Positions 1 to 33,339 of a DNA stretch of 33,339 nt are shown here, in pieces. Origin of the DNA: Bacteriovoracaceae bacterium (lineage in GTDB: Bacteria > Bdellovibrionota > Bacteriovoracia > Bacteriovoracales > Bacteriovoracaceae); NCBI GenBank assembly GCA_947442115.1, contig CANEVK010000001.1:1-33339 (forward strand), read 5' to 3'. The notes under the pieces are model-generated. The model was not told the origin of the DNA and did not search any database. It was given only the letters and a program-made list of their open reading frames with translations. Made by a program: the position numbers and the translations under genes. Every line of letters starts with the position of its first letter. Within the stretch, counting starts at the first letter, position 1.

Positions 1-669
1 CAAGGCTATCGAGTTCTCGTGACCACTCTCACCAAGCGTCTGGCCGAGGAACTAACGACCTACTATCGGGGAATCGGACTTCGAATTAGGTATCTGCATT
101 CTGAAATTGATACGCTAGAGCGCATGGAGATTTTAAGAGACCTGAGATTAGGTGAGTTTGATATTTTAGTGGGGATCAATCTTTTGCGAGAGGGACTTGA
201 TATCCCCGAGGTCGCCCTGGTGGGGATTCTTGATGCGGATAAAGAGGGATTTTTGCGGTCAACTCGCTCTCTTATTCAAACCATTGGTCGGGCCGCCCGA
301 AATGCCGAAGGAAGAGTGATTCTTTATGGGTTTAAAAAAACTCCAAGTATTATTGAATCGATGAAGCTCACTGCTGACCGTCGGGAGAAGCAGCATGCTC
401 ATAACCTTGAGCATGGGCTTTCCCCGCAAACTGTTGCTAAAAAAGTGAGTGGTGGGGTGATTGAAGTCTTGCGTGGCGTGAAGAAAACCGACAAAAAAGG
501 ACGGAATAAAGAAATTACTGATCAAAAACTATCTCCGGAAGCAATTGATGCTAAAATAGGGGAGTTGAAGCGTTTAATGAAAGAAGCGGCCAAGGAACTT
601 CGCTTTGAGGAAGCTGCTAAAATTCGTGATGAAGTGAAGAAGCTTTCTGATTTAAGGTTTATGTTATGA
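1..669 (+). CDS. uvrB: Excinuclease ABC subunit B, C-terminal part (5' truncated by window edge)
   Basis: Frame is open from base 1 ([19 protein letters not shown]). It carries the UvrB helicase-C motifs [34 protein letters not shown] and QTIGRAARN, plus the C-terminal UVR coiled coil ([15 protein letters not shown]). Confidence 0.97.
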
Positions 670-1022
670 AGATCTTTTTATTATTTTTTTCTCTTCTGAT
701 CACTCAATCTTGGGCCCAGCCTAAGACTGAAACTTTTGTGATCCAGATTGCTGATAGAAGCATGACAGTTTTATCCCCCGATCAGAAAAAGAGTACTTTT
801 TCAGTACTGATTGAAAATAAATCACTCTCTGATCAGATTGGAAAGGTGATTGTGCAGGGAAAAATTTTAAAATTTGTGTCTATTAAATCAGGCCTGAGTG
901 AAGCGGTAGAGATTGAAAATAAATCGGCAGAAAATGTTTTTTTTGTGCCTGTAAGTCCTGCCTTTCAGGAAGTTGAACTTGTTTTTGGTAAGAAGGTTTA
1001 TGAAATCCCATCAAAAAAATAA
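666..1022 (+). CDS. Hypothetical secreted protein (beta-rich)
   Basis: ATGA overlap with the uvrB stop; signal peptide [17 protein letters not shown]; no recognised family motif. Confidence 0.75.
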
Positions 1023-2145
1023 TGTTCAAAAAGTCATTCTTGTTATTTCTGACTTGCACTTGAGTGCCGGAAAAATGATCAAGGGGAAAAGAAATCTCCT
1101 CGAAGATTTTCATTACGATAACGAGCTGATTGATTTTTTGCACTACTACACCCATGGAGATTACCAGGATATTCCAGTTGAGCTCGTCATCAATGGTGAT
1201 TTTCTCGATTTTCTTGCTGTACCCTTTGTAGAATTTTATGATGATGAATTTTGGAGTGAAAAAGCTTCGCTGGCCAAACTCAAAATGATCCTTGAGGCCC
1301 ACAAAGGTGTGATGGAAGCTTTAAAAAAGTTTTTATCAAAACCTGATAAAAATATTGTTTATATCATTGGCAATCATGATGCCGAATTTGTCTTTGATTC
1401 CCTTAAAGCCGAATTTCTGTCTTGGTTTGGCGAGTTCGCTCATAAAATGAAGCTCACCAATGAATTAGCGGAGCACACGCCAACTCCTGGTGTCACCATC
1501 TTACATGGTCATCAATATGAACGGGCCCATAATTTTGATCAAACGAATGCCGTGATTGAAACTGTCAGTGGAGAAAAATATTTTAATCCTCCATGGGGCT
1601 CCTATTACGTCACGAACGTTATCAACAAATATAAGCAAGAAAGAAGCTACATCAATTCCGTGAGACCCATTAAGCACTTTCTCATCCATGGGTTTCTTTT
1701 TGATACTTACTTTACTCTACGCTTTATCTTGTCCAATATTTATTACTTTGTGATGGTGCGTTTCTGGCACTTCTACATGGTGAAAAAAAGTTTAAGACAA
1801 GTCTTTCAAGATCTTTATCGAGAGCTAGAACTCTTTCAAGATTATGAAACACTCACTCGACAGTTCTTTGAAAAAAATCCCGAAAGTAGAGTATTGATTG
1901 TCGGACATACTCATAATCCGGCCTTGAGAATTTTTTCAGACGGAACAACTTTTATTAATACGGGGACCTGGACCCGCATGGTGAATTTAGATTTGGGCCA
2001 GTGGAATTATGGAAATGTGTTAACCTACGCTAAAATTCTAGTTTCTCAAAAAGAATATCAGACTGCTGATTTTGAAAAATCAGTGGAAGTTGATCTCAAG
2101 TATTGGATGGGTATTAATAACTTACCGTACTCTGAATATCACTGA
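1000..2145 (+). CDS. Calcineurin-like metallophosphoesterase (LpxH-like superfamily; substrate unknown)
   Basis: Motifs ISDLH, GDFLD, GNHD, HGH and GHTH. The ATG at 1000 follows AGAAGG and is preferred over TTG at 973. Confidence 0.88.
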   Translation: MKSHQKNNVQKVILVISDLHLSAGKMIKGKRNLLEDFHYDNELIDFLHYYTHGDYQDIPVELVINGDFLDFLAVPFVEFYDDEFWSEKASLAKLKMILEAHKGVMEALKKFLSKPDKNIVYIIGNHDAEFVFDSLKAEFLSWFGEFAHKMKLTNELAEHTPTPGVTILHGHQYERAHNFDQTNAVIETVSGEKYFNPPWGSYYVTNVINKYKQERSYINSVRPIKHFLIHGFLFDTYFTLRFILSNIYYFVMVRFWHFYMVKKSLRQVFQDLYRELELFQDYETLTRQFFEKNPESRVLIVGHTHNPALRIFSDGTTFINTGTWTRMVNLDLGQWNYGNVLTYAKILVSQKEYQTADFEKSVEVDLKYWMGINNLPYSEYH

Positions 2146-2486
2146 TCTAAAATTGAATTAATCTTATCAACGAGGCTTTTTGAAGAGTAAGGGAAGCTCA
2201 CCACGTGCTTTACTCCAAAATGAGCTGCTAAAGTCACGAGTTCTTGATCTTGTGCCGGAGCAAAAATGATAAAATTATTTTTTTTCGACAGTAGATTTTT
2301 GACTTCATCATTAATCAATTTTTTTTGAACTAAAATAAATTGCTTCTCAGAGTAAGAGTGAAGAATTTCTTCCGCGTTTTGTGCTTCTATTAAATGAAAA
2401 TAGCCATGCTTTGAGAGCATGGCCTTGATGAGGAGGCGAACTTCTTCATTTTCATCACAAATTAAGAAAGGAATAGCGAGATTCAT
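2139..2486 (-). CDS. CheY-like pseudo-receiver domain protein
   Basis: Receiver-like pattern (LICDENEEVRLLIKAML...EAQNAEE...FGVKHVVSFPYS). It lacks the phosphoacceptor Asp (FILVQK) and the conserved Lys (SFP in place of xKP). Confidence 0.7.
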   Translation of the reverse strand: MNLAIPFLICDENEEVRLLIKAMLSKHGYFHLIEAQNAEEILHSYSEKQFILVQKKLINDEVKNLLSKKNNFIIFAPAQDQELVTLAAHFGVKHVVSFPYSSKSLVDKINSILDQ

Positions 2487-2609
2487 TCCTTAATCATAAC
2501 AGTCAGAGATTAAACTGAATAGAAATAAGTAGCTGATTATGCACAAAAAAGCCTGTTAACGTATTGAAAAAGTCGGTCAAAAAAAGTTTTTTTTAACACA
2601 TTTTTTCTC

Positions 2610-2636
2610 TTAAGTTGCTTTTTGATGCACCGATGA
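2610..2636 (+). promoter_or_regulatory. Sigma28 (FliA) promoter of flagellin
   Basis: TTAAGTTG-N11-ACCGATGA versus consensus TAAAGTTT-N11-GCCGATAA, about 130 nt upstream of the flagellin ATG. Confidence 0.75.
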
Positions 2637-2684
2637 GATGTGCAGTCTATCACAAGAGTGATGGCAAAAAACAAAATTACTACT

Positions 2685-2764
2685 TAAGCATGGAAGCTTA
2701 TCAAGTCTCTCAAGGTTGGGAACTGATCATCAAGGAAAAGATGAGGAAGATTAACCAAGGAGGA
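2685..2764 (+). promoter_or_regulatory. CsrA/RsmA-type binding sites in the flagellin 5' UTR
   Basis: Hairpins TAAGC-ATGGAA-GCTTA (2685-2700) and TCATC-AAGGAAAA-GATGA (2727-2744) both display GGA in the loop. There are further GGA motifs in the SD region (CAAGGAGGA). Confidence 0.65.
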
Positions 2765-2768
2765 TTTC

Positions 2769-3602
2769 ATGGGTTTTCGTATCAACACAAACGTTTCTTC
2801 AATTGCTGCACAAAGAGCCCTTACAGTAAGTGGTAGAGAAACAGAAAGCAATCTCTCAAAACTATCTTCAGGTACAAGAATTACAAAAGCTGCAGACGAT
2901 GCTGCTGGACTTGCGATCTCTGAAAAAATGAAAGCGAATATTCGTTCATTAAAACAAGCTGACCGAAACGCGAATGACGGTATTTCGATGGTTCAAACTG
3001 CTGAAGGTGGTCTGAACGAAGTTTCATCAATCCTGACTCGTATGCGTGAACTTGCAATGCAAACTTCATCTGATACAGTGGGTGATTCTGAAAGAGCGAT
3101 GACAAATATGGAATACCAAAACCTTAAGCTAGAGCTTGAGCGTATTTCATCAGTGACAGAGTTTAACGGTAAAAAGCTACTTAATGGAGAAGGCGATAAG
3201 TACGACTTCCAAATCGGTGCTAACAATGATGGTTTCCAAGACAGAATCAGCTACGATGCTCGTCAGGTGAATTCAAAAATGGCAAATCTTGGTATCGATG
3301 AGCTAGAAGTTTCTTCTAAAGATGGCTCTCAACAATCTCTCGCTTCACTTGACTCAGCGATTGAAAAAGTTTCTGGTTTCCGCTCTTTCCTGGGTGCGAT
3401 CCAAAACAGATTAGTATCAACTTCGAATAACTTACAAGTGAACGTAGAAAACTTGTCAGCTGCAAATTCTCGAATCCGCGATGTGGATTATGCTGAGGCA
3501 ACTGCTGCTAAAGCTAAGAACGATATTCTTTCTGCTGCTGGTACTTCAGTACTTGCTCAAGCGAATATGTCTAGCCAAGGTGCTCTAAAGTTGATCGGCT
3601 AA
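2769..3602 (+). CDS. fliC: Flagellin (short, minimal variable domain)
   Basis: N-terminal RINTNVSS...LSSGTRITKAADDAAGLAISE and C-terminal LGAIQNRL...SRIRDVDYA...LAQAN flagellin signatures; strong SD AGGAGG. Confidence 0.97.
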   Translation: MGFRINTNVSSIAAQRALTVSGRETESNLSKLSSGTRITKAADDAAGLAISEKMKANIRSLKQADRNANDGISMVQTAEGGLNEVSSILTRMRELAMQTSSDTVGDSERAMTNMEYQNLKLELERISSVTEFNGKKLLNGEGDKYDFQIGANNDGFQDRISYDARQVNSKMANLGIDELEVSSKDGSQQSLASLDSAIEKVSGFRSFLGAIQNRLVSTSNNLQVNVENLSAANSRIRDVDYAEATAAKAKNDILSAAGTSVLAQANMSSQGALKLIG

Positions 3603-3626
3603 TTCCTGCAAGAATGATTTAAGATC

Positions 3627-3660
3627 AGGACCCACCGTATGGTGGGTCCTTTTTTATTTT
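3627..3660 (+). terminator. Rho-independent terminator after flagellin
   Basis: Perfect 10-bp stem AGGACCCACC-GTAT-GGTGGGTCCT followed by a T-tract. Confidence 0.9.
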
Positions 3661-3666
3661 GCGAGA

Positions 3667-5151
3667 TTAAAAAAGGACGTCATACCAAGATTTCTTAGAT
3701 CTTTCATCACAGTCAGAAACCCAAAGATGTTTCACTTCTAGATAAGCTTTAAGTCCTTCTTCACCCATTTCTCGCCCAATGCCTGATTGTTTATGCCCAC
3801 CAAAGGGCATGCCTGGATTAAGGAGATGGTACTCATTAATCCAAACAGTACCTGCTTCTAGTTGACGGGCCACTTTATGAGCACGCTCGGGATTTTTTGA
3901 CCAAACCGCTCCGGCCAGTCCATAGTGAGATTGATTAGCAAGTTTTATAGCTTCAGCTTCATTTTTGACTTGAGTGATGGCCAGCACGGGGCCAAAAATT
4001 TCTTCTCTAAAAATGGTATGATCTGGAGTGACTTCAAAAACTGTCGGCTTAATATAGTAACCTTTATCAAATTCTCCGCCAGAAACTCTTTCACCACCAA
4101 AAAGTAATTTGGCCCCTTCTTTTTTAGACGTTTCAATGTATCCCATGATGGTATCAAATTGCTTTTTATTAATCACGGGCCCATAACCAGTGGCCGGATC
4201 TTGAGGAAGCCCAACTTTAACATCAGCAATTCTTTTAAGAAGTGATTCTTTGAAAGTAGGATAAATTTTTTCTTCAACCAAAAGGCGAGTCCCAGAATCA
4301 CAGGCCTGTCCAGAATGATAAAGGAAGGCATACAAAGCTCCATCAATGGCCAGACTCAAATCTGCATCATCAAGCACAATATTGGCAGATTTTCCTCCCA
4401 GCTCAAGCGAGAGGTTTTGAAGTTTTAAACCAGCGGTCTGCATGATTTTTCTTCCCACTTGAGTGGAGCCCGTGAAGGCAACTTTTCTCACCTTAGGATT
4501 TTTGAGGAGTAATTCTCCTTCCGTTGCACCACCGGTAATAATATTCACTACACCTTGAGGGAGTCCTACATCTTTAAGGATTTCGGCCAGGATACTTGCC
4601 GTCACCGGAGACTCTTGGGCCGTTTTCAGTACAGTTGTACAACCTGAAGCAATGACGGGACCAATTTTCCAGGCCGCCATCACAAGAGGGAAGTTCCAGG
4701 GAATGATTTGAGCGCAGACTCCAACGGGTTCATAGATCTTATAGTTGTGAGAAAAACCTGCTCTTGAAGCAGATTCATCTTTCATCTCAAATTGAAATTT
4801 ACGTAGCTGCCCAGCTAAAACTTTAAAATATGAAGCCGCATTGTGAACGTCAGATTTGGCCTTTCTGACACAGCTTCCAGAGTCTGCAATTTCAAGTTCT
4901 GTCAGTTCATTCCTGCGCTCTTTCATTTTTTCAGAGATTGCTTCTAGGATTTCTGCTCGCTTGATTTGATCCATTGAGCGCCATTCTGAAGAATAAAAAG
5001 CAGCTTCCGCAGCATCTACCGCCTCATTAATATCTTTTTCTGTTGGGATGTAGACCTTGGCGACAGCTTCACCATTGGCCGGATTGGTGCTGATAAAATT
5101 TTGATCTGATGTTTTGAATTCACCGTTAATAAAAAGTTTAATTTCTTTCAT
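3667..5151 (-). CDS. NAD(P)-dependent aldehyde dehydrogenase (likely aromatic/paa-linked)
   Basis: Motifs IIPWNFP, FTGST, LELGGKS (catalytic Glu), SGQAC (catalytic Cys), EEIFGP and PFGG.KQSG.GRE. Confidence 0.93.
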   Translation of the reverse strand: MKEIKLFINGEFKTSDQNFISTNPANGEAVAKVYIPTEKDINEAVDAAEAAFYSSEWRSMDQIKRAEILEAISEKMKERRNELTELEIADSGSCVRKAKSDVHNAASYFKVLAGQLRKFQFEMKDESASRAGFSHNYKIYEPVGVCAQIIPWNFPLVMAAWKIGPVIASGCTTVLKTAQESPVTASILAEILKDVGLPQGVVNIITGGATEGELLLKNPKVRKVAFTGSTQVGRKIMQTAGLKLQNLSLELGGKSANIVLDDADLSLAIDGALYAFLYHSGQACDSGTRLLVEEKIYPTFKESLLKRIADVKVGLPQDPATGYGPVINKKQFDTIMGYIETSKKEGAKLLFGGERVSGGEFDKGYYIKPTVFEVTPDHTIFREEIFGPVLAITQVKNEAEAIKLANQSHYGLAGAVWSKNPERAHKVARQLEAGTVWINEYHLLNPGMPFGGHKQSGIGREMGEEGLKAYLEVKHLWVSDCDERSKKSWYDVLF

Positions 5152-5160
5152 GATGTCTAC

Positions 5161-5514
5161 TTAGAGTGGGGAGAGTTTAAGAGTTATTATGGAGTGAGGT
5201 TGGTTTTCCTCACCTTTGGCATAGATTTCTTTTTTGACATTGATCGCGATTTCTTCTTCGCCTTGAGTGATGAGAATCAGCTTTTTTTCTTTTCTCTCTT
5301 CTAGTTTGTACTCAAAATTAATCATTTTATTTTTATTCTTTATAAGCTTGAGATTTAAAATATAAGGCCCTAAAGGGAGCGCATACTTTTTATCATGATC
5401 AATTTTTTGCTGAAATTTATAATCTTCCCCATCAATACCGAGGTTTAAATCAATGGACCAACAGGCCCACGCTGAAGATGAGACGAGAAGTAAAAGCAGT
5501 CCAAGAATTTTCAC
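5161..5514 (-). CDS. Hypothetical secreted protein
   Basis: GTG start overlaps the thiolase TGA (GTGA at 5511-5514) and gives signal peptide MKILGLLLLLVSSSAWA. The longer ORF start at 5643 lies inside the thiolase gene. Confidence 0.7.
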   Translation of the reverse strand: MKILGLLLLLVSSSAWACWSIDLNLGIDGEDYKFQQKIDHDKKYALPLGPYILNLKLIKNKNKMINFEYKLEERKEKKLILITQGEEEIAINVKKEIYAKGEENQPHSIITLKLSPL

Positions 5515-6713
5515 AGACAATTCTCCACTGACACAGCGATCCCCTGACCCACACCGATACACATGGAGGCGAGACCTTTCTTTAGAGAGCTGTCTTTTTG
5601 CATTTGATGAACAAGAGTGCTGAGAATTCGAGTTCCAGAGCAACCAAGAGGATGGCCTAGAGCAATTGAGCCACCGTTTCGATTCACAATGGATGGATCA
5701 AGTTGAAGTTCCTTAAGACAACCAAGAGCTTGAACGGCAAAAGCTTCATTTAATTCTACTAAATCAAAATCAGAAATTTTGTAGCCAAAATTTTTACAAA
5801 GTTTATTAATCGCACCCACTGGACCTAGTCCCATGACATTGGGGTGGAGACCATGGACGGCACCACCAGTAATCATCGCCAGTGGTTTGAGGTTGTGGCG
5901 TTTTAAAAATTCTTCAGAACACACCACCACCATACTGGCGCCATCATTAATCGAGGAGCTGTTGCCGGCCGTGACAGTTCCATCTTTTTTAAAAGCTGGT
6001 TTAAGCTTGGCGAGTTTCTCAATTGATGAATCGGCTCTTGGGCCTTCATCATTCTCTATGATTTGAACTCCCTTCTTATTTTCAATTTTAAGAGGGAGAA
6101 TTTCATTCTTAAAATTTCCATTTTGTTGAGCGGCGAGAGCTTTTTGATGGGAGGCCAGAGCAAACTGGTCCTGATCTTCTCGACTTATGCCATGAACTTT
6201 TTGGACTTCTTCCGCGGTTTCACCCATACCTAGCAAAGGAAAAAGTTGGGCCATTTTAGGATTTTCAAATCTCCAACCTATGGAGGTGTCCCACATTTTT
6301 TGAGTCCGCTCAAAGCTTGAGTTGGCCTTCGAAAGTACATAAGGCGCCCGGGACATGCTTTCGGCCCCACCGGCAATAAAGCAATCCCCAAGACCGGCCT
6401 GAATACGAGCATGGGCATCGATCACGGCATCGAGGGAAGATCCACAAAGTCTGTTGATTGTGGTTCCAGGAACTTCAAAAGGATAGCCCGCCAAAAGTAA
6501 GGACATACGAGCAAGATTTCGATTATCCTCACCGGCCTGGTTAGCGCAGCCAATGATGGTGTCTGAGATTTCTTTTAAATCAAAATTTATTGATGTGGCA
6601 TAGTCTTTAAAGAGCTCGGCCAGCATATCATCAACTCGAAGACTTGAGAGGACTCCGCCAAAACTTCCAATCGGAGTCCGTTTGGCATGTATTAAGTACG
6701 AGATTTTCTTCAT
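5511..6713 (-). CDS. paaJ: Thiolase, PaaJ/PcaF type (3-oxoadipyl-CoA/3-oxo-5,6-dehydrosuberyl-CoA thiolase)
   Basis: GCANQAGEDNRNLARM and DTSIGWRF.NP are typical of PaaJ/PcaF. Catalytic motifs NRLCGS, NEAF, GHPLG and MCIGVGQG are present. Confidence 0.88.
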   Translation of the reverse strand: MKKISYLIHAKRTPIGSFGGVLSSLRVDDMLAELFKDYATSINFDLKEISDTIIGCANQAGEDNRNLARMSLLLAGYPFEVPGTTINRLCGSSLDAVIDAHARIQAGLGDCFIAGGAESMSRAPYVLSKANSSFERTQKMWDTSIGWRFENPKMAQLFPLLGMGETAEEVQKVHGISREDQDQFALASHQKALAAQQNGNFKNEILPLKIENKKGVQIIENDEGPRADSSIEKLAKLKPAFKKDGTVTAGNSSSINDGASMVVVCSEEFLKRHNLKPLAMITGGAVHGLHPNVMGLGPVGAINKLCKNFGYKISDFDLVELNEAFAVQALGCLKELQLDPSIVNRNGGSIALGHPLGCSGTRILSTLVHQMQKDSSLKKGLASMCIGVGQGIAVSVENCL

Positions 6714-6894
6714 AGAACTTCCTTAAATTTGAATGGCGCCATCTTAACAAGAAAACTCAGCATTGGGAAAAAGGAATCCCACGGCCGACTGTGTAAAAAT
6801 GACACCTGTAAAGGGGATCCATTCATTTAAAATCAATTGCTTTGGATGGGATTTTATTCTAAAACTAGGCGTCATTTTTCATCCTAGGAATTTT

Positions 6895-9183
6895 ATGAAA
6901 ATAGCTCTTTTGCTTTTACCTATGCTGGCCCTGAATTTGGCCCATGCTTATGAAGCCAAAGTATTAAAAGGCCAGTTGCCACCATCTCTTGAAGCCTTGA
7001 TCGCCAAGGCCAATCAAGAGACCCAACTCAACTTTAAGACATCAGATTTTTATCTCGTTGAAGATCGCATGCTGGCCACCAGCCGTTTTCAAATGTTTGT
7101 TCAACAATCCCAAGAAATACCAGTCGCTAGAACTGCCATTCGCATCTGGAGTGATAAAGAAAATCAAGAACTGATCTTGGCCGAAATGCACCTGAATGAG
7201 GAAACCAAGGCGAACGAAACTCAATTGGCCTCAAGATATGCCAAGGCCAGATTTTCACCTCGCGCTCTGAAATCCAAGCAACTCTCTCTGGCCATTACAA
7301 AAATGGTTGAATCATCAGTCGCAGCTCATGATACAGATCAACGTATTTTGGGGATGAAGTTTACAGACCAATGGGTGGGGTCAGATCTTGTGAGAAAAAT
7401 CGAGGTCCGTGGTCGTCGAGGTCTTCATCACATTAGCTTTTCACTCTTAAAAAACCGCATCATTGAAAAAACTTATTCTGAATTTCCTCAGGTTGAAAAA
7501 TTTCAAACACTAAAGGCGAATGTTTTTCCAATTTATGAAGAAGTTGAATCAACTGGAGAAAAACTTCCTTTTGAAGTGAAAGATTTAAAGTTTGTTTCAA
7601 CCAATATTCCAGATGGTGGCGAGAATCCTCTTTCAGTTTTTGAAAATCAAAAATTTCCAGAAAATCGCTATCACCCTCTCTTAGCGCAAACGGCCTTAGG
7701 CGAAATGTATGGGCTTTGGTCTGAGGCCTCTCTTCGCCAAAAAATTGATGAAGTGATCGGAGGATTTTCTTTAAAGAATAATGATTTTGAAAATGGCATG
7801 CTTCTTCAAGGCAAATACGCCACGATTAATTTACATCCAGGAGTGAAAGAATTTAAGGACATTAATTTCCCACTAAAATCTTCAGTGAATCACCTTCTTA
7901 ATTGGCAGCAAGTTGATGGCGAGTATGAAGCAAAACCAGTCAGTGGCTTCTACGGTAAGGAGATCACTAACGCTGAAGATTTAGTGAACCGTGTTCCTAT
8001 GAGACTTCCCGATCACGATGCTGTTTCCTACATCAATTCAGGTTTTGATGAAGTCCAAGTTTACTATGGGGTGACTGTCCTCATGGATGCGCTCACTGAG
8101 ATGGGATTTGAAGACCCTGAGCTTTCAGTAAAACCTTTTCATGCCTTCCTCTTTGATCCTGATATTGGGATGAAAGATAATGCTTACTACTACGATAATA
8201 CCATTAACTTCACGACCTATAATTCGAACCAAGTCAACTTGGCCCGAGATAATCCTACGATTTGGCATGAACTTGGTCACGGAGTGATGGATCGACTGAT
8301 GGGGCCGCACTTGGCCTTTGCTGACTCTAAAGGTGGCTATGGTGGACTCTCTGAAGGGATGGCCGATTTCCTAGCTAAGATTATTATTGAGCACCAAACA
8401 AATGGTGCTGATTTTCCAGGCCGAAATGATTTTAGAATTGTGAATAACACAGGTTTTTACCTCACCAACGAATTCCACGATGAAGGGGAGTCTTACGGTG
8501 GGGCCATGAGTGATATGCTCGATGAGGCGATTAAAAATTTTGGTCGTGAAGGTCTTTTTGATTTTACTGACCTGACTTTAGAGGCCATGCGTCTTACGAG
8601 AAATCATCCTGCTTTATCGGCCCGATTGTGGTTTGAACACATGCTCTATGCTGATGAACTTGGAAGTGAAGTGAGAGAGCCAAATCAATTTAAAGCGATG
8701 ATTCTTTCTGCCCTAGAGAAAAGAAACTTCTCTTTTTCTTCTGATTTTAAACCTGCAGCTCTTAAAATTACTTTTGAGCAAGGTGAGCTGACTCACGAAT
8801 CTCTAGGAAGTCGTGAGCGTCCTCTGGTGGAATGTTCAGCAGATGGAATGATTTCTCATCAGTTGAAATTATCTTTAACCGCAGGTGATGCTGGCTTCAT
8901 TAAATATCCGGCGATCGTAAAGGTTGAATTCAAGAAGGGTGCCCTTCAAGGAGCGATCCGTTGGGAAGGTGAAGAGAATAATCCACTTGTTTATGTAATT
9001 AATTCTGAAGATCAACTCTTGAATATTAACCTTAAAGCTTCAATGGAATGTGAAACCATTAACCAGCCAGATGGAAGCTGTAAGGACTATGCCTACATTC
9101 AAGTCTTTAATAGTGGGGCCCTTAAGCCTCTCGCGAAAAAAAGATTCTATCTTAAATTGAATAAACTCAGCTGCGGTCGTTAA
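6895..9183 (+). CDS. Secreted zinc metalloprotease, thermolysin/fungalysin-like (M4/M36) with propeptide
   Basis: Signal peptide MKIALLLLPMLALNLAHA from ATG 6895; DNAYY; HELGH zinc motif; third ligand in GGLSEGMADF; EFHDEGE. Confidence 0.85.
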   Translation: MKIALLLLPMLALNLAHAYEAKVLKGQLPPSLEALIAKANQETQLNFKTSDFYLVEDRMLATSRFQMFVQQSQEIPVARTAIRIWSDKENQELILAEMHLNEETKANETQLASRYAKARFSPRALKSKQLSLAITKMVESSVAAHDTDQRILGMKFTDQWVGSDLVRKIEVRGRRGLHHISFSLLKNRIIEKTYSEFPQVEKFQTLKANVFPIYEEVESTGEKLPFEVKDLKFVSTNIPDGGENPLSVFENQKFPENRYHPLLAQTALGEMYGLWSEASLRQKIDEVIGGFSLKNNDFENGMLLQGKYATINLHPGVKEFKDINFPLKSSVNHLLNWQQVDGEYEAKPVSGFYGKEITNAEDLVNRVPMRLPDHDAVSYINSGFDEVQVYYGVTVLMDALTEMGFEDPELSVKPFHAFLFDPDIGMKDNAYYYDNTINFTTYNSNQVNLARDNPTIWHELGHGVMDRLMGPHLAFADSKGGYGGLSEGMADFLAKIIIEHQTNGADFPGRNDFRIVNNTGFYLTNEFHDEGESYGGAMSDMLDEAIKNFGREGLFDFTDLTLEAMRLTRNHPALSARLWFEHMLYADELGSEVREPNQFKAMILSALEKRNFSFSSDFKPAALKITFEQGELTHESLGSRERPLVECSADGMISHQLKLSLTAGDAGFIKYPAIVKVEFKKGALQGAIRWEGEENNPLVYVINSEDQLLNINLKASMECETINQPDGSCKDYAYIQVFNSGALKPLAKKRFYLKLNKLSCGR

Positions 9184-9719
9184 GAGACTGCAGCTGTCTT
9201 TAATAAAGAAGCTGCCAGATATCGTTTGTCTTGGGTTTTTTGATAGAGCTCATTCAAAAGAGTTAAAACAAATTTTTCTTTTCCCTGACTCCATTCAAAT
9301 GGCCCTTTCGGGTAGTTGACTCCAAATTTCATCGCCCTATTGATATCTTCTTTTGAAGCAACCTCTTCTTCTAAGGCAAAATAGGCTTCATTAATGATTT
9401 GAACAATAGTGCGAGGGAAAATAAAACCACAAGAAATGATGGTTGTTTCAAAAGGCTTAAATCCCAGTTCGATAAACTTATTTAAAGCAGCTTGGTTCAT
9501 TTGCTTGAAGTGAATTTCAATTTTCTTTTCTTCATCACAAAAGAGGGCCGCAAAAGAGCCATGAAGTTGAGGGAACTCAGTATAGAATTCGGCCGGGTCA
9601 TAGCATGAAAGCTCCATCAAAACAGTTTTATTTGGATTTTCTCTGAGGATTTCTTTTTTTTCTTCTTTTGTGCCAAAACCAAAATTAATCAGAATATTAT
9701 CAAACGATACATTAGTCAT
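9180..9719 (-). CDS. 3-hydroxyacyl-CoA dehydrogenase C-terminal module (second half of PaaH)
   Basis: GFIFPRTIVQIINEA...VASKEDINRAMKFGVNYPKGPFEW matches the PaaH C-terminal repeat. The ATG at 9719 overlaps the upstream stop and is preceded by AGAGGA. Confidence 0.8.
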   Translation of the reverse strand: MTNVSFDNILINFGFGTKEEKKEILRENPNKTVLMELSCYDPAEFYTEFPQLHGSFAALFCDEEKKIEIHFKQMNQAALNKFIELGFKPFETTIISCGFIFPRTIVQIINEAYFALEEEVASKEDINRAMKFGVNYPKGPFEWSQGKEKFVLTLLNELYQKTQDKRYLAASLLKTAAVS

Positions 9720-10575
9720 ACTTATAAAATCCTCTCTTGGATTTTCGGCCAAAGCGTTTTTCATCTACCATTTGTTTTTGAAGTTTGTGAGGAGCAAAGC
9801 GAGGCTCCCTCTTGTAAGCTTCCCATACCGAACAGGTGACGGAGTAGTTCACATCAATTCCAATAAGGTCCATGAGTTCAAAGGGGCCCATCTTAAAGCC
9901 ACCCACAACTTTAAGAATTTGATCAACCTCTTTGACTTTATTTTCATCTTCATTTTCTACAATTCTTAAAGGTTCCCCATAAAAGTTACGGGCGACACGA
10001 TTTACGATAAAGCCGGCTGAGTCCTTACAGAGGGCCGGTTTTTTATCTTTAGACTCAAACCAAGCGTAGAGGTCATTGCAGAGCTTTTCATCGGTTTTTT
10101 CACCTTTAATCACTTCGACAAGTTTCATTAAAGTCGCTGGATTAAAAAAATGCAGTCCCACAAAACGCGCTTTTCTTTCATTGGAGACAGCTTCGCTCAT
10201 CAGGGTGATAGGAAAGCTCGAGGTATTTGATGACAGGATCGTGTGAGGGGCAAAGTGTTTATCAAGTTTGTGGAAGAGTTCTTTTTTTATTTCAAGATTT
10301 TCAATGATGGCTTCAATCACTAGATCAGTATTTGAGGATACCTGCTCCAGACTTTTCACTTCCAGCAGTTTTTTCATTTGATTCACTTGGCAGCTTGAAA
10401 GCTTTTCTTTTTCTACCAGTTTATCCCATGAAGCATGAATGGAGTTGAGAGCGTTTTGTAATTGTTCTGGCGAATTATCTACGAGCTCTACAAAACACAT
10501 TTGCTGAGTAAACCACTGAGCGATGCCAGAACCCATGGTCCCGGCACCGATGACAACAATTCTTTGAAGATTCAT
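9712..10575 (-). CDS. paaH: 3-hydroxyacyl-CoA (3-hydroxyadipyl-CoA) dehydrogenase
   Basis: Rossmann motif VIGAGTMGSGIA, plus EAIIE.LEIK, SNTSS, GLHFFNPA, GFIVNR and MGPFELMDLIGIDVN; paa context. Confidence 0.88.
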   Translation of the reverse strand: MNLQRIVVIGAGTMGSGIAQWFTQQMCFVELVDNSPEQLQNALNSIHASWDKLVEKEKLSSCQVNQMKKLLEVKSLEQVSSNTDLVIEAIIENLEIKKELFHKLDKHFAPHTILSSNTSSFPITLMSEAVSNERKARFVGLHFFNPATLMKLVEVIKGEKTDEKLCNDLYAWFESKDKKPALCKDSAGFIVNRVARNFYGEPLRIVENEDENKVKEVDQILKVVGGFKMGPFELMDLIGIDVNYSVTCSVWEAYKREPRFAPHKLQKQMVDEKRFGRKSKRGFYKYD

Positions 10576-10581
10576 GATCGA

Positions 10582-11397
10582 TTAATGAAGGTATTCAAGA
10601 GGCTGGGCAGACTCAATATATTCAGGAACTTTTAATCCCCATTCTGCACATTTATCATTAATCTCTTTGACAAAGGCAGCGCGAACATCAGCATTCGAGC
10701 GATTTTTAAGTCCAAGTCTTTGGTAGATGTCATTCCCCTGGCCAGTGGATTTTCCAAAGGTATTCATCACTCTTGGCCACCATAGATTTAAGCGCTCTTG
10801 GAGGAAGGCCCGTTTTACTGGGTCTTTGGCCATTTCTTTCACGGTTTTATCACCATGGGCCAGATGCATGCTCTCTTCTTTACAGATTGTTCCAATAGCA
10901 TTCTTCCAAGGGATGTATGATGAATTCAAAGTATCTTCAAGGACATGTCCTGCAGCTCGATCCATGAGGAAATTGAATAAACAGAAATCTTCCCAATGAG
11001 TGATTTGATAGTAAAAAATATTTACGCGCTTATCTTTTTTGGCGCGAGAAAAACCAATGTTGGCCAGGTCATTTGGAAGGCGCCAATCAAATTCATGCTT
11101 AAGCATATGCTCATGAGTTTTTTCACCAAGATCATCGAGAATTTTATAAATCACATGAGCGTGGCGCATTTCATCTTTTACAATTTGGGCCACGAGCACG
11201 CGCTCGTGAGCATTAGGAGCTTTGGCAATCCAAGGCATATACCCTAGTCCGCCAGCATATTCTGAGTCTGCTTGCATCCATAGAAGGTTCAGAAGATTTT
11301 TACGATAAATCTCTGGCATCTCAGAAGTGGCATCAAAGGTTTTACCATTTTTAATGTCATCAAAAAGTTTTAATTCATCAGTAGTATATTGGTTCAT
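10582..11397 (-). CDS. paaA: Ferritin-like diiron aromatic-CoA ring epoxidase subunit (PaaA/BoxB-like)
   Basis: MPEIYRKNL...QADSE, WIAKAP, DEMRH, MDRAA, ICKEESMH and WWPRVMNTFG give a full E/ExxH/D/ExxH diiron ligand set as in PaaA. Confidence 0.82.
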   Translation of the reverse strand: MNQYTTDELKLFDDIKNGKTFDATSEMPEIYRKNLLNLLWMQADSEYAGGLGYMPWIAKAPNAHERVLVAQIVKDEMRHAHVIYKILDDLGEKTHEHMLKHEFDWRLPNDLANIGFSRAKKDKRVNIFYYQITHWEDFCLFNFLMDRAAGHVLEDTLNSSYIPWKNAIGTICKEESMHLAHGDKTVKEMAKDPVKRAFLQERLNLWWPRVMNTFGKSTGQGNDIYQRLGLKNRSNADVRAAFVKEINDKCAEWGLKVPEYIESAQPLEYLH

Positions 11398-11409
11398 GGA
11401 TTTCTCCTT

Positions 11410-12201
11410 TTAAATTCCTTTAAATTCCGGTTTTCTTTTTCCTAAAAAAGCTCCAACGCCTTCTTTGTAATCTTCAGAAAAGCCCAAAAAGCGTTGGACA
11501 TATTTCTCACGGGCCAGAACTTCACCCAACTCTTTTTCCGCCGCAAACTGGAAGTTCTTCTTTACCATTTTTACGGACAGAGGTGGCAAGTTATTGATTT
11601 CCCCTGCAAGTTTTACAGCTTCTTCCAGCGGATTTTCGGCTACTCGGTTAAGCAGATTATACTCCAGCATCTGCTCTGAGAGAAGGGGCTTACCTAACAA
11701 GGCGAATTCCAAAGCCTTAGTGTTCCCCATTTGTCTAACTAGCATAAAGCTCATTCCAGCATCTGGAGCAAGACCAATTTGGCTAAACCCACTGATAAAG
11801 CGCACCCCAGGGGCCGCGACCTTGAGATCACAGGCCAGGGCCACAGAAAGACCTGCACCGGCCGCCACTCCTTGAATGGCAGCAATAATCAGTTTTTCTG
11901 AACTTTTAATGGCTTGAATCAGGGGATTCCACTCTGTTTCAAGCGTATGTCCAATATCAACCGGACCTTTCGTAGCATCGACGGTTCGATCGTTGAGATC
12001 TTGACCAGAGCAAAAAGCCTTACCTTCAGCGGCCAATATGATGGAGCGAACAGTGGAATCTTTATTGGCTTCTTTAATCGCTGAGATGATATCAAGTTTT
12101 CCCTGAACGTTCAGAGCATTATAAACTTGCGGGCGATTGATGGTGATGATCGCCGTCATGTTTTGAATGTCATATTTAAGCGTTTCAAAATTTTTCATCA
12201 T
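11410..12201 (-). CDS. paaG: Enoyl-CoA hydratase/isomerase, PaaG type (ring-1,2-epoxyphenylacetyl-CoA isomerase)
   Basis: AFCSGQDLNDR, W/YNPLI, GVAAGAGLSVALACD, FSQIGLAPDAG and SEDYKEGV.AF..KR.P.F are characteristic of PaaG. Confidence 0.85.
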   Translation of the reverse strand: MMKNFETLKYDIQNMTAIITINRPQVYNALNVQGKLDIISAIKEANKDSTVRSIILAAEGKAFCSGQDLNDRTVDATKGPVDIGHTLETEWNPLIQAIKSSEKLIIAAIQGVAAGAGLSVALACDLKVAAPGVRFISGFSQIGLAPDAGMSFMLVRQMGNTKALEFALLGKPLLSEQMLEYNLLNRVAENPLEEAVKLAGEINNLPPLSVKMVKKNFQFAAEKELGEVLAREKYVQRFLGFSEDYKEGVGAFLGKRKPEFKGI

Positions 12202-12205
12202 ATTC

Positions 12206-12565
12206 TCACGGAGTAAAATTTACGGGCTGACTCACTTCAGTCGTACCATGCCCTTGAGGCATTAAAAAAGTAATGGATCGTATTTGCTCGAGGACGCAGG
12301 CATGAAAATTTGGATCCTTGAAATCTGTGGATTCAATTTTTTCATCCTGAACTTTGCCTTTTTCATCAATTAAAAAATGAACCTTCATGGAGCCAATTTT
12401 TTTATGATTTTTGCCTAGATAAGAATCACTTTCTAAAAAACACTGAGTGTATTGGCGCTGACGAGACAGCAGGCCAAAGCGAATCGGATCTTTTTTTTGG
12501 TCCACCTCATGATGACTGGAGCAGGCGAATAATGATAAAAGAATGAGAAGACTAAAGACCTTCAT
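12206..12565 (-). CDS. Lipoprotein with AgmX/PglI C-terminal (TonB_C-like) domain
   Basis: Lipobox LFAC; pattern QC..E...G.MKVHFLIDEKGKV...D..F.ACV...IRSITF..P.G....V..PV.F. Confidence 0.75.
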   Translation of the reverse strand: MKVFSLLILLSLFACSSHHEVDQKKDPIRFGLLSRQRQYTQCFLESDSYLGKNHKKIGSMKVHFLIDEKGKVQDEKIESTDFKDPNFHACVLEQIRSITFLMPQGHGTTEVSQPVNFTP

Positions 12566-13340
12566 ACTTAGGCTCTCTTTTTTCCATGAAGGCTTTCATG
12601 CCTTCTTTCTGATCTTTAGAAGCAAAAGTGAGATAGAAATTTCTTCTCTCATAATCCATGCCATCTTTAAGAGATGTTTCAAAGGCCATATTCACGGCTT
12701 CCTTGGCCAGTCTCACAGCAATTGGGGCGCGGTTAGCAATGGTTTTAGCGATTTCAAAAGTTTCTTGTAAAAGAGTTTCTGCCGGAACCACTCGCGCCAC
12801 CAGACCATCTTTTTCAGCTTGGTAGGCGTCCATCATATCTCCCGTGAGAACGGCGAGCATCGCCTTGGATTTTCCAATCGCCCGAGTCAGGCGCTGAGTC
12901 CCACCAGCTCCCGGGATGGTTCCAATTTTAATTTCGGGTTGACCGAATTGGGCCTTATCTCCTGCGATGATAAAATCACAAAACATGGCCAGCTCACAAC
13001 CTGCACCAAGAGCAAAACCATTGACGGCCGCGATGATGGGCTTTGAGATGAGTGGAAGCTGCTTCCAGGTGCGCAGACGCTGATCTTTTATTTGATCAAT
13101 GGGCCCAGCTTCGGCCAGCTGATTAATATCGGCCCCGGCAGCAAAAGCGCGCTCATTTCCAGTGAGGATAATCACTCGCACATCTTTATCATCCTCAAGG
13201 ATGAAGAGTGCATCCATAAGATCTCGCATGAGATCCGTCGAAAGTGCATTAAGCACTTGAGGGCGATTCAATTGAATAAGAGCAATGTGAGCATGGTCAC
13301 GGTAGTTTTTTGTAACCAAAATATTTTCGTAATTTTTCAT
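12552..13340 (-). CDS. paaF: Enoyl-CoA hydratase, PaaF type (2,3-dehydroadipyl-CoA hydratase)
   Basis: NRP.VLNAL, AFAAGADI, NGFALGAGCELA, FGQPEIKIGTIPGAGGTQRL with both catalytic Glu. ATG 13340 has a GAGG SD; alternative start 13355. Confidence 0.85.
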   Translation of the reverse strand: MKNYENILVTKNYRDHAHIALIQLNRPQVLNALSTDLMRDLMDALFILEDDKDVRVIILTGNERAFAAGADINQLAEAGPIDQIKDQRLRTWKQLPLISKPIIAAVNGFALGAGCELAMFCDFIIAGDKAQFGQPEIKIGTIPGAGGTQRLTRAIGKSKAMLAVLTGDMMDAYQAEKDGLVARVVPAETLLQETFEIAKTIANRAPIAVRLAKEAVNMAFETSLKDGMDYERRNFYLTFASKDQKEGMKAFMEKREPKYEGL

Positions 13341-13392
13341 AACTTGAAGCCTCATTTACCTTTAGCGTCATAGGGGAGTGTTGGCTGCCACT

Positions 13393-13422
13393 ACCATAGC
13401 GAGAGAGAGGTAAAGATGTCAA
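13393..13422 (-). promoter_or_regulatory. Putative sigma70 promoter for the paaF operon
   Basis: Minus strand reads TTGACA-N18-TATGGT in the pstB-paaF gap. Confidence 0.45.
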
Positions 13423-13449
13423 AAAAAGCAGCGCAAAAGGCGAGGGATT

Positions 13450-14217
13450 TTAACCGAATCGCCCTTCAATATAGGCCGCTGTTCTTTCTTGTTTAGGTTG
13501 AGAGAAAAGTTCCTGAGTCGGACCCATTTCGATGAGTTCACCCATGTACATGAAAATAGTCTCATCTGAGACTCTTTTCGCCTGACTCATAGAGTGGGTC
13601 ACGATGATAATGGAATAATCTTTTTTCAGATCCTTAATGAGCGTCTCGATGGCTTCAATCCCGGCTGGATCGAGGGCCGAACAAGGTTCATCTAGAAGAA
13701 GGAGCTTAGGCTTAAGAGGAAGTAGTCGAGCGATACAAAGTCTTTGTTGCTTCTCTAAACTCAGAGTCAGGGCCGAGCGATGGAGTTGAGACTTAAGATC
13801 CTCCCAAAGGCCGACGCGCTTGAGAGCACTTTCTACCATGGCATCAAGCTCTTTAGAGGTCACTTTTCGCATGTGAGTTCTTGCGCCAAAAATAACATTT
13901 TCATAAATCGAAAGCGGCAAAGGATTTGGTTTTTGAAAGACCATTCCTACTTGGCGTCTCAGTTCAGGCAGAGCGACTGAAGGGTGGTAAATATCATGGC
14001 CAAAAACCTGGATACTTCCATTGTGAGCGACAACACCAGAGCGCTCATTGATGCGATTAAGGCATTTGAGGAAGGTACTTTTCCCACATCCACTTGGCCC
14101 AATCAGGGCGGTGATTTTATAAGAGGAAATGTTAAAGGATAAATCCTTCAGCGCCTGAAAATTTCCATACCAGAAACTGAATTCATTAGTATTAACGACG
14201 TAGTGTGTACTAGGCAT
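13450..14217 (-). CDS. pstB: Phosphate ABC transporter ATPase (copy 2; degenerate signature motif)
   Basis: GPSGCGKST, GMVFQKPNP, LLDEPCSALDP, VTHS.SQA and YIEGRFG. The signature reads LSLEKQQR instead of LSGGQQQR. Confidence 0.93.
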   Translation of the reverse strand: MPSTHYVVNTNEFSFWYGNFQALKDLSFNISSYKITALIGPSGCGKSTFLKCLNRINERSGVVAHNGSIQVFGHDIYHPSVALPELRRQVGMVFQKPNPLPLSIYENVIFGARTHMRKVTSKELDAMVESALKRVGLWEDLKSQLHRSALTLSLEKQQRLCIARLLPLKPKLLLLDEPCSALDPAGIEAIETLIKDLKKDYSIIIVTHSMSQAKRVSDETIFMYMGELIEMGPTQELFSQPKQERTAAYIEGRFG

Positions 14218-14220
14218 AAA

Positions 14221-14976
14221 TCACCCGAATAAACCTTCAATATAATTTTTAGTTCTTTCATCTTTAATCACACCACTAAAGAGATTAGTGTTTGTGTCTA
14301 AATCCAAAATTTCTCCATGAAGCATCATGGCCGTTCTATCACCAAGGCGCTTCGCCTGGTTAATAACATTGGTCACCATCACAATCGTCATGTGTTCTTT
14401 GAGTTCATGAAGAACAGCTTCAATTTTCATTGTCGTCACTGGATCAATGGCGATTGAAAATTCATCCAGACAAAGAACTTCCGGATGATGAGAGAGGGCC
14501 CTGGCGATAGTGAGGCGCTGCTGCTGGCCTCCAGAAAGTTTCGTGGCAAGGGTATTAAGGCGGTCCTTGACTTCATCCCAAAGAGCGGCTTTTTTTAGGC
14601 AATCCTCGAGGATAAAATCTAATTCGGCCTGATCCTTACACCCGGCCATACGAGGAGCATATGTGACATTTTCTTTAATCGTCATGGGAAGACCAACAGG
14701 CAAAGGAGAAACCATGCCTATGCGTCGTCTGAGAAAAGTGGAGTCTTCATCTTCGTAAATGCTCACGCCATCTAATAAAATATCTCCCTTGATGGAGACT
14801 TCATTATTAAAGTCAGTCATGCGGTTTAGGCATTTCAGAAGTGAGCTTTTCCCAGAGTTCGCAGGTCCAATGATGGCCAGAACTTCATTTTGATAAATAT
14901 CAAGATTTAAATTATTGATGATATCTTTTTTACCATAGCTGATGCCTAAGTTTTTTATTTCAATTTTCTTTTTCAT
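14221..14976 (-). CDS. pstB: Phosphate ABC transporter ATPase (copy 1; degenerate Q-loop and H-loop)
   Basis: GPANSGKS, LWDEVKDRL, LSGGQQQRL, LDEFS.AIDP and YIEGLFG. Start at MKKKIEIK (14976), directly after the pstA stop. Confidence 0.9.
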   Translation of the reverse strand: MKKKIEIKNLGISYGKKDIINNLNLDIYQNEVLAIIGPANSGKSSLLKCLNRMTDFNNEVSIKGDILLDGVSIYEDEDSTFLRRRIGMVSPLPVGLPMTIKENVTYAPRMAGCKDQAELDFILEDCLKKAALWDEVKDRLNTLATKLSGGQQQRLTIARALSHHPEVLCLDEFSIAIDPVTTMKIEAVLHELKEHMTIVMVTNVINQAKRLGDRTAMMLHGEILDLDTNTNLFSGVIKDERTKNYIEGLFG

Positions 14977-14977
14977 C

Positions 14978-15847
14978 TTACCATTTCCTCTTTGTACGGA
15001 AATATGTTCTGAGAATAACAGCAATACTATTAACCGATAAAATAAGCATAATAAGCACAAGGGCCGTTGCAAAAGGGTAAGCTTCTGGAACACCTACCAC
15101 TTGAGTTGAAATGGTAAAGAGATGCATGGACAGAGACATACATTGATCAAAAACACTCTTGGGAAGAAAAGGGAGGTAGAAAGCGACTCCGGTAAATAGG
15201 ATCGCCGCTGTTTCACCCGCTGAGCGTCCGACAGAAAACACCACACCCGTCAGAATCCCTGGAATCGAATTAGGCAGGACGATATGACGGATGGTTTGGA
15301 GCTTACTCGCCCCAACATTCCATGAAGCCTCTCGATAGGATTGTGGCACGGCCTTGAGTGATTCCAATGTCGACGTAATGATCACAGGTAAATTCATGAC
15401 AGCGAGAGTGAAAGAAGCAGCAAGGATACTCGTCCCCATTTTTAAAAATAGGACGAAAGCTCCAAGTCCAAAGAGGGCATGAACAATACTTGGAACCCCA
15501 GCTAGATTAAGGATGGCCAGTCGTATAATGCGAGTCAGTTTACCGTCTTTAGCGTATTCAGAAAGATAAATCGCCGCAATAACACCGAGTGGACAGGCCA
15601 CAAGAACACTGATGATCACAAGCCAAAAGGTGCCTACGATGGTTGGAAAAATTCCACCCGCAGTCATTCCTTTGATAGGATCTTGAGTTAAAAAATCCCA
15701 GCTTAATACTGGGGAGCCTTTAATAAAGAGCCAAAAGATAATCCCGAGGGCCGGTAAGAAAAGAAAAAAAGTAATAAGACTCAAAAGATTTTTAAAATTC
15801 TTTTCTTTAATCTCTTTATTCAGAAGATGAAGACTTGGATTAAACAT
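14978..15847 (-). CDS. pstA: Phosphate ABC transporter permease PstA
   Basis: GGIFPTIVGT, AIYLSEYA, LAGVPSIV, EAA-type loop VPQSYREAS and GRSAGETA. Confidence 0.95.
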   Translation of the reverse strand: MFNPSLHLLNKEIKEKNFKNLLSLITFFLFLPALGIIFWLFIKGSPVLSWDFLTQDPIKGMTAGGIFPTIVGTFWLVIISVLVACPLGVIAAIYLSEYAKDGKLTRIIRLAILNLAGVPSIVHALFGLGAFVLFLKMGTSILAASFTLAVMNLPVIITSTLESLKAVPQSYREASWNVGASKLQTIRHIVLPNSIPGILTGVVFSVGRSAGETAAILFTGVAFYLPFLPKSVFDQCMSLSMHLFTISTQVVGVPEAYPFATALVLIMLILSVNSIAVILRTYFRTKRKW

Positions 15848-15850
15848 ATA

Positions 15851-16783
15851 TTACTTCTTTTTCCCACGGATGAGATAATCGGCCGTGAGGTTAACGATGA
15901 AAGAAAGAATAAAGAGGACAAGTCCAATCGCAAAAAGTGATTGATAATGCTCGCCACCCTTAGGTGATTCACCTAATTCTGCAGCAATCGTCGCTGTCAG
16001 TGTTCTTCCTGGATCAAAGATACTTTCAGGGATTTGAATCGAGTGTCCAGTGGCCATAAGAACCGCCATGGTTTCACCCAAGGCCCGACCTACTCCAAGA
16101 AGGGCCGCTGCCATGAGACCATTTTTAGCTGCTGGTAAAAGAACCCGTGTGGCGACTTCCCACTTTGTGGCCCCCATACCCTCAGCTGCCTTTCGATAAG
16201 TTTCTGGAACTGCTCTTAAGGCATCTTCACCAACTGAAACAATAAGAGGTAAAGACATGAGTGCAAGAATCACAGAAGCATTGAGGATATTGAGTCCAAT
16301 CGGAACATTAAATGAGTAAATAATGAGGGGATTAATCATCATAATCGCAATAAAGCCCCATACGACTGAAGGGATGGCGGCCAGAAACTCAATGAGGATT
16401 TTATAAATTTCTCTGAGCTGCGGATGACAAAATTCAGAAATATAAAAAGCACAGGCCAGCCCAAGGGGCACAGCGATGAGCATGGAAAGGAATGTGACAA
16501 GTATTGTTCCGACAAGCAAAGCAAGAATTCCGTATCTGACTTTCACCACAGAAGCCGGATACCATTCTTGTGAAAAGAAAAATTCTTTGAAATCAAATTT
16601 ACTGATGAGAAATGGGGCCGATTCTTTGAGAATAAAAAATAAAATCGCAATGATGAGGACAATGGAGCTTAGTCCTGCCGCTTTAATAATAAACTCAATC
16701 ACTCTTTCAGAGAGAGGTTTATTACTTTTTTTCTGCCGCCACTCCATCGCTAAGGGAGCAGCTGATTCTAGCTTCTTTTCCAT
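15851..16783 (-). CDS. pstC: Phosphate ABC transporter permease PstC
   Basis: YGILALLVGT, LAAIPSVVWG, EDALRAVP, GRALGETMAV and TLTATIA. Confidence 0.95.
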   Translation of the reverse strand: MEKKLESAAPLAMEWRQKKSNKPLSERVIEFIIKAAGLSSIVLIIAILFFILKESAPFLISKFDFKEFFFSQEWYPASVVKVRYGILALLVGTILVTFLSMLIAVPLGLACAFYISEFCHPQLREIYKILIEFLAAIPSVVWGFIAIMMINPLIIYSFNVPIGLNILNASVILALMSLPLIVSVGEDALRAVPETYRKAAEGMGATKWEVATRVLLPAAKNGLMAAALLGVGRALGETMAVLMATGHSIQIPESIFDPGRTLTATIAAELGESPKGGEHYQSLFAIGLVLFILSFIVNLTADYLIRGKKK

Positions 16784-16785
16784 AA

Positions 16786-17646
16786 TTATCTCTTTGGAGC
16801 AGGTACGTAACCTGAATTGATGGTAATTTTTTGGGCCTCTTCACTTTGAGTCCATTCCATATACGTTTTCACTTCTTGAGAAGGATCACCTGATGTGTAC
16901 ATGTAAAGCTCACGTGAAATAGGGTAAGTTTTTTTCATCGCTGTTTCGAGAGTCGGAAAGACACATTCGCCATCAGCTTTTTTTGAAATACAAACTGCTT
17001 TGACGTGTTTTGAAAGATAACCCATCCCAGAGTATCCAATGGCACAGGGAGTTTTCTCGACAAGATCAATTGACTCTCTCGAGCCATTGAGGTCCATTGA
17101 ACCAAGCTTTAAATCTCTTTTCTTCCCTAAAATAGCTTCGCGAAAATATTGGTAGGTTCCTGAATTTGACTGACGAGAAACGCGGATAATTTTATTGCTC
17201 TGACAACCTGGAACAACTGTTCCTCGGACATCACTCCAGTACACACATTTACCGCCCTCACCATAAATGCAGGCGACTTCTTCAAGACTAAGTCCAGTCA
17301 AAGGATTTTTTGGATGAACAAACACCGCTAAAGCATCCATCCCAACAACAAACTCCTGAACTTGTTTTCCATTATTTTTAAGCGCCTCTTCTCTCTCCTC
17401 ATCCTTCATCGCTCGGGATGAATTTGCAATATCAACAGTTCCATTGATGAGGGCCGCAATCCCAGTTCCTGATCCACCACCTGACACGGCCACTGCAACT
17501 TGAGGATGAACTTTTTTATATTCTTCGGCCCAGGCCTGGGCAAGATTGACGAGAGTATCGGATCCCTTGTTTTGTATAATGAGAATATTTGATTTATCCG
17601 AACAGCTCCACAGCAGGAGACTGAACACAATACAGGCCAAACGCAT
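16786..17646 (-). CDS. pstS: Phosphate ABC transporter substrate-binding lipoprotein PstS
   Basis: Lipobox LWSC from ATG 17646 (GGAG SD); KGSDT, GGGSGTG, DIANSSR, SRQSNSGT and YPISR. Confidence 0.95.
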   Translation of the reverse strand: MRLACIVFSLLLWSCSDKSNILIIQNKGSDTLVNLAQAWAEEYKKVHPQVAVAVSGGGSGTGIAALINGTVDIANSSRAMKDEEREEALKNNGKQVQEFVVGMDALAVFVHPKNPLTGLSLEEVACIYGEGGKCVYWSDVRGTVVPGCQSNKIIRVSRQSNSGTYQYFREAILGKKRDLKLGSMDLNGSRESIDLVEKTPCAIGYSGMGYLSKHVKAVCISKKADGECVFPTLETAMKKTYPISRELYMYTSGDPSQEVKTYMEWTQSEEAQKITINSGYVPAPKR

Positions 17647-17711
17647 AAGAAAACTCCAATTTCCGCCCATCATAGACTGAGAGAGAGGCAATTGGGAGTA
17701 GAGATTTTATT

Positions 17712-17729
17712 TCTTAACCTACTCTTAAC
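17712..17729. promoter_or_regulatory. 11-bp-periodic direct repeat upstream of pstS (candidate Pho box)
   Basis: TCTTAAC-ctac-TCTTAAC with 11-nt periodicity, typical of PhoB/OmpR-family sites. Confidence 0.4.
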
Positions 17730-17781
17730 TAAGAGAGAAAATCTTTACAATCTTGCCCCTAAAGTCTAGAGTCTTTTCAAT

Positions 17782-18552
17782 ATGTTATCTCATGAATTAA
17801 TCATTCTTTGTTTGGCCTCTTTAGGGGCCGGTTTTGTAGATTCTATCGTTGGGGGAGGTGGACTGATTCAGCTTCCGGCCCTGATGATGATTCTTCCTCA
17901 GTACCCAGTCGTCACGATACTTGGTACGAACAAGCTCGTTTCCATGACCGGCACCGCATTTTCTGCCTACAGATTTTCCCGTGAAATTCCTTTGCTTAAA
18001 AATCTCCTTTTACCGGCCGTGATCAGTGCTTTTTTATTTTCTTTTTTGGGAGCATGGACTGTTTCAATTTTAAGTAGTCATTTTTTGAGACCGCTTTTTA
18101 TGGGGCTCATGCTGATGGTTTTTATTTTCACTCTCAAATATAAAAATTTTGGTTTGATTGATCACCAAAGAGTGACTCAAATTGCAATCTGGAAACCCAT
18201 TTTGATTGGATCATTTTTAGGTTTTTATGATGGCTTCTTTGGGCCAGGAACAGGGACTTTTCTTATCATTGCTTTTGTAGGTCTGGTGGGGATGACTTTT
18301 GTTCAAGGTTCAGCTTATGCCAAAGTCATCAATCTCACGACCAACCTGGCCGCTCTCTTACTTTTCTCGCTGAAAGGAACTTTTTTATTTTCCTATGCTC
18401 TGCCGATGATTGTGTTTAATGTTTTAGGCGCCATGCTAGGAGTGAGATTAGCTCTACTGAAAGGAAATACTTTTGTCAGAGGCCTTTTGAGAATGATTAT
18501 TTTATTCACCATTCTCAAGTTAGGGCATCAAATTTATCTAGAGAATTTATAG
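17782..18552 (+). CDS. TSUP/TauE-SafE family membrane transporter
   Basis: AGFVDSIVGGGGLIQLP, LGTNK, GFYDGFFGPGTG.F and AKVIN..TN; highly hydrophobic. Confidence 0.93.
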   Translation: MLSHELIILCLASLGAGFVDSIVGGGGLIQLPALMMILPQYPVVTILGTNKLVSMTGTAFSAYRFSREIPLLKNLLLPAVISAFLFSFLGAWTVSILSSHFLRPLFMGLMLMVFIFTLKYKNFGLIDHQRVTQIAIWKPILIGSFLGFYDGFFGPGTGTFLIIAFVGLVGMTFVQGSAYAKVINLTTNLAALLLFSLKGTFLFSYALPMIVFNVLGAMLGVRLALLKGNTFVRGLLRMIILFTILKLGHQIYLENL

Positions 18553-19602
18553 GTATCCACGTTTAATTTGATCTCTTTCAATGGCATCAAAAAGGGCTTG
18601 AAAATTTCCGTTTCCAAAGCCCCAATGATTTTTTCTTTGAATGTATTCAAAAAACAATGGTCCGATATAGGTATCAGAAAAAATTTGTAAGAGATAACCT
18701 TCAGCATCCCCATCGGCCAGCAGGTTCAGACGTTCAAGCACCTTAAGATCTTCCGTCACCTTGAAAGGACGATTTGGAATATCTTCATAATATGTCGAAG
18801 GCACATTTAAGAATTTGAGATCTCTCTCTCGAAGCTCAGCAACAGTTGAAATAATATCTGGAGTCATGAGAGCAATATGCTGAACTCCTGGCCCTTTATG
18901 AACATCCAAAAATTCTTGAATTTGGGATTTTCCACCTTCTTTTTCTGGCTCATTAATAGGGATAATAATCGAGTTGTCTGCAAGTTGAACCACTTTAGAG
19001 TTGAGACCCGTTTTAGTTCCCTTGATGTCAAAATATCTTGTCTCGATAAAACCATAGGTGCGTTTATAAAAATCTACCCAATGATCCATTTGTCCTTTGG
19101 GGACATTATTTGTGAGATGGTCAATACGTGAGACTCGCATCTTTAAAGGGCGGCCCACAGGATCATTATCGATGGTTTTAAATCCTGGCCTAAAATCAGT
19201 TGAAGGTCGCTCGACAAATTCATTGATGACATCCCCAAAACCTTGAATCGAAGCGGTTTTAATGGGACCGTTTTCAGTCTGTTCTAGTTTGAAATCCTGA
19301 ATGAGTTTTGCCCCATTTTTAAGCGTGATATCTAAAGCCTTCTCAACGTTTTCGACTTGGAAAGAAATTTTACTGACTCCCTCGCCATGATGATTAAAAT
19401 ATTTTCGAGAAAGAGCGCTTGAATCTGAATCTGCCTTCACTAAAAATCGGACCTGCCCCTGAGTGTAGAGCTTTGAAGTCGTGGATTCTGCGGTTTGAAT
19501 AAATCCCAAGTTACTAAAGAGATTTACAGTGGGGGAGTTGAAGCTATCCACAGTAAATTCTAAGTGATCAATCCCTTTGAGACCCGCAGGATTTTGTGAC
19601 AT
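18547..19602 (-). CDS. hppD: 4-hydroxyphenylpyruvate dioxygenase
   Basis: NP.GL.GIDHLEF, IDHLT.NV, IPINE, SQIQEFL..H.GPGVQHIA, LLQIFS and FFEYIQRK...GFG.GNF.ALF.AIERDQ..RG. ATG 19602 follows GGAG. Confidence 0.96.
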   Translation of the reverse strand: MSQNPAGLKGIDHLEFTVDSFNSPTVNLFSNLGFIQTAESTTSKLYTQGQVRFLVKADSDSSALSRKYFNHHGEGVSKISFQVENVEKALDITLKNGAKLIQDFKLEQTENGPIKTASIQGFGDVINEFVERPSTDFRPGFKTIDNDPVGRPLKMRVSRIDHLTNNVPKGQMDHWVDFYKRTYGFIETRYFDIKGTKTGLNSKVVQLADNSIIIPINEPEKEGGKSQIQEFLDVHKGPGVQHIALMTPDIISTVAELRERDLKFLNVPSTYYEDIPNRPFKVTEDLKVLERLNLLADGDAEGYLLQIFSDTYIGPLFFEYIQRKNHWGFGNGNFQALFDAIERDQIKRGYL

Positions 19603-19656
19603 AAAAAACTCCACATTAAACGATTTATTAAATTAGTTAAAAATTACTTTTTCTCT

Positions 19657-20184
19657 TTAAACTTGTCGATAACCCTTAGGCTTTTTCTTTTGATGGGAGG
19701 CCTGTGGGAGGGTAAAGCAGTCTTCTTTAGTGATGGGTTGAAAATAATCCGCCTCTTCCACTAAAACCGCTGCCGTTGTTGATTCCACAGCGCAAATCTC
19801 AACTCGAACCCCTTCGGATTTAAGGTGGCGAACGAGTTCGACATAATCTGAATCACCCGACAGGATAATGATCGCATCAACTTTACTGGCAAGTTGAGTG
19901 GCATTAATGGTCAGGGGGATGTCCGCGGATTTATGACAAGGTCTCACAGATCCAAAATATTTACTGTGCAGTCTTTCAGCGAGTTTAGAGGAAATATTTT
20001 TTCCTTCCCGGAAATAGATAAGGCGGTTAAGACCTCGGCCATTGAGTAATCTGGGGATGAGCACATCAAAATTGATCATGAGACTACTGTTTCTGTATTC
20101 AGATTCAAGTGAGCGCTCAATATTGTTTCCATCAACTAAAACCGCCACGGACTGGGCTATATTAATAGGTGTTTTTTCTTCCAT
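19657..20184 (-). CDS. NYN domain (LabA/DUF88, PIN-like) protein
   Basis: VLVDGNN, KSADI.L, LSGDSDY..LV..L...G.RVE and ADYF. Confidence 0.9.
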   Translation of the reverse strand: MEEKTPINIAQSVAVLVDGNNIERSLESEYRNSSLMINFDVLIPRLLNGRGLNRLIYFREGKNISSKLAERLHSKYFGSVRPCHKSADIPLTINATQLASKVDAIIILSGDSDYVELVRHLKSEGVRVEICAVESTTAAVLVEEADYFQPITKEDCFTLPQASHQKKKPKGYRQV

Positions 20185-20215
20185 TTTTTAAGTCCTTGAA
20201 TTTACTTTTTGTTCA

Positions 20216-20244
20216 TTGAACATATGTTGAGAGCGGAGTATAAC
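20216..20244 (+). promoter_or_regulatory. Putative sigma70 promoter of the IOR operon
   Basis: TTGAAC-N17-TATAAC about 30 nt upstream of the ATG. Confidence 0.5.
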
Positions 20245-20272
20245 CTAGAAATATAACATTTGGGATTGAACG

Positions 20273-23200
20273 ATGGGCCATAAAATACTCAACGGAAACG
20301 AGCTTCTCATTCAGGGTGCCTTAGAGGCAGGATTTCAACTGTATACAGGTTATCCTGGATCACCTTTGGCGGATTTCTTCAACATTCTTTATGAACAAAA
20401 AGATGAGTTCCATAAAAAAGGAATTCGTGTCGTTATTGCCAATTCTGAGGCCAATGCTGCGGCCATGGCTTCCGGAGCAAAAATGGCCGGGCAAAATGTT
20501 TTAGTCGCCATGAAATCCATGGGCCTCCATGTGGCCTCCGATGCTCTTTCTGTTGGTAATTTTGCCAATCCGAGTGCCGATAAAAAATCTGGAGTGGTGG
20601 TGGCCGTGGGTGATGATCCTTGGTCGATTTCAACCTCAACCCCAGCTGACTCACGTTATTTATTTAAACATCTCCACATTCCTTTTCTTGAGCCTTCAAC
20701 TCCTCAGGAGTTAAAGGACTGGATGAGTAAAGCCTTGGAACTTTCTCAGGAAAGTTCGGTGTACGCTGGAATTCTCCTCACGACTTTTATGGCCGAAGGA
20801 GGAGGACGAGTTGAAATGGGTGAAGAGAAAGTGATTGATCAAAAACCAATGACGCTTCTTCCTCATGAGTTTAACCTCTCTGCTCATGTGATGGTTCCAC
20901 CCAATTCACTTCTTGCGGACAAGGACATGATCCTTAGACGTTTCCCACAAGTCAAAAAAGTCATTGAAGACCTCAATCTTGATCAAGAGTTTGGAAACTC
21001 AAATGCCCAGATCGGATTAATCTCCTCTGGTGCAGTCTTTGAAACTCTCAAGCAAGTGCTTGAAGAGTCTGACCTGATGCAAGACCTGGCGCTTTATAAG
21101 GCGGCGACTTGTTACCCCTTTAATGAAGCCACACTCGTTGCTTATTTAAAAAAATTAAAACACCTCATTGTCGTTGAGGAAAAACGTGGATTTCTTGAAG
21201 GTGAACTCAAAGAACTCGCTCATCGTCATGGACTTGATCTTTTGATTCAGGGTAAGGAAATAAAAACAGACCATGGTCTTCAAGAGGGCTTTCCTGCCTT
21301 TGGTGGTTTAAGTTATGAAATCATTTACGCTAAACTGACTCAATTTTTGGATCAAATTGAGTGGAAGAAATCGGGACAAACTTGCTGGGAAAGTCTTCCG
21401 TCTCCTTTGAAGTTAGATGTTCTCAGCCCCAAGCGTCTTCCCACTTTTTGCCCTGGGTGTCCTCACCGAGAAACCTTAAGTGTGATGAAGGATGTGAGAG
21501 CTTCTCTGGCCGAAAAAAATATTCAACTTATTTCTCATGGTGATGTTGGTTGTTACTCACTTTCATTCTTAGAACCTTTTAAAGAAATGCATGATCTTTC
21601 GGCCATGGGCCAAGGGGGATCTTTAGGGGCGGGGACCGATTTATTTACCACGAACCCTTCTGTGGTTCTAATGGGGGACTCAACCTTCTTTCACTCAGGC
21701 ATGACCTCTATTTCGAACTCGGTTCAAATGGGTCATAATATCACTTATATCCTTCTTGATAATGACAATACGGCCATGACTGGTCACCAAGTGACTCCTC
21801 GAACTGGAGTTTCTGTCGAAGGTCTTTCTCGACCTCGACAAAACATGCTTGATGTCGCCAAATCTCTGCAAGTGACTGAGGCGATCGAAGTCAATCCATC
21901 TGATCGCTACTTTTATAAAAATCTTTTGCTAGAAATTATTCAGCGACCTGGCGTGAAAGTGATTGTTTCAAATAAAGAATGTGGACTTACTTTTCACGGT
22001 CGAAAGAAAAGAGAAGATCGAAAAATTTTTAACAGTGGTAAAACCCAAGAAGTAAAAGAATTTTACCAAATTAATACCTTGGCCTGTGAGGATTGTCGGG
22101 CCTGTGTGGAGATGACTGGTTGTCCTGGACTCTCTCAGACAAATGATGCTTATGGCACTAAGGTCATGATAGATCCACAAATCTGTGTTGCTGATTCTTA
22201 TTGCACAAAAATTAAGGCCTGCCCAAGCTTTGAACTTGTGAAGGTTTATGATTATCATCCTACGAAGTATAAAAAAGAAAATCAGGTTCAATCAGATTGG
22301 TCTATTCAATTACCATCGATTAATAAAAATCTCGATCTTATTGCAACAGGAGAAGATTACCGCGCCATTGTTATTGGTGTCGGTGGCTCTGGTGTGACAA
22401 CAATTTCTCGTGTGATCGCAGAAGCTGCAAGCTCCATGGGCGGAAGAAATGATCTTGATTTTAAGTTTGTCGATCAAAAGGGACTGGCCCAAAGAAATGG
22501 CTCAGTGATAAGTCATTTAAGCTTATTCAAAAAAGGCAAATCCCAAGGACAAGTTGTTCCCCTGGCCTCTGCTGATTTAGTCGTATCTCCAGATCTTTTA
22601 GAAGGGTCTCGTGCGGTAGAATTTTTATCCGAGAGTGGACTTTTGATTGTGGATTCTGATTATCAAGTTCCACTTTCTATCCTTCTTGATCGTGGGATTG
22701 ATCATGAAGTGGTCACTCCTGAAGTCCTTCAAAAAGAACTACAAAAGAAGCTCCAGCAGCGTCTTATTATGGCACCGATGAAATCCATGTGCTTTGAAAA
22801 GTTTCAGCGTCCTGTCTATGCCTCGGCGATGGTTTTAGGTATCGCTTTTCAGGCCGGCAAGCTTCCCTTCGGCTTAGCAGATCTTGAAATGGCGATTAAA
22901 AATTCTGTGCCCAAAGCAGAATTTGCTCCCAATTGGGAAGCTTTTCAAATGGGCCGAGATTGGTTTGAAAAAAATAAAATGAGTCCTGTGGAAGTCAGTC
23001 AGACTCAAGCAGGACACTCGTTTGAGTTAATTACACAAAGTACGGCACTGGTGGCCTATCCATGGCAATCTCAAGAAAAGTTTAAAAACCTTCTGACAAG
23101 TTACACGAAACTTCTGGTGGAGCATTTTCCACAGCTCTCAAGATCATTTCTTGCTCAATACGTCCATGACATCATCGTTTTTGATCAGGGTAAAAGCCTG

Positions 23201-23671
23201 CCTTCTTTTTACCAACAGGCGATTGATCTCAAAAAAATCTACGAAGGTGAAGAATTGAGTCTGGCCCTAAGATTACTGGCAAAAACATATTGGATTAAGG
23301 ATGAAGTGTTTGTTTCTCACTTGATGATATCACCGCTCAAAAAATCAGTGGATGAAGCAAATTACCGGGAGCTCGGGGCGAAATTTGAAGTGGTTCATAT
23401 TAACCGACCGGCCTTTGATCTCTGGGGAAAGAAAATTGAATTTGATTTCTCTCCAAAACCTTGGATGCTTAAAGTCATGCGGCATTTACGCCTTTTACGG
23501 ATTTTAATGCCAGATTGGCATAAAAAAGAGAAGGCGATCTCAGCATCCATTCGTGAACAATTATTTAAGCAAAAACAATCTCATCATCATTTAAAAGAGC
23601 TTGATAGCATTAAAGGCTATCGTGATGTTCGCTATAAAATGGCGGATAAGTATTTAGGCAAAATATTATGA
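20273..23671 (+). CDS. Fused indolepyruvate/phenylpyruvate:ferredoxin oxidoreductase (alpha, TPP, ferredoxin and gamma domains in one chain)
   Basis: GYPGSP, VVEEKR, R.PTFCPGCPHR, GDVGCY, GDSTFFHSG...NDNTAMTG.Q (TPP), CEDCRAC..CP ferredoxin motif, GVGGSGVTT...DQKGLAQRNGSV.SH gamma domain, and C-terminal IKGYRDV. Confidence 0.92.
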   Translation: MGHKILNGNELLIQGALEAGFQLYTGYPGSPLADFFNILYEQKDEFHKKGIRVVIANSEANAAAMASGAKMAGQNVLVAMKSMGLHVASDALSVGNFANPSADKKSGVVVAVGDDPWSISTSTPADSRYLFKHLHIPFLEPSTPQELKDWMSKALELSQESSVYAGILLTTFMAEGGGRVEMGEEKVIDQKPMTLLPHEFNLSAHVMVPPNSLLADKDMILRRFPQVKKVIEDLNLDQEFGNSNAQIGLISSGAVFETLKQVLEESDLMQDLALYKAATCYPFNEATLVAYLKKLKHLIVVEEKRGFLEGELKELAHRHGLDLLIQGKEIKTDHGLQEGFPAFGGLSYEIIYAKLTQFLDQIEWKKSGQTCWESLPSPLKLDVLSPKRLPTFCPGCPHRETLSVMKDVRASLAEKNIQLISHGDVGCYSLSFLEPFKEMHDLSAMGQGGSLGAGTDLFTTNPSVVLMGDSTFFHSGMTSISNSVQMGHNITYILLDNDNTAMTGHQVTPRTGVSVEGLSRPRQNMLDVAKSLQVTEAIEVNPSDRYFYKNLLLEIIQRPGVKVIVSNKECGLTFHGRKKREDRKIFNSGKTQEVKEFYQINTLACEDCRACVEMTGCPGLSQTNDAYGTKVMIDPQICVADSYCTKIKACPSFELVKVYDYHPTKYKKENQVQSDWSIQLPSINKNLDLIATGEDYRAIVIGVGGSGVTTISRVIAEAASSMGGRNDLDFKFVDQKGLAQRNGSVISHLSLFKKGKSQGQVVPLASADLVVSPDLLEGSRAVEFLSESGLLIVDSDYQVPLSILLDRGIDHEVVTPEVLQKELQKKLQQRLIMAPMKSMCFEKFQRPVYASAMVLGIAFQAGKLPFGLADLEMAIKNSVPKAEFAPNWEAFQMGRDWFEKNKMSPVEVSQTQAGHSFELITQSTALVAYPWQSQEKFKNLLTSYTKLLVEHFPQLSRSFLAQYVHDIIVFDQGKSLPSFYQQAIDLKKIYEGEELSLALRLLAKTYWIKDEVFVSHLMISPLKKSVDEANYRELGAKFEVVHINRPAFDLWGKKIEFDFSPKPWMLKVMRHLRLLRILMPDWHKKEKAISASIREQLFKQKQSHHHLKELDSIKGYRDVRYKMADKYLGKIL

Positions 23672-25011
23672 GCAAGATTATTGACGCTGTTTCAATCGTC
23701 ATAACTTGTGGAGATGAACTTTTTGCGATTCAAAGACAAAATTTTCTTAAAGCTTTTCCAGGCTATTGGGCCTTTCCTGGGGGAAAAGTTGAGCTCCATG
23801 ATGAATCTTTTTATCAAGATCATCCCTTCACCAAAAGTATTGATCCCCGCCTATTTGGAGCGGCCGTGAGAGAAGGCAAAGAAGAGTTAGGCATTGATCT
23901 GGCCCAAGAACTCCTTCTCGGAAATATTGAACGCATTGATTATTTAGGCCTGGCAGTCACTCCAGATTTTAATCCCTTTCGTTTTGCGACGACTTTTTTT
24001 CGCTTTCACTTAAAGCAAAAATATGAATTTATAGTTGATCACAATGAGGCGAAAGTTGCCCAATGGATGAAAGCTTCAGATTTATTAAATCTGTATGCTC
24101 AAGGTCAAATCCTGGCCGTTCCACCAGTCATTAAAGTTATACAATGCCTGGGTGAGAATCCTGACCTCACGACAATCGATGATCTCAATTTTCATTATGA
24201 TCATGATAAATACGTGCCTTTTATTGAATCACTCAAATCGGTTAGGCAACTGATGCCTCTTTCCCATACGCTCCCTCCGGCCACGCGGACAAATGCCTTT
24301 CTGATTGGCGATGATGGTCCTAAAATTCTGATCGATCCTTCTCCACAAGACAAAGAAGAATACTTTAAACTTAAAAATACCATCGATCTTTTTGGTCTTG
24401 ATAAAATTCTCCTCACTCATCATCATCCCGATCATCATGAACATTCGGTGGAGCTCGCCCGAGAATATAAAGTTCCCATGTTGATGAGTGAAGATACCCA
24501 TCGAAGATTAGGCTATAAACTTCCTCATTATTTTGAAGGTGTTGAAATCCATCTCGTCAAAGAGGGGGATGTCATTACGGATTGGCTGGGAAGAAAAGTG
24601 CTCGTTTATGAGGTTCCTGGTCATGATGAAGGCCAAATAGCACTGGCCCCAGATGATATGAGTTGGTTTATCGCTGGAGATCTTTTTCAGGGAGTGGGGA
24701 CTGTTGTGATCGGTGATGATGAGGGGGATATGGCCAAATATTTTGCCACTCTTGAAAGAGTCATCGCCTTAAGTCCCAAAGTTCTTTTTCCATCCCATGG
24801 AATAGGACTTGGGGGAGTGAACATTCTTGAAAATACTCTTGAGCATAGAAAGCTTAGAGAAAAGCAAGTTCTGCATTTCCATCAGGAAGGGCTCGGTGTG
24901 GATGAGATGCTAGAAAAAATTTATGAGAAAGTAGATGAGCGACTGTGGCCATACGCTCGTAAGAATATTTCAAAGCACTTAGAGAAATTGAAGACAGAAG
25001 GATTGATTTAG
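23668..25011 (+). CDS. Nudix hydrolase fused to a LACTB2-like metallo-beta-lactamase-fold hydrolase
   Basis: N-terminal FPGGKVE...AAVREGKEELGI Nudix box. C-terminal THHHPDH, PGH, GD and PSHG MBL motifs plus a winged-helix tail (HLEKL..EG). ATGA overlap with the IOR stop. Confidence 0.88.
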   Translation: MSKIIDAVSIVITCGDELFAIQRQNFLKAFPGYWAFPGGKVELHDESFYQDHPFTKSIDPRLFGAAVREGKEELGIDLAQELLLGNIERIDYLGLAVTPDFNPFRFATTFFRFHLKQKYEFIVDHNEAKVAQWMKASDLLNLYAQGQILAVPPVIKVIQCLGENPDLTTIDDLNFHYDHDKYVPFIESLKSVRQLMPLSHTLPPATRTNAFLIGDDGPKILIDPSPQDKEEYFKLKNTIDLFGLDKILLTHHHPDHHEHSVELAREYKVPMLMSEDTHRRLGYKLPHYFEGVEIHLVKEGDVITDWLGRKVLVYEVPGHDEGQIALAPDDMSWFIAGDLFQGVGTVVIGDDEGDMAKYFATLERVIALSPKVLFPSHGIGLGGVNILENTLEHRKLREKQVLHFHQEGLGVDEMLEKIYEKVDERLWPYARKNISKHLEKLKTEGLI

Positions 25012-25032
25012 TTTTTCAAATCTGAAACGCCT

Positions 25033-25051
25033 TGTTTTAGTAACTAAAACA
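25033..25051. promoter_or_regulatory. Palindromic candidate upstream activator site (bEBP enhancer)
   Basis: Perfect inverted repeat TGTTTTAG-TAA-CTAAAACA (TGT-N13-ACA), about 100 bp upstream of the predicted sigma54 start site. Confidence 0.45.
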
Positions 25052-25112
25052 GCTGGGCCCCTGTTCAATCTTCAAGCTATCGTATTTATTTGAATTTGAG
25101 GGTTTTACTTTC

Positions 25113-25129
25113 TTGGCATTGTTCATGCT
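25113..25129 (+). promoter_or_regulatory. Putative sigma54 (-24/-12) promoter
   Basis: TTGGCATTGTTCATGCT has GG and GC separated by exactly 10 nt; consensus is YTGGCACG-N4-TTGCW. Confidence 0.6.
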
Positions 25130-25176
25130 TAGATGATTCCAAACCAAATTTTTTGGCGAAACATCTAGGAGGATTT

Positions 25177-25386
25177 ATGACAAATAAAATTTTAGTTCTT
25201 GCGATTTTTTCAGTTTTCTCAGTTTTGGGCTTTAATGTACTAAAAAATACTTCGGCTACAAAAGAGTTAGCTAAAACTCAGTTAAAGTACTCTGGTGCAA
25301 CTCAATCAGCATTTAATGATGAGTCTTTGCATGCTGGAGTCGGTGGAACATGGTCTGGTGCTGGACCTATTGGTGGCAAACGCTAA
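25177..25386 (+). CDS. Small secreted/membrane-anchored Gly-rich peptide (69 aa; candidate precursor peptide)
   Basis: AGGAGG SD before ATG 25177; hydrophobic N-terminus (KILVLAIFSVFSVLGF); C-terminal AGVGGTWSGAGPIGGKR; tandem stops TAATGA followed by a hairpin. Confidence 0.8.
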   Translation: MTNKILVLAIFSVFSVLGFNVLKNTSATKELAKTQLKYSGATQSAFNDESLHAGVGGTWSGAGPIGGKR

Positions 25387-25388
25387 TG

Positions 25389-25432
25389 ATTTGCCCCAGA
25401 TCTTAAATAAAGACCTGGGGCAAATAATATTT
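25389..25432 (+). terminator. Stem-loop after the peptide gene (terminator or stabiliser)
   Basis: ATTTGCCCCAG(A)TCTT-AAATA-AAGA(C)CTGGGGCAAAT is a long stem with one mismatch, followed by an AT-rich tail. Confidence 0.65.
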
Positions 25433-25448
25433 TAATAGGGAATGAAAA

Positions 25449-25853
25449 ATGATCTTAAAGGGATTAAATATTTTAACGGCACGAGAGTTTTTAAATTTAA
25501 TCACTGCTGTTAATTGGGGGACGGAAAAGAATTTCACCACTGATGGCCTAAATTTGGCAATTTCATCCTCGACTCAAATCTATGGCATCCGAAACGACAA
25601 TGGAGAGCTGGTCGCAATCTCAAGAGTCTTAAGTGACAATTATCTCTTTTCAACTGTTCCAGAAATACTCGTTCATCCTGATTATCAAAAAAAAGGATTT
25701 GGTAAAATGTTGATGGAGGAAGTTAAGAAAGATTTCTCCCATACCGCTATTTTTTTTGGAGCTCAACCTGGGAATGAAGGTTTCTTTGAAAATTTAGGTT
25801 TTCAAAGAGGGATGCAATCTTTTACTTCTAATAGGGAACTTCCTAAAACTTGA
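25449..25853 (+). CDS. GNAT family N-acetyltransferase
   Basis: LVAISRVLSD...ILVHPDYQKKGFGK.LM (acetyl-CoA binding motif A) and FFENLGF. Confidence 0.9.
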   Translation: MILKGLNILTAREFLNLITAVNWGTEKNFTTDGLNLAISSSTQIYGIRNDNGELVAISRVLSDNYLFSTVPEILVHPDYQKKGFGKMLMEEVKKDFSHTAIFFGAQPGNEGFFENLGFQRGMQSFTSNRELPKT

Positions 25854-27549
25854 TCTTTGCGTATATTCTATCTAACGCTAAACTGTAATCATTTGAAGAT
25901 AAGATCGTGAATGTTCCATCTTGATTGATCCCAATCAATGAAGTCCCTGAAGCCATTTTCCCGACTGAAAAGAAAGTACCTTCTTTCAGGTAGCCACCCC
26001 AGCAAGACCCTTCTTTAGTGCAAGGAAGCTTATTTAAATCAATTTTTTTAATTCTTTCTTCAAGTTCATGAATGTTTCCAATAATACCAAAGGCGGAATC
26101 GAATATTTCATTTCGAAGTGGACGCTTAGAAGCCTTGATGAGTGAGCTGTCTTTTAATTTATTTATTTCGAAATTTTCTTTGTTCTTACTCAATTGGTGA
26201 ATGTGATTCCCCACCAAAACATAATTAATATTACTGTAGAGATATCCTTTGTTGTGACTAATATCATAGAGGTTTTTCAACTCTTTAACTTTGTCATCAT
26301 AAGGCCTATCTATAAGACCACTTCGATGAAATAAAAGTTCATTCAGTGTTAACCTGGATCCATCTTTGATTATTATTTTATCGTCTCGACTGAGAAGACC
26401 TTTTTTTTCTAGCTCTAGAACTTTAATCGCCGTTATGAGCTTCGTTATGGATCCATATTCAATTTGGATGTTTGACAAATCCCTAGGGTCGACTTGAGTT
26501 ATCTTATTTGCTTGAATAATCTCTGCAAGATTGTTTTTTTCTTTCATCGCGAAATGATAAATGAGAACTTTTGAGTCCGTTTTTAAGCTCGATTGAAGGT
26601 TTTTTAAATCTTCAGGGGGTAAATAATCAGATCTTAATTTATTTGGGCTTATGGCAAGAAGAACTACGATGAAAAGTATGATGAGAGATATGATCCCCAT
26701 GATGATCTTTTTTGATAGAAGCTTCAAACGTTCTTTAGCAAAAAAAAGATCATCCTTCGTCAGAAAGATAGAATAATTAAAAATCATGACCAAAGAAAAC
26801 ATAATCAATCCGATATGAAAGGCGATTCCTATATGGATTAGTACTCCTAGTGCTAAGGGAATTAGTCTCCATCTCGCAATCGGAAGTAGTGTGAACAGAA
26901 GCAATTGGGCGATAATTGTTGAGTAAGTGAGGATATTTACGATGAGAGGAAATGTTGCAAAGAGGTCAATCAGAAGCGAACTATAGAATTTATCGATTTG
27001 AACAATATAATGGAGTGCGGTCCCATTTTGCCAAAGCGATCCAGCCATCTTTGATATGAAAGCACAGAAATAAACGATGAGGATTTGGGCCTGAATGGCC
27101 CTGACTGCAAATCCTTTAATGAGTTTGGTTGATTCCCCCCATTTTATGGGAACATCCATAAGAATGGCGTAGAAGAGGCTCAGATGCATAAGATTATTTC
27201 CGCCATCCTGTACCGTCCAGGCCTTGGCATCTAATAACCACACAAAGTACCAGAGCATAAATCTAAGTAGTAGATTTCTTCTCCCAAGAAGGAAATACAG
27301 AGCGAGGACAAGAGTTGAAAAAAAAACGAAAGGTGTTATTGAGGGATACAATGTCAAAAGGTCTAAGTAAAACGGCAGCTCTCTCCCATATACTTGACGG
27401 CTTAATATCAAGTTTTCCGTCGATCCCCATAATGATTCATATAATGGTATTTGAAAGATAAAATTGAGAATGATCCAAAGACTTGTTAACGAAGTGAAAA
27501 TATGAATTCGAAAGTCGAGATCTTTGACTTCTTTAAAGAACTTATCCAT
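25843..27549 (-). CDS. HTTM/SdpB-like multi-pass membrane protein fused to a C-terminal serine beta-lactamase/S12 peptidase-like domain
   Basis: N-terminal ~270 aa has DGGNN, Q..IVYF.A..SK..G..WQNGTAL.Y, LTY and G..IH.GI....GL..FS..M (HTTM). After another TM helix come GSITK (SxxK), LL.HRSGL and Y.YSN.NY.L.G (YxN). Confidence 0.8.
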   Translation of the reverse strand: MDKFFKEVKDLDFRIHIFTSLTSLWIILNFIFQIPLYESLWGSTENLILSRQVYGRELPFYLDLLTLYPSITPFVFFSTLVLALYFLLGRRNLLLRFMLWYFVWLLDAKAWTVQDGGNNLMHLSLFYAILMDVPIKWGESTKLIKGFAVRAIQAQILIVYFCAFISKMAGSLWQNGTALHYIVQIDKFYSSLLIDLFATFPLIVNILTYSTIIAQLLLFTLLPIARWRLIPLALGVLIHIGIAFHIGLIMFSLVMIFNYSIFLTKDDLFFAKERLKLLSKKIIMGIISLIILFIVVLLAISPNKLRSDYLPPEDLKNLQSSLKTDSKVLIYHFAMKEKNNLAEIIQANKITQVDPRDLSNIQIEYGSITKLITAIKVLELEKKGLLSRDDKIIIKDGSRLTLNELLFHRSGLIDRPYDDKVKELKNLYDISHNKGYLYSNINYVLVGNHIHQLSKNKENFEINKLKDSSLIKASKRPLRNEIFDSAFGIIGNIHELEERIKKIDLNKLPCTKEGSCWGGYLKEGTFFSVGKMASGTSLIGINQDGTFTILSSNDYSLALDRIYAKIKF

Positions 27550-28109
27550 TAGTCTAACTCCAGAAGCTCAACTCCCTTATTGGGAATAGTGTATTCTGAA
27601 TTAAAGGCTTTTGCGTGTTCTATATATATTGCTAACTGATGAGGTCTAGAGCGACAAACATGGTATCCAAGATTTTGAGCCTTTATGTAGGCATCTTCTT
27701 TTTTTATCCATAATTTAAATTTCTTTTCACACTCACTGAGTCCAAATTGTGAACAACGAGTTTCTTCTAAAAAATCAGATCTTAATTTTATAATCGCCGC
27801 ACTGATTGAATTGAACAAGAAAATAGATTTTTGTAAATGAACAAAAGGAAAAGTGGAATTTCTTTTTAAAATATCTTGAGTCGGGTCTATCCAGTCTTCA
27901 CTGCTCATACATTTCATGACCAATCTCGCGGAAAAAGTGAGTGGTTCCGGTGCGAAAAGGTGCCATCTTTGTTCAAAAATGGGCTCTACATATTTTGAGA
28001 CCCATGGATTGGTTAATTTTTTTAAATGACCATCTGGTAACATGTAAATTGATATACAGAGAAAATGAAAAATAAAAATAATGATTAAATAATTTTGTCT
28101 GGTCTTCAA
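27549..28109 (-). CDS. DUF5819-like (SdpA/YitP-like) partner of the HTTM protein
   Basis: One N-terminal TM helix ending HF..I.IY.LP, then W...Y..P.FEQ.W.LFAP.P. TAATG coupling to the HTTM gene. The TTG start has no clear SD. Confidence 0.72.
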   Translation of the reverse strand: MKTRQNYLIIIFIFHFLCISIYMLPDGHLKKLTNPWVSKYVEPIFEQRWHLFAPEPLTFSARLVMKCMSSEDWIDPTQDILKRNSTFPFVHLQKSIFLFNSISAAIIKLRSDFLEETRCSQFGLSECEKKFKLWIKKEDAYIKAQNLGYHVCRSRPHQLAIYIEHAKAFNSEYTIPNKGVELLELD

Positions 28110-28124
28110 GTTGTCAGTTTTTGA

Positions 28125-28155
28125 ATAAATTCCCCACGAGGAGTGGGGAATTTAT
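28125..28155 (-). terminator. Stem-loop downstream of the 72-aa gene
   Basis: Perfect 13-bp inverted repeat ATAAATTCCCCAC-N5-GTGGGGAATTTAT, 2 nt after the stop at 28158. Confidence 0.7.
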
Positions 28156-28157
28156 AA

Positions 28158-28376
28158 TTAGTTCAAATGTGTCTGATGAATATAAAGACGAAAAATTTTA
28201 TCTTTAGTTCGGCGGATGGAGAAATTTCCACTTTCTTTTTGTTCAACCAGGAATTGGTAATACTCAGGACGTGTATCAGCTATTTCTAAAACTGATTTTC
28301 CTTCAAACTCACCAAAATCAATCACAACGCGATCTTCTTCAATAATACCTGTTAGTGGACTTTGCTCCTGGGCCAT
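28158..28376 (-). CDS. Small hypothetical protein with an FG(K/E)xxG module (DUF3820/exonuclease-C-terminal-like)
   Basis: ATG 28376 follows GGAGGG; IDFGEFEGKSVLEIAD..PEYY.FL resembles the FGKYKG..V.E....Y..W repeat. Confidence 0.65.
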   Translation of the reverse strand: MAQEQSPLTGIIEEDRVVIDFGEFEGKSVLEIADTRPEYYQFLVEQKESGNFSIRRTKDKIFRLYIHQTHLN

Positions 28377-28457
28377 GATTCCCTCCTTGGAATACTTGGA
28401 CAAGTTTTAAATGTCTTATACTTTTATTTTGATGGATTTCGAAACACTTTGAAAAGC

Positions 28458-29474
28458 TTAGTTTTTAAAAAATTGTCTGAGAAATGAAATGAGTGCTTTA
28501 AATTCTTGAGGGTAATCATCAGCCATCATCTTCTTGATCACTTCAAGTGATTGATAGAGTGAAAGGCTCCGTCTGTAGGGGCGTTCATGAGTCATCGCCA
28601 CGATAATATCAAACACTGCTACTAAGGTACTCTCGAGTCCGAGAATCATATCCGGATCGGAGAGTGAATGACTCTCACCAGAGATGATCGCCTTCATTTT
28701 ATCATTCAGAAAATGATGATGCTTGATAAGGTTAAGATAATTTTTTGCAAGTGGTATTCTGCCCTCTAAGAGATCAAAAGAAAAATCAGAGTGGTTAGCA
28801 AAAAGATCTCTATCATTTTCAGGCAAATTTTTCAGTTCATACTTATGATGGGGAATCATCGAGAGCCCAATATCTTTAAAGTAGCTTGTCAGAAAAAGAT
28901 TTTGAATTTCTTTATCATGGAATAAGTGAGTCGCTTGGAGAAATGAGAGGAGTAAAACTGAAGAAAGCAACGGTTGAGTGAGGGTGTAATGAAAATTCTC
29001 TTGATTGATGTTGCTATAAAATTGGGACTGATGCTTCTTCTGATCGATTAAAAATTTACCCAGATTTTGAGAGCTTTGAAATTGCAGCATTAAAAGTTTG
29101 TCATTATGGGGATTTTGATAAAGGTTATTTAAATTAAGCGTTAGAAGCTTCATCCCCTTCGTTCCATTTTCAATAGGATCTCCTATGGAAAGGGAACGAG
29201 TGATTTTAATCAGAGCATTTTCTAAGTTTTCTTTAATCTCTTCCTCATCAGTTCCATAGACAAAAACTTCACGATAGGAGCTCTTAATGAGTTGAGTGAT
29301 TTGATCTTTTGTTGGAATTGATCCTTGTTCTATAACCGGCATGAAGATGCCATCATGAAAGATATAAACCGGATGACTGAGTTTTCTCGCCAGATGCAAT
29401 TCACCCACCATAATGGGTTTTAACTTTAATTGAAGTCGATGATGATAGTTGTAGGAATTAATATTTAGAGGCAT
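28458..29474 (-). CDS. Degenerate HD/HD-GYP-like domain protein
   Basis: YFKDIGL (HD replaced by KD), IKHHH and DII.AMTHERPYR; no GYP motif. Confidence 0.75.
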   Translation of the reverse strand: MPLNINSYNYHHRLQLKLKPIMVGELHLARKLSHPVYIFHDGIFMPVIEQGSIPTKDQITQLIKSSYREVFVYGTDEEEIKENLENALIKITRSLSIGDPIENGTKGMKLLTLNLNNLYQNPHNDKLLMLQFQSSQNLGKFLIDQKKHQSQFYSNINQENFHYTLTQPLLSSVLLLSFLQATHLFHDKEIQNLFLTSYFKDIGLSMIPHHKYELKNLPENDRDLFANHSDFSFDLLEGRIPLAKNYLNLIKHHHFLNDKMKAIISGESHSLSDPDMILGLESTLVAVFDIIVAMTHERPYRRSLSLYQSLEVIKKMMADDYPQEFKALISFLRQFFKN

Positions 29475-29531
29475 TGGCCTGACTCCATTAAATGAATTGT
29501 ATCATCAAATGGGGCCAGGAAATTTAAAAAA

Positions 29532-30485
29532 TTAGTGCTGTTTTATGATTTGGGCCAGAAATTCAGTGAAAGAGTGGCCATTGGCCTCCATCATTTTTGG
29601 AAACATAGAGATGGGTGTGAGTCCGGGAAACGTATTGATCTCATTTAAGTAAATGTTTTCATTATCTAAAAAGAAGTCAATTCTTGAAAGATGTCGAATC
29701 TTCAGCCCATGATAAAGCTTAGTCGCATAGTCAGTCATCGTCTTGACCTGCTCTGGTGTCAGATAGGTTGCCCGTGTCTCAGTGGTTGTTTGACTGACCT
29801 GTGAGTATTTCTCCTCGTAGGAATAAAATTTAGATGGGCAAATAATTTCTCCAGGGTAAGAGAGTAGGAGTTGGCCGTTAAACTCATAAACCGAAATTTC
29901 TAATTCCCTTGGATGCAGTCTTTTTTCAATAAGAACATACGGAGAATAAAGAAAAGCCTTTTTAATTGTTTCAATCGGATCATGATCTTTTTGGACAAGA
30001 TAACAACCCACAGAGGAGCCTTGGTTAGAGGCTTTAACCACAACATCTCCGTGTTTTTGGCAAAAATCTTTAGCGCTTTGAAGATTTTTATCGGATAGAT
30101 CAGAGATAAAAATATAAGGAGTGTTGGCAACGCCTAGAGCAGTCGCCCAGAGCTTGGTGGTGATTTTATTAAAACACATCTTACTCGTTTCAGCATTACA
30201 TCCAAGATAGGGGAGTCCTTGCATTTCAAAGTAGGATTGAATATCCCCAGTTTCTCCTGGGTATCCATGGATGCACGGAATAGCAAAATCAAACTTTTTT
30301 GGTTCTAGTGTGAAAGCTTTTCCTTTCTCATCCAACCATTCACCGCTCTTTGAAATTTCAACGGTCGTAAGATTAATAAAAGGAAGCTTACTTAAGCAGT
30401 CTTTAATATGTTTCACAGAGACTAAAGACACATCATGCTCTGTACTTCCTCCACCGCAGAGAAGAAGAATATTTTTTGTTTTCAT
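29532..30485 (-). CDS. ddl: D-alanine--D-alanine ligase
   Basis: GGGSTEHDVSLVS, IHGYPGETG.IQ, K..NQGSSVG, FYSYEEKYS, RIDFF and NEINTFPG.T..SMFP. Confidence 0.96.
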   Translation of the reverse strand: MKTKNILLLCGGGSTEHDVSLVSVKHIKDCLSKLPFINLTTVEISKSGEWLDEKGKAFTLEPKKFDFAIPCIHGYPGETGDIQSYFEMQGLPYLGCNAETSKMCFNKITTKLWATALGVANTPYIFISDLSDKNLQSAKDFCQKHGDVVVKASNQGSSVGCYLVQKDHDPIETIKKAFLYSPYVLIEKRLHPRELEISVYEFNGQLLLSYPGEIICPSKFYSYEEKYSQVSQTTTETRATYLTPEQVKTMTDYATKLYHGLKIRHLSRIDFFLDNENIYLNEINTFPGLTPISMFPKMMEANGHSFTEFLAQIIKQH

Positions 30486-32243
30486 CTAAACCTCTCTCAA
30501 GGCAGCAGGAACTTTTTCAAGATCTAGGGTTTGAAAGATCTCAAAGAGTTGGGTTTGTGGCATGACCTCAGACTTCATCTCACCATATTTTCTGACGGCC
30601 ACTGAGCCCGCCTGAATTTCTTGATCACCTAAAACCAGCATGAAAGGAATTTTACCAGTTTGTGCCTGGCGAGTTTTAAGGCCCATGGATTCATTACGAT
30701 CATCAACTCGTACTCTGAAACCTTTTAATTTTAATTCTTTCTCAAGTTTTTGGGCGGCTTCAAGGTGAAGCTCATTTTTAATAGGTATAATCACAGCTTG
30801 CTCTGGAGATATCCAGAAAGGAAAGGCTCCGGCCACGTGCTCGATATAAACACCAATAAATCTCTCGAGAGATCCTAGAAGAGCGCGGTGAATGACCACT
30901 GGTCTCTCCATCTCTCCATTTTGATTTGTAAACTTAAGATCAAAGCGATCTGGTAATTGGAAATCAAGTTGGATTGTTCCAAGTTGATGATAACGACCTA
31001 AAGCATCCGAAACTTGAATATCAATTTTAGGCCCATAGAAGGCACCATCACCTTCGTTAACAACATATTCTTTTCCAGAGGCATCAAGGGCGGCTTTGAG
31101 CGCAGCTTCGGCCCTGTCCCAAGTATCATCGCTTCCGACTCTCATTTCAGGGCGAGTAGAAAGTCCAATTTTAATTTTCTTGAAACCAAAATGCTCATAG
31201 CCAGTAAAAAACATTTGCATGAGAGTTTTAATTTCATCTTGAATACCATCAAATTGAATGAAGATGTGGGCATCATCCTGACAGAAGGTTCTCACTCGAG
31301 TTAATCCGGCCACCACTCCAGATTTTTCATGACGGTGAATTCTTCCAAAATCAGCAAAACGTAAAGGAAGATCTCTATACGAATAGCGGTGGTGAGAAAA
31401 CATGAGCATGTGACAAGGACAGTTCATAGGCTTTAGAGCAAACTCCCTCTCATCAATCTGAGTGAAATACATATTTTCTTTGTATTTTTCATAGTGTCCG
31501 GAGGTATGCCATAAATCAGCATCTAGGACCTGCGGAGTAATGACTTCTTGGTAGTCATATTTTTTATAAATGCGTCTCATAAAATCGACCAGACCATTAT
31601 AAATAAGGGCCCCTTTAGGCATGAAGAACGGGGAGGCCGGAGCTACGGGATCAAAGATAAACAGTTCTAGCTCTTTACCGAGCTTACGGTGATCTCTTTT
31701 CTTGGCCTCTTCAAGTTGAGTCAAATGTTCTCTGAGCTCTTCTTTTGAATCAAAACAGGCGGCATAAATTCTTTGGAGCATTGGACGTGTTTGATCCCCT
31801 CGCCAGTAAGCGCCAGCTGTATGGAGAAGCTTGAACCAAAAAGTGAGTTCGGATGTTTTTTCAACATGAGGCCCAGTACATAAATCAAAAAAAGCATCTC
31901 CTTGAGTATAATAACTAATGACTTCTCCCTCAGGGATATCCCGAATGAGTTCACATTTTAAAGTTTGACCTTTTTCAGAAAAAATTTTCAAAGCCTCGGC
32001 ACGTGAAACTTCATGACGAACAACCGGAAGATTGCGTTTAATAATTTCTTTCATCTTCTCCTCAATTTGCTTGAGGTGTTCTTCAGAAAGCTTTGTTGCC
32101 ATTTCAATATCGTAATAGAATCCGTTCTCGATCGTTGGTCCAATACCGAGTTGGACGGAGTCTTTTGGAAAAAGTTCCATTATTGCCTGGGCCATAAGGT
32201 GGGCAGTGGAGTGTCTGAGCGTATCTAATTCGTACTTGGCCAT
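30486..32243 (-). CDS. thrS: Threonine--tRNA ligase (no N-terminal TGS domain)
   Basis: RHSTAH, GFYYD, DLC.GPH, GAYWRGD, KRDHRKLG, KPMNCP, RVR.F.QDDAH, GAFYGPKID and HRALLGSLERF. Confidence 0.98.
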   Translation of the reverse strand: MAKYELDTLRHSTAHLMAQAIMELFPKDSVQLGIGPTIENGFYYDIEMATKLSEEHLKQIEEKMKEIIKRNLPVVRHEVSRAEALKIFSEKGQTLKCELIRDIPEGEVISYYTQGDAFFDLCTGPHVEKTSELTFWFKLLHTAGAYWRGDQTRPMLQRIYAACFDSKEELREHLTQLEEAKKRDHRKLGKELELFIFDPVAPASPFFMPKGALIYNGLVDFMRRIYKKYDYQEVITPQVLDADLWHTSGHYEKYKENMYFTQIDEREFALKPMNCPCHMLMFSHHRYSYRDLPLRFADFGRIHRHEKSGVVAGLTRVRTFCQDDAHIFIQFDGIQDEIKTLMQMFFTGYEHFGFKKIKIGLSTRPEMRVGSDDTWDRAEAALKAALDASGKEYVVNEGDGAFYGPKIDIQVSDALGRYHQLGTIQLDFQLPDRFDLKFTNQNGEMERPVVIHRALLGSLERFIGVYIEHVAGAFPFWISPEQAVIIPIKNELHLEAAQKLEKELKLKGFRVRVDDRNESMGLKTRQAQTGKIPFMLVLGDQEIQAGSVAVRKYGEMKSEVMPQTQLFEIFQTLDLEKVPAALREV

Positions 32244-32575
32244 GGGTCTCCTTCAAAAGAGCATAAATTACAAATGAAATAGGTTTCTACTTTATCAATG
32301 AGGTCCCGTTTAATCAATGAGTTAGAATGAAACTTCACCTCTTAAAAGACCTGTAAGAATTAAGACAATGAGAATCTTACTTTTGGATAAAGATTGCAGG
32401 GTCAAAAGGCCACCAGACAGAAAGTCTTACATGTTTTAATTCATTGATATAACTCATGTTTTAGTTAATACTGGAGCAAAGTTTACAAGAATCTTGCTTT
32501 TTCGGGCTTAATGGGGTTTAAGTAGCCCACTATGAAACTGTAAGAATGATTTCTTACTTCGTTTAGGAGGCCCTT

Positions 32576-33339
32576 ATGGACACCATTCAAACCCCATCAG
32601 TCGAAACATTGATGAGCCGAGCTGTGGTGGATCTTGCAAAAGATGATAAATTTCTCTCTCACTTGCCTAGCGATTCGGCACGAATTGAAGGTCAAGGGCA
32701 CTACCGTCTGGCAAAAGTTTATTATGACAAAGCAGATTTTGAAAAAGCCGAGGAGTTTTTCCTACTCTCTCTAAAAACAACTGAGCTTCCCCAAGATGCC
32801 TTTGCCATGTTTAAAATTTACGGCTTTCTTATCAGAATTTATTCTGAAAGCTTAAATGAGAAAGAGGCTAACAAATATATTTCTTTATCATCAGAACTCT
32901 TAGATCAAATTGTTTCTATGTTACCTTCTCTCACGGCCGAATATTTTTACAATGCTGCCGTGGTTAATACTTATAGAGGTGATTTTAACGAGGCCAATAA
33001 GAATTTTCACCAGGCCTACAGAAAAGCTCAGACTGAAAATGAACCTGAGCTGATGGCCAAGTCGCTTTATGCGATGGCAACAAATGCCTTTCAAATGAGA
33101 AATTATCAAGACACCATTGCTCATCTGGGTCAACTCAATGAGCTCTTAAATATTCTTAAAAAAGGATATCTCAAGGGAAGTATGCACCTTTTATGGGCCA
33201 ATGCCCTTAGAGAGTTAGGACAATTTACAGAAGCGCTTCCACATTATGATCTGGCCATGAAGCTGCTCCATTCAAAACGTTGCTGGAATATGCATAATTA
33301 CGTTTTATTGAATAAGGGTGTTGCTCTTAAGAAAATGGG
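32576..33339 (+). CDS. TPR-repeat protein (3' truncated by window edge; missing from the ORF track)
   Basis: AGGAGG then ATG 32576, with the frame open to the end: MDTIQTPSVETLMSRAVVDLAK...HYRLAKVYYDKADFEKAEEFF...YFYNAAVVNTYRGDFNEANKNFHQAY...WANALRELGQFTEALPHYDLA (TPR-like helices). Confidence 0.85.
   Translation, partial: MDTIQTPSVETLMSRAVVDLAKDDKFLSHLPSDSARIEGQGHYRLAKVYYDKADFEKAEEFFLLSLKTTELPQDAFAMFKIYGFLIRIYSESLNEKEANKYISLSSELLDQIVSMLPSLTAEYFYNAAVVNTYRGDFNEANKNFHQAYRKAQTENEPELMAKSLYAMATNAFQMRNYQDTIAHLGQLNELLNILKKGYLKGSMHLLWANALRELGQFTEALPHYDLAMKLLHSKRCWNMHNYVLLNKGVALKKM

What the first reader, a model, noticed from the sequence alone, without database searches (positions are those of the whole stretch)
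25033..28109. Candidate undescribed peptide-maturation locus: Gly-rich precursor and GNAT facing a DUF5819 plus HTTM-peptidase pair
Seen in sequence: a 69-aa gene with a hydrophobic leader and a Gly/Ser/Thr-rich tail (AGVGGTWSGAGPIGGKR), a GNAT, and a convergent coupled pair (DUF5819-like gene, TAATG overlap, HTTM protein with an S12-like domain). The block sits between two metabolic/housekeeping regions and looks more AT-rich by eye. Established: SdpA/SdpB-type pairs (Bacillus sdpABC and the paralogous yitPOM) are needed to mature a secreted peptide toxin, and HTTM is related to the vitamin K-dependent carboxylase membrane domain. Inference: there is no ~200-aa SdpC-like gene here, so the short peptide may be the substrate. 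It would be exported, trimmed or modified by the HTTM-S12 protein, with the GNAT acting in tailoring or self-protection. That would be a new RiPP-like toxin or signal in a probable predatory bacterium.
Basis: partly seen in the sequence, partly recalled or inferred. Interest (0 to 1): 0.8.

Follow-up and report, generated by a model that had tools for sequence, protein, structure and literature searches.

The report
Exported peptide with its maturation kit
A four-gene cassette inserted in the genome of a likely predatory freshwater bacterium couples a small peptide with a fixed ten-residue core to a two-part membrane enzyme related to the human vitamin-K carboxylase and a fused peptidase-like domain, which likely export, modify and trim the peptide into a so far undescribed product.

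Summary
The 69-aa peptide, GNAT, DUF5819 and HTTM-S12 fusion form a 3.1-kb block inserted between two genes that are adjacent in 4 of 5 relatives. Among 50 other genus genomes the peptide and the full-length fusion occur in the same 2, side by side, at other sites, once re-ordered into one co-directional run. The conserved part is not the Gly tail but a core, [LI]HA[GE][IV]GGTWS, kept in 18 of 18 sequences from three precursor architectures. The HTTM domain folds like human GGCX and keeps the lysine aligned to K218; the S12 domain keeps SxxK and YxN. DUF5819-HTTM plus a peptidase plus a signal-bearing precursor recurs in Bdellovibrio, Streptomyces and Bacillus loci, some precursors with the linaridin PxxxTP motif. 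Best reading: an SDP/linaridin-like pathway working in the periplasm (likely epimerisation and/or Thr dehydration, then S12 cleavage). The GNAT also occurs alone in 2 genomes, so it is more likely protective or accessory. Chemistry, product and toxicity are untested. New variant of a known, mechanistically unsolved kind.

The parts
25167..25172 (+). Shine-Dalgarno AGGAGG of the peptide gene
   Evidence: sequence
25177..25386 (+). 69-aa precursor peptide: predicted signal peptide (about 1-27), helical pro-region, conserved core, variable Gly-rich tail
   Evidence: 5-8 synonymous against 1-2 non-synonymous codon changes per pair over 19 core codons in three genomes
25177..25257 (+). predicted Sec signal (residues 1-27; S26 and A27 each kept in at least 90% of 11 aligned precursors)
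   Evidence: hydropathy; alignment; cleavage site inferred, no signal-peptide predictor was run
25327..25356 (+). core motif LHAGVGGTWS (residues 51-60), preceded by SAFNDES (25306-25326)
   Evidence: LHA[GE][IV]GGTWS in 17 of 17 aligned sequences of two families and IHAGVGGTWS in P0032
25386..25428 (.). hairpin after the peptide gene (terminator-like or mRNA-stabilising)
   Evidence: a hairpin also follows the gene in G062 (-23.5), none in G064
25449..25853 (+). 134-aa GNAT acetyltransferase, no signal peptide; in all 3 sequenced modules, also alone in 2 genomes
25843..27549 (-). 568-aa HTTM-S12 fusion membrane protein
26764..27549 (-). HTTM/SdpB-like domain (residues 1-262), GGCX fold; invariant D115-GGNN, K167 (codon 27049-27051), W173, H239
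25846..26640 (-). compact S12 serine-hydrolase domain (residues 304-568) behind a ninth membrane helix (282-300); S367-x-x-K370, Y438-S-N440; third motif reads SVG, without the usual His/Lys
27549..28109 (-). 186-aa DUF5819 protein: N-terminal membrane helix, QxWxLFAPxP motif, four conserved Cys; stop overlaps the HTTM start (TAATG)
25012..28157 (.). whole inserted block between the NUDIX-MBL gene (ends 25011) and the 72-aa gene (ends 28158)
   Evidence: these two genes lie 40-74 bp apart in G031, G011, G036, G064

Best explanation
The four genes travel together as one inserted cassette, and they likely form a peptide-maturation pathway in which the 69-aa precursor is predicted to be exported to the periplasm, likely modified in its LHAGVGGTWS core by the DUF5819-HTTM pair (most likely linaridin-type epimerisation and/or dehydration of Thr58), and likely cut free by the fused S12 domain. 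Step by step: (1) shown: the cassette, its co-occurrence and the core motif; (2) inferred: Sec export after A27; (3) shown by fold and alignment: HTTM is GGCX-like and keeps the lysine that aligns with K218; inferred from the cited preprint: DUF5819 completes it as a split enzyme with a menaquinone site; (4) inferred from a helix count: K167, the DUF5819 body and the S12 domain all face the periplasm; (5) inferred: proton abstraction on core residues gives D-residues and/or dehydrobutyrine rather than carboxylation; (6) inferred: the S12 domain, from a family rich in D-specific amidases and peptidases, removes the pro-region and tail, possibly only after modification; (7) inferred: the cytoplasmic GNAT protects the producer by acetylating product that gets inside, or is an accessory. 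The product would be a short (about 10-20 residue) secreted competition or signalling peptide. Odds: about 0.8 that the peptide is the substrate of this machinery, about 0.45 for the whole chain with epimerisation/dehydration.
For: Co-occurrence: peptide in 2 of 50 other genus genomes, full-length fusion in the same 2 of 50; four genes contiguous in both, different flanks, one rearranged to a co-directional run. Peptide profile: 3 real matches in 237 family genomes, all in modules. The other three fusion homologues (P0003, P0005, P0006) each share their longest-contig length (6578, 9520, 502615) with a peptide homologue (P0013, P0016, P0015): same contig inferred, DNA not seen. Insertion: flanking genes adjacent in 4 of 5 relatives. 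Core under purifying selection and kept in 18 of 18 sequences. HTTM model (pLDDT 86) has GGCX as its top 16 Foldseek rows, TM 0.59-0.70 for the first 15; profile alignment puts K167/W173/H239/F251 on GGCX K218/W223/H287/F299 (my count). The same K/W/F spacing (+6, +84) is in the DUF5819-HTTM complex of 10.64898/2026.08.19.745780. Host has menA over cut-off and a menD-like gene on the same contig. S12 fold Z 19.9, rmsd 3.6 A, 244 aligned, Ser/Lys/Tyr/Asn invariant. The recipe precursor + DUF5819 + HTTM + peptidase recurs: Bdellovibrio L044-L047, family loci L096-L098, L101, Streptomyces plasmids with S12, Bacillus plasmid with S8; five of these precursors carry PxxxTP, the linaridin cleavage motif named in PMC9927463. 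Linaridin clusters pair an HTTM protein with a hydrolase, often fused, and carry D-residues. Complex prediction of peptide with HTTM+DUF5819: weak support, 0.43 against best control 0.07, runs agree in at least 45% of contacts, partner pLDDT at least 51; the mark was reached by 116 of 157 solved and 2 of 215 mismatched pairs, but at 0.60 or under by only 18 of the 157 and by both mismatches.
Against: No product, expression or activity data. The peptide lacks PxxxTP and has only one conserved Thr. No LinL or LinG sequence was in hand, so DUF5819 = LinL was not tested. GGCX H160 is not kept (Q114, my count). The S12 third motif lacks the His found in the stand-alone S12 proteins of related loci, so activity may be altered. 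G062, 91% complete, gave no menA or menD match. The GNAT has no signal peptide and stands alone in G030 and G063. In the window the peptide and the pair are on opposite strands. Five peptide clusters (P0008-P0010, P0012, P0014), the six 120-aa proteins and P0032 have no visible context; if they lack the pair the linkage is weaker. The three genomes are kin, so the co-occurrence is not a statistical test.
Confidence: 0.45

Rival explanations
1. Same cassette and substrate, but the pair is a true menaquinone-dependent carboxylase (GGCX/MloH type) that adds CO2 to D48/E49 or to a core alpha-carbon, giving a metal-binding or aminomalonate-bearing peptide; S12 then trims it.
For: GGCX fold and K218-equivalent; DUF5819-HTTM resembles GGCX and MloH in 10.64898/2026.08.19.745780; MloH alpha-carboxylates Asp; host has menA; every 69-aa-type precursor keeps at least one acidic residue before the core.
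Against: D48 is Asn in P0016 and E49 is Gln in P0013; the 120-aa family has no acidic residue before the motif in 5 of 6 members; the invariant ten residues hold no Asp or Glu; GGCX H160 is not kept.
Confidence: 0.22
2. SDP-like processing without side-chain chemistry: the pair acts as a scaffold or chaperone that presents the exported precursor to the fused S12 peptidase, and the product is an unmodified short peptide.
For: SdpA and SdpB are described only as needed for processing SdpC to SDP (PMC6818787 passages); TIGR04033 is the only NCBIfam hit of all 14 aligned HTTM proteins.
Against: The GGCX-type lysine and pocket residues are invariant in 14 of 14 HTTM proteins (K167, W173, H239), which a scaffold would not need; a dedicated peptidase is supplied separately in many related loci.
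Confidence: 0.15
3. The conserved motif is a docking or inhibitor sequence, not a product: the peptide is a small periplasmic or membrane-anchored partner that regulates the HTTM or S12 domain, whose real substrate is a cell-envelope polymer (S12 relatives such as DltE, FmtA and DD-peptidases act on wall polymers).
For: The same motif sits in 120-aa proteins straight after a hydrophobic N-terminus and before a folded-looking tail; top S12 fold matches are DltE and FmtA-like.
Against: Related loci always carry a signal-bearing small protein that varies widely in sequence, some with repeated cores, which fits substrates better than regulators; strong RBS and own hairpin fit a highly made precursor.
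Confidence: 0.12
4. The peptide/GNAT and the DUF5819/HTTM-S12 pair are unrelated cargo that happen to share a mobile island.
For: The site is an insertion hot spot (G062 has other cargo there); the GNAT moves alone; opposite strands in the window.
Against: The four stay together at three unrelated sites and through a rearrangement, at 42-60% protein identity; no peptide without the fusion among the 237 family genomes.
Confidence: 0.06

Closest known systems
Linaridin machinery LinH (LinG HTTM + LinE alpha/beta hydrolase), LinL, LinM (cypemycin, grisemycin, corynaridin)
   Same: HTTM protein with a hydrolase, fused or split, plus a small partner of unknown function, a short precursor and an N-acting transferase. 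Related Bdellovibrio precursors carry PxxxTP.
   Different: Hydrolase is S12, not alpha/beta; transferase is a GNAT, not a methyltransferase; precursor has a predicted Sec signal, no PxxxTP, one conserved Thr; no ABC exporter or decarboxylase; host is a diderm, while all but two of 561 surveyed linaridin clusters were actinobacterial. That LinL equals DUF5819 was not tested.
Bacillus subtilis sdpABC / yitPOM
   Same: SdpB-family similarity (TIGR04033, below cut-off); a small membrane-anchored partner upstream; precursor with a secretion signal.
   Different: No 200-aa SdpC with a hydrophobic C-terminal toxin; core is short and polar-to-Gly-rich; fused peptidase; no SdpI/YitQ-type membrane immunity gene; TIGR04034-type SdpA model did not hit any of 13 DUF5819 proteins.
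Vitamin K-dependent carboxylases: human GGCX, Streptomyces MloH, and the predicted DUF5819-HTTM split form (10.64898/2026.08.19.745780)
   Same: Fold, K218/W223/H287/F299 equivalents, DUF5819 next to HTTM as in the preprint.
   Different: H160 not kept; DGGNN motif instead; no DCC1 domain here; a ribosomal precursor and an S12 domain are added. The preprint passages I saw name no substrate.
S12 serine hydrolases ClbP, R61 DD-peptidase, alkaline D-peptidase, DltE, FmtA
   Same: Fold Z 18-20, SxxK and YxN; ClbP is likewise a membrane-tethered maturation peptidase (recalled).
   Different: About 265 residues, shortened helical domain, third motif SVG/TIG; attached to the C-terminus of an HTTM enzyme.

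Membership tests
Linaridin cluster | HTTM (LinG-type) membrane protein | tested here: inconclusive
   HTTM/GGCX fold and SdpB-family hit shown; no LinG sequence or custom HMM available for a direct comparison
Linaridin cluster | LinE alpha/beta hydrolase, fused or separate | tested here: not met
   the fused hydrolase is S12/beta-lactamase fold; no other gene in the block
Linaridin cluster | LinL homologue | not testable with these tools
   DUF5819 occupies the place, but no LinL sequence or model was available
Linaridin cluster | precursor with PxxxTP cleavage motif and Thr-rich core | tested here: not met
   absent from 11 aligned precursors; present in related Bdellovibrio-type precursors
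Linaridin cluster | dehydrobutyrine in the product | not testable with these tools
   needs mass spectrometry; T58 is invariant
Linaridin cluster | LinM N-methyltransferase (usual, not universal) | tested here: not met
   GNAT instead; corynaridin also lacks it
sdpABC-type operon | SdpB family (TIGR04033 over cut-off) | tested here: not met
   42.6-45 bits against 178.4: distant relative only
sdpABC-type operon | SdpA family model | tested here: not met
   no SdpA-named NCBIfam hit for 13 of 13 DUF5819 proteins at E 0.1; PF19136 hits instead
sdpABC-type operon | about 200-aa secreted precursor with hydrophobic C-terminal toxin | tested here: not met
   69-aa precursor with polar/Gly core
Vitamin K-dependent carboxylase-like (HTTM) superfamily | GGCX membrane fold | tested here: met
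   top 15 rows GGCX, TM 0.59-0.70; E 2.4e-4
Vitamin K-dependent carboxylase-like (HTTM) superfamily | active-site lysine (K217/K218) | tested here: met
   K167 aligns to K218, invariant in 14 of 14
Vitamin K-dependent carboxylase-like (HTTM) superfamily | His160 equivalent | tested here: not met
   Q114 (L/M in relatives) by my count; alignment is gapped nearby
Vitamin K-dependent carboxylase-like (HTTM) superfamily | carboxylase activity with a K vitamin | not testable with these tools
   host menA present; activity needs an assay
Peptidase family S12 | fold, SxxK and YxN | tested here: met
Peptidase family S12 | third motif H/K-T/S-G | tested here: not met
   SVG/TVG/TIG in the fusions; only the Gly is invariant

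The most novel reading that the evidence does not exclude
A new RiPP class of diderm predators: a periplasmic, menaquinone-using split GGCX-type enzyme rewrites the chirality (or backbone) of a ten-residue HAGIGGTWS core, and a fused D-selective S12 peptidase releases only correctly modified product. It would be the smallest member of a wide, undescribed DUF5819-HTTM-peptidase family with Sec-exported precursors, and a one-plasmid handle on what SdpAB, LinG/LinL and bacterial GGCX relatives actually do.
Probability: 0.3. Interest if true: 0.85.

Novelty: new variant of a known kind. Interest (0 to 1): 0.64.

Why it matters
The chemistry of HTTM/DUF5819-type enzymes in peptide maturation (SdpAB, linaridin LinG/LinL) is poorly understood, and the recent structural proposal of a split vitamin-K carboxylase names no substrate in the passages I read. 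This cassette supplies a short candidate substrate with a sharply defined ten-residue core, the enzyme pair and a built-in peptidase in 3.1 kb, so carboxylation, epimerisation, dehydration and pure proteolysis can be told apart in one co-expression experiment. It also points to unexplored peptide natural products in predatory Bdellovibrionota.

Tried and rejected
Repeats and promoter scans: nothing above chance except the hairpin. Fusion as stop-loss artefact: rejected. Peptide as shadow ORF or conserved RNA: rejected by the codon pattern. Peptide has no Pfam hit and only sub-cut-off NCBIfam hits; ESM Atlas best hit 0.76 (Phr-like), below lead level, not used. Two weak peptide-profile hits (G066, G071, E about 0.006, one with stops) and one in G737 (an outer-membrane-type protein) were dropped as chance; so were six repeat proteins among the 9 rows (P0013, P0007, P0032 kept; four rows read). 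Peptide not found in viral contigs, in 3 Bdellovibrio-type genomes or otherwise in 351 genomes of that class. The 120-aa family was not found in 401 phylum genomes, so its context stays unknown. Futalosine pathway not found in 5 genomes. No RNA holder listed; contigs from four runs cover the block in pieces with no joints, one may be the source of the window. The full-length fusion was searched in the genus but not in all 237 family genomes; there only DUF5819 (24 of 237), GNAT and peptide were searched. Literature: no paper with HTTM+SdpB+peptide; one paper with DUF5819; searches listed nothing describing this peptide family, an HTTM-S12 fusion or such clusters in Bacteriovoracaceae (listings only; most subscription journals are not held). 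PMC3697648 and PMC2941285 were not held; preprint supplements were not seen.
Full report
Observation. Pfam gives GNAT, beta-lactamase/S12 (residues 364-451) and DUF5819 over their cut-offs; NCBIfam gives SdpB (TIGR04033) at 42.6 bits, far below its cut-off of 178.4. The peptide has no family. A strong hairpin follows the peptide gene. GC is 0.354 against 0.390 +/- 0.021; 35 of 682 genome windows are as low, so composition alone is weak evidence. None of the peptide, DUF5819 or fusion has a close paralogue in this 76%-complete genome.

Host. Homologues are from records titled Bacteriovoracaceae and Halobacteriovorax, so 'probable predatory bacterium' is reasonable; DNA of the block is held by lake and freshwater metagenomes.

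The block is a unit. The HTTM-S12 fusion has five full-length homologues at 42-50% identity. The peptide was found in 2 of 50 other genomes of the genus (G062, G064); the full-length fusion was found in the same 2 of 50, while 30 others had only partial, mostly HTTM-only matches. In G062 the order is as in the window; in G064 it is peptide-GNAT-DUF5819-fusion, all on one strand; flanks differ in all three (L035/L041 and L042 are the same DNA as these two and are counted once). Among 237 family genomes the peptide profile had 3 real matches, all in modules, and 2 weak ones that I dropped. The remaining three fusion homologues share their longest-contig length with a peptide homologue (6578, 9520, 502615); I infer the same contig but did not see that DNA. 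In 4 of 5 relatives tested the genes flanking the block (NUDIX-MBL and a 72-aa gene) are 40-74 bp apart; the fifth has other cargo there. The block is therefore an insertion at a hot spot, and the modules in G062 and G064 are also lower in GC than their flanks. These genomes are kin, so this is not a statistical test.

The peptide. Eleven aligned precursors show a hydrophobic N-terminus, S26-A27 (predicted signal cleavage), a short pro-region with L31/K35/L36, then SAFN[DN][EQ]SLHA[GE][IV]GGTWS[GA]A and a variable Gly-rich tail. Over 19 core codons, three genomes differ by 5-8 synonymous and 1-2 non-synonymous changes per pair. A second family of six 117-120-aa proteins carries LHAGIGGTWS right after a hydrophobic N-terminus, with an 80-residue tail, and P0032 carries IHAGVGGTWSGA. 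The motif is thus kept in 18 of 18 sequences examined (17 plus P0032); acidic residues are not part of it. The context of the second family and of P0032 could not be seen.

The enzyme pair. A model of residues 1-276 (pLDDT 86, pTM 0.84) finds human GGCX as its top 16 Foldseek rows, TM 0.59-0.70 for the first 15. A 14-sequence profile aligns to GGCX at E 2.4e-4; by my count on that alignment K167, W173, H239, F251 and D107 match K218, W223, H287, F299 and D153, while H160 is replaced. K167, W173, H239 and DGGNN are invariant in 14 of 14. That K218 is the catalytic base is recalled; PDB titles of K217A/K218A mutants appear. A preprint (10.64898/2026.08.19.745780; passages) predicts that DUF5819 and an adjacent HTTM protein form a split GGCX/MloH-like enzyme with a menaquinone site at Lys189/Trp195/Phe273, the same spacing as K167/W173/F251. 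The host has menA over cut-off and a menD-like gene on one contig; G062 gave neither. Counting the helices from a cytoplasmic N-terminus puts K167 and the S12 domain on the periplasmic side; conserved Cys pairs in DUF5819 and S12 fit this. This topology is inferred. A complex prediction of peptide with HTTM and DUF5819 gave weak support: 0.43 against best control 0.07, contacts agreeing at least 45%, partner pLDDT at least 51; in calibration 116 of 157 solved and 2 of 215 mismatched pairs reached the mark, but at 0.60 or under only 18 of the 157 and both mismatches.

The S12 domain (304-568) has the full fold (Z 19.9, rmsd 3.6 A, 244 aligned), with S367-x-x-K370 and Y438-S-N440 invariant, is shortened, and lacks the His of the third motif. 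Its nearest solved relatives include ClbP, R61 DD-peptidase, alkaline D-peptidase, D-amino-acid amidase, DltE and FmtA-like proteins; specificity cannot be read from this.

The GNAT is in all three modules, between peptide and DUF5819 in G064, but orthologues at E below 1e-65 stand alone in G030 and G063. With no signal peptide it cannot easily reach a periplasmic N-terminus, so protection or an accessory role is more likely than linaridin-style N-terminal tailoring.

The wider family. Signal-bearing precursor + DUF5819 + HTTM + peptidase recurs: Bdellovibrio loci L044-L047 with a separate S12 and 200-aa two-core precursors; family loci L096-L098 and L101; two Streptomyces plasmids with S12 and one Bacillus plasmid with S8. 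Five precursors (L043-L047) have PxxxTP before an Ala-rich core, the motif that PMC9927463 names for linaridins (passages). Linaridin clusters need LinG (HTTM), LinE (hydrolase; fused as LinH) and LinL (10.1101/2020.07.09.196543, passages); type-A linaridins hold D-residues and grmL may be an epimerase (PMC10373908, PMC10849128; passages). That CypH/CypL together epimerise, dehydrate and cut the leader is recalled; I saw only the title of that paper in reference lists. SdpA/SdpB are described as needed for processing SdpC (PMC6818787, passages); MloH alpha-carboxylates Asp (PMC12186529, passages). Two earlier AI notes of this scan reached a linaridin-like reading for other loci; they are not independent evidence.

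Mechanism. Most likely the precursor is exported, the split GGCX-type pair abstracts protons in the core to give D-residues and/or dehydrobutyrine at T58, and the fused S12 cuts the product free; the GNAT guards the cytoplasm. I put 0.8 on the substrate link and 0.45 on this full chain; carboxylation 0.22, processing without chemistry 0.15, regulatory partner 0.12, chance neighbours 0.06.

Verdict. It works like a linaridin/SDP maturation system but fails membership of both (no alpha/beta hydrolase, no PxxxTP, SdpB below cut-off, no SdpC). My nine literature searches listed nothing on this peptide family or the HTTM-S12 fusion; subscription journals and preprint supplements were not covered. 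New variant of a known kind whose chemistry is still open; interest 0.64.

Noticed in passing
L055:3729-8280, L056, L057:3018-6989, L058:7033-11581: A second, common system in this genus (HTTM-only matches in about 30 of 50 genomes): one or two DUF5819-like/HTTM pairs right after large secreted proteins (238-540 aa) with a conserved N-terminal domain, a membrane-like helix and long Thr/Gly/Asp/Asn/His repeats (GDNGRSGHN, GNNGNN, TTGTDGS). Candidate hypermodified precursors; undescribed as far as my searches went.
   Followed up: partly
L044:9548-10204, L045:9599-10198, L046, L047, L043:3052-3477, L036:6429-7226: Bdellovibrio-type precursors with Sec signal, two Ala-rich cores, PxxxTP before a core and an FD[LIV] follower motif; Streptomyces plasmid precursors also end in VFDK.
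   Followed up: partly
L096:2-802: Precursor-like ORF with at least nine tandem AGKTKQIWPGAEA repeats upstream of DUF5819-HTTM-S12; multi-core precursor candidate, cut by the contig end.
   Followed up: no
P0017, P0018, P0023-P0026, P0032: Other architectures bearing the LHAGIGGTWS motif; genomic context unseen.
   Followed up: partly
window 25327-25356 and 25846-26640: The peptide's H-A-G-x-G-G resembles the third-motif strand (W-H-N-G, T-H-A-G) of stand-alone S12 proteins, the very His that the fused S12 lacks. Possibly chance; substrate-assisted catalysis is a testable idea.
   Followed up: no
window 28126-28154: Hairpin behind the 72-aa gene leaves only about 17 bases before the DUF5819 TTG start, so the pair's promoter is unclear; GNAT and fusion 3' ends overlap by 11 bases.
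   Followed up: no
window 28158-28376: 72-aa protein, 86-94% identical in 5 of 5 relatives, only a weak ExoX-like C-terminal hit: a highly conserved small protein of unknown function.
   Followed up: no
L063:520-1893: The GNAT orthologue of G063 lies beside an integrase in a phage-like stretch.
   Followed up: no
L100:3758-6690: Short repeat-rich precursor, an unknown 294-aa gene, DUF5819 and HTTM without S12: another variant.
   Followed up: no
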